From: Phormidesmis sp.
GTDB taxonomy: Bacteria; Cyanobacteriota; Cyanobacteriia; Leptolyngbyales; Leptolyngbyaceae
Length of the DNA: 64,000 nt
NCBI GenBank assembly: GCA_965248535.1
Contig: CBDFJR010000005.1
Span: 128,001-192,000, forward strand
Reading direction: 5' to 3'
Both the position numbers and the translations under genes were made by a program. Below the pieces are notes generated by a model. The model was not told where the DNA came from. It saw only the letters and a program-made list of their open reading frames with translations, and ran no database searches. Positions 1 through 64,000 of this stretch are shown here, piece after piece; the stretch's first letter is position 1, and every line of letters begins with the position of its first letter.

Positions 1-385
1 ACACAAGAATAGGTTTTTTGATGGAGTGTTGAAAGATGCACTCACAGCATTTGAGTTGCTTATACAGATCAACTCGACAACAAGCTTCTTTATCGATGGG
101 AACGACCAGAACTTTTAAGCCTTGCAGCACAGGAAGCTGGCTAGCTGCCAGGAGAATCTCTTGCTGAATAGAGTTACAAGCTGTAGTGGTTATGAGCGGT
201 GATCGGACTACAAGACGTTGCTCTTTCGCTAGTCCCTTTAGTCGTTACACTACCATGATCGGCCCAAAGGCAAATCTTAAAATAATCGTGTTGAGGGAGA
301 AACGCGATCGTGTCCTACGCCACACGAATACTCAACCTCATTGTGGCTTAAGGCGGCTCTAATCTGTCTGCGTTTGAGATCATCT

Positions 386-1144
386 CTATAGCCGCAAAGC
401 GTGACCACGCAACATCACCCGACTTGGCTCAACCTGAATCGTTGCCTCTTGGAGGGGGAGAACTCGGACAGAATGCGTGTGAACATTGACCTGATAAACT
501 TTGCCATTATCAACATCTAACCCCGTCAGCCAACCGCTTTTGGGATGATAAGCGCCCGTATCGATGCCTAACCAGCCTTGCCCACGAGCGATCGCACCCG
601 GCATCACACCCGGAAAGGTAAAGGTGATCGTGTGTCCTGTAATAATTAGCTTGTCGGCAAAATAGGGCTGAGGGCTGCTGTGAAACTCTTCTCGAATCCA
701 GCAAAATTCATGGGAGGTTTGCTGCTCGATCGGGAGATTGGGATGAACACCTGCATGGACAAGCCAGAGATCACCCAGGTCTAAATAGTGAGGTAGGGTT
801 CGCATCCACTCGACGTGCTCCAGCAAAACCCCAGCATCTCCATAGCTGGCAACGGTTGCTCGTCCGCCGCTTTGCAGCCAAGCTTGAAGGGCCGGAGAGA
901 ACACTTGACCATTGGGAAACGATTCGAGCAATAGCTGCTCGTGGTTGCCGAGAATGCACTCATAGGAGCTTTTTTTGACAAACTCGACCACTTGAGCACT
1001 TTGCGGGCCGCGATCGATCAAATCGCCCAAAAAATATACCTGATCGTGAGAGCCGGGCGCGATCGTCTCTAGCAGCGCCATTAGCCCGTTGTAGTGACCA
1101 TGAATATCACCAATGACAATACGACGAGGAGGAGTAGAGTTCAT
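386..1144 (-). CDS. Metallophosphoesterase, PrpA/ApaH-like Ser/Thr protein phosphatase family
   Basis: Motifs GDIHG, GDLIDRG, GNHE, VHAG, GHT, IDTG; ATG at 1144 (MNSTPP) preferred over the TTG at 1183. Confidence 0.9.
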   Translation of the reverse strand: MNSTPPRRIVIGDIHGHYNGLMALLETIAPGSHDQVYFLGDLIDRGPQSAQVVEFVKKSSYECILGNHEQLLLESFPNGQVFSPALQAWLQSGGRATVASYGDAGVLLEHVEWMRTLPHYLDLGDLWLVHAGVHPNLPIEQQTSHEFCWIREEFHSSPQPYFADKLIITGHTITFTFPGVMPGAIARGQGWLGIDTGAYHPKSGWLTGLDVDNGKVYQVNVHTHSVRVLPLQEATIQVEPSRVMLRGHALRL

Positions 1145-1401
1145 GCGATCGCCTTTCTGAGACAAGAGGGAGAATCTGAGCAAATTGTGCCTGACTTCTG
1201 CAAGCTGGCTTTTTTGAGGCTGGTCTGCCCTGCCCCATCAGAACTGGTGGTTTGAGTGTCTGTCCAGTATCAATACGACAGGTTAACCCGATGGGGAAAC
1301 CTCTGCTTGCGGTTAGCTTTACGGCCTAAGACGATTATGCCCTGATCGATCTAGCAATCTACCTTTCAAGTATTAGAAAACACAGGAACTCTGCGAAAAC
1401 T

Positions 1402-2127
1402 TCATCTTCCTAAAGCTCTCAAAAACTGTTGCAGACTAGAAAACAAATTCTGCTTAGGGGCCTGCGATCCCATCGCTTTGGACAAGATTTCGTCTAGCTT
1501 CTCAGAGTCGGGCTTGTCGCGCTCTTCGGCGATCGCTTCATAGACTCCATCGGTCTGAAGCCAAACCTGCCACGGAGACGGATAGCAGCGCATCAACGCA
1601 GTCTGATCATCAAGCGAGCGTAAGAAATAGCACGGCTCGATCGTGCTGAGAAAGCGATCGCGCAGTTTTCGCCCCGCATAGCCAATGCCAATCGTGGCCA
1701 CATCTTCTAAGCGAGGGTTGAGGATGACGATCGGGCGATCGCCTACCGCGTTACAAATCTGCTCAACGGGGGAGACTTCGACGGCACTCGGTGCAATAAA
1801 TAGATAAACTTTGTCATCTGGGTCGATGTAGTCTTCAACCTGGGTGGTTTGTCGTGACCCTGCCACATCTAAACTGCGAATCTGAAACGGCACGTCACCC
1901 CAATCTCGTTTTGCTAAGGCTGCGGTGCCCGCATCGGTGAAAAAAACTTTGAGACCCGCTCCTAAGTCGGCAAAGGTCGGCACAAACTTTTCGGCGACGG
2001 GCAGGGGTTTGAGTTCGGGAAACTGAAGCTCGATTTGCAGACGAGAATAGCCTGCGGCGATCGCTGCCTGGGTGGCAACTTGGGCTTGAGCGATCGCGTC
2101 GTCGAGAGTTTGGGGAAGTTGAGCCAT
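1402..2127 (-). CDS. DUF1995 family protein
   Basis: Typical cyanobacterial motifs (D.G.AALA.RDW, LNPRLED..IGIGY, R.YP.PWQVW). Confidence 0.8.
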   Translation of the reverse strand: MAQLPQTLDDAIAQAQVATQAAIAAGYSRLQIELQFPELKPLPVAEKFVPTFADLGAGLKVFFTDAGTAALAKRDWGDVPFQIRSLDVAGSRQTTQVEDYIDPDDKVYLFIAPSAVEVSPVEQICNAVGDRPIVILNPRLEDVATIGIGYAGRKLRDRFLSTIEPCYFLRSLDDQTALMRCYPSPWQVWLQTDGVYEAIAEERDKPDSEKLDEILSKAMGSQAPKQNLFSSLQQFLRALGR

Positions 2128-2245
2128 TACAAAAAGCTAGAAGGGATGAACTGCAACAAAAAGCAGATTTCTGGTCACAAAGAACGATTAAATAGGGATG
2201 GATTGATCTGCTTTCTCCTACACTACTACACCCCAAACCCTAACG

Positions 2246-3142
2246 ATGCTGAGTTCAACGAGAGAACTGCTAGAGACGGCACAACGAAACGTTTATGCGA
2301 TCGGAGCCTTTAATGTCTACAACCTCGAAGGCGTGAAGGCAGTGATCGGCGCGGCCGAGGCAGAACAGAGTCCGGCGATGCTGCAACTGCATCCAAGCGC
2401 GTTGGTGTATGGCGGGTTTCCGTTAGTGGCGCTGTGTTTAGAGGCAGCACGATCGTCGTTTATGCCGATCGCGGTTCATCTTGATCACAGCACATCAGTC
2501 GATGATATTCGCATGGCGCTCGATGCTGGAATGCTGTCAGTGATGGCGGATGGATCGCATTTGCCCTATGAACAAAATGTGATCTTTACTCAAGAAATGA
2601 CGCGGTTGGCGCACGAAAAAGGCGCGATCGTAGAGGCAGAGATCGGCAGAATTAGCGGCACTGAAGATGGTTTGAGCATTGCTGAAAAAGAAGCCAAGAT
2701 GACTGACCCTGATCAGGCAGTGGCGTTTATCAAAGCAACTCATGTAGATGCGTTAGCGGTGACGATCGGCAATGTGCACGGAGAGTATAAAAGTGAACCT
2801 CGATTAGACTTTGCCCGATTGGACAAGATTCATCGTTTGGTTAAGGTTCCTCTAGTGCTGCATGGAGCATCGGGTTTGTCAGAGGCTATGATCAGTCGCT
2901 CGATCGAGCTAGGGGTTTGCAAGTTTAACGTCAACACTGAAGTTAGACAGGCTTATATGCAAACGCTTCAGCAAGGGCTTTGTTCGGCTTCTCTTAAAGA
3001 TTTGCTCGACTCAATGGGGGCGGCGATCGCTTCAATGCAATCGGTTGTAGTGGAGAAGATGCGGCTATTTGGCTCGTCTGGCAAGGCCTATCTGCACCAA
3101 TCGCCCTATGCTGAGATGCTGGCAGCAAAGGGACACTATTAG
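2246..3142 (+). CDS. Class II (ketose/tagatose)-bisphosphate aldolase
   Basis: GAFNVYNLE, HLDH, MADGS, EAEIG, IGNVHG, LVLHGASG and KFNVNTE motifs. Confidence 0.9.
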   Translation: MLSSTRELLETAQRNVYAIGAFNVYNLEGVKAVIGAAEAEQSPAMLQLHPSALVYGGFPLVALCLEAARSSFMPIAVHLDHSTSVDDIRMALDAGMLSVMADGSHLPYEQNVIFTQEMTRLAHEKGAIVEAEIGRISGTEDGLSIAEKEAKMTDPDQAVAFIKATHVDALAVTIGNVHGEYKSEPRLDFARLDKIHRLVKVPLVLHGASGLSEAMISRSIELGVCKFNVNTEVRQAYMQTLQQGLCSASLKDLLDSMGAAIASMQSVVVEKMRLFGSSGKAYLHQSPYAEMLAAKGHY

Positions 3143-3200
3143 TGACTAGCCGATGAAGCTGACGACGATCGCACCTTGACAACCTGAAGCTGAGACGGGT

Positions 3201-4004
3201 TTAAAGCGGTTTGAACAAACTTGATGGATTCAGGCTGTCTTGAAATTCTGAGAAGGTGGCAAACTTGCCGTAGGGTTTGATCCAACGAATATAGTTTTCT
3301 AAGCGATCGAGCATGGCCTGCCCTGAGTGTCGCGTGATGTAGCCTGGCAGCGAATAGCCGCGAATGTTGGTAAACTCCCAGGGATGAAAATATAAGTTTA
3401 GATAAGCATCCCAATCTAGCGTTCGTTTAGACGCAAGTTTGTAGAACCAGAGCGGAAAGTTTTTGAAGCTTAACCAAAAGAGCGGAAACCGAATCAATGG
3501 AGTCACTGACACAGGAATATTAAGCAATTGATCGGAATAATAGGGCGTTCTTTTTTGAAAGAAATTGTTATATCGACCCGGTAAATAAGTCGGATTCATT
3601 GAAGAGTTATAGAGATATCCAGCTTGTTGAATATCTCTGTCTTTTACAGGTTTAAGTCTTGCCATTCTAAACCCCGTGATGGGCTGATTGACGATCGCTT
3701 CTAACGCTTTTTTAGACGCTGCTAAATCTTTTATCTCAAAGGATGAATGATAAAAACCATGAGACGCAATCTCGTGTTTTTTGGCGATCTCAAGCAGTTT
3801 TGAGGGATGGTGGATCGCAAAGTTTGCAGTTACAAAAAACGTTGCTTTGACCTGTAGCCGATCCAAGAGCGCTAAAACAGGATCTAATCCTTGGGAAGAG
3901 ACGTTGAATTTGAGACTTTCATCTAGCGATCGTCCATAGTCTTCGGGCACGTCAAACTCTTCTAGATCGAAACTTAAGAGAATTAGTTTATTCATCAACT
4001 GCAT
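3201..4004 (-). CDS. Polysaccharide deacetylase (NodB-like, DUF3473-type)
   Basis: SFDLEEF, ATFF, HEIASHG, GFR and YFHPWEF motifs. Confidence 0.85.
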   Translation of the reverse strand: MQLMNKLILLSFDLEEFDVPEDYGRSLDESLKFNVSSQGLDPVLALLDRLQVKATFFVTANFAIHHPSKLLEIAKKHEIASHGFYHSSFEIKDLAASKKALEAIVNQPITGFRMARLKPVKDRDIQQAGYLYNSSMNPTYLPGRYNNFFQKRTPYYSDQLLNIPVSVTPLIRFPLFWLSFKNFPLWFYKLASKRTLDWDAYLNLYFHPWEFTNIRGYSLPGYITRHSGQAMLDRLENYIRWIKPYGKFATFSEFQDSLNPSSLFKPL

Positions 4005-4019
4005 GGCTCTGGGTTGCTC

Positions 4020-4673
4020 TTAATTTTCCCATCTCCAGTTGGGACGGTTCCATTCATAAACGCCTTGAATTTCATATTCATTGCCATTCTCAAAACGAAC
4101 GGTGCAGTGGGTGCTGGTTTGGCTTTCGGCAACGCCCTCTTTATAAAGAGGACTTTGGGTTTCTGTGAGGCTAATCACCGTGCAGACAAACCACTCGCGG
4201 ACACAGGGGCCGGTGTCTTGCACCCATTCCCATAGCCCGTTAGATAACTCTATACGATCGCCGACTTTGAGCAATTGGGTCGATTCTTCATAAGCAGCGA
4301 GATCAGAGGAGCTAATCGTTTCTAGCCACTGAAGCCCTAGGGAATCGCGAATGAACTGCACTGTGCCCGAAGCGCGATCGTGCAGCCAATCATTGAGCAG
4401 TGTGGTCTTCCAAGATTTGTTTTGCTGCTCTTGATCGTGAATAAATTCAAACAGGGCTTGACGTTGTTCGGCGGTCAAGGCAGCTAGCGGATTGATCGCT
4501 GAGAGTGGCTCAGGGGATGGCTCACACTGGGATTGTCTCAACGCAGCCAATAAGATCTGCTGTTGAGCAGCGTTTAAAGGATGTCCAGCCGTTTCACAGT
4601 GACGAAAGGCAGTTTGCAAGGCTGCTTCGATCTCAGCTTGGGTCATGGGCAAATCGATAGAGAGAGCGGGCAC
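4020..4673 (-). CDS. Conserved cyanobacterial hypothetical protein
   Basis: 217-aa ORF of natural composition with a beta-rich C-terminal domain (GLWEWVQ...IQGVYEWN). Confidence 0.7.
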   Translation of the reverse strand: MPALSIDLPMTQAEIEAALQTAFRHCETAGHPLNAAQQQILLAALRQSQCEPSPEPLSAINPLAALTAEQRQALFEFIHDQEQQNKSWKTTLLNDWLHDRASGTVQFIRDSLGLQWLETISSSDLAAYEESTQLLKVGDRIELSNGLWEWVQDTGPCVREWFVCTVISLTETQSPLYKEGVAESQTSTHCTVRFENGNEYEIQGVYEWNRPNWRWEN

Positions 4674-4793
4674 ATGAAGTTTAACGGATGGTGTCGTCTC
4701 GTGATTTTAGAGGGCTGTGACCAGAACTCTAAATCCGTTATTGCCTTTAATTATGGCAGAAGTGTTGTTTGGCTTACATCGGTTGAGTGAGGT

Positions 4794-5123
4794 CTAATAG
4801 CGCGATCGCTCTGTGAGCAATTTATAACCACTCACGAGGGCTGCAAAGGCGATCATAAAGTTCCAAAGGCTAGTGGGTTGAAGAAATACGCCACCACTCA
4901 AGAAGACTAGTAGAATTCCTGCCATTAATAACACCCAGCCAAACGTTCCGGTTTCTCTAGGAAAGCAAACCAGAGAAATGGTGCCTCCTGCTACACATAA
5001 AACAGACCCGATCGCGGGCATGCTTCGCCAAAAATAGGGGGAGTAGTAGGTAGAAAACATAATGTCTTTACCCAGGAAATAAGTTCCTGCAAGCACTAAG
5101 AGAATCCCGAATAACTTACGCAT
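4794..5123 (-). CDS. Small multi-pass membrane protein
   Basis: 109 aa with about four hydrophobic segments. Confidence 0.7.
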   Translation of the reverse strand: MRKLFGILLVLAGTYFLGKDIMFSTYYSPYFWRSMPAIGSVLCVAGGTISLVCFPRETGTFGWVLLMAGILLVFLSGGVFLQPTSLWNFMIAFAALVSGYKLLTERSRY

Positions 5124-5189
5124 GGTTGATTGTAATGACTGAATCTCATTTAGACATCAGATAGAGAGATCTGGAATCCGGATAAATGC

Positions 5190-6038
5190 TCAAGATTGTT
5201 CTAAAAGCGAGAGTGCTAGTTGATAAATCTGTCGTCGTGGCAGTGAAGTCTGTTGAGCAAGTTGACGGCTGGCATCAGAGCGAGAAAGCCCTTGATCGAG
5301 CAAACTTTGAAGCTCAGACTTTAAAGTGGCTTCTGATAAGACAAGTTGCACCGACTCAGCGCCAGAAACGACGATCGTATATTCTCCTTGGGGTTCGCGT
5401 GTGAGATAAAGCGCGATCGCGTCTGCAACGGTGCCGCGCCAAAATTCTTCGTGCAGTTTGGTGAGTTCTCGCGCCAATGTGATGGCGCGATCGCGTCCCA
5501 ACGTTTCTGCTAAATCTTGCAAGGTAGCTCTCAATCGATGGGGCGATTCATAAAAAACCAGCGTCCGCGATTCAGAGCGCAGGCTGTCTAAGTGGATGCG
5601 ACGAGCTTGACTTTTAGCAGGCAAAAATCCTTCAAAGATAAAGCGATCGCTGGGCAACCCCGATGCACTTAAAGCCGTGATCACCGCGCTGGCTCCAGGA
5701 ATGGGCACAATGGTAATCGCTTCATCAGCACAGGCTTTGACCAACTCATAACCCGGATCAGAGATTCCGGGCATTCCGGCATCACTCACTAGGGCGATCG
5801 AGCGTCCTTGCTGCAATTTTGACAGTAGCTCTGCGGTGCGAGTTGTGAGATTGTGTTCGTGATAGCTGATCTGAGGAGTTTTAATTTGAAAGTGGTGCAG
5901 CAGTTTGCCTGTATGACGAGTGTCTTCGGCCGCAATCAAATCAACGGTTTGCAAGATTCGCACGGCTCGAACGGTCATATCTTCAAGATTGCCGATCGGG
6001 GTGCCAACAATATAAAGGGTTCCAGCGTTTGCATCCAT
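5190..6038 (-). CDS. rsmI: 16S rRNA (cytidine1402-2'-O)-methyltransferase
   Basis: LYIVGTPIGNLED, AAEDTR, VSDAGMPGISDPG, FEGFLP, YESPHR, ARELTK; start set at ATG 6038 to avoid overlap with the divergent gene. Confidence 0.95.
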   Translation of the reverse strand: MDANAGTLYIVGTPIGNLEDMTVRAVRILQTVDLIAAEDTRHTGKLLHHFQIKTPQISYHEHNLTTRTAELLSKLQQGRSIALVSDAGMPGISDPGYELVKACADEAITIVPIPGASAVITALSASGLPSDRFIFEGFLPAKSQARRIHLDSLRSESRTLVFYESPHRLRATLQDLAETLGRDRAITLARELTKLHEEFWRGTVADAIALYLTREPQGEYTIVVSGAESVQLVLSEATLKSELQSLLDQGLSRSDASRQLAQQTSLPRRQIYQLALSLLEQS

Positions 6039-6065
6039 AAAGGCGATCGTAGCGTGTAGAGGCTC

Positions 6066-6950
6066 ATGAAAAGACACGGACTTTTTATCGGCATGGTCAC
6101 CCTTGATCTGATTTATCTCGTCGAGCAAATGCCCGATCGCAATCAGAAAATTGCGGCGCTCAAGTCTACGATCGCGGCAGGGGGCCCAGCGACTAATGCA
6201 GCCATTGCCTTTAGCCATTTAGAAAACACTGCCACCCTTTTAGGAGCGGTGGGTGCCCATCCGGTCAGTCATTTGATTTTGGCAGATTTGCAGCAGTGTG
6301 GCGTGACGATCGTGGATCTTGTCCCCGATCGCATTGATTCGCCTCCAGTCTCATCGATCATCGTCACTCAATCAACCGGAGAGCGGGCAGTAGTGGCAAT
6401 GCCTGCGGTTAAGTCTCCCATTGATACAAGCTTATCCATCAGCTTAGATAGTGTTGATATTGTCTTAATCGATGGACATCAGATCGAGGCGAGTGTGGCG
6501 ATCGCTCAACGCGCAAGCCAGCGAGAGATTCCGGTAGTCATAGATGGCGGCAGTTGGAAACCGGGATTTGAACAACTATTGCCTTGGGTCGATTATGCAA
6601 TCTGTTCTGCAAACTTTTATCCGCCTAGTTGTGATACTTCTGAGCAAGTGTTGAGCTATCTCTCTAAAGAGGGAATTGCTCACATTGCAATCACTCAGGG
6701 AGAAGGCGCGATCGAGGTTTTCAGTCAAGGCGTGAGAGGCACGATCGACGTTCCTAAGACTCAAGTAATAGACACGCTCGGTGCAGGCGACATTTTTCAT
6801 GGTGCTTTTTGCCATTTTATTTTGCAGTCTGACTTTTCTAGCGCGTTGACTGAGGCGGCTCAAGTTGCTGCTTATTCTTGCCAGTTTTTTGGCACTCGTG
6901 AATGGATGTGGGCGAAACGTGGGTCAATGAAGCTGAAACCGATCCGTTAA
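6066..6950 (+). CDS. PfkB family sugar kinase
   Basis: GGPATNAA N-terminal motif and DTLGAGDIFHG C-terminal motif. Confidence 0.9.
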   Translation: MKRHGLFIGMVTLDLIYLVEQMPDRNQKIAALKSTIAAGGPATNAAIAFSHLENTATLLGAVGAHPVSHLILADLQQCGVTIVDLVPDRIDSPPVSSIIVTQSTGERAVVAMPAVKSPIDTSLSISLDSVDIVLIDGHQIEASVAIAQRASQREIPVVIDGGSWKPGFEQLLPWVDYAICSANFYPPSCDTSEQVLSYLSKEGIAHIAITQGEGAIEVFSQGVRGTIDVPKTQVIDTLGAGDIFHGAFCHFILQSDFSSALTEAAQVAAYSCQFFGTREWMWAKRGSMKLKPIR

Positions 6951-7071
6951 TGGGAATAAGGTTACTCTATGGCTACGACGTGCGAATTCACACCATCGAA
7001 GGTGGCACAGTTACGATCGCAGCATTGAAGTAGTTAACGTTAATGAGTTAGCTTTGGTTCTCTGCCCATAA

Positions 7072-7965
7072 GTGAGGAGGTTTGATTTGGATGCTTTGCC
7101 TCGTGATCTGCAAGAAACTCTCACGATCGCTCGATCGATCGGCTGGGGCGCTGCCGCCATTCTCTTAGAAGCACAACGCACCTCCTTTAGCATTGAGCAA
7201 GCGGGTGAAAGTCCAGTTACCACCGCAGACCTCGCTGCCAATCAATACATTCTCGATAACCTGCAAGCCGCGTTAGGCATCCAAGACTTTGCCTATTTAA
7301 GCGAAGAGACCTTTCACTCACAGCCACTATCAGCCCGCCTTAACCGCCCCTGGGTGTGGATTATTGATCCCCTAGACGGCACCAAAGACTTCATCAACCG
7401 CACTGGAGAATATGCCGTTCACATTGCCTTAACCCATCAAGGTCGTCCAGTTTTAGCCGTGGTTGCCTGTCCCGAAAAAGAGAAGCTTTACTATGCGACC
7501 CTGGGCGGTGGTGCATTTGTTGAAACCCGTGTAGCAAAAACCTTTCACACTCAACCCGTTAAAGTCTCCACAAAAGACAAGCCCGAAGACTTAACGATCG
7601 TGGCCAGTCGCAATCATCGAGACGAGCGATTTAACCAACTCATGCAGCACTTTCCCTGCAAAGATCAGCGTCAAGTGGGCAGTGTTGGCGGCAAGATTGC
7701 AGCGATCGTGGAGCAGCAAGCCGATGTCTACCTCTCGCTCTCTGGCAAATCTGCCCCCAAAGACTGGGATTTTGCCGCCCCAGAGCTAATCTTGACCGAA
7801 GCAGGCGGAAAATTTACCCACTTTGACGGGTCGCTGTTGCACTATAACCAAGCAGATGTCAGTCAATGGGGCGGCATTTTAGTGAGCAACGGGCAGTGTC
7901 ACGAAGCGTTGTGTAACCAAGCCATGAGTCTCTTAGCGGCGATCGATCAATCCCCAACCCTTTAA
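7072..7965 (+). CDS. cysQ: 3'(2'),5'-bisphosphate nucleotidase (inositol monophosphatase family)
   Basis: SPVTTAD, LSEE, WIIDPLDGTKDF and WDFAA motifs. Confidence 0.88.
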   Translation: MRRFDLDALPRDLQETLTIARSIGWGAAAILLEAQRTSFSIEQAGESPVTTADLAANQYILDNLQAALGIQDFAYLSEETFHSQPLSARLNRPWVWIIDPLDGTKDFINRTGEYAVHIALTHQGRPVLAVVACPEKEKLYYATLGGGAFVETRVAKTFHTQPVKVSTKDKPEDLTIVASRNHRDERFNQLMQHFPCKDQRQVGSVGGKIAAIVEQQADVYLSLSGKSAPKDWDFAAPELILTEAGGKFTHFDGSLLHYNQADVSQWGGILVSNGQCHEALCNQAMSLLAAIDQSPTL

Positions 7966-7974
7966 GCTCAGTGC

Positions 7975-8634
7975 TTAGATCTCGGTTCGGGTGGCAATCA
8001 CCGCATAAAAAGGATCACCGCCCGGCATTCCAAACAGTTGAAACAAGCTCGGCGTTTGAGATTCCTTGATCACAACTTCTGGTTCTGTAAAGCCAGGCAC
8101 CGCCTTAAAATAGCGCTTGACTAGCTCAACTCGACTCGCTTCAGACCCATCTCGCCAAGCCGCGATCGCTTTCTGATAAAACATTCGATTTGAGAAACTA
8201 ATGATGGCAATGCCCCCCGGTTTGAGAATGCGATGAATCTCAGTAAAAATCGCTTCAGGGTATTGCACATATTGCACAGACACCGTGTTGAGCACTGCAT
8301 CAAACGATTGATCGTCTAAGGGCAGTTTGGGATCTTGATTGAGATTTTGCACAAAATAGTGATCAAACCGAGGGTTCCGCGCTAGCTCTTCGCCATTCAA
8401 GCCGTGCCCTTCTACATGAGCAAACTTCAAGTCTTCGGGCAGATGAGACACCCAACTGCTCATCAAGTCAAAAATGCGAGTGTTGGATTTTAATCGCGAT
8501 CGATACAAATCAGTCAATTGCTGAATAAAGCCTTCGTCTACATGAGTGACAAACCGAGGGACATCATAAAACAGCCGATCGTCCGCATCGTCAAGTTTGG
8601 TGCGCTGGTTTGAGTTGAGCAACATGATAATCAA
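7975..8634 (-). CDS. Class I SAM-dependent methyltransferase
   Basis: FYDVPRFVTHVD, DLMSSWVSHLP, FDAV, RILKPGG, SFSNR; start may be 8625. Confidence 0.85.
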   Translation of the reverse strand: MIIMLLNSNQRTKLDDADDRLFYDVPRFVTHVDEGFIQQLTDLYRSRLKSNTRIFDLMSSWVSHLPEDLKFAHVEGHGLNGEELARNPRFDHYFVQNLNQDPKLPLDDQSFDAVLNTVSVQYVQYPEAIFTEIHRILKPGGIAIISFSNRMFYQKAIAAWRDGSEASRVELVKRYFKAVPGFTEPEVVIKESQTPSLFQLFGMPGGDPFYAVIATRTEI

Positions 8635-8733
8635 CCGCAGAGCTAAGAATTTTGTATAAAGTTATGTTAACAAATTCAAGGCAGCTCTCATCCTTCCCAT
8701 TAAAGAGTTTCGCGTCTCAAAGCGCTTTAAACC

Positions 8734-9660
8734 CTACGTGGCTCTAATCACCTCCCCGATCGTTTTTGACACCACCTCATTAGTCCAATAGCTGCCGTGA
8801 GCGTCACCTCCCCACAAAACCGGAATCAACCGTTGCTGAAAGGGTCGATTAAAAAAATTACCTTTGTCAGTAATCACATCCTGAGTTTCAACATAGTGAC
8901 TCGCATCATTCAGCAATAAAGGAATCACCCCCTCTAAGGGATAAGCGATCGGGTCGCCAGGGTGAGAAAAATTTCGCCAGGGAATTGACTTCTTCCTCAA
9001 GGCATAAAGCTGTTCTAACAAGTTTTTGAAATTGGGCGACAGGTCATGAGTGCTGACACCGCCCAACGTGCCGCTAATCGTCAACAAGCTAAACAAAGAA
9101 ATCGGAGAACCCATCGTGTGAATGCTGGCGATCGGAATGCCCGATCCGGCGATCGGAGGCAACCCAAATAACGCATTCCGAATATCTTGCACCGTCTGCC
9201 GAATCCCAGAATCAAGTCGTGGGTCTTCCCATCGAGCCGCAAACAGCAAGTCAAAGAGAATCACCGTTCCCCAGCTATGAGTCACCAGATGCAAGCGATC
9301 GTTAGAGGTCGTGTTTTGCAAAACCCCCAACACATCTCGCTCAAATCGCTGCACAACCTGAGAGCCAACGTGCCGACTCAAATAAAGAGCCGCATCGCCC
9401 ACAAACCCTAAAACCTGCTGAGTGCGAAAGTCTTGAAACCAAAAATCTTGCCACTTAGACGAGGCTTTAAAGCCATTAAACAGTTCATCTTGAGCCGATT
9501 GATTTAAGTCTCCCCAGAAGAACACGATCGGTTTTAACACTCTCGACTGATCGCGCACCGCTGACTGAATGCGATTAAACAAGCCATCTGCCAACGCTTT
9601 AAAGTCTTCTTGTTTGCGAGTTTTAACGCCATGAACAAACAAAATATAATCCGTTGCCAT
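8734..9660 (-). CDS. Hypothetical alpha/beta-hydrolase-fold protein
   Basis: FVHG, THSWG (nucleophile elbow), TMGSP, GDPI, HGSY. Confidence 0.65.
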   Translation of the reverse strand: MATDYILFVHGVKTRKQEDFKALADGLFNRIQSAVRDQSRVLKPIVFFWGDLNQSAQDELFNGFKASSKWQDFWFQDFRTQQVLGFVGDAALYLSRHVGSQVVQRFERDVLGVLQNTTSNDRLHLVTHSWGTVILFDLLFAARWEDPRLDSGIRQTVQDIRNALFGLPPIAGSGIPIASIHTMGSPISLFSLLTISGTLGGVSTHDLSPNFKNLLEQLYALRKKSIPWRNFSHPGDPIAYPLEGVIPLLLNDASHYVETQDVITDKGNFFNRPFQQRLIPVLWGGDAHGSYWTNEVVSKTIGEVIRAT

Positions 9661-9749
9661 ATAAAACCACTCCTAAAAGCGAGGTTTATCTGCTCTAGAG
9701 GATAATGCGGATAGAAGCCAACGATCGTGATATTTTGTCGCGATTCGTT

Positions 9750-11156
9750 TCAAAACAAGGGGAGATTTAGCACAACCCCAACACCGAGAATAAAGCCATC
9801 AAAGTTAATGCGAGAGTCAGAAGAGTGTCCAAAACTAAAGCCACTAAAAACATTCAATTGACTCTGCGACGTGATGGTGTAGGTCAAACGCCCCACCAGT
9901 TGATGATAGACATCCTCTCGTGACTGTTGCGTAAAGTGTGACCAGGCAAGCTGATAATCGATCGCCGTCTGAAAACTGGGCGACCAGCTATAGCTCAACG
10001 ACGAAATAAACGAATTGATCAATCGAGAGCGATCGTTAGGGTCAGCAAAACTCACCCGAAACTGATAAAACGTGTTCAGCGCCAGCTTTTTAGACAGCGT
10101 ATCTTGACGGCTCAACTCAAACCGAATCGAATTATCATTCAGAAAGCGATTGCCTCGAAACGCCTCTACCAAACCTTCTTTAGTGGCAAATAACTGCTGA
10201 CTACTCCAGCCAATTTCTCCAAACGTGCGGGGAGTCAACCGCTGCAAAACTCCCGCCCGCAATCTTAGCTCGTTGTAATTGAGAAACCCCAATCGCCCAT
10301 AGCGAATCAGATTTCCGTCTATAGACGTGACGAGATAAGTGTTGCGCCCGATCGCCGGGGCATAAAAGAGAGTTAAGCCCGATCGAATCAGCCCATCGCT
10401 AACCGGGTCAGCCCCAGAAAACACATTCGTCGTTCTAAAATAATCGACTCTCGTGATCAGATAAACCGAGGGTTGCCGGGCCGCCACAGGCAACGGCAGA
10501 GGTTCTAAAATGCGCTCCCGCAGTCGCGGAAATCCTAACTCTGGGTCAATCTCTTGAGTAGGTTTAGCCAAAATCACGCCGAGTTCTGGGTCTTGCGGAG
10601 CGCTTGAGGCGTGAGTAGACGACTCTTCACCCGCCCGATCAGACGGCACGACTGGTTTATCTAAATCAAGCATCAACTTACTTGCATCAAGCGTCAACTT
10701 ACCCGATGAAAACCGACAGCCAGACGCAGCAGACTGTGAGTTCCAGCAAGGAGATTTCACTATTGGCAAGGCGTGATTGAGCGGCTCAGACGTGAGAGAT
10801 TGCGAGACGGTGAGTGAAGAACGGTGCAGCGATCGCTGCTCAATCCCCGTCCGAGACAATGGCTCTTTTGGAGGCGGACTTGGCTCTGCGCTATCGCTTT
10901 CTGCCAAAACGAACCTGTCTGAAGGATGGATCAAAGGAGAAAGTTGATCTGGACTCGGTAAAATTGGCTCTAGCAGGTTTGCCTTAGCAGGATGTTCTAA
11001 GACAGTTGAACGGCTCACCTCAGACCACGCAGGAGTCGCCCCAGCTAAAATCATCCAGAAAACCAATGGCCCTAACCAAGACTGCGACAAATAGCAACGC
11101 CGCTTTTGGTTCCACACTAATTGACGCACAGGAGAAGAAACCGTCACTTTACTCAA
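9750..11156 (-). CDS. Probable outer-membrane beta-barrel protein with a long disordered N-terminus
   Basis: Signal-peptide-like segment; low-complexity N half; C-terminal ~240 aa of alternating amphipathic strands ending in Phe (LPLF); start uncertain. Confidence 0.65.
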   Translation of the reverse strand: MSKVTVSSPVRQLVWNQKRRCYLSQSWLGPLVFWMILAGATPAWSEVSRSTVLEHPAKANLLEPILPSPDQLSPLIHPSDRFVLAESDSAEPSPPPKEPLSRTGIEQRSLHRSSLTVSQSLTSEPLNHALPIVKSPCWNSQSAASGCRFSSGKLTLDASKLMLDLDKPVVPSDRAGEESSTHASSAPQDPELGVILAKPTQEIDPELGFPRLRERILEPLPLPVAARQPSVYLITRVDYFRTTNVFSGADPVSDGLIRSGLTLFYAPAIGRNTYLVTSIDGNLIRYGRLGFLNYNELRLRAGVLQRLTPRTFGEIGWSSQQLFATKEGLVEAFRGNRFLNDNSIRFELSRQDTLSKKLALNTFYQFRVSFADPNDRSRLINSFISSLSYSWSPSFQTAIDYQLAWSHFTQQSREDVYHQLVGRLTYTITSQSQLNVFSGFSFGHSSDSRINFDGFILGVGVVLNLPLF

Positions 11157-11629
11157 ACCCGTCTTGCGATCGCCTCCAACAAAACCTCTCTAGCAAATCA
11201 ATCTCATCTGCCGGGTCTCATCAGAACGTTGTCTCACCTGTTATACCTTCATTTGTCTAGTTGTCTCATCACCCGAACTCGTCTTATTTACGATCGAGAT
11301 TTCCTCAAGACTCCCCGCAAAGCCCACAGATTCTAACATTCGAGTTAAAGTATTGGTGAAGATAGAAGGCTGCATCTTTACTTAAGCACCAAGAATTAGA
11401 TTAAGACCAAATTCGTGGTCGGGCACAGCGCTGCCGTCCCCTTTGACATTGCAAATATATTGCAAATCTGTAGACACGATTTAATTCGCGATGCAAACAA
11501 TTCTCACTTAAACGGGTTAATACAGACACTTAAAGTTCATGTAAACTTATAAGTTGCAAGATCCTCAGTATCTGATTATCTCAATGGAGCTTGACTGCTT
11601 CGATGCCCTCCTTTGCTTCTGGAGTGTTT

Positions 11630-13261
11630 ATGTCTCGTAATTGGTTCCTCGTCGTCACCCTGAGTCTTCTAAGCGTCAGCACCGCCCTCCTTCCAACGCC
11701 AGTGCGGGCTGAAACCCTTTTAACATTTGCAGACATTCAAGCCCTGCTGAGGCAAGTTCGGTTACTACCCAGAGACCAGCCTCCTCACCCAGCCCAAGTC
11801 AACGATCGCATGTTTACGGGCGATGCTCTCTCAACGGCTCGTTCTTCTAAAGCCGATTTGCGCTTCAACGATGGCTCATTTGCGCGAGTCGGAGAGTTAG
11901 CCTTATTTCGGTTCATCCCCAACACTCGGCAGTTTAATCTCTCTAACGGCACCGCCCTGCTGTTGATTCCTCCCGGTCGGGGCACCACCACGGTTAAAAC
12001 ACCCAACGTCTCTGCGGGAATTCGCGGGTCGGCCTTGTTTGTGCGGGTTGATGAGCAGACAGGCACCACGATCGTCGGGGCCCTCACCAACAGCGGCATC
12101 ACCGTAACCGACAATGTGACTAATCGACTCGTAGAACTCAAAGCAGGACAAATGGCAGTCGCCGATCCGAGAGGGCTGCGCTTATTTGACTTTGATCTCA
12201 CCACGTTCTACCAAACCAGCAACATGGCTCGTGGCTTGAGTCTAGACCAAAAGCCGTCAGAGACGAGTTTAGACAAAGATATCGCAGCCGTTCAAAGAGA
12301 AACCTCTGAGGCAGTAGGCAAACAAGAAAAGATTCCTGAAGAAGCCATTGCTAGAAATCTAGACTTTATCAAGCTATCGCCTCAGTCTTCTGTGTTCCCT
12401 GAAGAAAAAACAGCGACTCCCCTTCCTCCAAATCCTCCCATTGCAGGAACCACTGCTCCAGAGATCTTCGACAGAGGCAGTTTGGGCACTGGTCAGCCGA
12501 CTTCATCTAACCCCGATACTCCCAAACTAGAACAGTCTCTCATTCCTCCCGCTCCGCCAACCTCTCGGACTGCGCCTCCACCAGTGACCATAATTCCGGC
12601 ACCCACTCCCCAGCCTGTGCCTTCACCACTGCCCATCACTCCAGCCCCGACTCCGGCACCCACCACTCCCCCGCCAGGCGGTCTAACCCCCATTCAAAAA
12701 GACCCTGCTGCGGTTAAAGCGTCTGATCCTATACCGACTGTGATCCCGGTTGTGACTCCTGCGCCAGTGACGGCTCCAGTTCAGGTTACTCCGGTCACAA
12801 CTCCGGTAGTGGTCACACCCGTCGTAACTCCAGCACCCGTAACCTATCCGGTTCAGGTTACACCCGTCGTAACTCCGGTAGTGGTCACCCCTGTGCAGGT
12901 CACACCCGTCGTAACTCCGGTAGTGGTCACCCCTGTGCAGGTTACACCCGTCGCAACTCCGGTAGTGGCCACTCCTCCAATTCAAGTGGTTACTCCGGTT
13001 CAAGCTTCTCCAACGCCAGTGGTTGCACCTGTGATCTCACAGCCGTTACAAGTCGTTCCGACTACCCCCGCAGCCGTTACATCGGTGCCATCGCCCACGC
13101 CCAACTCAGTTCCAACGGTTCCTGCCAATAATCCTCCAAGTTCAACAGTTGCGCCGACTCCAACCTTAGCCCCCTCTCTAGCACCGACCACCGCGCCTGT
13201 GCTGCCTGTAGAGGTCAAGTCACCCCCCGTTCAAACCCCATCAACCGCCAGTGGCACCTAG
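11630..13261 (+). CDS. Secreted FecR-domain protein with a Pro/Thr/Val-rich repetitive tail
   Basis: Signal peptide; GDALST, ADLRFNDGS, TPNVSAGIRGS FecR-like motifs; GGAG upstream of ATG 11630. Confidence 0.85.
   Translation: MSRNWFLVVTLSLLSVSTALLPTPVRAETLLTFADIQALLRQVRLLPRDQPPHPAQVNDRMFTGDALSTARSSKADLRFNDGSFARVGELALFRFIPNTRQFNLSNGTALLLIPPGRGTTTVKTPNVSAGIRGSALFVRVDEQTGTTIVGALTNSGITVTDNVTNRLVELKAGQMAVADPRGLRLFDFDLTTFYQTSNMARGLSLDQKPSETSLDKDIAAVQRETSEAVGKQEKIPEEAIARNLDFIKLSPQSSVFPEEKTATPLPPNPPIAGTTAPEIFDRGSLGTGQPTSSNPDTPKLEQSLIPPAPPTSRTAPPPVTIIPAPTPQPVPSPLPITPAPTPAPTTPPPGGLTPIQKDPAAVKASDPIPTVIPVVTPAPVTAPVQVTPVTTPVVVTPVVTPAPVTYPVQVTPVVTPVVVTPVQVTPVVTPVVVTPVQVTPVATPVVATPPIQVVTPVQASPTPVVAPVISQPLQVVPTTPAAVTSVPSPTPNSVPTVPANNPPSSTVAPTPTLAPSLAPTTAPVLPVEVKSPPVQTPSTASGT
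12745..13000 (+). repeat. Coding tandem repeats (42-nt unit, TPVVTPVVVTPVQV)
   Basis: Unit cacccgtcgtaactccggtagtggtcacccctgtgcaggtca starts at 12861 and 12903, with a partial copy at 12945 and degenerate copies upstream. Confidence 0.9.
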
Positions 13262-13286
13262 TCAGAAGACTTATTAAGGAAATCCT

Positions 13287-13329
13287 AAAAAGTGGGTCAT
13301 CAGTTATCTAATCTGATGACCCACTTTTT
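13287..13329. terminator. Bidirectional intrinsic terminator
   Basis: Perfect inverted repeat aaaaagtgggtcatcag / ctgatgacccacttttt between convergent genes. Confidence 0.85.
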
Positions 13330-13348
13330 AAAGTTTTGTTGTTGAAGC

Positions 13349-13876
13349 TTAGACAGAGGGAACTAGACGCTTTCGCAGGGCCTCGGCGCGGCGCTTGGCA
13401 GTTGGATTGCTAGGCTCGATCGCTAAGGCTTGCTCATAAACTTCTAGCGCAGGGGCGGCTAACTGCTTGCGTTCATAGGAGTGACCAAGGTTATTGAGAG
13501 CCGTCACATAATCTGGGGCAAGTTTCAACGCTTCTTTATAGTTGCGAAGCGCTAAGTCATATTGCTCTTGAGAAAAATAAGTAAACCCCAAGGCGTTATA
13601 AACCGCAGCGAGTTCTAAACCCTCTAAGGTTTCTGCTTTGATTGCTTTTTGAAATTGCGCGATCGCTTGCACATAGATTCGCTTGTCAAGCAGAATGCTG
13701 CCTAACTCGTAATATTCTTGAGCCGTTCCTTTCTCTTTGCTGAGTTTGCCTTGCAGCCGAGAAAGAGCTTTTTCAATCTTCTGAGTTTTGAGAACTTGGC
13801 GAAAAACGGTGACAACCGCGATGGCCAATAGCCCTAATAACCCAGAGATGTAGGCGATCGGAAGGTAGCTCTCCAT
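13349..13876 (-). CDS. ycf37: TPR protein, Ycf37-like photosystem I assembly factor
   Basis: N-terminal TM helix plus three TPRs (YNALGF, ALNNLG); conserved position downstream of rpmI-rplT; ATG at 13876. Confidence 0.8.
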   Translation of the reverse strand: MESYLPIAYISGLLGLLAIAVVTVFRQVLKTQKIEKALSRLQGKLSKEKGTAQEYYELGSILLDKRIYVQAIAQFQKAIKAETLEGLELAAVYNALGFTYFSQEQYDLALRNYKEALKLAPDYVTALNNLGHSYERKQLAAPALEVYEQALAIEPSNPTAKRRAEALRKRLVPSV

Positions 13877-13951
13877 AGTTTTATCACTCGTGAATTCCAA
13901 TACGGACGGTGAAGGCAAAACGTTTGGCTGCGCCTTCTCTTTCAAGGTATC

Positions 13952-14740
13952 TCACAGAAGCCCCCAATAGATCGCTCTCTGTTGAAGCCAGCCTTCTGCT
14001 TTCCAGCGATCGAGAGCTTGATCGATCTGCCGTCGCAACTCGTCATATTGAACACCTTTGGGTAAGACGATGCAAAGTGGCTCGGTTGAGAGGCGCACTG
14101 GCAGCAGGCGATCGGTCGGAAACTCTTTGACCCAACTCGTCAAGATGCTGGTGTCAGAGGCAAATGCAGCGACTTTCCCAGACGCTAGCAAAGATTTTCC
14201 CTCAGCGTAAGAATTCACTCCGACCAGCTTAGTTTGAGGGAGGCGATAGCGCAAAGCCGCGATCGTGCTGGAGTCATTGAGAACCGCGATCGTTTGATTC
14301 GTCAGGTCAGAGATGCCTTGGATTGCCGGAACATTAGTGACCAAGGCAGTTCCATCTAGATAATAAGGGGTGCTGAAATTCACCACCCGCGATCGTGAAG
14401 GGGTGGCGGTGACTCTGGCGATCGTCAGATCAACCTGACCATTCAGCACCACGGCCAGCCGATCGCGATTGTTAACGGGCTTAAAGACGACCGAGCCTGA
14501 TTTGCCCAGCAGTTCCTGTGCCAATCGTTGAGCGATATCGATTTCCAGCCCTTGTAGGGTGCCCTGAGCATCGCGAAAGCCCAAGGGACGCAGATTATCC
14601 TTAATCGCTACAGTCAGGTGGCCCCGCTGGGCAATCGTCTTTAAGTCGGCGGCCAACGAACAAAGGGGCACTGTCAGTTGTGCCCCTAAGAGGGAGAGTC
14701 CAATTGCTCTAGCCAGAATCGATTGCAGAGTCCTGTTCAT
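13952..14740 (-). CDS. Amino-acid ABC transporter substrate-binding protein (family 3)
   Basis: Signal peptide; KDNLRPLGF, GLEIDIA, FSTPYY motifs; ATG at 14740. Confidence 0.85.
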   Translation of the reverse strand: MNRTLQSILARAIGLSLLGAQLTVPLCSLAADLKTIAQRGHLTVAIKDNLRPLGFRDAQGTLQGLEIDIAQRLAQELLGKSGSVVFKPVNNRDRLAVVLNGQVDLTIARVTATPSRSRVVNFSTPYYLDGTALVTNVPAIQGISDLTNQTIAVLNDSSTIAALRYRLPQTKLVGVNSYAEGKSLLASGKVAAFASDTSILTSWVKEFPTDRLLPVRLSTEPLCIVLPKGVQYDELRRQIDQALDRWKAEGWLQQRAIYWGLL

Positions 14741-14765
14741 TGAGACTGCGGGCCGTTCCACGAAC

Positions 14766-15119
14766 TTACTTCGCTTGAGCAGCCAGTTCCAGCACTTTTG
14801 CAAAGCCGCCTGGGTCAAGAATCGCCAATTGAGCTAGCATCTTGCGGTTGATCTCAATGTCTACTTTCTTAAGATTGCCGATTAACTTGCTATAGCTCAG
14901 CCCGTGCATCCGAGCGGCTGCGTTGATGCGAGTAATCCACAACCGACGAAAATCGCGCTTCCGCTTGCGGCGATCGCGATAAGCATTCCGCAATGCTTTC
15001 ATCACTTGCTGATTGGCTGTGCGAAAAATCGTAGAGTGTGATCCCCGAAACCCTTTCGCCAGTTTGAGAATCTTTTTGCGGCGCTTACGAGCGACATTAC
15101 CGCGCTTTACCCGTGTCAT
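14766..15119 (-). CDS. rplT: 50S ribosomal protein L20
   Basis: MTRVKRG...[15 protein letters not shown]. Confidence 0.98.
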
Positions 15120-15196
15120 GTTTTTTTCCTTACTTAAATACTATGAGGTGACAGATCTCGATCGTCCCAACATCCTCTGTCTGACCTGTTCTGCCC

Positions 15197-15394
15197 TTAC
15201 AAATAAGGCAGCATCGCCCGAACGTTGTCTGCGTCGCGCTCATCGACCACCGATGTTCCCGCAAGGCGACGACGGCGAGAGGGGCTTTTGTGCTCTAGCA
15301 AGTGTGCTCTGTGGGTGTTTCGGCGAATAATTTTACCGCTTCCACTCGCTCTGAAACGTTTAGCAGCAGATTTACGGGTCTTCAGCTTGGGCAT
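15197..15394 (-). CDS. rpmI: 50S ribosomal protein L35
   Basis: [14 protein letters not shown]; upstream of rplT. Confidence 0.98.
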
Positions 15395-15825
15395 GGGATT
15401 GCTCTAATTCGACACAGCTTTCAATGATAAAGCTAGTCTAAGCGATCGCGCAAGCCCTGATCCGAATTATCTACAGAAATCTCGTTGGAATTAGGTCATC
15501 AAATTTGCTCTATTCAAACCATCACAATTTTAGAGCCGATCCCTATTCCAACGAGGCCCCTTTGCCAGCTAAAGTTTGATTACGCAAAAATCAATGGTCT
15601 GGTTTTCTCCTGTTGATTGATTCCTGTAAATCTTCAGAGATTTGGGGCTAAACTTCAGGCGCACTATTAGGACGGCAATATATTCCAAAAAACAGTTGGA
15701 AGCTTTGATGGAGATGATCTTTACGCTGAAAAGTGTTTCGATCGCCTGCCTCCAAATTTGTCTGTCTAAAAATCTCAACTCATTCACAATTGCTATTTTT
15801 AATCTCTTTTCTGTGAGGATTCAAG

Positions 15826-17676
15826 ATGAACCGGAAGCAAGTTTCATTGACTCAAAAAATTAGCTTGACTTGTTTGCTAACTGGATCGATTTCTTTGGCA
15901 GAATTGCCTGCGGTTGCATCTGAGGTTCAAGCTCTCTCATCCTCTAAAATTGCTCAGTTATCGTCTCGCGACAGAAGTGAAGCTCTCGATCGGGCTTCCT
16001 CCCTTTCTGAGATCACTCAGCCTCAGACTAGTGACTTCTCTTCAATGACTCAGGTGACTTCGGTTTCTCAATTATCAGACGTTAAACCCACAGACTGGGC
16101 GTTTCAAGCGCTGCAATCTTTGGTCGAGCGCTATGGCTGCATTGCGGGCTATCCTGACAAGACCTATCGAGGCAACCGCGCCCTGACCCGCTATGAATTT
16201 GCAGCCGGGTTGAATGCGTGTCTCGATCGCGTCAACGAACTCATTGCTGCCGCTACGGCTGATTTGGTCAAGAAAGAAGATCTGGCAACCCTGCAAAAGC
16301 TTCAGGAAGAGTTTGCCGCAGAATTATCTACGTTGCGGGGTCGGGTCGATGCCCTGGAAGCCCGAACCACAACCTTAGAAAAGCAGCAGTTCTCAACGAC
16401 CACCAAACTGAGTGGGGAAGCAATTTTTAGCCTTGCAAGTGGCTATGGCGGCGCACCCACCGGAAGAGATGCCAATCCCGTCTTTAACAATCGAGTTCGC
16501 TTAAACCTGAAAACTAGTTTTAGTGGCAAAGATCTGCTGATCACAGGTCTGCAAGCCTATAACTTTGGCGGAGGTGGCGATAATAATCTCCTGGGAAGAT
16601 CGGGCGGCGGCAGCATCGCAGGTCAGTTAGGCTTGGGCGACGCGATCTTTGGCAACGCCAGCAATGCGCGTCTCTCCTATGAGCCGCAGTTTCCAACGGT
16701 TAACCCGCAAGATCTATCGCCCAAAGGCGGCAGTAACAGCGTTAACGTCTACAAGCTGCTTTACATCTTCCCGGTTGCCAGCAAGTTAACTGCCTTCGCA
16801 GGCACCAATGCTGAGGTTTCTGATGCGTTTCCGGCTATTTTGCCTTTCTCAAGTGAGGGGCAGGGTGCAGTCTCGCGCTTTTCTGCCCTGCCTGCTGCCC
16901 AACGAGTCTCTGGCGGCACCTCTCAAACCGGACTGGCCTCCGCGGCCGGAGTGATTTTAAACCTGTCGGACGCGATCGACTTTCGCGCCCTCTATGGCAG
17001 CGTCAATGCCAACATCGTCAGCAACCAAGCCTTTCCAGGCACTCCTCTGGGAGCCGGAGTGTTTAACGGCAGCTACATTGCGGCGGCGCAACTGACCGTA
17101 AAACCTTCCCCCGCGATCGACATCGGTCTTAATTATGCTCACAGCTATCACCAAATCAATCTTTTGGGGACAGGTTTGAGCAGTTCTGATTTTGGCGCGA
17201 TCGCGTTCAACCCAACGGCTGCCCAAATTATCAGTCGCGGGGCAGGCTTAGGGGCAGCCGGAGCCGTAGTCAATCAGGGAATTAAGATGGATACTTTGGG
17301 TGCCAGCGTTGCGTTTCGTCTGGCTCCGACCCTAACGTTGGCTGGCTCTTATACGCATATTTTCAGTAACTTAGTGGATGTAAATGCCTCCACAAATTTT
17401 AATTCGTGGCTGGTTGGCTTACATATCCAAGACATTTTGAAAAAGGGGAATTCGGCAGGGGTTATTTTTGGTCAACCCCTAAAACGAGTCAGCACGGGCG
17501 GAGTGGCGATCAATCCCGAAAACCGGACTCCTTATCAGGTAGAAGGCTATTTTAACTTTCGGATGAACGACAATATCAGTATTACGCCGGGCGTTTTTGT
17601 GATTTTCAACCCAGAAGGGTTTAAACAGAATGACACCGTGTTTATGCCAGTCATTCGCACCACGTTTACCTTCTGA
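15826..17676 (+). CDS. Cyanobacterial SLH-domain porin (OprB-like / 'iron uptake porin' family)
   Basis: QVTSVSQLSDV.PTDWAFQAL.SLVERYGCIAGYPD SLH motif, coiled coil, FSTTTKL, terminal RTTFTF. Confidence 0.93.
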   Translation: MNRKQVSLTQKISLTCLLTGSISLAELPAVASEVQALSSSKIAQLSSRDRSEALDRASSLSEITQPQTSDFSSMTQVTSVSQLSDVKPTDWAFQALQSLVERYGCIAGYPDKTYRGNRALTRYEFAAGLNACLDRVNELIAAATADLVKKEDLATLQKLQEEFAAELSTLRGRVDALEARTTTLEKQQFSTTTKLSGEAIFSLASGYGGAPTGRDANPVFNNRVRLNLKTSFSGKDLLITGLQAYNFGGGGDNNLLGRSGGGSIAGQLGLGDAIFGNASNARLSYEPQFPTVNPQDLSPKGGSNSVNVYKLLYIFPVASKLTAFAGTNAEVSDAFPAILPFSSEGQGAVSRFSALPAAQRVSGGTSQTGLASAAGVILNLSDAIDFRALYGSVNANIVSNQAFPGTPLGAGVFNGSYIAAAQLTVKPSPAIDIGLNYAHSYHQINLLGTGLSSSDFGAIAFNPTAAQIISRGAGLGAAGAVVNQGIKMDTLGASVAFRLAPTLTLAGSYTHIFSNLVDVNASTNFNSWLVGLHIQDILKKGNSAGVIFGQPLKRVSTGGVAINPENRTPYQVEGYFNFRMNDNISITPGVFVIFNPEGFKQNDTVFMPVIRTTFTF

Positions 17677-17825
17677 GCGGGGGGCGAGAAATCAGCGATC
17701 GCAGAGCAGACTCAACTCGACCCTCAATATTTGATCGGTCACTCCAAACTTAATCCGTTAGAATAATTCCAGGAAGGACAGTTCGCTGTTCGTCACCGAG
17801 TTTCATGGAATTTTCATTTCATGAG

Positions 17826-17852
17826 AAGTGGGCAACATGACCCACTTTTTTT
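17826..17852 (+). promoter_or_regulatory. rimP leader hairpin (attenuator-like)
   Basis: aagtggg-caacatga-cccactt followed by a U tract, 18 nt before the rimP ATG; a terminator-like hairpin is widespread upstream of rimP-nusA-infB. Confidence 0.7.
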
Positions 17853-17870
17853 ATTTGGAGTAGTGGTCAA

Positions 17871-18338
17871 ATGGCGCATCCTCTGGTTCCCCAAATCCTC
17901 GATCTCGCTGCCCCCGTCGCAGACTCTATCGGCTTAGAAGTGGTTGCGGCCGTGTTTCACACTCACCAAAATCCTCCCGTGCTGCGGGTAGATGTGAGAA
18001 ACAAGCAGGACGACACGGGGCTAGAAGACTGTGAACGCATGAGCCGCGCTCTAGAGCCAGTCCTTGACGGCACTGATTTCTTCCCTGACAACTATGTTTT
18101 AGAGGTGTCAAGTCCCGGCGTTTCGCGGTTTCTCACCACCGATCGCGAGTTCATCTCGTTTCGGGGGTTTCCGGCGATCGTCACCACCACCGAGCCTTAT
18201 AAAGGCCACACCACATGGACAGGAGATTTAGTTCGTCGAGATGAAACAGCCGTCTATCTCAACCAAAAAGGACGACCGATCACCCTTCCCCGCGATTTAG
18301 TCGCTCAGGTGCAACTGGTCGAAGGTGAAGAAGACTAA
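17871..18338 (+). CDS. rimP: Ribosome maturation factor RimP
   Basis: DCERMSR, YVLEVSSPG; operon context. Confidence 0.95.
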   Translation: MAHPLVPQILDLAAPVADSIGLEVVAAVFHTHQNPPVLRVDVRNKQDDTGLEDCERMSRALEPVLDGTDFFPDNYVLEVSSPGVSRFLTTDREFISFRGFPAIVTTTEPYKGHTTWTGDLVRRDETAVYLNQKGRPITLPRDLVAQVQLVEGEED

Positions 18339-18399
18339 ACCATTCTGCCTGTTGACCCGACCCCCTTTCTAACAATCTAATATTCACGGAGAGTTCACG

Positions 18400-19713
18400 A
18401 TGTCAATGGTCGCCTTACCCGGACTCAAAGACATGATCGATAGCATTAGTCGAGAGCGCAACCTGCCCAAGCTCTCAGTTCAAGCCGCTCTGCGCGAGGC
18501 CCTGATGAAGGGATATGAGCGATTTCGGCGCACCCAGCGCATGGACAGCCCCAACTTTGAAGAAGAATATTTCGATAATTTTGAGGTCGAGCTAGACATC
18601 GACGAAGAAGGCTTTCGCGTCTTGGCAACGAAGACGATCGTTGAAGAGGTCAACAACCCCGATCATCAAATTGCCCTCAAAGAAGTTCAAGAAGTCGCGG
18701 CTGAGGCCCAAACTGGCGACACAGTGGTTCTAGATGTCACCCCTGATCAGGGCGACTTTGGACGCATGGCGGCGATTCAAACCAAGCAGGTGCTAGCGCA
18801 AAAACTGCGGGATCAGCAGCGTAAACTCGTCCAAGAAGAATTTCAAGAGTTGGAAGGAACCATTCTGCAAGCCAGAGTGCTGCGCTTTGAGCGCCAATCG
18901 GTGATCATGGCGGTGACGAGCGGCTTTGGGCAGCCCGAAGTCGAAGCCGAATTGCTGAAACGCGATCAGTTGCCCAACGATAACTATCGAGCCAACGCCA
19001 CTTTTAGAGTCTATTTAAAGAAAGTCAGCGAAGGATCGCATCGTGGCCCCCAGCTTTTGGTCTCTAGAGCCGATGCAGGTCTCGTCGTCTATCTGTTTGA
19101 GAACGAAGTGCCCGAAATTCAGGATGATATTGTCCGCATTGTGGCAGTGGCGCGAGAAGCCAATCCTCCCTCTCGCTATGTTGGCCCGCGCACTAAAATC
19201 GCGGTCGATACGTTAGAGCGGGACGTTGATCCCGTGGGGGCTTGCATTGGGGCGCGAGGCTCTCGAATTCAGGCCGTCGTGAACGAATTGCGAGGCGAAA
19301 AAATTGACGTGATTCGCTGGTCGCCTGATCCCTCTACCTATATTGCCAATGCGCTGAGTCCGGCTCGTGTAGATGAAGTGCGGCTCGTTGATCCCGATGG
19401 TCGTCAGGCGCATATTTTGGTGCCCGAAGACCAATTGAGTTTGGCGATCGGCAAAGAAGGTCAAAACGTCCGCCTAGCTGCCCGGCTGACAGGCTGGAAA
19501 ATCGACATCAAAGACATCAAAAAATATGACTACGAAGCCGAAAACGAGAAGAGCGCAGCGCTAGAAGAGTCTCGCCGTCTGGCCCAAGAACAAGCCGAAG
19601 CCGAATATTATGAGGAATATGAGGACGAAGACTATCCCGAAGAGACTCAGCCGCCTACCCGCGCAACCGAGCCTCAGCCAGAAGACGACGAACCGCTAGA
19701 AGACGAGATCTAA
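18400..19713 (+). CDS. nusA: Transcription termination/antitermination factor NusA
   Basis: FGRMAAIQTKQV, DPVGACIG, SLAIGKEGQNVRLA. Confidence 0.97.
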   Translation: MSMVALPGLKDMIDSISRERNLPKLSVQAALREALMKGYERFRRTQRMDSPNFEEEYFDNFEVELDIDEEGFRVLATKTIVEEVNNPDHQIALKEVQEVAAEAQTGDTVVLDVTPDQGDFGRMAAIQTKQVLAQKLRDQQRKLVQEEFQELEGTILQARVLRFERQSVIMAVTSGFGQPEVEAELLKRDQLPNDNYRANATFRVYLKKVSEGSHRGPQLLVSRADAGLVVYLFENEVPEIQDDIVRIVAVAREANPPSRYVGPRTKIAVDTLERDVDPVGACIGARGSRIQAVVNELRGEKIDVIRWSPDPSTYIANALSPARVDEVRLVDPDGRQAHILVPEDQLSLAIGKEGQNVRLAARLTGWKIDIKDIKKYDYEAENEKSAALEESRRLAQEQAEAEYYEEYEDEDYPEETQPPTRATEPQPEDDEPLEDEI

Positions 19714-19749
19714 CCCATCGGGCAGGGCGTAATCTAGTCATGCGCCCTA

Positions 19750-20055
19750 GTGAGTTTGAGCATGGAACCTAACTATCGTCGCTGCATTAGCTGTCGGCAA
19801 ATTGCCCCCAAAGAAGCCTTTTGGCGAGTGGCTAGAATTCATCCATCTCACACGATCGTGCTCGATCGGGGCATGGGGCGTTCTGCTTATCTCTGCCCCC
19901 GATCGGAGTGTCTCAAAGCGGCTCAAAAGAAGGATCGATTAAGCCGCGCCCTCAAAGCGCCCGTTTCTAGCCAGATCTATGAACGCCTCTGGCAGCGCCT
20001 CACCGAGACTCAAAACCAGGGTTCCCAAATGCCGCACGACCCACCCAGTGTCTAA
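19750..20055 (+). CDS. ylxR: YlxR/DUF448 family protein
   Basis: R.CISC, GRSAYLC; lies between nusA and infB; start may be ATG 19762. Confidence 0.88.
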   Translation: MSLSMEPNYRRCISCRQIAPKEAFWRVARIHPSHTIVLDRGMGRSAYLCPRSECLKAAQKKDRLSRALKAPVSSQIYERLWQRLTETQNQGSQMPHDPPSV

Positions 20056-20737
20056 AATTGCGATATCATAGAAACAATGTCGTAGGGATTGATAGCCAAC
20101 TCCAGCACTTGTGCTCAGGTGAACTCGTGGAAGGCAAGGAAAAGCAGAAAATTAAGCACTACACCAGACTCCATGCAGTCATCAGGGGTCGGGTTTGCTA
20201 AAGTTGAAGTTGTCTTGACTATCCCCACCAGCTTGACTGAACGATTAAATATCCTCAAGTCAAGTCAATATTCCTCCAAACCCTAATTGACTCACGTTGA
20301 GGTATTAACGCTTGCCCTTAACCGATCTGCTCCCCTTTCAAAGTCTCGACTTAGCCTTGCAGTGCCTAGACCTAGCGTTTAGGCAAATGGGTGGTGGAGT
20401 TCGATCGGATTGCAGTGCCGACGGGTGTGAGTCAGTGCAACAATAGATGAGTTAGAAAGTCGGCGATCGCTGAAGTAGCTTCTCAGAAAAACAGCCGACT
20501 GAAAACTTCAATAAACTTTTGCGAAAAACGCGTAAAAGCTGTTTACAGTGTGGATTAGCTAGTGGTCAGTCTCTAGAGATTGCCTCACTAAAAATGCTCT
20601 CAAGATTTCAGGGTTTTGACCACCATCAAACCTTTGAAAAGCCGCCAGAGCACGGTAAGTCAACCCAGATCGAATGTAGTTTTAGTCAAAACAGAAGGCA
20701 ACTATGTGACAACCTGGATCGAACGAGGGAAGAGTGG

Positions 20738-23700
20738 ATGAACAACGCCAAAGTCAGAATTTACGAGTTATCACGAGAATTGAATTTAGACAACAGAGAT
20801 CTCCTAGCGATTTGCGAACAACTTAATATTTCAGTCAAGAGCCACAGCAGCACCATCACAGAAGACGAAGCCGAAAGGATTCGTGCTGCGGCAGCAAAAT
20901 ATACGGCTAGTCACCCACCTTCTGCGAAGTCGAACCCAACTCGTCAACCAGCCAATTCACAACCTGCTGAGATTAGAAAGAAAACGCCCTTGAATATTCA
21001 GAAGAAACAGCAAATTTTAGAAATTCGCAGACCCATCACGCGCTCTGCATCTGAGCAGCAGCCCGAACTCAAGGCTCCCCCTACGCCCCAGCAAGCTCCC
21101 GCGAAGCCGATCGAGTCAAACCGCCCAGTCGCCCGCCCTGACTTAGAACCAGAGTCAACGCCAGAAATTGCTGATGCTGACGTGACCCCCATTGAGTCGG
21201 TGGTTGACCCCATTGCGCCCGCTATTCCAGAGGTTCCTGTAGAAACGCCGTTGCCCGAACCTCCGGCAGTTACTCAAAAGCCTGGACTCTCGATCGCGGT
21301 CGAAATTGTAGAAGACAAGCCTCTGTCTCAGCCTCCTGCAAGACCTGCGGCAGTCTCTTCTCGCCCTTCAACGACTTCTAAACCCGTTCTCAAACGTGAC
21401 AAGTCTGCCCCCAGCGCTACAGAAGCGCCTCGTCGAGAGCCTGGGGTGGCTCCTCAGCGAGAAGGCAGCCGACCTCAAGCAGGCGCTCCAGGGGAAGGGG
21501 TGCGTCGCCCTGCTCCGGGCAGCCGACCGACCGAAGAGCGCCCGACTCCTCGCCCGCAGACGATCGTTGAATTGCGTCGTCCCAAGCCTGTTCAATCCCC
21601 TCAAGACTTTGCGGTGGCGGGCGACGGCGTGGCCGCAGGACAGCCCGTTCTGCGGATCAATCGCCCCAATCGGCCTGCGGTTGATGCCCCCGTTGCACCC
21701 GGGCCGATCGACCTGCAACTCAACAAGCCAACTCCGCCAAAACCCAAGCGCGCCAAAGGCTGGGATGATGACGAAGAGGAAGTGCAGGAGTTTCCGTCTG
21801 ATAAAGCGAAGCTGGCTGCCAAAGGCAAACGACGAGTTCAGCCCAAGATTGATGAAGATGATGACGACGACCTAGATAACCTGTCGGGCGGCGGAATTGT
21901 CGATGCTGCTCAGATGAGCATTTCTCTGGCGCGCCCTGCCAAACCCAAAGGGTTACCGGGTCAGATCAGAGTGGTTGTAGCTCCTACGCCTGCCGCTCCG
22001 CAGCGCAAGAAGTCTGGCGGCACCCGCGATCGTCGCGATCGTCGTGATCAAGAGGTCAAGACCGAGCGCCCCGAGACGATCACGCTTACAGGGGGCTTGA
22101 CCGTGCAAGATCTAGCCCAGAGATTAGCAGTTCCGGCGACTGAGGTGATTACTAAGCTGTTCATGAAGGGCATCGCAGCCACGATCACCCAAACCCTAGA
22201 CATCGGCACCGCAACGATGGTTGCCGAGGAATACAACATTGAGGTCGAGGCGGGCGAAAAAGAAGAAGCCGCTCGTAAAGTGACTGAAATGGTGGGCATT
22301 GAGGATCTAGAGCACCTGATTCGTCGTCCTCCTGTTGTGACGATCATGGGTCACGTTGACCACGGTAAGACCACCCTGCTTGACTCGATTCGCAAGACAA
22401 AAGTCGCCCAGGGAGAAGCAGGTGGAATCACCCAGCACATCGGGGCTTACCACGTTGACGTAGAGCACAACGGGCAAGAACAGCAGGTCGTCTTCTTAGA
22501 CACGCCGGGTCACGAAGCCTTTACTGCCATGCGAGCGCGTGGCGCACGGGTGACTGACATTGCCATCTTGGTGGTAGCAGCCGATGATGGTGTGCAGCCC
22601 CAGACCATTGAGGCCATTAGCCACGCTAAGGCAGCCGGGGTGCCGATCGTGGTGGCGATTAACAAAGTAGACAAAGAAGGAGCACAGCCCGATCGCGTCA
22701 AGCAAGAACTCACTGAGTATGCGCTGGTGCCTGAAGAGTGGGGCGGCGACACAATTATGGTGCCCGTCAGCGCCATCAATGGAGAAAACCTGGATACGCT
22801 GCTAGAGATGATTCTCTTAGTGGCAGAAGTTGAGGATCTGTCTGCCAACCCCGATCGCTCTGCGAAAGGAACGGTCATTGAGGCCCACCTTGACAAGGCT
22901 AAGGGCCCGGTTGCAACGCTGCTGATCCAGAACGGGACGCTGCGCGTTGGCGACATCTTAGTGGCGGGATCGTCACTGGGTAAAGTGCGAGCGATGGTGG
23001 ACGATCGCAGTAAGCGGGTGCAGATCGCGTCGCCTTCTTTTGCCGTCGAAGTCTTAGGCTTAAGTGACGTTCCCTCGGCTGGAGACGAATTTGAGGTCTT
23101 CCAGGATGAACGTGAAGCGCGTGCCGTTTCTGATGCGAGAGCCGACGACCAGCGTCAATCTCGACTGTTGGCGGCGGTGTCTTCTCGTCGAGTCAGCCTC
23201 AATACGCTGTCTGCCAAGGCCCAAGAAGGCGACCTCAAAGAGCTAAATCTGGTGATCAAAGCAGACGTTCAGGGGTCGCTCGAAGCCATTCTCGGTTCCT
23301 TGAGTCAACTGCCTCAAAACGAGGTGCAGGTGCGAGTGCTATTTGCAGCTCCGGGTGAAATTTCTGAAACCGATGTTGACCTCGCAGCAGCGAGTGACGC
23401 GGTGATCATTGGCTTCAACACAACATTGGCTCCGGGAGCGCGACAGGCTGCCGATCGGGCTGGGGTTGATGTACGCGACTACAACATCATCTATAAACTG
23501 CTGGATGATGTTCAGGGCGCGATGGAGGGTCTGCTAGAGCCTGAAATGATTGAGGAACCCCTCGGTCAGGTGGAAGTTAGAGCGGTCTTCCCAGTGGGTC
23601 GCGGTGCGGTTGCAGGTTGCTATGTGCTCTCTGGCAAAATCGTTCGTAACTGTAAGATTCGCATTCGTCGGGGTAACACCCTGGTTCACGAGGGCAATCT

Positions 23701-23857
23701 TGACTCTCTGAAGCGGATGAAAGAAGATGCGCGAGAAGTCAATGCAGGCTACGAGTGTGGTATCGGCTTAGACAACTTCAGCGCTTGGGAAGTGAGCGAT
23801 ATCATCGAAGCTTATCGGATGGTGTCGAAGCGTCGAACGCTGTCGCCTGCTCGATAA
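20738..23857 (+). CDS. infB: Translation initiation factor IF-2
   Basis: [11 protein letters not shown]-terminus, [23 protein letters not shown] at 20738 with a purine-rich RBS. Confidence 0.97.
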
Positions 23858-23879
23858 ATCATTCGACTGATTGAAGGTG

Positions 23880-23909
23880 AAGGGGGCATACCGATGTATG
23901 CCCCCTTTT
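23880..23909 (+). terminator. Intrinsic terminator of the infB operon
   Basis: aagggggcatac-cgat-gtatgcccccttt stem-loop followed by Ts. Confidence 0.85.
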
Positions 23910-24057
23910 AATCGGCACATGAGGGCGCAGCGGCACTCGTCGAGCCTTGGAGAGGAGAAATCAAAGAAGATTCTGGCGAAGGAGTAGCCAAACTACTTGG
24001 TAGAGGTAGGATGGTGGTTGGTATTGCTGGTTTCAATCTTAGTCTTTCGCGTTTTTC

Positions 24058-24705
24058 ATGGGAAATGATCTCAGCCACATTGTGATTAGCGATTGGCTCT
24101 ATCACCTAAGATTGCTAATTTATCTAGTCGTGATCACTTGGATAGTGGCCGTCATCAATTTTGGCCTGTTGGGGACAGCCCTCAATCTGTTTGGTTTAGC
24201 GCCCCGCACCCTAATTGGTCTACCCGGAATTTTAATCTCTCCTTTTCTCCATGCTGACTGGCAGCACCTAGAGGGAAACACCTTCTTTTATTTTATTTTT
24301 GGGGGTTTGGTGTTTCTCAGAGATGCGAGTGATTTTGGAGCGATCACAGGTGCGATCGCCGTGATTTCGGGGTCTATTCTATGGCTGATCGGCCGACCTG
24401 TCATCTATGTGGGTGCCAGTGGTGTGATTTTTGGCTATATCGGATTTTTGCTGTCGTTTGCGTATTTCGATCGCAATATCGCGTCAGTGCTCGTGCTCAT
24501 ATTGACCATCATGTTGGTCTTATTTACGCAGCGATTTGGCAACACCCTCTGGCTCTTGATGCCGATTCAAAAACATATGGCTTGGGATGGACACCTCATT
24601 GGACTGCTAGCAGGAATCTTTGTGGCGCGCCATCTACCCACCGTTAAGGACTGGTTTAGTCAGGTCATTGACGGCTTAAATCGATTGGGATCGTCCCTGC
24701 TGTAG
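24058..24705 (+). CDS. Rhomboid family intramembrane serine protease
   Basis: H..W.HL.GN, GASG (catalytic Ser), W.GHL.G (catalytic His). Confidence 0.9.
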   Translation: MGNDLSHIVISDWLYHLRLLIYLVVITWIVAVINFGLLGTALNLFGLAPRTLIGLPGILISPFLHADWQHLEGNTFFYFIFGGLVFLRDASDFGAITGAIAVISGSILWLIGRPVIYVGASGVIFGYIGFLLSFAYFDRNIASVLVLILTIMLVLFTQRFGNTLWLLMPIQKHMAWDGHLIGLLAGIFVARHLPTVKDWFSQVIDGLNRLGSSLL

Positions 24706-24727
24706 CAAGTCTCTAGAGCATTTTCCT

Positions 24728-25621
24728 TCAGTTCCACTCGCCGCTATCGAGATTCAACCCCATCCACGTCAAGCATTTCTGCATTTCTTGGTGCATGGTT
24801 TGAGAATCTGCATGGTAGCGCCGTCCGTGCCCTGGCAAAACCCACTCAAAGGAATAGTTGGCAAGTTTTTGCATCGATCGCTGCAACTCCTCCCACGAAT
24901 ACCAACAGGCTTCACGAAACCCAACCAGTTGATTTTGCCGCGCCGACCAAGCCAGATGATCCCCAGTAAACAGGAATTTTTTTTGATAGAGCAGAACGGT
25001 GTGTCCTTTAGTGTGTCCAGGGACGGGAATGATCAGCAACTCTGGCTCTATCTGCACCGGGTCTGATCCTGTGAGTTTGATTTCTACACTTTGAGTACCA
25101 AAGTTGATTTCGTCAGCGTGAAGGATGCGATCGCAGCCAAAATGATCGTGAAACTTTTGATGATCGGCTACATCATCGCGATGAGTCAAATAAAGATAGC
25201 GAAGTCCGCCCATCTCTTCTAGACATTTGACCAGAGGCGGCGCAAATCGAGGAGAATCGACCAAAATATTGCCATCAGGACGCTGAATCAAGTAGCTGGC
25301 GGCTCCGAACGAGTTTTCGGCATGATAGCCGCAGTGGTAGACATTCTCAGCGACTAAGATCGGGAAGCTTTGTTGGGCGATTTTGATGTCTTTTGGTTTG
25401 GCAACCGTGCCGATCGAGGCAGTCGGACAGGCCAATAATGCCTGCATTGCCCGCAAGCGCTCAGGTTCATTCTGCGGTTGATGAAAGACTGCCGAGCTTC
25501 CGGCGGCGCGATGAAAACTATCGGGAGCCATCCATCGGCAAGTGTCACAGTCAATGCAGGTGCGATCGACGTAAAAATCGCCCTCAGCGTTTTCGGGGCG
25601 GCGTTGGGTGAGGTGAGCCAT
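24728..25621 (-). CDS. Ferredoxin-domain / MBL-fold metallo-hydrolase
   Basis: CIDCDTC...ACP Fe-S motif, then THRDDVAD, PGHT, GDH, PGHG. Confidence 0.88.
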   Translation of the reverse strand: MAHLTQRRPENAEGDFYVDRTCIDCDTCRWMAPDSFHRAAGSSAVFHQPQNEPERLRAMQALLACPTASIGTVAKPKDIKIAQQSFPILVAENVYHCGYHAENSFGAASYLIQRPDGNILVDSPRFAPPLVKCLEEMGGLRYLYLTHRDDVADHQKFHDHFGCDRILHADEINFGTQSVEIKLTGSDPVQIEPELLIIPVPGHTKGHTVLLYQKKFLFTGDHLAWSARQNQLVGFREACWYSWEELQRSMQKLANYSFEWVLPGHGRRYHADSQTMHQEMQKCLTWMGLNLDSGEWN

Positions 25622-25700
25622 GATTGACAGGATGAGGGAGACAGAAAAATCTCATTCCCTGCTTAAATCATACTCGTTATGAATGTGAGTTAGGCTTTGA

Positions 25701-26582
25701 TTATCCGCAGGCGGCTTCGTTGGGTTTAGGCGTGGCATCGGGATAGAAGGTGACGATCGCCCGACTAGTTTTAACAAACACGGCTTTGAATGGCGGCGCT
25801 GAAGAGTCGTCTTGCACCGTATAAAGGCAAGCTTGTTTAGCATTGGTGGTGGGTTTAAAGGCTTTGAAGGCGCGAGTAGCATCGACCAAAATTTCTTGGG
25901 CATTGCTGACATAGGAATAGCCTTTTTTGGCATCTCTAGCAACGACGCGATCGCCCTGCCGAATCTCTACGCCTAGTGTATAAATTTCTCCAGCAATCAC
26001 TTCTTCGGCTTGAGAATTGTTGGGCAACCGTCCTGCAATGCCCTGATTTTGCAGTTGCAGATATCGCCCCACAAAGTGCAGACCGCCAATTTGATTGGCC
26101 CCGCGATCTTGTCCACAAAAAATATGCTCAAAGGCGCTGCGACCTGACCAAATTGTTACCAAATCATCGCGAAATTGATCGTCACCTCGCCGTCCCGAAA
26201 ACAATTCTCCCCCGACGGCTTGTTTAAGCTGCTGCACCACTTGGGGTGACTCTGACAGCAATCTTCTAATACTAATCGTGCCGACTTTGCTGCCAAAGGT
26301 GCCGCAGACATTGAGAACTTTTTGATCAAACGCATTAAGCGCAGGAGGCACTGGAGTGATATCGACTTTCTGATTTTTAGGAACACCAACCATAACTGGA
26401 TTATCCGTTTGATCAAAGAACGGAAGTAGTCCTGATTTTGCAGAATTTACAGCGCGTTTTTTTGTAGAGTAACCAGTCCGAGCTTGCAGAGATTGAGCCA
26501 AAACAGTCTGAACTAGGGGCAATGATCCCACTGTTAACATCAACAATGCGCCACACATTCCCTGCTTAATAAATCTGACCAT
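25701..26582 (-). CDS. Secreted bacterial EndoU-domain nuclease
   Basis: Signal peptide; FEHIFCG, GGLHF and downstream KKG (EndoU His-His-Lys); terminal TFYP. Confidence 0.8.
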   Translation of the reverse strand: MVRFIKQGMCGALLMLTVGSLPLVQTVLAQSLQARTGYSTKKRAVNSAKSGLLPFFDQTDNPVMVGVPKNQKVDITPVPPALNAFDQKVLNVCGTFGSKVGTISIRRLLSESPQVVQQLKQAVGGELFSGRRGDDQFRDDLVTIWSGRSAFEHIFCGQDRGANQIGGLHFVGRYLQLQNQGIAGRLPNNSQAEEVIAGEIYTLGVEIRQGDRVVARDAKKGYSYVSNAQEILVDATRAFKAFKPTTNAKQACLYTVQDDSSAPPFKAVFVKTSRAIVTFYPDATPKPNEAACG

Positions 26583-26829
26583 AGAGTTCCTCAATCGTAA
26601 ATTCTAGTCAATGATAACTTTCTCAGTAGACTTTAAAAGCACCTGCCCTGGCCCGATCGGGATCGCGAGTTGAGAGTCATAAGGAATTGTTGAAATCACC
26701 TTTATTTTTTATTTCAAGGCATGATAGAGATAGGTGCATCGCTTCAAAACACCTTCAGTTTGAAACCATCCAGTTTTCGGGGTGCCTAGCATTGAGACAT
26801 CCAATCCATTTTTCCCCTAGCAAACCTTT

Positions 26830-27057
26830 ATGCTTAAGAACATTCCTTTTGGATTAATTCTGCTGATCAGCGTGATTTATGTTGGATTCGGCGATCAGTT
26901 TTTGCCCCCTGCGATCGGGCAATATAGCGGTCAGGCCCGGCGCTCACTTGACGGCATGATGATTGGCATGTTTCCTGAGTGGCGACCCAAAACCAACCCT
27001 TACGATCGCACTCAAGACGCACTTCAACAAACTGAACAGAGCGGAAAATCTAAGTAG
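26830..27057 (+). CDS. Small hypothetical protein with an N-terminal hydrophobic helix
   Basis: 75 aa; GD.FLP and P.W.PK..PY.RT pattern resembles a cyanobacterial family. Confidence 0.7.
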   Translation: MLKNIPFGLILLISVIYVGFGDQFLPPAIGQYSGQARRSLDGMMIGMFPEWRPKTNPYDRTQDALQQTEQSGKSK

Positions 27058-27095
27058 AGTGATGAGTGCCCAATTCTAGCTGCAACTCATCACTC
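27057..27095. terminator. Stem-loop between convergent genes
   Basis: gagtgatgagt ... actcatcactc inverted repeat. Confidence 0.6.
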
Positions 27096-27103
27096 AGGAG
27101 GGT

Positions 27104-28099
27104 TTAGACCTTCTTGAGCCAGCTAAACATGGCTCGCAGATCTTTGCCGACTTCTTCGATCGGGTGTTCTGCTTCGCGGCGGCGCATGGCCGTGAAACCA
27201 GGTTTGCCAGCCTGATTTTCTAACACAAACTCACGGGCAAACTGTCCGGTTTGAATCTCGCGGAGAATCTTTCGCATCTCAGCGCGAGTCGCATCGGTGA
27301 CAATGCGAGGGCCGCGGGTCAAGTCGCCATATTCGGCGGTGTTAGAGATGCTGTCGCGCATTTTTGCTAGGCCACCTTCGACGATTAAATCGACGATCAG
27401 CTTGACTTCGTGCAGACACTCAAAATAAGCCAACTCTGGCTGATAGCCCGCTTCGGTCAAAGTTTCAAACCCGGCTTTGATCAACTCACTCAAGCCGCCG
27501 CAGAGCACGACCTGTTCGCCAAATAAGTCAGTTTCGGTTTCTTCACGGAAGGTCGTTTCAAGCACTCCTGCGCGGGTGCCACCAATGCCTCTAGCGTAAG
27601 ACATGGCCCGATCGCGGGCTTGACCTGACGCATCTTGATAGACCGCAAACAGTGCCGGAACGCCTTGACCTTGCTCATAGGTGCGTCTCACTAAGTGTCC
27701 GGGCCCTTTGGGGGCAACCATCACCACATCTACGTTGGCAGGCGGCACCACTTGAGCAAAGTGAATGTTAAAGCCGTGGGCAAAGGCCAAAACGTCCCCT
27801 TCTTTAAGGTTGGGTTCAATCTCTTGGGTGAAGACCGTTTTTTGCACTTCATCGGGGAGCAAAATCATGATGAAATCGGCTGCTTTGGCCGCGTCGGCAA
27901 CACTGTGCACCGCTAGCCCGGCCTCTTTAGCTTTGATGGCCGATTTGCTGCCCGGATATAGACCCACGATCACATTCAGCCCGCTGTCTTTGAGGTTGAG
28001 GGCGTGAGCGTGTCCTTGAGAGCCGTAGCCGATGATGGCGATCGTCTTTTCAGCTAGTAAATCTAAGTTGGCATCTGCGTCATAATACATCCGCGCCAT
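27104..28099 (-). CDS. ilvC: Ketol-acid reductoisomerase
   Basis: [35 protein letters not shown] at 28099. Confidence 0.97.
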
Positions 28100-28273
28100 G
28101 ATAGGAGTCTCCTTGCAGCCAGTCTTGTGGGGTAATCTCAGAACTCTTAAGTTTACCAGAAGAGCAGTCTGGCTCAATCGATTGGTGAAGATTTGAAACC
28201 ATTGAAGAATTCTCCCACCCTGCTTCACTCTGCTGTAGAGTGGGCATCGTAATCTCTCTGGCAAGGTTCACGA

Positions 28274-29497
28274 ATGCCTCTTCGTTTCAAAGCCGACGTT
28301 GCTCGTTTTTTGCGAGAGTACTTCATCTATCTGCTGCCTTCGGCATTCGTTATCTATCTCGTTTTAGAGTCTTATCAGATTGATTTTCGTCCCTATTACA
28401 TTGCCGGAAAAGCAATTTTATTTGGACTTGATCCCTATCTCAATCATGTGAACGAATACCCAGAATTCTACGTTCCGATCAATGCCAATGATTCTCCTTA
28501 TTCAGGATTTATTTATCCACCGTTTGCTTCTCTGCTATTTTTGCCCTTTGGTGCATTGCCCTACGTGCAAGCAAAGCTATATTACAGTATCTTCATTTTA
28601 ATTATTTTATGGTCTTTACTATTTGAGTTAGTTCGTCAAAGCCAGTTCACAATTAAAGGGGAAACGCTTTTATTTGTGATGGCAAGCTTTCCGGTTTTGG
28701 CCTCTTTTGAACGAGGGCAAATTGATATTTTAATTTGTTATTTAGCGACGCTTTCTTTTTTGATCTATCAACGTCAGCATTCAAAAGCGTTGTCTGGATT
28801 TTTATTAGCGTTAGCCTGCGGCATCAAAATATTTCCAGGCGTGATTTTGCTTTATTTCATCCTCAAAAAAGAGTTTAAGCTGGTTACTTATACCCTAGGA
28901 TTTGTGGGCGTGTTGGTTTTAGCCCCGATCGCTTATTTCGGCACCCCTGTTTACACTCACTATCTACAGGAAATTTTTCCTGATTTGTTTGGAGCATTAA
29001 CCAGCCCTGGAGCGATCAGCACTCATGGTCAAGCGGTGGTCGATCGGGTCGTTAAATCAGTAGACAGCAATGGTTTAAGGGTGACTCACGATTTTGTGCA
29101 TGGCTATCACAATCCCTTTTTGCGCGGCAATTTGCTAGGGGCAGCGATCGTGGGTCTTATCGTCTTCGCCATGCTGATGTACTATTTACGCCGCAGCCCG
29201 ATCGAGCATCAGTTTTTCTCGATTATTAACACTATTTTGGTCTTCAATCCACAGACGTGGATTATGGGACTGGTTTGGTATGTTCCCTTGTTTATCTATC
29301 TGTTTGGCAGAGCCAATTATTTAGGAAAATTCATCTTAGTTTTGCCACTTTTTGTGCCACCCTTCACGAATAGCAACGGAATGTTAGCGGTCGCGATCGC
29401 GATCATCTTTGCGATCCCCACTACAAACAAGCGATTGATCAACCGCATTCCAGAACCTAAAGCCCAGCCCTTCGCGTGTTTGATGATCAGCCTGTAA
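28274..29497 (+). CDS. GT87/DUF2029 family membrane glycosyltransferase (GT-C)
   Basis: DFRPYY, FIYPP, ERGQ.D and KIFP motifs; multiple TM helices. Confidence 0.82.
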   Translation: MPLRFKADVARFLREYFIYLLPSAFVIYLVLESYQIDFRPYYIAGKAILFGLDPYLNHVNEYPEFYVPINANDSPYSGFIYPPFASLLFLPFGALPYVQAKLYYSIFILIILWSLLFELVRQSQFTIKGETLLFVMASFPVLASFERGQIDILICYLATLSFLIYQRQHSKALSGFLLALACGIKIFPGVILLYFILKKEFKLVTYTLGFVGVLVLAPIAYFGTPVYTHYLQEIFPDLFGALTSPGAISTHGQAVVDRVVKSVDSNGLRVTHDFVHGYHNPFLRGNLLGAAIVGLIVFAMLMYYLRRSPIEHQFFSIINTILVFNPQTWIMGLVWYVPLFIYLFGRANYLGKFILVLPLFVPPFTNSNGMLAVAIAIIFAIPTTNKRLINRIPEPKAQPFACLMISL

Positions 29498-29580
29498 ATG
29501 GAGAATTGATCGAGATGTCCCCTGAAGGTGTGCCTCATGCGTCATTGAGCAGTGACACTGGCGACTATTTACTATCGCCT
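29476..29580 (+). pseudogene. Uma2 (DUF820) endonuclease N-terminal remnant
   Basis: Translates DDQPV-NGELIEMSPEGVPHA...GDYL, resembling the cyanobacterial Uma2 N-terminus (DD..VELLNGEI.EMSPEG.PH) with ELL missing; no start and no catalytic region. Confidence 0.65.
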
Positions 29581-30333
29581 TGGAAATCGCGCCTAGGGCT
29601 GCAACCGCGCCGGGGACTTGCCCCCCGGCTGACTCGGTGGCGGCAATCGAGGATCATCGCCACATCGGTCTGAAGCTGCCGCACCAAAATCACCCCGCTC
29701 ACAGGCTGACTTTTTCCGGCGATCGTTAATCTGCCCGTCCAATCCAGCTTGATACCATTCTGAATTGCCTGCCACGGCCCAGTCTGAAAGCCTTCTCCTT
29801 GCTGAAAAGCCGTTTGAGCAATCTTAGCCAAGGCATCATTGATCCCCGTTAAGGTGCCGTTTTGCAGCGCTAACTCACCCTGCGATCGCACCAGCACCGT
29901 ATAGGCTAAACTGCCGTCTCGCGCCTCAATCAGCGCCGACCCTGCCAAGGGGCTGACGGTGTAATCTTGGAGAATGGCGATTTTAAAGCGTTTGTTGGGG
30001 TCTTTATAGTCACCACTCACCGCCAGAGGGGGCGCAAGAGAAGCAGGCACGATCGGCACGATCGGCAGTGGGGAAACAGGCGTAAGCGGAACAGTGGGAA
30101 TCGCAGGCACGATCGGGGCCGAAGGCGTTGGAGAAGCCGTCCCGGTGGGGCGAACGCTAGGAGTCGCTGTGGGAACCGTTGACGGATAGGCAAGCAGGCG
30201 CGCTAGGAGTGACGATCGGAGGTTCTGCTTGGGCTACGGTGGGGTCTAGATTCCAGGCGGTTTGTCCTAGCGTAGTGAACCCAATGAAGGCAGCGCAGGC
30301 TAACCCGACTAGCCAGTTTCGATTTAATTTCAT
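29565..30333 (-). pseudogene. Frameshifted secreted Pro-rich protein
   Basis: Signal-peptide ORF 30333-30157 (MKLNRNWLVGLACAAF...) continues in the +1 frame near 30190 into ORF 29565-30110; a second apparent shift near 29650. Confidence 0.65.
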
Positions 30334-30352
30334 GGTGTGGTTTCAGTCTAAA

Positions 30353-31774
30353 TTATCTGCCCAGAATGGTCGGATTATTGGATGCAAACACGCCCGCGAC
30401 ACAGCCGATCATCAACGTGGCTAGGGTTGCCGCCCAAAGCGCCTTCCAGCCCAACTCGCTGAGATCTTTGCGGCGAGACGGAATCAGACTCACAAAACCG
30501 CCCACAAAAATGCCGACAGCCGGAAGATGGGCAAAGCCACAGAGCGCATAGCTGATGATGAGAAGGGCCCGATCGCTGATCGCGCCTTTGTCGGCTAAAA
30601 CCGCTAACTGCTGATAAACCGGAACTTCGGTTTCGAGCAGCCTGCGCCCAATTAATAGCGAAGACTGCCAAAGCTCTGGCCAGTTGAGCGAAACGCCCGT
30701 GAGAAACGTCAACGGCAAAAACAGCGCCCCGACAATGTTTTGCAAGGTCACGACTTCAAAAATCAGACCCAACCGACGGACAAATAGATTGCTGCTCTGG
30801 GCAAGGGATGCGAGATTGCCAAAGAACAGATTCACCAGCGCCACTAACCCTAAAACGGCGATTAAGAGAGCAGCGATCGAGACCGCCAACTTCACCCCAT
30901 CCATTGCGCCCGTGATAATGCTTTCCATCGCGTTTGATTCGAGATTTGCATCGTCGGGTGACTCGGCTGGCAAACTTCCCAGGGTTTTAGGAGTCTCAGT
31001 TTCGGGCACCAGCAGTTTAGCTGTCACAAAACAAGCCGGAATCGCCATGATCGAAGCCGAAATCAAATGCCCGGTGATATTGGGAAAAACAGGGCGAAGT
31101 AGCTGTGCGTAAAGCGCTAAAACCGTTGAGGCAATGCTGCCATAGCAAGCTGTGAGAATGGCGCACAACTCGCTGCGCGTCATCTCGGCTAAAAACGGCC
31201 GGACGACCAGCGCAGACTCAATGCCGACAAAAATATTGGTTGCGCCGCTTAACGCCTCTGCGCCGCTCAAGCCCATTGTGCGGCGAAATAACTTGGCGAA
31301 AATATTCACAACTGGCTGAATCAATCGCAAGTGATAAAACAGCGACATCAGCGCCGAAAAGAAAATCACTGACGGCAGCGCCCGAAACGCAAACACATAG
31401 CCCAAATTGAGATTGTCAGGGCTGAGGCGATCGCCAGACACAGGCACATAGGGCGGCGTAACGGCGCGGGCAATCCAGCGCCCTGCCAAAATCGGGCCCG
31501 GCACGCGATTGGGTTCGGGCACGAGCAGAGAGCCAAAGATAAACCGTGATCCTGCTTCGGTGGCATCTAAAATTGCGTTCACGCCATCACTGAGCACCTG
31601 AATCACCGTGCGGGTGCCGGGGAAGGAGAACACCAACAGCCCCAGCACTAGCTGTAACCCAAGCCCCCAGATAATCACCTTCCAGGGAATGATGCGGCGA
31701 TTTTCAGACCCTAACCAGGCGATGCCACAGAGCGCAAAAATGCCAACGAACGACAGAAGATTTAACCAGGTCAT
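30353..31774 (-). CDS. NupC/CNT family nucleoside transporter
   Basis: FAFRALPSVIFFS, SGAEALSGA.NIFVG, IS.S.MAIPA, SYALCGFAH. Confidence 0.92.
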   Translation of the reverse strand: MTWLNLLSFVGIFALCGIAWLGSENRRIIPWKVIIWGLGLQLVLGLLVFSFPGTRTVIQVLSDGVNAILDATEAGSRFIFGSLLVPEPNRVPGPILAGRWIARAVTPPYVPVSGDRLSPDNLNLGYVFAFRALPSVIFFSALMSLFYHLRLIQPVVNIFAKLFRRTMGLSGAEALSGATNIFVGIESALVVRPFLAEMTRSELCAILTACYGSIASTVLALYAQLLRPVFPNITGHLISASIMAIPACFVTAKLLVPETETPKTLGSLPAESPDDANLESNAMESIITGAMDGVKLAVSIAALLIAVLGLVALVNLFFGNLASLAQSSNLFVRRLGLIFEVVTLQNIVGALFLPLTFLTGVSLNWPELWQSSLLIGRRLLETEVPVYQQLAVLADKGAISDRALLIISYALCGFAHLPAVGIFVGGFVSLIPSRRKDLSELGWKALWAATLATLMIGCVAGVFASNNPTILGR

Positions 31775-31776
31775 TA

Positions 31777-32745
31777 TTAATATCGACCCAGAAGGTCATT
31801 AAATCTGATTTTCAGCAAGTCTATCAACATTCGGATCGAGTCTTGCAGAAGATTAACCGTTGAGATCTTTGTTTGATGCTGGTCTGACACCTTGGCCGGA
31901 ACTTCTACGATCGTATAGCCCCATTTTTTGGCCAGATAAATCAACTCAACATCAAAGGAAAAGCCCGTTAATTCTTGTTGAGCAAATAATGCTTTGGCCG
32001 CGTTTTTTCTAAAGCCTTTCAAGCCTGCCTGCATATCTCGATAGCCGAGATTTAAAATTTTTCGAGACAGAATGTTAAACACTTTGCCTGCAATTTTGCG
32101 GCTGAACTTGAGATCGCTGCTGTTGCCTGGGGAAAGGCTGCGAGACCCGATCGCCACATCAGACTGCTGCAAGGCGGCAACAAGCCGCTCTAAATGATCT
32201 AGCGAGTAGGCGAGATCACTATCGAGATAGCAAACAAACTCTGCATCTGCATGATCAACGCCGCGCTTGATGGCATAGCCTTTGCCTGCGCGAGGGTGAT
32301 AGGAAACGAGTTGAATTTGATGAGTTTTAGCCGCGTGAATGCTTGCGGTGATGATGGATTTTGTGCGATCGCTAGACCCATCATTCACAAAAATAAACGT
32401 AAATTGAGGATGGCGACAGGCATATTCAAAAACTGCATTAAAGGTTTTTTGAATGCAAGCCTGCTCATTGTAGACGGGCAAAACGACACACACATCGCCC
32501 GTTTTAGTGAGCGTAGCCGGATTGTCATAAGCGCGATGTCTTGAGGCGCAGTCGGGAGATTCATCTTGCATCGGTCTAGAACCTTGAGATCTGGAACTCT
32601 GCCGAGTCCCCTCTTGCCGATGCAGGAATTGAACCCAGACATTGCGAGGGTTCCACGTTTTTTTCATTGCGATCGCGTCCTCATCGATATGCCTTGACAC
32701 TCCTGACGACTCAAACGAGCCTGAAAATAAGAATACATGATCCAT
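31777..32745 (-). CDS. GT2 glycosyltransferase, dolichyl/undecaprenyl-phosphate glycosyltransferase-like
   Basis: PVYNE, NDGSSD, GKGYA, DSDL, D.QAG.K, FDVEL; true start may be downstream (e.g. 32667). Confidence 0.88.
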   Translation of the reverse strand: MDHVFLFSGSFESSGVSRHIDEDAIAMKKTWNPRNVWVQFLHRQEGTRQSSRSQGSRPMQDESPDCASRHRAYDNPATLTKTGDVCVVLPVYNEQACIQKTFNAVFEYACRHPQFTFIFVNDGSSDRTKSIITASIHAAKTHQIQLVSYHPRAGKGYAIKRGVDHADAEFVCYLDSDLAYSLDHLERLVAALQQSDVAIGSRSLSPGNSSDLKFSRKIAGKVFNILSRKILNLGYRDMQAGLKGFRKNAAKALFAQQELTGFSFDVELIYLAKKWGYTIVEVPAKVSDQHQTKISTVNLLQDSIRMLIDLLKIRFNDLLGRY

Positions 32746-32746
32746 C

Positions 32747-34360
32747 CTACATTCCGGCTTTCAGGGTTTGCCAGGCAGCCAGCGCGCTAGGGTTTGACGA
32801 GACCCCTCGCTGCATCAACACTACGCCGTCTTGAACATCAAGCACTCCATAGGTGCCGTCTGCCACAATTTTTTCTAGCGTGGGAAGCGTTGATCGTAAG
32901 TCACTTCGACTATCGGCAAATGCCGTTTGATATTCTTGCATCTGCCATAAATCTGCAACCGCATAGTCTACAGCGATCGTCTGGTCACGATCGTCCTTGA
33001 TTTGAAGTCCCGGTAGCCGAATGATCACCCGCCGACTCGACAAGTGAGGAATTAAATAAGTCGTTGCAGAAACGCTGGCATCGGCAGGAATTTGTCGAAT
33101 CACTTGATTCACTTGATCAGCATGGCTCCACTGGCGCGTCAGCGGCACAAACACCCACGGGCGAATCGAGTCAGGAATCATAAACGACAGCGCCCGATTG
33201 GGATTGTTTGTCACGGTGATGGCGATCGAGAGCACCAAACAAAGACTCCAGAAGCGGCGAAACCGGGGCGTAAATCGATCGGGATGGCACGACCACCACA
33301 GCACCGCCCCATAAAACACGCCAGGCACGATCGACAGGGCATAGCGCAGATTCAGCGACAAAGCAGAAAATCCTGATTGCAAAAACAGCATGATGAGTGG
33401 AAAGCCCGCGATCGTCCAAGCAGACGGCGACAAAGCAGGAATAAACGCCAGCGAGAGCCACTGTCCGGCGAGATAGCTGAGGCGACGATCGAGGGGCAAA
33501 AACAGGCTCGACAGCAGCGCGATCGGGTGAGTCAAAATGCCCCCCAAAACCTGCAACGTGCTGGGATTTTCAGTGGTGACAAATTGCTTAAATCGGTGGG
33601 CTAGATAGAGCCGCGAGTTGTCAGGAGAAATCTGCGGCATGATCGCATTCGTGACGATCGCCACATAGCTAAAGCTGATCAAACACACCGCTAGCCCAAC
33701 CCAAGGGTGACGGCGACTCAGCAGCAGATAGACTCCGACCCCAAACAGCAAAATCCCTGCGTCTTCTCGAATGCCTAACACGAGCAAAGCACACAGCCAA
33801 AACCAGATCCAGCGCTGTTTTTCTAACGCTAACAGCAACGCAAACGCCAATAGCGGAATCTGACACTGCTCATAAAAATTGGCCACGGTCGGAGAAATGA
33901 CCGCGATCGCGGCATAATAACTGCCCATGATCCACAGCGATAGATGCGGCTGAAGATAGTGTCGAGCCAAGGCGTAGAGCAAAAGTCCTGCCAGGGTGAT
34001 TAACCCAACCTGCAACACGATCAGCGTCACCGGGTGAGGAGCTATTGCATAGAAGGGCAGCCACAGTAGAAAATCTAAAACAAAATGCTGACCTAAATGC
34101 AAAAAATGCACCGTTGGAATCACGCCATCTTCAAGAGACACGACCGAATTTGCAGAGGTTAGAGAACTCTGGAACCAATGCCCGTGCAAATTGTTCCAAA
34201 AAATCTGATTAAACAGTCCGTGATCATAAGACGAATAGAAAACGAAGTAGCGGTGCAGCGAAATCAGCAACACGCTGGTAAAAAAAATGGCTGCAAGCAA
34301 CCCCGATCGCTTCCAACCCAGTTGATCGGTTGCCGGAATCCAAGATTTAAGAAAAGTCAT
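32747..34360 (-). CDS. DUF2079 family membrane protein
   Basis: SSYD.GLFNQ, LGQHF, REDAG, RYA, HLSSR motifs; many TM helices. Confidence 0.82.
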   Translation of the reverse strand: MTFLKSWIPATDQLGWKRSGLLAAIFFTSVLLISLHRYFVFYSSYDHGLFNQIFWNNLHGHWFQSSLTSANSVVSLEDGVIPTVHFLHLGQHFVLDFLLWLPFYAIAPHPVTLIVLQVGLITLAGLLLYALARHYLQPHLSLWIMGSYYAAIAVISPTVANFYEQCQIPLLAFALLLALEKQRWIWFWLCALLVLGIREDAGILLFGVGVYLLLSRRHPWVGLAVCLISFSYVAIVTNAIMPQISPDNSRLYLAHRFKQFVTTENPSTLQVLGGILTHPIALLSSLFLPLDRRLSYLAGQWLSLAFIPALSPSAWTIAGFPLIMLFLQSGFSALSLNLRYALSIVPGVFYGAVLWWSCHPDRFTPRFRRFWSLCLVLSIAITVTNNPNRALSFMIPDSIRPWVFVPLTRQWSHADQVNQVIRQIPADASVSATTYLIPHLSSRRVIIRLPGLQIKDDRDQTIAVDYAVADLWQMQEYQTAFADSRSDLRSTLPTLEKIVADGTYGVLDVQDGVVLMQRGVSSNPSALAAWQTLKAGM

Positions 34361-34390
34361 TCAACACAAGCTTGAGGATATGGGCGATCG

Positions 34391-35899
34391 TCAACGAGCG
34401 ACGGCGGGTTTTTGAGTCGCCTTAGGCTTGGGTGACTGTTGAGGAGCAGGCACCGCCGGAACCGGAAGCGGTTTTATAGTGGTAGGCACCGCCGTCGAAG
34501 TCGGAGCGGGCACACTCGCCGGGGGCTGGCTTTTCGCCCAAAATGCTGCGCTGCCCGTGTCATAAAACCCAGCCACACACGCGATCATCATCGTCGCTAA
34601 AGTGCCCACAAAGAGCGCCTTCCACCCCAGTTCTGAAATGTCTTTGCGACGAGACGGAATCAGCGCGATCGTGCCTCCCACAAAAATCCCCACCGAGGCC
34701 AGGTGAGCAAACCCAGACAGCGCATAGCTGATGATCAAAACCGCCCGATCGCTGAGAGGGTGAACCGGACGAGCGGCAGCAGCAGCCAAAGCCTGATAGG
34801 GCGGAATCGCCGTTTCTAGCAATCTGCGCCCAATAATCACCGACGATTCCCACAACTCATTCCACTCTAGAGACACGCCCGTCAAAAACGTAAACGGCAG
34901 GAACAATGCGCCCTCAATATTCGCCAGAGTGACAATGCCAAAAAACTGTCCAATCACCCCCGGAATGCCCGCCAAGCCTGCAAAAATTTGATTGACGAGG
35001 GACACCAAACCCAAGATGAGAATCAGCACGGCGGCGATCGCCACCGACATTTTCACCCCGTCTAAGGCACCCACGATCGCCGCATCTAGAGGACTCACTC
35101 GCTCGATCGGTTCGCCACCGACCGTCTCTCTAGACAACCCTTCATCGTTTTCATCTCGGTCTAACTCAACTGGAATGCCCCCCGCCGTTAGGGGAACCTC
35201 GGTTTCGGGCACCAAAATCTTAGACAACACAAAACAAGCCGGAATCGCAATGATCGACGCAGAAACCAAGTGTCCTAAAATGTTGGGAAACACCGGACGT
35301 AAAAAGCTGACATAAATCGCCAGCGTTGATGAAGCCGCCGTGCCAAAACAGCAGGCCAAAATCGCACAGAGTTCGCTGCGGGTCATCTTCGCCAAAAAGG
35401 GCTTGACCACGATCGCCGCTTCAATGCCGACAAAAATATTCGCCGCGCCGCTCAACGCCTCAGCCCCACTCAACCGCATCGTAGTGTAAAACGCTTTCGC
35501 AAACAGATTGGTGACGACCTGAATCACGCCAATGTTATAGAGCAACGCCATTAAACCAGAGAAAAAAACCACCGTCGGCAAAGCTCGAAAGGCAAAAATA
35601 TAGCCGAGATTAATATCAGCAGGTCGAGTCGGCAACGGGACAATATTTTTGCCAAACACAAAACTCGCACCCGTATCTGCGGCCAAAAACACGCCATCTA
35701 GCAGGTTACTAAAGACTTGCAGCGCCTCTCTTGTGAAGGGCAACCAAAACACTAGCGCCCCCAGCACCAGTTGCATCAGAATTCCCATGATCACGACGCG
35801 CCATGGAAAGACTCTAGGGCTGCGGTTTTCTGAAAACAGCCAGGCGATCGCACACAAGCCAAAAATGCCTAAAAATGAGATGAGATTGAGTAGACTCAT
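34391..35899 (-). CDS. NupC/CNT family nucleoside transporter with a Pro-rich C-terminal tail
   Basis: Paralog of 30353-31774 with the same motifs. Confidence 0.92.
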   Translation of the reverse strand: MSLLNLISFLGIFGLCAIAWLFSENRSPRVFPWRVVIMGILMQLVLGALVFWLPFTREALQVFSNLLDGVFLAADTGASFVFGKNIVPLPTRPADINLGYIFAFRALPTVVFFSGLMALLYNIGVIQVVTNLFAKAFYTTMRLSGAEALSGAANIFVGIEAAIVVKPFLAKMTRSELCAILACCFGTAASSTLAIYVSFLRPVFPNILGHLVSASIIAIPACFVLSKILVPETEVPLTAGGIPVELDRDENDEGLSRETVGGEPIERVSPLDAAIVGALDGVKMSVAIAAVLILILGLVSLVNQIFAGLAGIPGVIGQFFGIVTLANIEGALFLPFTFLTGVSLEWNELWESSVIIGRRLLETAIPPYQALAAAAARPVHPLSDRAVLIISYALSGFAHLASVGIFVGGTIALIPSRRKDISELGWKALFVGTLATMMIACVAGFYDTGSAAFWAKSQPPASVPAPTSTAVPTTIKPLPVPAVPAPQQSPKPKATQKPAVAR

Positions 35900-36092
35900 G
35901 GAACCGAATCCTTGAACGAGGGCGAAACGTTCTTCAGGACTACTCTCAAGGTAGATGAATGAGCGTCTCTAAGACGATACCTAAAAAAGGCTCGATCGGC
36001 GCACCTAATTCTCACGATCGCGATCGCCCAAAATTGGTAAGCCGAGACTTGAAACGGTCATAATAAGCAGAGTCGCCCTCATTCGTTGATTT

Positions 36093-36377
36093 ATGGATGC
36101 TTTTAAGCCAACCGCGCCGACCTGGACAGAACTCGCCGTTCACGCTCATGAGTTTCACTGTCCTGCTTGCCATAAATCTTGCATTGAAGCAGACCAGGTT
36201 TGGGTAAATCGACGATCGCCCGTTTTTTCAGATGACTATCGCAAAAAATGGCAAGAGTTTTATCAGTGCCAGTGTGGTCAGGTTTGGTGGGCTTGGAGTA
36301 ACGATCGTCCGCCGTCAGAGTTGCCTGAGCGCGATCGGCCAGTCAGAGATGTTTTTAACCCGTTTGACGATCTGTGA
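36093..36377 (+). CDS. Small Cys-rich (zinc-ribbon-like) cyanobacterial protein
   Basis: CPAC...CQC, WQEFY, WWAW. Confidence 0.75.
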   Translation: MDAFKPTAPTWTELAVHAHEFHCPACHKSCIEADQVWVNRRSPVFSDDYRKKWQEFYQCQCGQVWWAWSNDRPPSELPERDRPVRDVFNPFDDL

Positions 36378-36470
36378 GAACGAATGTGGAGTGCTAGTTC
36401 AAACAGCCGACCAGATGCTTAAGAAGCATTTAGAAAAAAGTTAGGCGAGTCTACATTCCACGATCGATTT

Positions 36471-37466
36471 TCACCACAAGGATTTTCGACATATGGAATT
36501 CGGAAAATTTTCGACAAATCTTCTATGGGAAGTAACCGAAGGACTATACGTAGTCGGATCTTTACCAACCTCAATTAAAATAGTTCCTCCACAGCATTTT
36601 TTACTCATAAGTCCCTTGGCGGGTAAACCGCTGAGATGAACAATATTGCCATCTGGCAAATTTACAGCACATTTCTCTGATAGCTGTGTGCATAAAATAT
36701 GAGCCTTCGGCGTGGCTAATAAAACTCCCTCTACAATCTCATCATCTGGATTTTTATGAAGCTTTCTGTCAATTGAGAAAATGACTAACTTGGGCCGCAC
36801 AAGACTGCATAATTGTTGAGCAAATGCTTTGCTGTTTACACGAAAACCTGGTTTACCACCATGATGGGGAAAAACTAAAATATCAGCTTGTAGGTCTTCA
36901 GATTCCTTGAGCATATTGTTTAGCCCAGTTTGGTCTAAATCTCCTGCTAGAATAGCGACCTTACGAGTGTTGTAAACTAGAGAAACGACGGCTGACATAG
37001 AATTAGCTCGTAGAGTTTTACCCGCCAAGTCTTTTCCACCTACACCTGCTAAGGCAAGTTCTGGAACTGGAGCGAGTACTTCAACGATCACTTGTCCAAC
37101 ATTAAGTTCGCCCGTTGTTGATGTTGTCAATTCTGCCTTAACTTTGACACCAGAACGGCGACGTGCATCTCCCAATGCACTGAGTACATCTTTCCAGACT
37201 TCAGTGTCTCTGAGCCAATCGGAATTGAGGTGGATATTATGAATTTTGATATCTCGATTCAGGAGTAGCTGAGGAATTCCAGCAATGTGATCTTGGTCAG
37301 CGTGAGAAATCAAAACATGGGAAATTTCTGTGATCCCAAGATGATGCAATGTTTCTGGTAATACAGCACCGGGAGGACAGTCAATCAGCACCGTGCCTTC
37401 TGTATCTCTCAACAATGCACAATTGCCATGTCCAACATCTAAAATGATTAGCTCAGGAAATTCCAT
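36471..37466 (-). CDS. ComEC/Rec2-like MBL-fold hydrolase (probable nuclease)
   Basis: LDVGHGN, LID, SHADQDH, N.MS, AGD, PHHGG, S...H.NP motifs; no TM competence domain; Cys-rich C-terminus; ATG at 37466. Confidence 0.85.
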   Translation of the reverse strand: MEFPELIILDVGHGNCALLRDTEGTVLIDCPPGAVLPETLHHLGITEISHVLISHADQDHIAGIPQLLLNRDIKIHNIHLNSDWLRDTEVWKDVLSALGDARRRSGVKVKAELTTSTTGELNVGQVIVEVLAPVPELALAGVGGKDLAGKTLRANSMSAVVSLVYNTRKVAILAGDLDQTGLNNMLKESEDLQADILVFPHHGGKPGFRVNSKAFAQQLCSLVRPKLVIFSIDRKLHKNPDDEIVEGVLLATPKAHILCTQLSEKCAVNLPDGNIVHLSGLPAKGLMSKKCCGGTILIEVGKDPTTYSPSVTSHRRFVENFPNSICRKSLW

Positions 37467-38187
37467 CAATCTCTTCCGGTGTAGGTGCTACTTCAAAATC
37501 AGTGAAATATAAATCTTCAGGATTCTCAGCACCGCTATTGACATTAGCAATGAGGCGAGTACCGATTTCTGGCTCAAAGTTAAAAATCCATTCACGGATC
37601 AAGGATAAAGGTAACGGCACAGGAGTCTCAGGCTTCCAACTTGGAATGATTACATCTACAACGTCCTCCCTGTAGTTTGCATCAAAATCAATAATCCTTA
37701 CTATGTTTCTGTAAGGTTTTCTGTCACTTGAAAATGTCCCACCAAACTCAGATAAGCAAGTTTCTAATCCTGCTTTTATGGTGGATTTATTTAAATTACT
37801 CTTGCTCAAAAGCACAGGTATTTTGTGCCTAAGTTTTCTGATGGGTACATCTTTATCCATCTCGTAAAACTGAGTATTTAGTATCGCTGGTATTTTCCGA
37901 TCGTATAGAGTTGCTACCAAGTCAGAACCATCAAAATTAGCGAATCCAGATTTTCTTAGGCGCTGATCACACAAAACTCCGTATGTATCTTCAGAAATCT
38001 GCGATATTAAGTCATCAATATCTGTGAAAGAACCTTCAACAATCAAAACCGGTTCGTAACCTGCCTCTTCAACATCCCAAAACGCTGCGTTAGCAAAATC
38101 TTTTTCATCATCAATGATGAAAACTTTAGACTTCTCACGTGGTTGTTCACTTGAAAGATCTTCAGCAAACTTGCTTATTGCAACCAT
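37453..38187 (-). CDS. Receiver-domain protein with an uncharacterised C-terminal domain
   Basis: VFIIDDE acidic pocket, LCDQRL (phospho-Asp), LNT and LSK conserved positions; about 90-aa beta-rich C-terminus. Confidence 0.78.
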   Translation of the reverse strand: MVAISKFAEDLSSEQPREKSKVFIIDDEKDFANAAFWDVEEAGYEPVLIVEGSFTDIDDLISQISEDTYGVLCDQRLRKSGFANFDGSDLVATLYDRKIPAILNTQFYEMDKDVPIRKLRHKIPVLLSKSNLNKSTIKAGLETCLSEFGGTFSSDRKPYRNIVRIIDFDANYREDVVDVIIPSWKPETPVPLPLSLIREWIFNFEPEIGTRLIANVNSGAENPEDLYFTDFEVAPTPEEIDGIS

Positions 38188-40241
38188 TACAAAACTCCAG
38201 TTAGTGGTAATTTGACCATGAATTCTGCACCGCCTAGTTCACCGTTTGCTTTCGCCCATATTTCACCGCCTAAATCAGTGACCGAATCTTTAACGATCGT
38301 CAACCCCAAACCTGTACCTCCTGATGTGGTTGTTCGACCAGGCAGCCAAATCTCGTCTAGAGCCAAGCTTTTAATCCCAAGACCACTATCCAGAAATCGA
38401 AGCTCAAGATAGGTTGTCGTCAACACGGTATTAACTACAATTTGACGTTTTTCACAGGGTGCATCTTTGTCGTTGAAGGCATTAATTGCATTAGTCATGA
38501 GATTAACAAGGATGGCTTCTAAGAGGGAAATGCTGCCACGTATCGATGGTGCGCCATCAGCTAACTCTTTCTTAACGTCTACTTTTGCTTCTTCTAAAAA
38601 TGGTTGGAATAGCTCGATCACTCCATCAATTACATTGTGAACATCAACAGTACTCGATCGTCGTTTTGTGCGTTTTAGTAGATGTAGAGGAAACTTAGCA
38701 AAACTCTTTAATGAGTTCGCAGCCCTATACAGCATCTCTACAGGCTCACCTAGAGTTCTGACATACTGACCCGCTAATAGTTTTTGTCCTTGTGTTGCAA
38801 TTCGTTTAGCAGCTTTCTCAACTAAAGTGACTGGTTTACCTGACTCATGGGCAAATAGCGCGGCGGTTGTACCCGCTGTTGCCAAACTACGGTAGAGCAA
38901 TACGTCTTCCCGTAATGACTGAGTTTCACGCTCCTTAACTCTTTCGTAGTTCTGGATCAACTGAAGTACTTGTGTGCGAGATGTTTGAGGAATCTCTAAT
39001 GCTGCGATCGTTTCCTCAACTTTAGTTTTAGCCTCTACTACAGCATGGTTGATGTCTCGCTTGCCTTGATCTCGTTTTTTCTCAGACTCCTTCAATCTCA
39101 CATCAGCCATCCACTTAAAAGCATCGATCGCAAATTGTCTAAGTTCAGAAAACGCCTCATTTTCAATAAATCCTAGTCGATCTGTCTTTTGAATTAAGAC
39201 ATCATCTGGGTCAACGACAACCACACGACCAATTACCGTGTTAGTTGAAGGACGCTCTTCGGCTGCTTTTGCCCTTTCCAGGTTAATATTCAACCAATCG
39301 TTACCTGAGTCTCCATAGGGTTTCACTCGTAGCCCTCGATGATAGAAATGCACCCCTCCTACAATCGAGAGCCAATCTCTAATCTCTCCAATAGATGCTG
39401 TTCTCTCTCTTCGAGAAAAGGTTTGGGAACTCAGCCCAAAAATCCACACTTCGAGGTTTGCTGCTACTGTTTGATAGGGTCTTTGGGCAGAGTGTTGAAG
39501 ATCACTACGGAACAAGACATCCCCCTTCCAATCTGTAAGCCTTGCTTCAGCTTTACCATGAGCATCTAGAGAGGCGCTGAGTCGGTATTCAGTATCCTCA
39601 AAATAAGCTTCTTGCACCCGCTTTTCCAGTTCAGCGAACCCTGGAGCAATCAGTTTGGGACGGAAGCCAGTTTCACTATCAAACGGGTCTGCTAGTAATA
39701 AAAGTTCCCTGGCTAACCGTTGAACTTCCCGTTTACCCAGTTTAAATCTTAAATTTTGAATAATAGTATCAGTGCCTTGGGATTGTTGTGTTTCATCCTC
39801 TTCGACAGCGAGAGCAACATCTTCAACCACTTTTGCCTGAGCAAAGTCATTCCAGTCGATGGACAGAGAATATTCAATGCCAGAGTTGTCAGCAGATCGA
39901 GTTTTCAAGGTAACGTACGAACCTTGTCGAAGAGCCGCCAGTCTCCCTAAGCCCTTATCCCCCACAGGTAACCGCCCTAATTGAGTGGGAAGACGAGCCG
40001 CTTTTTTAGAGCGCCCAATGACAAGCCACCCCTCAGCGATCGCGTTTAAGTCCATGCCAATGCCATTATCTGATACGACAAGCGAACCCCCAGTTGTTTC
40101 AGAATTGATTATTTGAACTGTACATTCTGTGGCATCTGCGTCGTAAGAATTCTTTACCAGTTCCATAATGCCTTGGTCAGGATTAGGGATGAGTTCCTCA
40201 CCCAATCTACTTAGGATGTCTGGCGAGAATTTGAAGTGCAT
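38187..40241 (-). CDS. MORC-like GHKL ATPase fused to a histidine kinase
   Basis: N-terminal ELVKNSYDADA, DNGIGM, GDKGLGR, GT; C-terminal FAHESGKP (H box), NLMTNA (N), DSGLGI (G1), GGTGLGL (G2). Confidence 0.88.
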   Translation of the reverse strand: MHFKFSPDILSRLGEELIPNPDQGIMELVKNSYDADATECTVQIINSETTGGSLVVSDNGIGMDLNAIAEGWLVIGRSKKAARLPTQLGRLPVGDKGLGRLAALRQGSYVTLKTRSADNSGIEYSLSIDWNDFAQAKVVEDVALAVEEDETQQSQGTDTIIQNLRFKLGKREVQRLARELLLLADPFDSETGFRPKLIAPGFAELEKRVQEAYFEDTEYRLSASLDAHGKAEARLTDWKGDVLFRSDLQHSAQRPYQTVAANLEVWIFGLSSQTFSRRERTASIGEIRDWLSIVGGVHFYHRGLRVKPYGDSGNDWLNINLERAKAAEERPSTNTVIGRVVVVDPDDVLIQKTDRLGFIENEAFSELRQFAIDAFKWMADVRLKESEKKRDQGKRDINHAVVEAKTKVEETIAALEIPQTSRTQVLQLIQNYERVKERETQSLREDVLLYRSLATAGTTAALFAHESGKPVTLVEKAAKRIATQGQKLLAGQYVRTLGEPVEMLYRAANSLKSFAKFPLHLLKRTKRRSSTVDVHNVIDGVIELFQPFLEEAKVDVKKELADGAPSIRGSISLLEAILVNLMTNAINAFNDKDAPCEKRQIVVNTVLTTTYLELRFLDSGLGIKSLALDEIWLPGRTTTSGGTGLGLTIVKDSVTDLGGEIWAKANGELGGAEFMVKLPLTGVL

Positions 40242-40523
40242 TGCTATTTTTTGTGCCAGTGAGATTTTATCGTTGTCCTCATCATATCAATCTCCCAAAA
40301 ATGCGTTCTGATGGTGGGTAAATTTTATTGGGAATGCACCTAGAAGTCGTCTCTATTTTGCGGAGTCACTGCTCATCCCTCAACAACTACCCCACAGATT
40401 GACTCCTGAATGGCGAAACCGCAGACAACTGGATGCCCTCACCGCAACTTGCCGTTGCACTTTGCACTTAAACGCTCCCCCTGCAATGCGACAATGAACC
40501 CGTCCCTTTGTCGATAAACTCCC

Positions 40524-40751
40524 ATGTGGCGTGTCATCGTTTATTGTTCTGCTGATAGCTGGCGCATTCATGCCACTGCTTTTAAAGCCATTGCTGCAAA
40601 ATATCAGACCAAGCCGCTCTCTAGCAAAAAAATGAAAGACGATGAGCGGCGAATTATGGAATTTCAGGTAGAGGAGGTGGACGATGCTGAGTCTTTTCAA
40701 GATGAGTGCATGACGCTGGAAGGATTTAGCGCTCAGTTTGAGTCGCTGTAA
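40524..40751 (+). CDS. Small conserved hypothetical protein
   Basis: 75-aa ATG ORF of natural composition. Confidence 0.6.
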   Translation: MWRVIVYCSADSWRIHATAFKAIAAKYQTKPLSSKKMKDDERRIMEFQVEEVDDAESFQDECMTLEGFSAQFESL

Positions 40752-40856
40752 GGACATTTATATCCAGCGATCGTTCAAACTCAGATAAACCTCCCGGCTG
40801 ATGCAGATTTGGGCAGAAAGTGAGCTTTACTAGGCAAAGGGTTTCTAAAAAGTTTC

Positions 40857-41597
40857 ATGGCAAAGCAGCGATCGGATCTCAAAATTCTCCTCCTACAAAT
40901 CCGCAGTGACGCGATCACGCGATTAGAAGAGCTAGACGAGTTTGGGCGCTATGGTCGCTTAGAACCCCACCAGTTTTCGGTGCTCGATGTCTTTGCCACT
41001 CCTGACTTTAGCCCGACTGAGATTGAAGGCTATGATGCGTTATTTATCGGCGGATCGAGTGATGCCTCGGTGACTCAGCCAGCGTTATATCCCTTTGTCG
41101 AACCTACTAAGAAGCTGATTGTTCACTGTCTTGACAAAAGCATTCCTGTTTTTGCTTCTTGTTTTGGGTTTCAGGCGGCGATCGAGGCCTTAGGTGGGCA
41201 AGTGATCGTCGATAAACCCAATATGGAGATGGGCACCTATCCCATTTGGTTGACTGAAAATGCTGCGAGTGATTTGCTCTTTCATGACGTGCCGAATGGG
41301 TTTCTAGCCATCTCAGGTCACAAAGAACGGGCAATTTCAATGCCCAAAGATGCCATTTTGTTAGCCTATTCCGATCTCTGTCCGTTTCACGCCTTTAAGA
41401 TTGTCGATAAACCATTTTATGGCTTTCAGTTTCACCCCGAAGTCGATGCCAAAGATTTAGTCGCTCGCATCAGTCGCTATCACGAACGATATTTGGACGA
41501 TCGGGCCCTGCTCGATCGCATTCTAGATCAAGCGCAAGACACGCCGATCGCCAATCAACTAATCGAGAAGTTTGTCGATCGCATCCTGCTACAGTAA
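40857..41597 (+). CDS. Type 1 glutamine amidotransferase (GMP-synthase-like)
   Basis: GGS, SCFGFQ (catalytic Cys), QFHPE. Confidence 0.88.
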   Translation: MAKQRSDLKILLLQIRSDAITRLEELDEFGRYGRLEPHQFSVLDVFATPDFSPTEIEGYDALFIGGSSDASVTQPALYPFVEPTKKLIVHCLDKSIPVFASCFGFQAAIEALGGQVIVDKPNMEMGTYPIWLTENAASDLLFHDVPNGFLAISGHKERAISMPKDAILLAYSDLCPFHAFKIVDKPFYGFQFHPEVDAKDLVARISRYHERYLDDRALLDRILDQAQDTPIANQLIEKFVDRILLQ

Positions 41598-42776
41598 GTC
41601 CAAAATTTCTTGGGCGGCCCGATCGCACACTCCCACTTCTCCCACGGCTCGACGCATTTCTTGATAGTCTGCCAGCATTTTTTGACGGCGATCAGGCTGA
41701 AGCAGGGCGATCGCTTCTTCGACAATGTTTTCTACGGTGGCTTCGTCTTGCAGAAATTCTGGCACGATCGGCTTCATTTCGACCAAGTTAGGCGGCGACA
41801 TAAAGGGAATCGACACCCTGAGAATCTTTTGAGCAATCCAGGCGGTGACGCGATTGACGCGATAAAGCACCACTTGCGGCACGTCTAGTAAGGCCATTTC
41901 AAGATTTACCGTGCCCGATTTGGTGATGGCTAGATCTGCGGCCGCGATCGCTTGCAGGGTTGTCTGCCCTTGATTGCTGTCTAACAATGTCGCCCGCAGT
42001 CCATATTCCTCAATCGCTTGCTCGATCGCCCAGCGATATTTTTCTAGCGCTAGCGGAATCCAAAAATGAGCTTTGGGAAACGTTTCTTGAATTTGCTGCG
42101 CCGCCTCAAAGATCACAGGCAGCAGATACTTCAACTCTTGTTGACGAGACGCAGGCAACAGCACGATCGCCGTTTCGTCAGGGGGAATGCCCAGCGCCGA
42201 TCGCGCATCTTCTCGACTCGGAGCCGCCTGCACCCGATCGACTAAGGGATGCCCCACCCAAGCCACGTTTCCGCCCTTGCGTTTGAAATAGTTAGCCTCT
42301 TCTTGAAAGATCGCCAAAATTTTGCGAGTGGCTCCCACAATGCGATCGGTGTTGTAAGAACTCGCCGACCACACCCACTCTTGAGGCGCAATAAAATAGA
42401 CCACAGGCACTTGAGGCAAATGCTTGGGCAAATAGCTGCAAAACGCCACATTGGGAGTCATGTAGTCAATCAACACCACCACATCAGGTGGATGGGTTTT
42501 GAGATATTGCTTGGCTTGCTGCTGCACCTTGAGAGTGGGCAAGATATAGGGCAAGGATTCCAGCAGCCCGATCGAGCCGATGGCGCTGGTGTGTCCGAGC
42601 AGTTTGGCTCCGGCTTCTTCCATGCGATCGCCGCCCAAGGCCAAAATTTCTAACACCATGCCCAGCTTTTCGGCGCGGCGCTGCAAAGCTTGAATCAGCA
42701 AAGCCCCCTGAAGATCGCCGGAGACTTCGCCTGTGCTGATGAAAACGCGAACGGGTTTTAAAGAGTCGGACTTCAT
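41589..42776 (-). CDS. lpxB: Lipid-A-disaccharide synthase
   Basis: GEVSGD, APQEWVW, GHPL, LPASR, KSGT.NLE. Confidence 0.95.
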   Translation of the reverse strand: MKSDSLKPVRVFISTGEVSGDLQGALLIQALQRRAEKLGMVLEILALGGDRMEEAGAKLLGHTSAIGSIGLLESLPYILPTLKVQQQAKQYLKTHPPDVVVLIDYMTPNVAFCSYLPKHLPQVPVVYFIAPQEWVWSASSYNTDRIVGATRKILAIFQEEANYFKRKGGNVAWVGHPLVDRVQAAPSREDARSALGIPPDETAIVLLPASRQQELKYLLPVIFEAAQQIQETFPKAHFWIPLALEKYRWAIEQAIEEYGLRATLLDSNQGQTTLQAIAAADLAITKSGTVNLEMALLDVPQVVLYRVNRVTAWIAQKILRVSIPFMSPPNLVEMKPIVPEFLQDEATVENIVEEAIALLQPDRRQKMLADYQEMRRAVGEVGVCDRAAQEILDLL

Positions 42777-43594
42777 CCTTCATCCCTCACACGCTTTCCG
42801 GGCGTTAGCCCTCGTCTGCCGGGCAAGAGAGATTGCCGAATAAATCGCTGCAAGTGCTGCAAATGGACGTTTTCGGGCAGTAATTCTAGCTGCTCGATCG
42901 CGTCATTTAGCGTCAACCCCGATCGATAGATCAATCGAAACGCTTTTTTGAGCAACTGCATGGTTTGTCCGTCGTGCTCATCGGCTAGGCCCGATCGCTG
43001 TAAGCCAATTAAGTTGAGCGATCGCACCCGTGAAGGGTTGCCCTCCACCGTCATATAGGGCGGAACGTCTCGATCGATGCGAGCCATGCCGCCGACCATG
43101 GCGTGTCGCCCAATGTGCACAAATTGATGAACGCCCAGCACGCCGCTCAGTCGCGCTCGTGACTCAATGTGGACGTGACCCGCTAACGCCACCGCATTGG
43201 AAATGATCACCTGATCTTCGATCGAGCAGTTATGCCCGACGTGGACGTTTGCCATCAGCATATTGCCATTGCCGATCGTCGTGACTTCGCCCGCAAACGT
43301 GGCCCGATGAATGGTGACAAACTCGCGAATCTGGTTGTCGTCGCCAATCTTGACCAGACTCAGCGCCCCATTATATTTCAAGTCTTGCGGCTCTAGCCCA
43401 ATCACCGCACCCGGAAAGATGTGATTGCGATCGCCGATCTCAGTCTGGCCTTCTAGCACCACATGATGACCGACCAGACTTCCGGCTCCCACTGTCACCT
43501 TTTCCCCAATCACCGCATAAGCGCCCACCGTCACCGTCGGGTGAAGTTGAGCACCAGGATGAATAACTGCCGTTGGATGAATCAGGGTTGCCAT
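42773..43594 (-). CDS. lpxA: UDP-N-acetylglucosamine acyltransferase
   Basis: Hexapeptide repeats, PQDLKY, IREFVTI, HVGHNC, LAGHV, VHQF. Confidence 0.95.
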   Translation of the reverse strand: MATLIHPTAVIHPGAQLHPTVTVGAYAVIGEKVTVGAGSLVGHHVVLEGQTEIGDRNHIFPGAVIGLEPQDLKYNGALSLVKIGDDNQIREFVTIHRATFAGEVTTIGNGNMLMANVHVGHNCSIEDQVIISNAVALAGHVHIESRARLSGVLGVHQFVHIGRHAMVGGMARIDRDVPPYMTVEGNPSRVRSLNLIGLQRSGLADEHDGQTMQLLKKAFRLIYRSGLTLNDAIEQLELLPENVHLQHLQRFIRQSLLPGRRGLTPGKRVRDEG

Positions 43595-43596
43595 AA

Positions 43597-43726
43597 AAGT
43601 TTTGAGGTTTGAGTTCTGAGTTTTAGGGGGTTAAATTGCAGGGTTTACGACACGAACAGCGATCGAGAGAAGTCGATACACCAGTGATTAGCAGTGACTC
43701 AACTCAAAATTCAAAGCTCAAAACCC
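43597..43726. repeat. Short tandem heptamer-like repeats (STRR-like) in inverted arrangement
   Basis: gttttgag/gtttgag/ttctgag/ttttag on one side; actcaaa/attcaaa/gctcaaa on the other. Confidence 0.55.
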
Positions 43727-43730
43727 ACGC

Positions 43731-44255
43731 TTAACTGACTAACGCAAACATTAAATCACCTTCGCAAGCCAATTGTCCGTCTACTTCGGCACGACCGCGC
43801 ATCTTCCCAAAACGACGAGCTTTAACTGACAGCAGTTCCACCGTTATGACTAGCTGATCGCCAGGCACCACGGGGCGACGAAACCGCACGCCATCAATGC
43901 CCGCAAACATAAACAGACCACCCTGCACGTCTGCCATCTGGGTCAGCACCACGCCACCCACCTGGGCCATGGCTTCAATAATCAGCACCCCCGGCATGAT
44001 TGGTTTGCCTGGAAAGTGCCCTTGAAAATGTGGCTCATTAAACGAGACATTCTTGATCCCGATCGCCATCTTGGCGGGCACGTAGTCAATGATGCGATCG
44101 ACCAGCGCAAACGGGTAGCGGTGAGGCAACAGAGCGTGAATTTCTTCAACTGTGAACACGGTTTTTTGAGGAGCGGGTTCAGAAGCCTGTTCGGTGGGCA
44201 GATCAACGTGGAGCGCAGCCGCATTTTCTGAATTGGTATCAATCAGGGTTGACAT
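43731..44255 (-). CDS. fabZ: 3-hydroxyacyl-ACP dehydratase
   Basis: [28 protein letters not shown]. Confidence 0.96.
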
Positions 44256-45145
44256 GGGTTGGGTGGTGAATATAGGGCGAGGGAAATTTTTTGTGCAAGC
44301 TGAGTGTGCAGACGGTGACTTGCCTTGTAAGCAAGAAAATGGGCGATCGGAATAACTCCCAGCAAACTCAAGTCCCCTACTAAGTCTAAAAGCTTATGGC
44401 GCACTGGCTCATTGGAAAATCTGAGGGGAGGGTTTAGCCAGCCTTCAGGGCCACACACCAAAGCGTTTTCTAACGACCCTCCTTTGATCAGCCCGCTAGC
44501 ACGAAGCTGATCGATTTGATGAGCTAACCCAAAGGTGCGGGCCGGGGCAAGCTCGGCCGCAAAGGAATCACCACTCCCAGGGGCCCAACTGTGCCACTGT
44601 TGCCCGATCGCCGCTAGCTCAAAGTCAATGCCATAGCTAAACCGCAGCGCCAGAGCCGGGATCGCCGCCACAAACGCATCGCCTTCATAGATCCAAATCG
44701 GCTCTGCAAGGGAGGGAGTGACGCGATCGACCGCTTGAGAAACGAGACCGACTTCCGCGATCGCGCTCACCCATTCCTGGGCAGAACCGTCTAATAAAGG
44801 CACTTCGGCCCCGTCAATCTCAATGCGGGCGTTGTCAACCCCCAGTCCCGTCAGCGCTGCCAGCAAATGCTCAACCGTGCGAACCTTGGCATCGCCCTGG
44901 ATCAACTCCGTCGAGAGCATCGTGGGACTGACCGCCTCGATTTGGGCAGAGATGATTGGCTCACCCGGCAAATCAACTCGCACAAAATAGCGCCCCTCTC
45001 CAGGGTTCGCCGGACAAATTTGCACCTGCGTTAACGTTCCAGAGTGCAGACCAATGCCCGATCGGGTCACCGTCTGCGCCAGAGTGTGCTGAGAAGACAA
45101 ATTCAAGCTGGTTTCTGCCCCTGATTGAGTCGTGACCGTTGTCAT
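44243..45145 (-). CDS. lpxC: UDP-3-O-acyl-GlcNAc deacetylase
   Basis: [31 protein letters not shown]. Confidence 0.96.
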
Positions 45146-47454
45146 TAAAATCGCTCCCCAAACCCAAAGCGAATGTTGTTGCCGCCACGATCGTTCAGAC
45201 CAAAATCGATCCGAATCGGGCCGAGCGGAGATTGCACCCTCACGCCAATCCCATAGCCAAAGCCACTTCCCGGCTTGCCGCGCACTCCGGCTGGGTCACC
45301 CGGCACATTCTTTCCACTGCCTAAATCGCTGGCAGCATCGACAAACAACGCCCCAGAGATAATCGAGAATACGGGAAACCGATATTCTGCGGTGGCTTGC
45401 AGATAGCTGCGACCGCTGCCCACATCGCCTTCGTCATAGCCCCGCACCGAGTTGGTGCCACCGAGGGGAAACGCCTCATAGGGCGGTAGATCACCCAACA
45501 CAGTGCCACCTTGAAGGTTAAAGGCCAAGGCTTGCGCGCAACCGCCTGTCGGGGGCTTTTCACCAATTTTCAAGACTTTATTATCTCGACAGCCCGGCGT
45601 GAGACGAGTCAACCGCACCGGAACATAAAAGCTATAGTTTCCGCGCAGGCGATTAAAGAGAATGCTGCCACTGCCCAACGGAACCGATTGCTCAGTGCTA
45701 AAGCTGAGAACCGAGCCGCTGGTGGGGGTCAGAAAATTGTTGCGGCGATCGCGCACAAACCCCAGTCTCCCCGTGATCAAATCATCTTTGCCACTAGAGT
45801 CAAAACTCAACAGGTTGCCCAAACTGTCTCTCGGACTCAGCTTGCCATCGGCATCTCGAATCGAAACCCGTTGATATTGGAATCCGAGAGAAGCCGTCCA
45901 TTCTGCCCGCTTAAAGGGATTTCGCTCTAAAGGACGGTTAAAGCTGATGCCGCCTCCCGTTCTCAAAACACGAGGACGATCGCCGTTGGGTAACTTAATT
46001 TCTGGGTCGCCCCCATCAAAAACGAGTGAAATCGTCTTGCGTCTAAACAGGTTAACCGTGTAGGACGTGCGGAACGGGTCGCCCCCAATCCACGGGTCAG
46101 TAAAGCTCAGGTCAAAGAGTTGATCGCGCTGACCAATCTGCACTTCTGCATTCAGCTTTTGGTCATTGCCGCCCACATTTTGCTGCTGATAGCTGACGCT
46201 GCCAAACAGACCACTGGCAGAGCTAAAGCCCCCAGCCAGACCAACGTTGCCCGTGTTCTTTTCGGTGACGTTGGCGACCACAATCACTTTACGAGGGTCT
46301 TGACCCGGACTCAGCGACAGCTTGATGTCATCAAAAATGCCTAAGCCAAAAGCCCGTTGCAGATCTCGCTCGGCTGTCGCCCGGTTAAAGACATCGCCCG
46401 GTTTTAGCTCAAACTCACGGGTGACGATAAAATCTCGCGTCCGGCCTCGAATCGGATTGCCCTTGGCATCTTTTTCTTCGCCTTGTTTATTGACAAACCG
46501 GACTTGCAGCCCCTCGACCACTCCTTCTGCCACTTCTAGCGTCACGGAGCCATCAGGAGCAACCTTGGGCACGTTGACTACCTGGGCCAAAACATAGCCA
46601 TTGTCTTGATACCACTTGGTCAGAGCTTGAATGCCTGTCTGAAGCTGGCGCAGGTTGAGCGTGGTGCCATATTGCGGGGTAAAAATATCGCTGACCACTT
46701 TGGCGGGCACGACACGAGCACCCTCTAGCTGCACAGACTTTAAGACGGGGTTGGGCTGCACTTCAAACGTGACTCGCACCCCAAGCGGTGTATCGGCTGG
46801 CGTTGCCTTGACGTTTTGAAAGAAGCCAGTCGCAAAGATGGCATTGATGTCTTCTTGCAGTTGCGATCGGGTGGTCGTCCGTCCGGGTTGGGTGCGAATG
46901 ACTCGATAGACTTCAGCTTGCAGATCAGCTTCTGCACCGACTACAAGCACCTCGCCGACTAGCACTCTAGGCTCTGGTGCCGCGTCGGGGGCTGGGCTGG
47001 GAGTCGTTGAAGGGGTTGGAGTTGAAGGTTGAGGAGTCGGAGCCGGAACCGTGGGAATAGTCAAGGTCGGTGAGGTTGGAGACGGAGGATTAAGCTGAAT
47101 TGGGTTAGGCTGCTGCTCGTCAACTGGGCTGCCTTGAGTTTGGGCGATCTCAACGGCGGCAGTCACCAATTTTGACCGAAATGGTTTTAGGGGCTGGGCT
47201 GAGATTGTGTCAGGAACGGAAACCGCAGCCACCTTCACCGTCTCGACCACAACATCTTGGCTCGATCGCTGCGTCTGAGCAGTCACCTTTTCTGACGGTT
47301 GACTCGGTTTAATGCCGGGGTCAGTTCCTATGACCTGGAGAGGGGTCACCTGTGATTTTTGGGAGCCTTCAGGGGGTTGGGCTTTTGCAGAACTCGACCA
47401 GCCAACGGTGGCGACAGCCGCAAAGGCTGCCATTAAAACAGGGGATAATCGCAT
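45145..47454 (-). CDS. bamA: Omp85/BamA outer-membrane assembly protein (Toc75-like)
   Basis: Signal peptide, POTRA domains, GG..SVRGY, SPLGPIR.D, terminal GERF; ATG at 47454. Confidence 0.93.
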
Positions 47455-47626
47455 TTTGTTCACGTTACTTGGCACGTCCTCACACCAGAGTCTGCTCAGA
47501 GCAGATTCAACATCACAATATCAAGAAGCGGTTCCAATCCTAGCAGGCTGTGAAATTTTACCGCATTGTTGGGGGCTACTCTGCGGCGATCGAGCCAGTT
47601 ACTGCAAAATCATCTGAGGTGATTTG

Positions 47627-48355
47627 CTAAACGGCTTGGACTAAAACCCGCGCTAGCACTTGCTGATAGGCTTCTTCGACGCTGCCTAGATCGCGACGAA
47701 AACGGTCTTTATCCATAACGCGGCGATCGGGGTCAGTTTCGGTTTGGTTCCACAAGCGGCAAGTGTCAGGGCTGATCTCGTCGGCTAAGAGAAGCTGGTC
47801 TTTTGAGTCGATGCCAAACTCAAGCTTGAAGTCTACCAGGGTGATTTGACACTGGTTAAAGAAGGCGATGAGTAGGTCATTGATCCGCAGGGCCATTCTT
47901 CTTAATTGATCCACCTGATCATCGGCAGCCAGATCAAGAAGCCGAAGCCGATCGAGGGTTAGCAAAGGGTCACCCAATTGATCGTTTTTATAATAAAACT
48001 CCACGAGCGGTTGACTGAGAATTGTTCCGAGCTTCAGACCTGTTTGTTGACAGAGACTACCCGCTGCAATGTTCCTGACGACAACTTCTAAAGGCAAAAT
48101 TTTGACTGATTTGACCCGCATTTCATTGGGCGCAGGGCAGTCAATGAAATGGGTTGACACTCCGTTAGTTTCTAGCAATTTAAAAAGGTGAGCAGACATG
48201 GCGCAGTTGATTTCTCCTTTGCCAACGATGCTGCCTCGCTTTTGCGCGTTAAAGGCGGTGGCATCGTCTTTGAAGTGAGTTAATAAAATCTGTGGATCGT
48301 CTGTGGTGTAGAGGATCTTAGCTTTGCCTTCGTAGAGTTTTTGTCCGATCGACAT
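47627..48355 (-). CDS. purC: SAICAR synthase
   Basis: YEGKAK, FKDDATAFN, VDFKLEFG, ADEISPDTCR; ATG at 48355. Confidence 0.96.
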   Translation of the reverse strand: MSIGQKLYEGKAKILYTTDDPQILLTHFKDDATAFNAQKRGSIVGKGEINCAMSAHLFKLLETNGVSTHFIDCPAPNEMRVKSVKILPLEVVVRNIAAGSLCQQTGLKLGTILSQPLVEFYYKNDQLGDPLLTLDRLRLLDLAADDQVDQLRRMALRINDLLIAFFNQCQITLVDFKLEFGIDSKDQLLLADEISPDTCRLWNQTETDPDRRVMDKDRFRRDLGSVEEAYQQVLARVLVQAV

Positions 48356-48435
48356 GGCCGTGATCGCTCCCAAGCGCCAAATTTGAGTTTAACTATTGTA
48401 CCGTTCAACTCAGCGCTATTCGCAGTCTGTGATCG

Positions 48436-49707
48436 CTATCCGATTTCTCTCTTCCAAGTTGTTTTAGGTGGTTGTGTCTCAGCCAAGAGCGTTCCTTGAA
48501 AGATCACATAGCGCACGATCGCTCGTCGCCGAATCGCGTCGTAGCGATCGTCTGCATCCAACACGATTAGATTGGCAGGTTTGCCGACCTCGATCCCATA
48601 AGCGTCCTGAATGTTGAGCGTTTTAGCCCCGTTGCTTGTCACCATCTCATAGCAGGCATCAATTTCGGGCATCCCGGTCATCTGGCAAACATGCACCGCC
48701 ATCGACGCGACATCCAGCATATTGCCCGTGCCCAGCGAGTACCACGGATCTTGCACGCAGTCGTGGCCTAAACTCACGTTGGTGCCCTGCTGCCACAGTT
48801 CTTTAACACGAGTTACGCCCCGCCGTTTGGGATAGGTATCGGTGCGACCTTGCAGCGTGATGTTGATCAGGGGATTGGCAATGAAATTGATCTGAGTGCG
48901 TTGCAAAAACCCCAAAAGCTTGAATGCGTAAGCGTTGTTGTAAGAGCCAAACGCTGTAGTGTGGCTGGCGGTGACTCGCGATCCCATTTCAGTCCGAATG
49001 GCACAAGCAGCCACCACTTCTAAAAACCGGGATTGATCATCATCAATTTCATCACAGTGAACATCGATTAAGCGATCGTACTTTTCCGCCAGTTCAAAAA
49101 TGCGATGCACCGATCGCACTCCATCTTCACGAGTTAGTTCGTAATGGGGAATGCCGCCCACAGCATCGGCTCCCATTTTGAGCGCTTCTTCCATCAACTC
49201 GTCATTTTTCGGGCTGCCATAGATGCCGTCTTGGGGAAAGGCCACGATTTGTAGTGTGATCCAGTCTTTTACCGCTTCTCGCACTTCTAATAGAGCTTGC
49301 AGAGCCGTTAAACTGGCTTCGCTGACATCGGCGTGACTGCGAACAAAGAGAACCCCTTGAGCCGCCTGCTGTTTGAGCGTCGCGATCGCCCGCCGCTTGA
49401 CGTTATCCAGCGACAAATTTTGTTTATAGTCTCGCCAGATCTCAATGCCCTCAAACAAAGTGCCGCTTTGATTCCAGCGCGGATCGCCTGCTGTCATCGC
49501 CGAGTCGAGATGGATGTGTGACTCAACAAACGGCGGACTGACGAACAGATCGTGAGCGTCTAACTCTAAGTCAGCTACGCCATCAATGTGAGGCGCGATC
49601 GCCGCAATTTTGCCGTCTTGGATCGCAATATCTACGGGTTCAACCAGGTCGGATGGTTGTCGCAATCGACCCTGCCGCAAAATCATCTCATAGACGGGCG
49701 TGGTCAT
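48436..49707 (-). CDS. codA: Cytosine deaminase
   Basis: H.HLD, NQSGTLFEGI, AFPQDG, HCDE, ASH, GHD.V.DPWY. Confidence 0.92.
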   Translation of the reverse strand: MTTPVYEMILRQGRLRQPSDLVEPVDIAIQDGKIAAIAPHIDGVADLELDAHDLFVSPPFVESHIHLDSAMTAGDPRWNQSGTLFEGIEIWRDYKQNLSLDNVKRRAIATLKQQAAQGVLFVRSHADVSEASLTALQALLEVREAVKDWITLQIVAFPQDGIYGSPKNDELMEEALKMGADAVGGIPHYELTREDGVRSVHRIFELAEKYDRLIDVHCDEIDDDQSRFLEVVAACAIRTEMGSRVTASHTTAFGSYNNAYAFKLLGFLQRTQINFIANPLINITLQGRTDTYPKRRGVTRVKELWQQGTNVSLGHDCVQDPWYSLGTGNMLDVASMAVHVCQMTGMPEIDACYEMVTSNGAKTLNIQDAYGIEVGKPANLIVLDADDRYDAIRRRAIVRYVIFQGTLLAETQPPKTTWKREIG

Positions 49708-49848
49708 AAAATTTGCACCTCTGGGCGATCGTCACTCTCCCCAATTTATCCGATCGGGACGGCGCGAAGAGTACCCAAAGGTGCAATCTATCAAGAAGCT
49801 AGGCCTTTGAAAATGATGAAATGAGCAAAGCCCCTTAACTAACTTGCT

Positions 49849-50268
49849 TTAGTGGCTAGGATAGCTGTGCTGCTCGATCAGCGGCTCTAACCAGGGCTGA
49901 AATTCATCTCGACGGAAAATCTGAGCGCGGCGACGATAGTCAAATCTGACTAAGCTAGGCAACCCATGCTTGCGAAGACAGTCTTTGATCCAAGAGGCCA
50001 CTCCTTGACCTGCTTCGGGCAACATCTCGGTTTGAAAAGGGCCATACATCAGCACCAGTTGACTGTTGGTTTGAAGCGGAGCGTCTTGCTCAATCAGCTT
50101 CGTCAGACTGGTTTTGGTGTTTGCAGGGCGACTGCGGGTTGATTCTCCCCATTGATGCGAGGGGGGCACTTCGGCTTTAGAGTCGGGTCGATTGGCTTTG
50201 CGAAGCTCTGAAGGGTTGCTCGCGGATGGGTGGGGGTTTGAGGAACGATGAGAATGTCTGTGGGGCAT
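49849..50268 (-). CDS. Hypothetical protein
   Basis: 139-aa ATG ORF with a GGAG RBS; disordered N-terminus. Confidence 0.55.
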   Translation of the reverse strand: MPHRHSHRSSNPHPSASNPSELRKANRPDSKAEVPPSHQWGESTRSRPANTKTSLTKLIEQDAPLQTNSQLVLMYGPFQTEMLPEAGQGVASWIKDCLRKHGLPSLVRFDYRRRAQIFRRDEFQPWLEPLIEQHSYPSH

Positions 50269-50577
50269 ATAACTCCTTACGAGAGAATATAGAGGTAACA
50301 GATTTACCCCTGCTATCTATCGCAGACCTCATCAGGAACCGTCTGACTTATCGGTAAATGCAACCTAAGTCAAGGTGTAAATCTTTATATCTTGATAATA
50401 TTGTCTTTTATAAAAAACCGCAAACATTAGTTTATCTGTAGGTCAGGTTTGTATAGACGATCACAAAAACATGGTACGCGGGCGTGAGCGATCGAGGGTT
50501 TGGTGCAGACACTACAATCTGTTCTGCTAAATCTGATAAGTTAGCTGGAGACTTCCACAATAAGATAACGGTGAATC

Positions 50578-51714
50578 ATGACTGTCTGCGAATTTAGGGC
50601 AGGTCTAGAAGGCGTTCCAGCAACCCAGTCCAGCATTAGCTTCGTGGACGGGCAAAAAGGCATCTTGGAATATCGGGGCATCCCCATCCATGAACTCGCT
50701 GAAAAAAGCACCTTTTTGGAAACAGCCTATCTGCTGATCTGGAACGAGTTGCCAACCAAAGAAGAGTTAGAAGCCTTTAAAAATGAGATCCGATATCATC
50801 GAAGGCTGAAATACCGCATTCGAGACATGATGAAGTGCTTTCCTGAGAGCGGTCATCCGATGGATGCGCTTCAGGCTTGCGCGGCAGCATTGGGGCTGTT
50901 TTATTCTCGTCGCGCTTTAGACGACCCTACGTATATTCGGGCGGCTGTCGTCAGGCTTCTGGCCAAGATTCCGACAATGGTGGCCGCCTTTCAACTAATG
51001 CGAAAGGGAAATGATCCAGTTCAGCCTCGCGATGATCTGAGCTATGCCGCCAACTTTCTCTATATGCTGAATGAGAAAGAACCCGACCCACTCGCTGCCC
51101 GAATTTTTGAAGTGTGTCTGGTGCTTCACGCCGAGCACACGATCAATGCTTCGACCTTTTCGGCGATGGTGACGGCTTCGACGCTGACCGACCCTTACGC
51201 GGTGATTGCCTCGGCGGTGGGAACCTTGGCCGGCCCCCTGCACGGGGGAGCCAGCGAAGAAGTGATTGAAATGCTCGAAGAGATCGGCTCGGTTGAGAAC
51301 GTGCGTCCGTTTTTAGACGATCGACTTCAGCGCAAAGCAAAAATCATGGGCTTTGGGCACCGAGTCTACAAAGTTAAAGACCCCAGAGCTATTATTTTGC
51401 AGCAACTGGCCGAACAACTGTTTGAGAAATTTGGGCACGACAAATATTACGACATTGCGACAGAGCTAGAGCGGGCTGTTGAAGAAAAACTGGGCGGCAA
51501 GGGCATTTACCCCAACGTCGATTTTTATTCGGGTTTGGTTTATCGCAAGTTGGGCATTCCGACAGACCTGTTTACGCCTGTGTTTGCGATCTCTCGCGTC
51601 GCAGGCTGGCTGGCTCATTGGAAAGAGCAGTTGAACGAAAATCGAATCTTCAGACCGACGCAGATCTATACCGGGTTGCATTCAGCACCCTATGTGTCGA
51701 TCGACGATCGCTAG
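50578..51714 (+). CDS. gltA: Citrate synthase
   Basis: GLEGV, HAEH..NAST, GPLHGGA, GFGHRVYK, PNVDFYSG. Confidence 0.97.
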   Translation: MTVCEFRAGLEGVPATQSSISFVDGQKGILEYRGIPIHELAEKSTFLETAYLLIWNELPTKEELEAFKNEIRYHRRLKYRIRDMMKCFPESGHPMDALQACAAALGLFYSRRALDDPTYIRAAVVRLLAKIPTMVAAFQLMRKGNDPVQPRDDLSYAANFLYMLNEKEPDPLAARIFEVCLVLHAEHTINASTFSAMVTASTLTDPYAVIASAVGTLAGPLHGGASEEVIEMLEEIGSVENVRPFLDDRLQRKAKIMGFGHRVYKVKDPRAIILQQLAEQLFEKFGHDKYYDIATELERAVEEKLGGKGIYPNVDFYSGLVYRKLGIPTDLFTPVFAISRVAGWLAHWKEQLNENRIFRPTQIYTGLHSAPYVSIDDR

Positions 51715-51800
51715 TTCAACCCCAAATGCAGGGTGTCACCCCTCTTCCCCGATTGACGATCCCTTGCAACTATAGTCAGGTGACGATTTTCAGGAACTCC

Positions 51801-51835
51801 AGCCCCCAAGATTCTTGCTTTTGGGGGCTTCTTTT
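51801..51835 (+). terminator. Intrinsic terminator after gltA
   Basis: agcccccaa ... ttgggggct followed by tctttt. Confidence 0.75.
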
Positions 51836-52075
51836 ATGGAGGGTAAAATCGGTCACCTCTAATCAGCCTAAATTGCTGCTTGAATTTGAAATCACTATTC
51901 AGTGAAATGAATGCAAACGATTGATTAGTTTGATGACCCGAAAGGCTCAAATTCAAGACCTTGATGCAATTCTGTTCCATCAGGAAAGATATACTGATAG
52001 GCGTTAATGTCGCCCAGGAACTTCATCTTGGGGTGAGTGAGCGGCGAACACAGCAATGATTTGAGTTGGGAAAGC

Positions 52076-53194
52076 ATGAACCCAGGAATCGACCTTCAAG
52101 GAACTTTTATTGAATCTGTCAAAGGTTTTAGCATCCCCCCTGGGGCTGCGAGAGCACTTTGGTTGCCTTTGCCGATGCTGATCGTGCTGGTAGCTGCAAC
52201 CGTGAGTGTGTTGGCATCGGTTTGGCTAGAGCGAAAAATTTCTGCTGCTGCCCAACAGCGAATCGGCCCAGAATTCATGGGCCCGTTGGGCATTTTGGCT
52301 CCTTTAGCAGACGGGCTAAAACTAGTTTTTAAAGAAGACACTACACCGTCGAAAGCAGATGGGCTGTTGTTTACGCTGGGCCCGGCGATCGTCGTTATTC
52401 CCGTTTTTCTCTCCTACCTGATTGTCCCGTTTGGGCAAAATCTGCTCATTGCCGATGTCGGAATGGGCGTGTTTTTGTGGATTGCGCTGTCGAGCATCGT
52501 CCCGATCGGGCTATTGATGTCGGGCTATGCCTCTAATAATAAATATTCGCTGCTGGGGGGTCTGCGCGCTGCCGCCCAATCGATTAGCTATGAGTTGCCT
52601 TTGGCGCTGTCGGTGCTGGCGATCGTCATGATGTCTGGCTCCCTCAGCACCGTGGATATCGTGCAGCAGCAGTCAGGCTACGGCATTTTGGGCTGGAATA
52701 TTTGGCGGCAGCCCGTCGGGTTTCTGATTTTCTGGATTGCGGCCCTGGCTGAATGTGAGCGCATTCCCTTTGACTTGCCAGAGGCTGAAGAAGAACTGGT
52801 GGCAGGCTATCAGACTGAATATTCGGGCATGAAGTTTGCTCTTTTCTATCTGGGGTCTTATGTCAACCTCACCCTGTCGGCGCTGCTGTTTGCAATTCTC
52901 TATCTCGGCGGCTGGGAGTTTCCGGTGAGTGTCGGCACGATCGCTAGCTGGATTGGAGTCAGCGAAAACACGCCTTGGCTGCAAGTGGTCACGGCCACGA
53001 TCGGCATCACCATGACCTTGTTAAAGGCTTACTTCTTAGTATTCATCGCGATTTTGATGCGCTGGACGGTTCCCCGCGTCCGCATTGACCAATTGCTAGA
53101 CTTGGGATGGAAGTTTCTGCTCCCCGTTTCGCTGGTCAACTTACTGCTGACGGCTGGCCTAAAGCTGGCGTTTCCTGTTGCCTTTGGCGGTTAA
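52076..53194 (+). CDS. ndhA: NAD(P)H-quinone oxidoreductase subunit 1
   Basis: [39 protein letters not shown] at 52076. Confidence 0.96.
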
Positions 53195-53230
53195 GCTCCC
53201 TCCCCTACCCCTTTTAAGCGGAGAACATTG

Positions 53231-53824
53231 ATGCTCAAGTTTCTTAAGCAAGTTGGTGACTACACCAAAGAGGCGTTTCAGGCGGGCAAATATATCGGTC
53301 AGGGGCTATCTGTGACCTTTGACCACATGCGCCGCCGCCCGATCACCGTTCAATATCCCTACGAAAAGCTGATTCTCTCAGAGCGATTTCGCGGACGAAT
53401 TCACTTTGAGTTTGACAAGTGCATTTCTTGCGAAGTCTGTGTGCGAGTGTGCCCGATCAACCTGCCCGTGGTCGATTGGGACTTTAACAAAGAAACCAAG
53501 AAAAAGCAGCTTAAGCACTACAGTATTGACTTTGGAGTCTGCATTTTTTGCGGCAACTGTGTCGAATATTGTCCGACTAACTGTTTGTCGATGACCGAAG
53601 AATATGAGATGTCAACCTACGATCGCCACGAGCTAAATTACGATAGCGTGGCGTTAGGTCGTCTGCCTTATAAAGTCACCGATGACCCGATGGTGACTCC
53701 GTTGAGAGAGTTTGCTTACCTGCCCAAAGGGGTGTTTGACCCTCACGATCTCCCCGCAGGTTCGCGCCGTTCTGGGTTGCGTCCAGAAGAAATTTTAGAC
53801 AAAGAACCCCAAGAACAGGAGTAA
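53231..53824 (+). CDS. ndhI: NAD(P)H-quinone oxidoreductase subunit I
   Basis: Two 4Fe-4S motifs [12 protein letters not shown] and [12 protein letters not shown]. Confidence 0.96.
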
Positions 53825-53829
53825 AGAGC

Positions 53830-54444
53830 GTGAATTTAGCCGAAGGAGTTCAAATCGTCTCGCTGGGCGTGCTGGCGTTGATGATGGTGGGGTCTGCTTT
53901 GGGTGTGGTGCTGTTGAGCAATATCGTCTATTCAGCGTTCTTGCTGGGCGGTGTGTTTATCAGCATTGCGGGACTGTATCTGCTGCTCAATGCCGACTTT
54001 GTGGCGGCGGCTCAGGTCTTGATCTACGTCGGAGCGGTTAACGTGCTGATTTTGTTTGCCATCATGCTGGTCAACAAGCGCGAAGACTTTAAAGTAGTGC
54101 CGAGAATCTGGATCAGGCAGGTGGCGACAGCATTTGTGTGTTTGGGCATTTTTGCTCTGCTGGGCACGATGGTGGTGACGACTCCTTGGGCGATCTCAAC
54201 CGAAACGGCGGCCGGAGACTCTTCGATCGTCCGCATCGGTCTCCATTTCTTTAGTGATTTTCTCTTGCCTTTTGAGTTGGCTTCGATCTTGCTGCTGATG
54301 GCGCTGGTGGGCGCGATCGTGCTAGCTCGTCGAGAGTTTCTGCCCGAAACTGAGCTTGAGTCAGACGGCACTGAGTCGCTAACCTTGCCAGAGCGCCCTC
54401 GTGAGTTAATCACCACAGGTCGCGCTGACACCACTATTCAATAA
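53830..54444 (+). CDS. ndhG: NAD(P)H-quinone oxidoreductase subunit 6
   Basis: [28 protein letters not shown] start. Confidence 0.95.
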
Positions 54445-54455
54445 GGGTTGAGATT

Positions 54456-54761
54456 ATGCAACTTCAGTACTTTTTACTTCTGGCGGCGGCGCTGTTTTGC
54501 ATTGGCATTTATGGACTGATTACGAGCCGCAATGCTGTGCGGGTGTTGATGTCGATCGAGCTAATGCTGAATGCAGTCAACCTTAATCTGATGGCGTTTT
54601 CTAACTATCTCGACCCGCAGACGATTAAAGGTCAGGTTTTCACTATTTTTGTGATCACGATCGCGGCGGCCGAAGCGGCCGTTGGGTTGGCGATCGTGCT
54701 AGCCATCTACCGCAACCGCAACACGGTCGATATGGAGCAGTTCAACTTGCTCAAGTGGTAG
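54456..54761 (+). CDS. ndhE: NAD(P)H-quinone oxidoreductase subunit 4L
   Basis: [25 protein letters not shown]. Confidence 0.96.
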
Positions 54762-54789
54762 TAGATATCCCAATTTGATTTGTAATGTT

Positions 54790-54820
54790 AAGGGCGCAAG
54801 CAATTGCGCCTTTATTTTTT
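54790..54820 (+). terminator. Intrinsic terminator after ndhE
   Basis: agggcgcaa-gcaa-ttgcgcctt followed by a T-rich tract. Confidence 0.75.
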
Positions 54821-54921
54821 AGGGTGATTTTGCGGTGATTTTTGCTGGTTGCTTCTATGATCAGAAGCACTCAAATCAAGTTTCCTTCAGCCCACCCTTT
54901 TCGTCGCTGAATTTGCCCTCT

Positions 54922-56790
54922 ATGCCTGAGACCTCTCCCCTTTACGATCGCTATTTAGCCCTCATTGATCAGATTGTGCAACTCACGCTCAAGGGCAGCA
55001 TTCGCTCTAAAGAGCAGGTTTATCAAATGCTGCTGCAAGAAGCCGAACCGGGCACCGGAGAAGAATTTGAGCACTGCTTGCGCGATCGCTTCACCACCAC
55101 ACAGCGACAAGCCGACGATCCTCAAAACGAGGCCAAACAAGCGCGGGCAACTCGTTCTTTAAGGGCGCTGCAAACTATTCAGGGCGAGTGGGATCGCTGG
55201 CAAACTCAAACGCGATCGCGAGAAGCGATCGTCAGCGCGCTCCACCAGATCACGCAGGCAGATTCGACGCAGCGCCTGCTGGCTTTTCTCAAATTCACTG
55301 ACCCAAATCATCCTCAAAAGCTTGCGCCTGAGCAGCTTAAACAACTGGCAGCTACCTTGCGTCAGTCGCCGATTTCCGATCCGACGTTAAAAGAAGATCT
55401 GGGGCAGATCGCTGACGGCATTTCTCGTGGGCTAGAGTCTTGGCAACCCCTGCAAGATCATCTGATTAGCTGGATCTATGATCCCGATCAACTCGGATTT
55501 GAAGGCGCGTCTGGGCAAAGCAACCCCTGGGCAACTTGGGCAAAACAGCCGATCGGGGCGGTGCCAAAATCGCTGTTTCAGGCGCTCTATGAGCAGCAGT
55601 CTGGCAGCGATTGGGCAGCCAGTCAAACCGAGATGACGCTGGCCGCTTGGGTCGAGTTGGCGATCGTGCTGCAAGCGATCGAGCATGGGCTGGTGGGGTG
55701 GGCCGAAAATCTGGTCTACAACTCTAAAGCGGGGGCAAAACTGGCGATCGCGATTTTTCTCACTTTTGGCGTGATCTGGTCGCAGCTAGCCAATGGCTTT
55801 AGCCGATCGACCTCGCTGAATTCGCTGACTCGCGATCGCTACACCGAAGCCGCCTTTCGCATCACTCTGCAAGGTCTGCGGGTCTTTTCTCAACGCGATT
55901 ATTTTCCGCTCTATGGCACGGTGTTTGCCTCGTTTACGGGTGGATATTTCCGCAACGCCATGAGCTACCTGAGTGAGCCGCTCAACCGCGCTGAAGGCAC
56001 GCAAGAAAAAGCGCGAATTCTGACCTTGTTGGGGTCATCGCAGCGAGTGCGAGGCCCGCTCGACTTGGCCAAAGAAATGCACTCCACGGCGAGAGACATT
56101 GCTCAGGAGGCGGGCGATCGTCCCTGTGAGATTGCCAACCTCAACCACCTGAGCCGGATTGGAGTGATCGAAAAAGCCTACGCAGAGGCGATCAGCTACA
56201 GCCAACGAGCGCTGATGTTAAGTCGGCAGAGCGGCGATCGCATGGGAGAAGCCAACGCCCTCGCTAATTTGGGCTATGGCGAAGTGTTTCAAGCCCAGCA
56301 GCTTGAGTCGGCACCAGAGGTTTATGAAACCGCGATCGCCTATTTAGAACAAGGACTTGAACTCTCAGAGCGATTGGGAGACGGGCAGAGTAAAGCACTT
56401 TGCTACACCAGTTTGGGCAATGCTTACGTCATTTTGGGCGAACCACAAAAAGCGCTGAAGTTCTTAGAAAGCGGCATTCACGCGGCCGAATTTTCCGGCG
56501 ATCTCTACATTCAAGCGATTAATTTGGCGCAGCTTGGCGAAGCCTTCTATCAGCTAGAAGCCTATGGCAAAGCGGTGTTATCCGCTTCTCTGGCGATGTA
56601 TAAGCTTGAACAAATGGGGTCTAACGATTGGCGACAGAGTGCTGGGTTGCTGACTGTTTTGCAAGGGCGATTGGGTGAGTCGTTTCAGTCAGTTTTAGCA
56701 GGGCAGCGATCGCAGCTTCTAGAAATAATTGGGGTCGATGGCTATGACTATCTAGCCGAGTTGTTAGAACGATATCGCACGTCGTCGTGA
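54922..56790 (+). CDS. Tetratricopeptide repeat protein
   Basis: C-terminal TPRs (EIANLNHL, EANALANLG, CYTSLG); ATG at 54922. Confidence 0.8.
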   Translation: MPETSPLYDRYLALIDQIVQLTLKGSIRSKEQVYQMLLQEAEPGTGEEFEHCLRDRFTTTQRQADDPQNEAKQARATRSLRALQTIQGEWDRWQTQTRSREAIVSALHQITQADSTQRLLAFLKFTDPNHPQKLAPEQLKQLAATLRQSPISDPTLKEDLGQIADGISRGLESWQPLQDHLISWIYDPDQLGFEGASGQSNPWATWAKQPIGAVPKSLFQALYEQQSGSDWAASQTEMTLAAWVELAIVLQAIEHGLVGWAENLVYNSKAGAKLAIAIFLTFGVIWSQLANGFSRSTSLNSLTRDRYTEAAFRITLQGLRVFSQRDYFPLYGTVFASFTGGYFRNAMSYLSEPLNRAEGTQEKARILTLLGSSQRVRGPLDLAKEMHSTARDIAQEAGDRPCEIANLNHLSRIGVIEKAYAEAISYSQRALMLSRQSGDRMGEANALANLGYGEVFQAQQLESAPEVYETAIAYLEQGLELSERLGDGQSKALCYTSLGNAYVILGEPQKALKFLESGIHAAEFSGDLYIQAINLAQLGEAFYQLEAYGKAVLSASLAMYKLEQMGSNDWRQSAGLLTVLQGRLGESFQSVLAGQRSQLLEIIGVDGYDYLAELLERYRTSS

Positions 56791-56923
56791 GCAGGCGATC
56801 TAGGTCACTGACGAGCGTCTGAAATAGTGCCACTTCGAGAAGAGTAACAACCCTCCGTCAGTCCTTTATGTGGCTTGTAATACTAAAGGCTGTGAACTCT
56901 TTCAACCTGAGGCTGTGAATTCG

Positions 56924-57343
56924 ATGAAATCCCATAAGCGTTGGTCAGTGGTGCCCACGGCGATCGCTGCCGTTCTCACTCTTGCAGGGGTTGCCTCTAG
57001 TCAAATGGTGGCGGTTTCCCCAAACTCTTCAAAAGTGACCCTTGATGGCACCTCTGGGGGGTCTAAAAAAGATCCCGGCTGTGCGGGGTTTATTGCTGAC
57101 GTGCCCAACCACACGATTCAAGTCACCGCAGACAGCAACCTGCTCTTCAGCCTCCAGGGTGCGGGTCAGCCGACGCTGCTGATCACGGGGGCGCAGGGGC
57201 AAACCGTCTGTGTGCAGGCTGATAGTCTATCAGGGGGCAAAATTGAGGTTCCGGGGCGCTGGAGCAAGGGCACCTATTCGGTTTATGTTGGCGATCGTGC
57301 TCAGGGTCGCAATCCCTACAAGCTATCGATTATTCCTAGATAA
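56924..57343 (+). CDS. Small secreted protein (PPC-like beta domain)
   Basis: Signal peptide; CAGFI..PNH, PTLLI.G, G.Y.VYVG; ATG at 56924. Confidence 0.7.
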   Translation: MKSHKRWSVVPTAIAAVLTLAGVASSQMVAVSPNSSKVTLDGTSGGSKKDPGCAGFIADVPNHTIQVTADSNLLFSLQGAGQPTLLITGAQGQTVCVQADSLSGGKIEVPGRWSKGTYSVYVGDRAQGRNPYKLSIIPR

Positions 57344-57368
57344 GGTCGGTAGGTAAGCTAGACAGGCT

Positions 57369-57401
57369 AAGCGGACAGGAGTTTGATTCTTCTGTCCGCT
57401 T
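57369..57401. terminator. Stem-loop between convergent genes
   Basis: aagcggacag ... ctgtccgctt. Confidence 0.7.
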
Positions 57402-57456
57402 GATTTTGTGAAAATCTGGTTTTGAGCCTCCACGATCGCTAAAGAGCATCGGTTGC

Positions 57457-57858
57457 TTAGGGGCGTTGCCCTAAGCGATTGATCACCTTTAAGAGTTCAT
57501 CAAAGGCCACGTCTTTTTTGCAAAAGGCATCCACCTTCGCAGTTTGCAGCATCACTTCAGTCTGCGGATCTTCTAGAGATGAATAGGCCAGAATCTTGAT
57601 GTTGGGATGGTCAATTTTAATTTGAGTTGATGCGCTCAACCCATCCATCACGGGCATCTGCAAGTCGATGACAATGACATCGGGCAAGTAACGATTGGCC
57701 ATTTCGACCGCTTCTTTCCCGTTGCTTGCCAGACCTACTAACTCGATTCCAACCTGCTGCAAGGCGTGCTTGAGGCTGATACGGGTTAGCTCATGATCAT
57801 CGACGACTAATACACGCAACACTTGACGCTCACAAGACAGCATTTGAACCTGGGACAT
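57457..57858 (-). CDS. Single-domain response regulator
   Basis: VLVVDDH, IDLQMPVMDG, YSS, K; no output domain. Confidence 0.9.
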   Translation of the reverse strand: MSQVQMLSCERQVLRVLVVDDHELTRISLKHALQQVGIELVGLASNGKEAVEMANRYLPDVIVIDLQMPVMDGLSASTQIKIDHPNIKILAYSSLEDPQTEVMLQTAKVDAFCKKDVAFDELLKVINRLGQRP

Positions 57859-57881
57859 GGATCTTTGATAGCTAGGTAGAG

Positions 57882-57897
57882 TGTAGCCGTTTCTACA
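57882..57897. promoter_or_regulatory. Candidate NtcA box
   Basis: TGTA-gccgtttc-TACA matches the extended GTA-N8-TAC consensus, about 24 nt upstream of the response-regulator ATG. Confidence 0.45.
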
Positions 57898-57964
57898 TAC
57901 TGAGTCCTCTACCGCAAGGGTTAGCCAATGCTAAAACTCACCCTATTGCATCTGAAGGCAGGGT

Positions 57965-58954
57965 CTACATCCAGTCTTTGAGCAGAGCCTGACGGCGAGG
58001 GTGGCGCAGTTTTCTCATCGCCTTGGCCTGAATCTGCCGCACCCGCTCACGAGATAGCTGATAGCGCTCACCGATCTCAGTCAGAGTGTAGTGTTGCCCA
58101 TCGGTCAAGCCAAACCGCAGTTTGATGATTTCTCGCTCCCGATCGCTCAAGTGATCTAACACCGAGTTAAGGCGATCGCACAACAGGTTGTGATCGAGCG
58201 ACTGGTTGGGTGCTACATTGTCAGCGTCTTGGATTAGCTGCATTAACTCAGTGTCTTCGTCACGCCCCACCCAAGCATGAAGGGAGAGGGTGCGCTGGCT
58301 TACATCTAAGACTTGCTCTAGTTTGTCTTCATCCATATCTAGTGCCCCAGCCAGTTCTTGCTTAGTAGGCTTCCGTCCTAGAGTCTGGGTGAGGGTCTGC
58401 CGCACTTTGCGAACCTGGTTGAGTTTTTCGACCATGTGAACGGGGAGACGAACCGTTCGAGATTGAGAAGCGATCGCGCGGGTAATGCCCTGGCGAATCC
58501 ACCAATACGCATAGGTTGAGAATTTGTAGCCACGCTCATAATCAAACTTTTCGGCGGCTCTCATCAGCCCCATTGCGCCTTCTTGAATCAAATCTAGAAA
58601 AGGCACTCCACGATTGAGATATTTTTTAGCAATAGAAACCACTAAACGAAGGTTTGCGCGGACGAGTTTGCGCTTGGCCTTCTCACCCTGAGCACCGCCT
58701 TTGGCGATTTCTCTAGCCAGTTCGATCTCTTGCGCTTGAGTCAGCAGGGGGTAGCGGGCCATTTCTCGTAAAAACATCCCCACTGAGTCATCAGTAAGAC
58801 CGAGATAATCGCTGGTTTTTCCTTTGACCGATCGTGACAGAGTTTCTGGATCAAACTCTTCTTTGTCTAAGGATTCCAGTTCAGTCGGGTCAATGTCGAG
58901 ATCAACAGGAACTGAGTCAACCGAAGCGGGGGTGGTAGGAACTTTAGTTGTCAT
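57965..58954 (-). CDS. Sigma-70 factor, RpoD/SigA-like (probably group 2)
   Basis: [39 protein letters not shown]. Confidence 0.93.
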
Positions 58955-59386
58955 TGGGTTGGGGGCAAGGTTGCTAATTTATATTCAAAAATTTGAATCC
59001 AACTGTAGCTTACTTTTTGGTCATTGTTCACATCTTTTTTGAGAAAGATTGGCTTTTTTGAATGTTTTTTTATTTGAAGTTGTTATTTCTGGTTTATGAG
59101 CCGAAAATTCATCTTTTTTTAACCCGATTTCCGTGCCTTTACGGAAGAAATAGGGGTGCCTGAAAGCGCTATAGTAAGCAGTTTTGTTGATTAAGGGTGT
59201 TGAGTTTGGAGAATGGCTGCACCGATCAAGACGGGAACTATTTTGAAAACAAAGATCTCAAACAAAACAATAGGCAACTGGAATGGATTACCCGTTGCCT
59301 ATGAGTCACTTCTCTAGGAGTTTTCTTCAGTTCAATCGATCAAACGTAGTGGCTTCTCTAGAGTCTGACCACTCATCTCTGTCTCT

Positions 59387-61552
59387 TTATGTAGCGGTTG
59401 CCTGCTGGGCCATCTCCATAAAGATTTTTTGTGAGCTTTGCTCTGGGCTGCCGTTGAGCGGGCGACGCTGAACATATCGCCCGTCGGGCTGCAAATCCCA
59501 CGCGTGGCGGTTGTCTGCCAGCATGATGCCGAGAATTTCTTCGAGATCTTTGATTAGGTCAGGGTCTGCGATCGGCACCACGGCTTCGACCCGTCGATCG
59601 AGGTTGCGGGGCATCCAGTCAGCACTGCCCATTAAGATTTCTTCTTGACCATTGTTATGGAAGTAAAAAATCCGAGAATGTTCCAGAAATCGCCCCACAA
59701 TGCTGACGACGCGAATATTTTCGCTGATCTCTTTGACACCGGGGCGCAAACAGCAGATGCCCCGCACGATTAGATCGACTGAGACTCCGGCTTGAGAGGC
59801 TTCATAGAGGGCCACGATCAGTCTAGGGTCAACGAGGGCGTTCATTTTGGCTACGATGCGCCCGTGCCCCCCCCCGCGCTGATGATCGATTTCGCGTTGG
59901 ATCAGAGCTAGGAGGCGATCGCGCAAGTTGACTGGAGCCACCACTAATTTTCGATAAGACTGCTGGCGCGAGTGGCCGGTCAAATGGTTAAATAACTCCG
60001 TCAGATCAGCGCCGAGATCTGGATGGCAGCTAAACAGACCCAGATCAGTGTAAAGTCGGGCGGTTTTAGGATTGTAATTTCCGGTGCCGATGTGGACATA
60101 GCGCCGAATTTTCCCCTCTTCGCGACGCACGATTAAGACGAGTTTGGTGTGGGTTTTGAGACCGACTAGCCCATAGACAACGTGGACTCCGGCACTTTCT
60201 AGCTTTCTGGCCCAGAGAATGTTGTTTTCTTCGTCAAATCGGGCTTTGAGTTCGACGAGGGCGGCGACTTGTTTGCCGTTTTCAGCCGCCGCGATCAGCG
60301 CGCTAACGATCGGAGAGTCGCCAGAGGTGCGATAGAGGGTCATCTTGATGGCCAAGACGTTGGGGTCATAGGCTGCCTCGGTGATAAATCGCTGCACACT
60401 TCTAGAAAACGAGTCGTAGGGGTGGTGCACCATCAAGTCTTGTTTGCGAATTACGGCAAAAAAGTCTTCTTCGCTCTCGTCTAGATCTTCGATCGCGGTT
60501 TCATTAACCCGCTTGAGGCGGGGCGGAGTGACCGGACTCCAGGGCGGATCTTTGAGGTCGGGCGCGGGCAGATCTGCTAGCCCAAACATATCTCGCAGAC
60601 AAAGCAATCCTTCGACTTCATAGACATCGTTGGCGGTTAAGCCCATCTCTTGCATGAGCATGATGCGGATGCTTTCGGGCATGGAGGGCTGAAGCTCAAT
60701 GCGAACCACTGAACCCCCAAAGCGGCGTTTTCGCAACTCTTGCTCGATCGCCAGCATCAAGTCTTCGGCTTCGTCTTCTTCAAGGTCTAAATCGGCGTTG
60801 CGGGTGATGCGAAATGGGTAATATTCTTGAATCTTCATGCCCGGAAAGAGCGGATCGAGGTTGTGGGCGATCACTTGCTCTAAAGGCACGCCTGCCCAGA
60901 CCGGAGGACGAGATTTTGGCAACGCGGCGGGTGACCCTTGAGTCTCGATCGGCAACTGAATAAATCGAGGCAACACCTTGGGCACTTTCACCCTGGCAAA
61001 TAATTCTTCGCCCGTGATGCTGTCTTTGACTACTACGGCTAAATTCAGGCTGAGACTTGAGATGTAGGGGAAGGGATGGCTGGGGTCGATCGCCAACGGA
61101 GTCAGCACTGGGAACACCTGCTCGGCAAAATAGGTTTGCAGATGGGCGCGCTGCTCTTGATTGAGGTCAATATAGTCGAGTAGATAAATGCCGTGAGCCG
61201 ATAGCTGAGGGCGCAACGCCTGCTCAAAATGACGATGCTGCTTTTCGACCATTGGGCGCAGCCGCTCGTAGATCATGTCTAGGTGCTCTTGGGGTTGTCG
61301 CCCATCGGCACTGACCTTGCTGACGTTTGCTTCAACTTGTTCTTTGAGGGCTGCGACTCTCACCATGAAATATTCATCCAGGTTAGAGCTATAAATGGCC
61401 ATAAACTTGAGCCGCTCTAGCAAGGGGGTGCGAGGGTCAAACGCCTCGTGCAGCACCCGGTTGTTAAACTCTAGCCAACTCATTTCGCGGCTGAAGTAGT
61501 GTTTTGGATCGTTAAGGTTAATGTCTTCGGGTTCTTTTTTACGGCGGCGCAT
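59387..61552 (-). CDS. ppk1: Polyphosphate kinase 1
   Basis: RE.SWL.FN.RVL, HHPYDSF, ELKARFDE, GTGNYN, RFLEHSR, SADWM.RNL. Confidence 0.97.
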   Translation of the reverse strand: MRRRKKEPEDINLNDPKHYFSREMSWLEFNNRVLHEAFDPRTPLLERLKFMAIYSSNLDEYFMVRVAALKEQVEANVSKVSADGRQPQEHLDMIYERLRPMVEKQHRHFEQALRPQLSAHGIYLLDYIDLNQEQRAHLQTYFAEQVFPVLTPLAIDPSHPFPYISSLSLNLAVVVKDSITGEELFARVKVPKVLPRFIQLPIETQGSPAALPKSRPPVWAGVPLEQVIAHNLDPLFPGMKIQEYYPFRITRNADLDLEEDEAEDLMLAIEQELRKRRFGGSVVRIELQPSMPESIRIMLMQEMGLTANDVYEVEGLLCLRDMFGLADLPAPDLKDPPWSPVTPPRLKRVNETAIEDLDESEEDFFAVIRKQDLMVHHPYDSFSRSVQRFITEAAYDPNVLAIKMTLYRTSGDSPIVSALIAAAENGKQVAALVELKARFDEENNILWARKLESAGVHVVYGLVGLKTHTKLVLIVRREEGKIRRYVHIGTGNYNPKTARLYTDLGLFSCHPDLGADLTELFNHLTGHSRQQSYRKLVVAPVNLRDRLLALIQREIDHQRGGGHGRIVAKMNALVDPRLIVALYEASQAGVSVDLIVRGICCLRPGVKEISENIRVVSIVGRFLEHSRIFYFHNNGQEEILMGSADWMPRNLDRRVEAVVPIADPDLIKDLEEILGIMLADNRHAWDLQPDGRYVQRRPLNGSPEQSSQKIFMEMAQQATAT

Positions 61553-61557
61553 AGGGC

Positions 61558-61764
61558 TTAAAATACCTCGTTTTCAAGACCGACCCACCACTCGCCCAAT
61601 CTCATTAAGTCTTGGTGAAGATCAGACAGGGCTGCCTCATAGTCTTCAGATGAGAGGGTGGTTTGGCGCTCTTTTAATTTGATCAGTCGCAGTTGGGCCA
61701 ATAGCCAGGGTTTTGAGAGTCCATCGGTGGCTTCTATGTAGTGGGCGAGTTCGTTGCTGTCCAT
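61558..61764 (-). CDS. Small conserved cyanobacterial protein
   Basis: 68 aa, KPWLL.QLRL..L.E...LGEWW; directly upstream of ppk1. Confidence 0.7.
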   Translation of the reverse strand: MDSNELAHYIEATDGLSKPWLLAQLRLIKLKERQTTLSSEDYEAALSDLHQDLMRLGEWWVGLENEVF

Positions 61765-61858
61765 AAAAGGCTGGGGACTTGGGATGTTGAATCAGAATTT
61801 TTACACAATTACCCTATCGTACTCGCTGAATTTATGGGTGTTATCTAGCACAAGTTGC

Positions 61859-61889
61859 CAAAAAAACAGCCACGATCGCTTCGTGGCTG
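61859..61889 (-). terminator. Intrinsic terminator after sodB
   Basis: On the minus strand cagccacga-agcga-tcgtggctg followed by a T run. Confidence 0.75.
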
Positions 61890-61937
61890 CCTAACTATCC
61901 GGCTATTTACTTAACCCGGCTATTCTCTTAAGTCTGA

Positions 61938-62537
61938 CTAAGCAGCGAGGTTGTGAGCAACAAAGTCCCAGTTCACCAGCTTGTCTAAGAAGTTGTCGAT
62001 AAACGCGGGGCGCGCATTTTTGAAGTCAATGTAGTAAGCATGTTCCCACACGTCAAGGGTGAGAAGTGCTTTTTGCCCGTGCGCGAGAGGGTTTTCTGCG
62101 TTAGGGGTTTTGACGACTTTGAGGGTGCCGCCATCGTCAACTAGCCAGGCCCAACCGCTGCCAAATTGAGTCGCTGCTGCCGCCTTAAACTCTTCTTTAA
62201 ACTTGTCGTAGCTGCCAAAGTCTTTGGTGATGCGATCGGCAATCTCACCCGTCGGAGCGCCACCGCCACCCGCTTTCAGGCAGTTCCAAAAGAAGCTGTG
62301 GTTCCAAACTTGAGCCGCGTTGTTAAACACCCCAACCTTGGCAGGGTCTTTAAACGAGGTGGTGATGATTTCTTCTAGGGGTTTGCTGTCAAGCTCAGTG
62401 TCTTTGATCAGGTTGTTGAGGTTTGTGACATAGGCAGCGTGGTGCTTGCCGTAGTGATAATCAAACGTTTCTGCCTTCATGCCGTATGGCTCAAGCGCGT
62501 CTTTGGCAAACGGTAAAGGGGGCTGTGTAACTGCCAT
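61938..62537 (-). CDS. sodB: Fe superoxide dismutase
   Basis: HYGKHH, NAAQVWNH (Fe-type), QFGSGWAW, DVWEHAYY. Confidence 0.95.
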   Translation of the reverse strand: MAVTQPPLPFAKDALEPYGMKAETFDYHYGKHHAAYVTNLNNLIKDTELDSKPLEEIITTSFKDPAKVGVFNNAAQVWNHSFFWNCLKAGGGGAPTGEIADRITKDFGSYDKFKEEFKAAAATQFGSGWAWLVDDGGTLKVVKTPNAENPLAHGQKALLTLDVWEHAYYIDFKNARPAFIDNFLDKLVNWDFVAHNLAA

Positions 62538-62682
62538 CGTGTTCTATCCTCTTCTAGTCTGGTTTCAAGATCTGGCGAACAGAAGTCTTTTCGCATTCTA
62601 TCAAGCTGGTTTCTGTCGTCGCTTAGGCTATGAGAGCGACAGAAACATAACTTCATGTTCAACCTTATCGTAAAACGAAGCG

Positions 62683-62810
62683 TTGATACTCCCCCCTCCC
62701 CTTAGGGCAGGGATTCTTTAATAGTCCATAAACGCATCTTAAGCGGCGTTGACCCATCCCTACTGACTTCTTCTAGACCTAGCTCTGAGGTAGACGATGG
62801 GCCGTGTCTA
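62683..62810 (-). mobile_element. Decayed IS200/IS605 (tnpB) right-end remnant
   Basis: Minus strand ends GAATCCCTGCCCTAAGGGGAGGGGGGAGTATCAA (subterminal hairpin plus TCAA); the preceding frame reads ELGLEEVSRDGSTPLKMRLWTIKESLP*, like cyanobacterial TnpB C-termini. Confidence 0.65.
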
Positions 62811-63657
62811 GAGGGTGTTATGCACTTTTAAATCCGATACTCACGAACTGCCTGACCATCAATATTACAAACGCAATCAGGTGAAAGCCAATTAGGGTTT
62901 CTGTGAGCCGCTCGTAATCTCGCGCTAATCGCCGAAACCGCGACATCCAGCCAAAACTGCGCTCAACGACCCAGCGCCGAGGCAGCAACACAAAGCCTTT
63001 CTTTGCCTCCGGCAGTTTCACCACTTCCAGTCGAATGCCTGCTGCCTCAGCATCGGCGGCAGCTTGCGCTCCTGTATAGCCTTGGTCAACAAAGGCGACC
63101 TCAACGGATTCCCCCGTCATCTGCTGCACTTGGTGCATCAGTTCTGCGACCTGCGCTCGGTCTTGCTCGTTCGCAGGCGTGACGTGCAGGGCAAGCAAAT
63201 GTCCTAGCGTGTCCACCGCCATGTGAACCTTGCTCCCTTTTTTGCGTTTCCCGCCATCGTAGCCCGCTCGATGTCCACTTTCCACCGTCGATTGCAAGGT
63301 GCGACTGTCTAGAATCACCGCACTCGGTTGCTCGTTGCGTCCCGCTAAAATTCGCAGGATCTCGCGCAAATCCTGCACCATCGTTTCAAAGACTCCAGCT
63401 TTGAGCCACCGTTGCGTTTGTTGGTAGACCGTATGCCACGGCGGTAAGTCATGCGGCATCAGTCGCCAAGCTTCTCCCGCTCGCACCACGTACCGTAAGC
63501 CATTGAACACTTCACGCAGGCTGTGGTCTCGTTGAGGAGCATTTTCCGTCATTAACGTTAAATATGGAGCGACAAATGCCCATTCTTCGTCGCTCACGTC
63601 TGTTGGGTAAGGCTTTCTACTCATGCTCCCAGTTTAACAAAAGTGCATAACACCCTC
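62811..63657 (-). mobile_element. IS5-family insertion sequence
   Basis: Perfect terminal inverted repeats GAGGGTGTTATGCACTTTT (62811-62829 and 63639-63657); flanked by TA within a CTAG target. Confidence 0.93.
62818..63624 (-). CDS. IS5 family transposase
   Basis: YPTDVSDEEW, W..P.DLPPW, ILDS, VDQGY, RWVVERSFGW DDE motifs. Confidence 0.93.
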   Translation of the reverse strand: MSRKPYPTDVSDEEWAFVAPYLTLMTENAPQRDHSLREVFNGLRYVVRAGEAWRLMPHDLPPWHTVYQQTQRWLKAGVFETMVQDLREILRILAGRNEQPSAVILDSRTLQSTVESGHRAGYDGGKRKKGSKVHMAVDTLGHLLALHVTPANEQDRAQVAELMHQVQQMTGESVEVAFVDQGYTGAQAAADAEAAGIRLEVVKLPEAKKGFVLLPRRWVVERSFGWMSRFRRLARDYERLTETLIGFHLIAFVILMVRQFVSIGFKSA

Positions 63658-63837
63658 TAGGCTGAGGCTGAAATTTGCCCAACTTGCGAGAGTCTAGTTG
63701 CTTGATGCAAGGGTAAGGAGTCTTTTCACACAATGCTATTCACACAATCAGGGTCGCTCGCGATCGGAGTTTTACCGCTTCTTCATCTTTCTGTGGGAAC
63801 CCTTTGTTAAGCTGTAGTCGCTGTCAGACCCCCGACG

Positions 63838-64000
63838 ATGCACAGACTTCTCACTGGCTCACTCACCGTTGATCGATTGACCCTAGCGATCGTAGACTTG
63901 CCTGCCGCGCTGGATGGCACCACGATCGTGCAGCTTTCTGACTTGCACTATGACGGCAAGCGATTGTCTGAGGCGCTGTTGAGACAAGTCATCAAGGTCA
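63838..64000 (+). CDS. Metallophosphoesterase (partial, runs off the window end)
   Basis: MHRLLTGSLTV...IVQLSDLHYDG; not in the ORF track because it is truncated. Confidence 0.8.
   Translation, partial: MHRLLTGSLTVDRLTLAIVDLPAALDGTTIVQLSDLHYDGKRLSEALLRQVIKV

Follow-up and report, generated by a model that had tools for sequence, protein, structure and literature searches.

The window, a 64,000-nucleotide stretch of DNA from Phormidesmis sp., was found to contain an inserted cassette (36381..40473, unstranded) of three genes, which encode a GHKL-transducer ATPase fused to a histidine kinase, a receiver-adaptor protein and a ComEC-like MBL-fold hydrolase that is presumed to be a nuclease effector. 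We consider it probable that this mobile cassette is a self-contained conflict system, most likely directed against phages or plasmids, of a phosphorelay-run, restriction-like family. The trio looks like a methylase-less cousin of the phosphorelay-run restriction-like phage defence systems already described.

The three genes lie on the minus strand. The kinase gene (38187..40241, 684 aa) is supported by the ORF list and by Pfam, NCBIfam and PDB profiles, the receiver-adaptor gene (37453..38187, 244 aa) by the ORF list and an AF2 model, and the MBL gene (36471..37466) encodes 331 aa when started at the ATG (37466); an alternative TTG start gives an ORF of 332 aa (36471-37469), the form that the MBL residue numbers below follow. 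Direct reading of the sequence confirmed both junctions given in the original prediction for these co-oriented genes. The first is a minus-strand TAATG stop/start overlap (38185..38189), read from 38189 to 38185, in which one base is common to the kinase TAA and the receiver-gene ATG. The second is a minus-strand overlap of 14 nt between the receiver and MBL genes (37453..37466), in which the MBL ATG occupies 37466-37464 and the receiver-gene TGA, at 37455-37453, ends 14 nt on. On the strength of these overlaps the trio looks like a single transcript. Also as predicted, the trio contains no transmembrane segment by Kyte-Doolittle analysis, the 19-residue maxima being 1.63 for the MBL (residues 126-144), 1.45 for the kinase and 0.83 for the receiver protein; MBL 126-144, the most hydrophobic stretch, contains Glu and Pro and lies within the MBL fold.

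The low-GC insert of 4.1 kb (~36381-40473) consists of the trio with non-coding ends of ~90 bp and ~230 bp. The GC content of the trio is 0.40-0.45 vs 0.51-0.58 in the flanks, and blastn placed the insert junctions at ~36380 and 40470-40474. The cassette segment was matched in none of seven same-genus genomes, the flanks of which match at 83-88%. One related locus has an empty site with 27 bp separating the flanks, and the intergenic spot in five relatives was occupied by a BrnT/BrnA pair (3/5), by a 162-aa unknown ORF (1/5) or by nothing (1/5). A search of the cassette ends revealed no terminal direct or inverted repeats. Going by the same-genus absence, the variable site content and the low GC, the cassette is mobile, and the GC drop, the lack of same-genus matches and the mapped junctions bear out the earlier view that the trio is set between ordinary genes.

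The HK, receiver and MBL genes were found in the same order at 38 of 42 loci, in agreement with the co-occurrence of homologues anticipated earlier; two of the remaining four loci end at a contig edge after the receiver gene, and two, from Chloroflexia, have a receiver-like gene alone. Apart from the trio, no gene cluster found at the window locus recurred at more than 15 of the 42, and the most shared neighbour cluster (15/42) comprised proteins of 306 to 1352 aa whose genes lie on either strand and may precede or follow the trio. The three genes alone move as a unit. Their neighbours vary (EF-G, ribosomal genes, YoeB/YefM, PIN, Fic, AAA_15/21, Cap17-TIR, NACHT-TPR and integrases) and, since many are housekeeping genes, defence-island enrichment appears weak. 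Among 401 genomes sampled from the phylum, the window genome counted, seven carried a close homologue, and one genome carried two diverged trios. Copies outside cyanobacterial chromosomes occur in Acidobacteriota and in Burkholderia, Hymenobacter and Pseudanabaena plasmids, while no relative of the trio was found on viral contigs. Among the 38 complete-order loci, 34 were intact and four disrupted: in L002 both the kinase and the MBL gene are interrupted by IS elements, the MBL reading frame is broken in L015 and L034, and L039 combines a kinase deletion with an MBL truncation. The MBL gene of the Pseudanabaena plasmid copy holds IS982. Broken copies are as would be expected if the effector is costly.

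Motif invariance was judged in alignments of 22-25 homologues, in which the catalytic residues were invariant although the aligned sequences share only 48-60% identity. The dN/dS values were 0.10-0.26 for each of the three genes across six cyanobacterial pairs, the dS in these pairs (0.8-1.5) being near saturation. From the invariant motifs and the low dN/dS, the components of the trio look active.

Residues 1-360 of the kinase (39162..40241, minus strand) form a MORC-like GHKL and transducer ATPase module, the presumed sensor, which was assigned from an AF2 model, Foldseek and motifs. It is followed by a linker, residues 362-439 (38925..39158, minus strand), of two long helices (362-414 and 419-439 by DSSP of the model), and then by the DHp and catalytic domains of the kinase core, residues 441-684 (38190..38921, minus strand), assigned from invariant motifs and a ZraS match over 438-679. 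Pfam placed HATPase_c_3 at 24-149 (E 1.3e-20) and HATPase_c at 572-681 (E 2.9e-19), NCBIfam gave an AtoS/ZraS-like match at 441-680, and PDB profiles matched ZraS (3e-20), MORC3 (7e-4) and MutL (2e-3). Invariant in the N-terminal GHKL part are E27, N31 and D34; D58, G60 and G62; G94, K96, G97 and G99; and G156 and T157. In the kinase core (24 sequences) they are H465 of the FAHE motif (codon at 38847-38849), N580 and N584, D618 and G622, and G642-G646. The top Foldseek matches of the ATPase module, the model of which is of middling confidence (pLDDT 70.8), were MORC2 (9cdh, E 7e-12, 450 columns) and MORC3 (6o1e, 3.8e-11), followed near 1e-10 by Hsp90, ParE/GyrB, SMCHD1 and MLH1/MutL, so that MORC stands only about one order of E-value ahead of Hsp90, GyrB and MutL. 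PADLOC matches of the kinase were confined to the N-terminal GHKL part of 'REase_II' models and TmtA.

The receiver protein had no Pfam, NCBIfam or PADLOC match at E<=0.1. Its AF2 model (pLDDT 85.6, pTM 0.82) contains a divergent receiver (REC) domain at residues 21-148 (37744..38127, minus strand), which was recognized by VIA-align (against 3jte: Z 13.6, rmsd 2.9, 119 aligned), by Foldseek (many receiver domains, TM ~0.73 to target) and by conserved residues; nine of the top ten VIA-align rows were receiver domains and one was a ubiquitin protease chain. D26, D27 and T105 are invariant, and at least 90% of rows have D74 (codon at 37966-37968). The receiver Lys is ambiguous, as K122 is invariant and precedes strand 5 and K/R129 follows strand 5 in 21 of 22 rows. 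The original statement that all motifs are intact was therefore borne out for the kinase H/N/G boxes, the receiver Thr and the MBL ligands, and for D74 at the frequency given, and is ambiguous for the receiver Lys. In the two Chloroflexia homologues without a kinase gene alongside, the acceptor Asp and the acidic pair have been lost too (VVCVHRL): the acceptor Asp tracks the presence of the kinase.

Residues 153-240 of the receiver protein (37468..37731, minus strand) form a small beta domain, a predicted MBL-docking adaptor, as judged from a predicted complex and the secondary structure of the model. Its topology in the AF2 model is strand-strand-strand-helix-strand-strand, with five strands and one short helix. 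Structure searches yielded no fold class for this domain; the whole-model searches returned almost exclusively receiver domains and therefore provided no test of the C-terminal part. The receivers of HNH-type cousins align to the window receiver over residues 20-108 alone (hhalign probability 23%, E 9e-4) and their C-termini are unrelated to its own; the adaptor domain tracks the type of effector.

The MBL protein matched Lactamase_B in Pfam (4e-12), RTasMBL (1.4e-10), LmuA (1.4e-9) and PDC-M48B (6e-8) in PADLOC, where the full range was 1.4e-10 to 8e-4, and ComEC (2.2e-9) and CbpE/Pce (3.4e-7) among PDB profiles; CbpE/Pce and Apyc1 are among its weaker matches. D30, H56, D58, D60, H61, D177, D179, H202 and H203 are invariant, the metal-motif codons lying at 37287-37304 (H56-H61) and 36861-36866 (H202-H203), as are C260, C267, H278, C293 and H315 in a Cys/His-rich C-terminal extension. 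The MBL fold is used by non-nuclease hydrolases too. The domains first assigned to the three proteins were upheld: a MORC-like GHKL ATPase and a histidine kinase in one chain, a receiver, and an MBL of ComEC-like type.

Prediction of a receiver-MBL complex gave an ipSAE of 0.87, the median of three runs (0.87, 0.87 and 0.88), and the best of three controls scored 0.00. Of solved complexes, 116 of 157 reach the pass mark for this score, as do two of 215 mismatched pairs; these counts apply only roughly here, because custom alignments were supplied for the runs. The runs share at least 82% of contacts, with a partner pLDDT of at least 81. The predicted interface joins residues 153-240 of the receiver protein, which contain all of the receiver-chain interface residues, with MBL residues 33-39, 59, 63-72, 90-101, 283 and 288, of which residue 59 falls within the H56-H61 metal motif. 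The beta domain of the receiver protein is thus predicted to dock on the MBL, and this confident model lends support to the proposal that the receiver acts on the MBL, although its score expresses the confidence of a prediction and is no measured quantity.

An N6 methylase gene was found directly upstream in all three non-cyanobacterial MBL-type copies (Burkholderia, Hymenobacter and an acidobacterium), the encoded methylases being 38-40% identical to one another. One relative is a C5-methylase-GHKL-kinase fusion, and methylase-HK-REC(-HNH) operons occur as distant cousins in 14 small genomes that belong to a single family. The upstream methylases and the fusion substantiate the suggested link to restriction-modification. 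No methylase was found in or near 39 cyanobacterial loci, and tblastn (E<=1e-3) detected no homologue of the sister-branch methylase in the window genome. The cyanobacterial branch, window copy included, has lost the methylase, which leaves three possible sources of self-protection: the gate formed by the kinase, methylation of the host from elsewhere, or a change of target. Any restriction-like nuclease that lacks a cognate methylase has to spare the host by other means, which is a point against our main reading. That the cyanobacterial copy is missing a methylase carried by its relatives had escaped the original prediction.

GHKL-transducer relatives close as an ATP-driven clamp, some of them around DNA. 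We infer the following scheme, which covers the cue, the transfer of phosphate, the direction in which control runs, the substrate, the nuclease activity and the defence role of the cassette. The first protein would be a soluble dimeric histidine kinase in which the MORC-like GHKL and transducer ATPase replaces a ligand-binding sensor. A DNA- or infection-related cue would alter the state of the clamp, and the long helices would relay the change to the kinase core, where H465 would be phosphorylated before the phosphate is handed to D74 of the receiver protein. The latter would be seated on the MBL through its C-terminal beta domain, beside the metal-binding motif, and its phosphorylation would turn the MBL on, or lift a block, upon which the activated MBL would break down nucleic acid.

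One other interpretation of these data, which we regard as unlikely, is a selfish addiction module, in which an MBL toxin is restrained by the docked receiver and the kinase/phosphatase and which persists through post-segregational killing or by stabilising a plasmid or islet. This would fit the copies on plasmids, the BrnT/BrnA toxin-antitoxin pair at the same hotspot in relatives, the TA genes that often adjoin the trio, the frequent inactivation of copies by IS elements or frameshifts, and a receiver whose predicted tight binding to the effector is antitoxin-like. However, a 684-aa ATPase-kinase is elaborate for a simple addiction pair, and Ambrosia, a cousin at the level of architecture, is described as protecting from phage without host toxicity (10.1101/2025.09.30.679545). 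Since R-M-like systems are capable of both roles, this interpretation overlaps with that of a conflict system. The trio could instead perform ordinary cytoplasmic two-component signalling, with the MBL hydrolysing a small molecule or nucleotide (such as a second messenger or an envelope phosphodiester) and serving physiology and not conflict. The annotation names ('sensor histidine kinase', 'response regulator' and 'MBL fold metallo-hydrolase') suggest as much, as do the Apyc1-type cyclic-nucleotide hydrolases and CbpE/Pce esterase among the weaker MBL matches and the many housekeeping neighbours, but a distribution as patchy as 7/401 phylum genomes and 0/7 same-genus genomes, the copies in other phyla and on plasmids, the DNA methylase and HNH nuclease of sister and cousin cassettes, and best MBL matches to ComEC and defence-system MBL subunits make it distinctly improbable.

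It could also be that, as for Ambrosia, the phosphorylated receiver induces transcription of the nuclease gene and does not control the enzyme itself. An Ambrosia reporter is described as induced on infection, and its receiver as having a winged-helix domain (10.1101/2025.09.30.679545); the window receiver, on the other hand, is modelled with a C-terminal domain of five beta strands and one short helix and no winged helix, its predicted MBL binding scores 0.87 vs 0.00, and the three overlapping genes resemble one transcript, all of which leaves very little room for this model. Methylase absence from the cyanobacterial loci and the window genome, together with several disrupted copies, might be taken to mean that the cyanobacterial trio is a decaying, non-functional R-M-like leftover. 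This too is highly improbable, as the low dN/dS in all three genes, the invariance of every catalytic residue at 48-60% identity and the preponderance of intact loci (34/38) amount to a conservation that, as far as sequences can tell, largely refutes it.

A point against reading the locus as a phosphorelay-run conflict system is that it matched none of the PADLOC models for named systems, its MBL matches being to MBL subunits of other systems. The original prediction did not recognize the three-gene architecture as a named system, yet relatives have been published, and with the GHKL-kinase/receiver pair (2021; PMC8011034) and Ambrosia (2025) the class is already in print; in the literature searched, neither the MBL effector nor the docking adaptor nor the methylase-less branch in cyanobacteria was found described. 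With ComEC/Rec2 and the defence MBL subunits (RTasMBL of DRT, Lamassu LmuA-MBL, PDC-M48B and Avs1a) the window MBL shares the H-x-D-x-D-H and P-H-H-G metal motif, and its profile matched solved ComEC chains down to E 2.2e-9. It differs in scores far under family cut-offs (TIGR00361, 31.8 bits vs 190), in being soluble without a membrane domain, and in its Cys/His-rich C-terminal extension and other partners. With the MORC/paraMORC GHKL-S5 proteins (Iyer et al. 2008, PMC2292703) the ATPase module shares a GHKL domain in which every ATP-binding motif is present, a transducer domain after it, best structural matches to MORC2 and MORC3, and R-M association, here in relatives of the trio. It differs in being joined to a complete histidine kinase core, and the S5 motif specific to MORC is matched only approximately, by eye. 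Fusions of this kind had been called established, but in the relevant passages of PMC2292703 they are not mentioned and 'histidine kinase' occurs only in spelling out GHKL, so that paper is not the basis for calling them established.

Detocs, as described (10.1101/2023.01.24.525353), comprises the DtcA kinase, the DtcB buffer receiver and the DtcC receiver-effector, and activation of its cell-damaging effector needs the kinase His and the receiver Asp. It resembles the trio as a defensive two-component system with swappable effectors but has a TPR sensor in place of the GHKL ATPase, an effector fused to the receiver where the window effector is separate and predicted to dock on the adaptor domain, and a second 'buffer' receiver that the window cassette lacks; no PADLOC model named Dtc was matched by the trio. 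Closer is the HEF_HK/Response_reg_2 two-component-like pair, linked in silico to R-M systems and paraMORC ATPases and found mostly in Proteobacteria (Bellieny-Rabelo et al. 2021, PMC8011034), which shares the soluble kinase of HATPase_c_3 + DHp + HATPase_c architecture, the adjoining divergent receiver protein with no other known domain, and the association with DNA methylases and nucleases. The terms 'lactamase', 'ComEC', 'cyanobacteri' and 'phage' do not occur in its main text; PF19191 and PF19192 had no match to the window genes at E<=0.1, and a six-frame search of the genome at E<=10 gave a sole match on another contig.

Ambrosia, known from Gammaproteobacteria, consists according to its 2025 preprint (10.1101/2025.09.30.679545) of the AbrR XRE regulator, AbrA N6 methylase, AbrB HK/HATPase, AbrC receiver and AbrD HNH, and guards P. 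aeruginosa against phages, every gene and the receiver Asp being required; its authors prefer transcriptional control by the receiver over direct control of the nuclease. The window cassette is set apart from this description by having no XRE or methylase gene, an MBL in place of HNH, and a receiver that carries, instead of a winged helix, a beta adaptor with predicted binding to the nuclease. Shared with the system as described are a HK with HSP90-like ATPase domains and a receiver clustered with a nuclease, the conserved receiver Asp, the methylase-HK-REC-HNH order of the distant cousins in 14 small genomes and the N6 methylase of the sister branches.

The three genes lie on the minus strand and, according to the ORF listing, occupy positions 36471–40241, where they are the only genes of a 4.1-kb insert in a genome of 5.03 Mb, the window being positions 128001–192000 of contig 5. 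The gene for the kinase (684 amino acids) is followed by that for the receiver protein (244 amino acids), which ends at 37453, and by the metallo-β-lactamase (MBL) gene, which extends from 36471 and encodes 332 amino acids, or 331 if the ATG at 37466 is used. The junctions described in the original prediction, TAATG at 38189–38185 and a 14-nt overlap of the second and third genes at 37453–37466, were confirmed by direct reading, and the absence of transmembrane segments also held, with nothing convincing as a membrane span in any of the three. The GC content is 0.40–0.45 across the trio compared with 0.51–0.58 in the flanks, which carry nucleoside-transporter-like, glutamine-amidotransferase, lpxB, lpxA, fabZ, lpxC and bamA-type genes (a Pfam scan for the amidotransferase, reading of the translations by eye for the remaining names).

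The insertion site was studied by searching 8.4 kb spanning the locus against 30 relatives. Both flanks were matched at 83–88% identity in 7/7 same-genus genomes and the stretch between them in 0/7, with blastn placing the insert junctions at ~36380 and 40470–40474. One relative's version of the site (L048) is empty, its flanks being separated by 27 bp, three (L044, L045 and L046) hold a BrnT/BrnA toxin–antitoxin pair at the same spot (Pfam E 4.5e-26 and 3.5e-19), and another (L047) holds a 162-aa ORF of GC 0.38 without a recognised family. Since the contents of the site differ among relatives, and the same-genus genomes are without the trio, the three genes are best described as cargo in a variable hotspot of the genus, namely the intergenic site between a 94-aa gene (36093–36377) and the amidotransferase gene (40857–41597). 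No direct or inverted repeats were found at the insert ends and no integrase, transposase or recombinase of its own inside, and promoter and terminator scans of 36250–40900 gave chance levels (seven promoter-like sequences against 7.7 expected; five terminator-like against 4.2). Just upstream of the hotspot, two paralogous nucleoside-transporter-like genes (30353–31774, 473 aa, and 34391–35899, 502 aa; minus strand) lie 2.6 kb apart, and the genes between them encode a glycosyltransferase and a large membrane protein.

The distribution of the trio was explored by a pattern scan for the receiver in 185,579 species genomes, which returned 42 loci, with the gene order checked by tblastn using the three proteins. 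The trio put forward in the original prediction as one system is indeed kept as a unit: kinase, receiver and MBL genes follow one another in the same order at 38/42 loci. At two more (L035, L042) the contig ends after the receiver gene, the gene immediately upstream of the receiver gene is that of the kinase at 40/42, and the last two (L040 and L041, from Chloroflexia) have a receiver-like gene alone. When 528 ORFs of at least 90 aa from the 42 loci and the window locus were clustered, no cluster beyond the trio was common to more than 15 of them, and that cluster varied in size, side and strand. One representative from each of 81 selected clusters was scanned against Pfam. The neighbours recognised in this way include housekeeping genes (EF-G, L10/L12, carboxysome shell proteins, aconitase, PutA) together with conflict and mobile genes (YoeB/YefM, PIN, Fic, XisH/XisI, Uma2, AAA_15/21, Cap17-TIR, TIR-pYEATS, NACHT-TPR, integrases and IS elements).

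Within an even sample of the phylum, a close homologue was present in 7/401 genomes, counting the Phormidesmis genome of the window. One of these (G118) carries two diverged whole trios on different contigs (L061:9196-13011 and L062:6184-9988), the kinases of which fall in different subclades of a quick tree. For six cyanobacterial pairs, dN/dS (Nei–Gojobori) was 0.10–0.26 for each of the three genes, at dS values of 0.8–1.5 that are near saturation. Broken copies account for 4/38, namely L002 (IS elements), L015 and L034 (frame breaks in the MBL gene) and L039 (deletions), and in a Pseudanabaena plasmid copy the MBL gene is interrupted by IS982.

The kinase matched Pfam HATPase_c_3 at residues 24–149 (E 1.3e-20) and HATPase_c at residues 572–681. 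In NCBIfam, residues 441–680 align with AtoS/ZraS-type kinases and the first 180 residues with the N terminus of BbrUII/HgiDII-family restriction enzymes. A profile search of solved structures gave ZraS for residues 438–679 (E 3e-20) and MORC3 (7e-4), MutL (2e-3) and MORC2 (2.4e-3) for the N-terminal domain, with no match for residues 157–437. Both nucleotide-binding sites are invariant in 24 kinase homologues, as are H465 (in FAHE), N580/N584, D618/G622 and G642–G646. Residues 1–440 were then modelled with an alignment (pLDDT 70.8, pTM 0.64), and the Foldseek search with this model was headed by MORC2 (9cdh, E 7e-12) and MORC3 (6o1e, 3.8e-11), at TM 0.47–0.48 over ~450 columns, followed by Hsp90, ParE/GyrB, SMCHD1 and MLH1/MutL near 1e-10. 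The presumed ‘sensor’ is thus, on a model of pLDDT 70.8, predicted to be a GHKL-plus-transducer ATPase of the MORC/MutL/GyrB kind, in which MORC ranks first by about tenfold only. A GHKL fold with four ATP-binding motifs is present (Pfam HATPase_c_3, motifs invariant), and an S5-like transducer domain after it is indicated by the span of the Foldseek alignments on MORC2 and MORC3, with Hsp90, GyrB and MutL within about tenfold. An invariant stretch, G295-V-H-F-Y-H-R-G-L-R-V, resembles the MORC-specific S5 motif GhXhhpXXRhl given in passages of PMC2292703, but is shifted against it by one position when aligned by eye. Two long helices (362–414 and 419–439) lead from the ATPase module into the DHp. 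The original prediction had counted histidine-kinase fusions among the established facts on prokaryotic MORC ATPases; the same passages of that article (Iyer 2008) mention no kinase fusion, so that this part of the background does not rest on them.

The receiver protein matched no Pfam, NCBIfam or PADLOC model at E<=0.1 and no sequence in the PDB. An AF2 model built from 22 homologues (pLDDT 85.6, pTM 0.82) showed that residues 21–148 form a five-fold β–α receiver fold, which VIA-align placed closest to 3jte (Z 13.6, rmsd 2.9, 119 residues aligned); the entries beneath 3jte were almost all receiver domains, and Foldseek concurred. D26 and D27 lie at the end of strand 1, D74 at the end of strand 3 and T105 at the end of strand 4. 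The acidic pair and T105 do not vary among the aligned sequences, at least 90% of which also have D74. The receiver lysine is ambiguous, being either the invariant K122 before strand 5 or the K/R129 after it, present in 21/22 sequences. Taken together, the kinase and receiver hold the two-component motif set of H, N, G1 and G2 boxes in the one and acidic pair, acceptor Asp and Thr in the other. Residues 159–233 make up a small domain of three strands, a short helix and two further strands, an order that recalls an OB-like barrel in the model. For the last 95 residues no usable match was obtained from the ESM Atlas, and both fold searches, run with the whole model, returned receiver domains almost exclusively.

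Homologues of the receiver protein numbered 58 in a search of 5.8 billion proteins, and every source that named an organism was cyanobacterial. A scan of viral contigs with the receiver alignment gave nine pattern matches, none of which was confirmed. In the two homologues from Chloroflexia MAGs (L040:7980-8762 and L041:7908-8762), which are 34–35% identical to the receiver-adaptor, neither the acidic pair nor the acceptor Asp remains (VVCVHRL). Their genes have no kinase or MBL neighbour and adjoin a ResIII/ERCC3-type helicase of 475–478 aa, and the proteins appear to be pseudo-receiver variants that have another partner. The loss of the Asp in these kinase-less homologues fits an Asp that exists for the kinase.

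The MBL protein matched Pfam Lactamase_B at 4e-12. In PADLOC it came closest to the MBL subunits that belong to other defence systems (RTasMBL 1.4e-10, LmuA 1.4e-9, PDC-M48B 6e-8), and among solved structures ComEC chains were best (2.2e-9 to 1.9e-8), followed by CbpE/Pce (3.4e-7). The score against TIGR00361 was 31.8 bits, under the cut-off of 190. D30, H56, D58, D60, H61, D177, D179, H202 and H203 are invariant, and by sequence the protein combines the metal-binding motifs and the ComEC MBL-domain similarity expected of a ComEC-type MBL. A C-terminal extension (residues 240–332, window positions 36471–36750) has invariant C260, C267, H278, C293 and H315 and near-invariant C292 and C327, and could be a zinc-binding module. 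A role in competence or DNA uptake, suggested by the likeness to ComEC, was dropped in view of the missing membrane domain and the mobile, restriction–modification (R-M)-linked context. An identity as PDC-M48, suggested by the PDC-M48B match, was also dropped, as the other two proteins match no PDC-M48 model.

The relationship between the receiver protein and the MBL was further studied by complex prediction using alignments for both partners. The scores were 0.87, 0.87 and 0.88 in three runs, against 0.00 for the highest-scoring of three controls. The pass mark applied is reached by 116/157 solved complexes and by 2/215 mismatched pairs, counts that are approximate because our own alignments were used. 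At least 82% of contacts were common to the runs, and the partner pLDDT was at least 81. On the receiver side, all contacts fall in residues 153–240, the β domain. On the MBL side they fall at 33–39, 59, 63–72, 90–101, 283 and 288, that is, on and just past the H56–H61 metal motif, with 283 and 288 belonging to the C-terminal extension. We know of no solved complex of the receiver-adaptor/MBL kind that the model could have memorised. These predictions support binding of the MBL by the receiver protein.

The insert contains no methylase and hence no cognate R-M methylase gene paired with the putative nuclease, so that this feature of classical type II R-M systems is absent. Relatives that do carry one were found by searching 72,556 plasmids with the kinase (tblastn), which gave 88 records. 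In Burkholderia sp. IDO3 p1 and a Hymenobacter volaticus plasmid, genes for an N6 DNA methylase, a kinase, a receiver protein and an MBL touch or overlap in that order, the last three products being 42–44%, 30–34% and 36–38% identical to the window proteins, respectively. At an acidobacterial locus (L036), the corresponding position is taken by a homologous methylase that is 38–40% identical to the other two, and the methylase is thus carried by 3/3 non-cyanobacterial MBL-type copies. This L036 methylase (L036:4461-5906) matched no Pfam family at E<=1e-5, and its best PADLOC model was mad2 of the MADS system (E 1.9e-12). A tblastn search (E<=1e-3) of the retrieved flanks of the 39 cyanobacterial loci and of the genome of the window detected no homologue of the sister-branch methylase, and no DNA-methylase domain occurred among the 81 neighbour representatives. 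In a quick maximum-likelihood tree of 32 kinases (SH-aLRT 81–87, midpoint root, long outgroup branches), the methylase-bearing sequences fall outside the methylase-less cyanobacterial clade, a topology that fits a single loss of the methylase.

The wider family of the ATPase module was sampled with a profile, for which 8612 cluster representatives reached E<=0.001 and 1496 reached E<=1e-30; of the 150 listed, the majority were 680–750 aa long. Among 24 chosen from the lower-scoring part of those 150, all of the 19 representatives of 685–800 aa combined HATPase_c_3 with a C-terminal HATPase_c, and four shorter ones (407–517 aa) matched over the N-terminal GHKL domain only. Another representative, P0272 (1401 aa, named by NCBI as MAG Planctomycetota bacterium), carries a C5 methylase ahead of the GHKL ATPase and histidine kinase in one protein, a fusion whose sequence suggests that methylase and kinase may work as one complex in methylase-bearing relatives. 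Distant kinases from 14 small genomes, all from a single family of the phylum to which the window belongs, occur in three kinds of operon: a C5 methylase, kinase and receiver protein of 354 aa; an Eco57I-like N6 methylase, kinase, receiver protein of 209–221 aa and HNH nuclease; and a C5 methylase, kinase and protein without recognised identity. The receiver proteins of the HNH kind align to the window receiver over the receiver part only, and their C termini are unrelated, which fits an adaptor matched to its effector. A further distant cousin is found on conjugative plasmids of Campylobacter (C. armoricus pCA639-1, L066, and 43 Campylobacter records in the plasmid search), where a 731-aa kinase and a 340-aa ‘response regulator’ are accompanied by a cytosine methylase in divergent orientation. 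Both this regulator and the 354-aa proteins (L051, L053, L054) have a long C-terminal part that matched nothing in Pfam and might represent an effector fused to the receiver.

We take the cassette to be a member of a phosphorelay-run, restriction-like class, and infer the steps that go past domain identities and the docking model. In the most likely mechanism, a cue from DNA or infection would change the state of the MORC-like clamp, the kinase would phosphorylate D74, the docked receiver-adaptor would switch the MBL, and nucleic acid would be broken down. One more specific interpretation, possible but on the whole doubtful, is that a restriction-type nuclease is licensed after translation by the phosphorelay: the clamp-kinase would read the state of DNA directly and phosphorylate a receiver-adaptor permanently docked by the MBL metal site, thereby switching cleavage on within seconds and without new transcription. 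In the cyanobacterial branch the gate alone would then be enough self-protection, the methylase having been lost once while the three genes remained under purifying selection. The chief alternative to defence is that the cassette is mainly a selfish addiction module, and the two overlap here as they do for R-M systems in general. Candidate explanations of the methylase-less state are gating alone, unlinked methylation by the host and a shift to modified targets, none of which is favoured by the evidence. The contrast between versions with and without a methylase bears on whether gating alone can keep an R-M-like nuclease safe and on what the GHKL module senses. The signalling output of MORC-type modules is poorly understood from bacteria to humans. 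The profile counts suggest thousands of GHKL-kinase fusions, and working out one case would provide an annotation for many genes that now carry no label beyond ‘ATP-binding protein’ or ‘sensor histidine kinase’.

The original prediction did not recognise the architecture as a named defence system. PADLOC returned no system-level match for the locus; the class, however, is already in print. As given in the parts of PMC8011034 (Bellieny-Rabelo et al. 2021) available to us, that work defined HEF_HK (PF19191) and Response_reg_2 (PF19192), linked at 91.6% across 644 regions, with HATPase_c_3 + HEF_HK + HATPase_c as the dominant architecture and R-M genes, C5 methylases, HNH and Vsr over-represented nearby. 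The window pair has the same architecture, HATPase_c_3, DHp and HATPase_c beside a divergent receiver gene. Neither PF19191 nor PF19192 matched the window genes at E<=0.1, and when all six frames of the genome were searched at E<=10, there was one match to PF19191, on another contig, and none to PF19192. By sequence, the window genes are a separate lineage with the same build as the HEF_HK/Response_reg_2 pair. The words ‘lactamase’, ‘ComEC’, ‘cyanobacteri’ and ‘phage’ do not occur in the main text of PMC8011034 as available, nothing relevant on HEF_HK or Response_reg_2 was found beyond the original work, and no paper was found that joins histidine kinase, metallo-β-lactamase, anti-phage and receiver domain. 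Relative to the published class, we thus found no description of the MBL effector, of a receiver-adaptor predicted to bind the effector in place of DNA, or of the absence of a methylase in cyanobacteria.

So far, the immune systems shown to be built around two-component signalling are Detocs and, in a preprint, Ambrosia. Detocs, as outlined in the sections available of 10.1101/2023.01.24.525353, is a defensive two-component system with a TPR sensor and a receiver fused to the effector. In place of its DtcA TPR kinase, lone DtcB receiver and DtcC receiver-effector, the cassette has a GHKL sensor, one receiver gene and a separate effector gene, and PADLOC gave no match with a Dtc name. Ambrosia, in the portions available of its preprint (bioRxiv 10.1101/2025.09.30.679545), comprises an XRE regulator, an N6 methylase, an HK/HATPase, a winged-helix receiver and an HNH nuclease, and protects Pseudomonas aeruginosa against phages, for which each of its genes and the Asp of its receiver are needed; methylation by AbrA gives phage no protection, and its authors favour transcriptional control. 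An N6-adenine methylase gene, as AbrA in Ambrosia, is absent from the window cassette, but the Burkholderia, Hymenobacter and L036 copies have one. Instead of the HNH protein AbrD the effector here is of MBL fold, HNH occurring in the distant cousins only. The XRE regulator AbrR and the winged-helix receiver AbrC are also absent, as there are three genes only and the receiver C terminus is a β domain; the kinase was compared with AbrB by architecture. The receiver–MBL family is a cleaner test case for direct control than Ambrosia, where the authors think that the relay acts via transcription, because its receiver has no recognised DNA-binding domain and is predicted with high confidence to dock on the putative nuclease, because the kinase sensor is itself a predicted MORC-type ATPase, and because natural versions with and without the methylase come paired.
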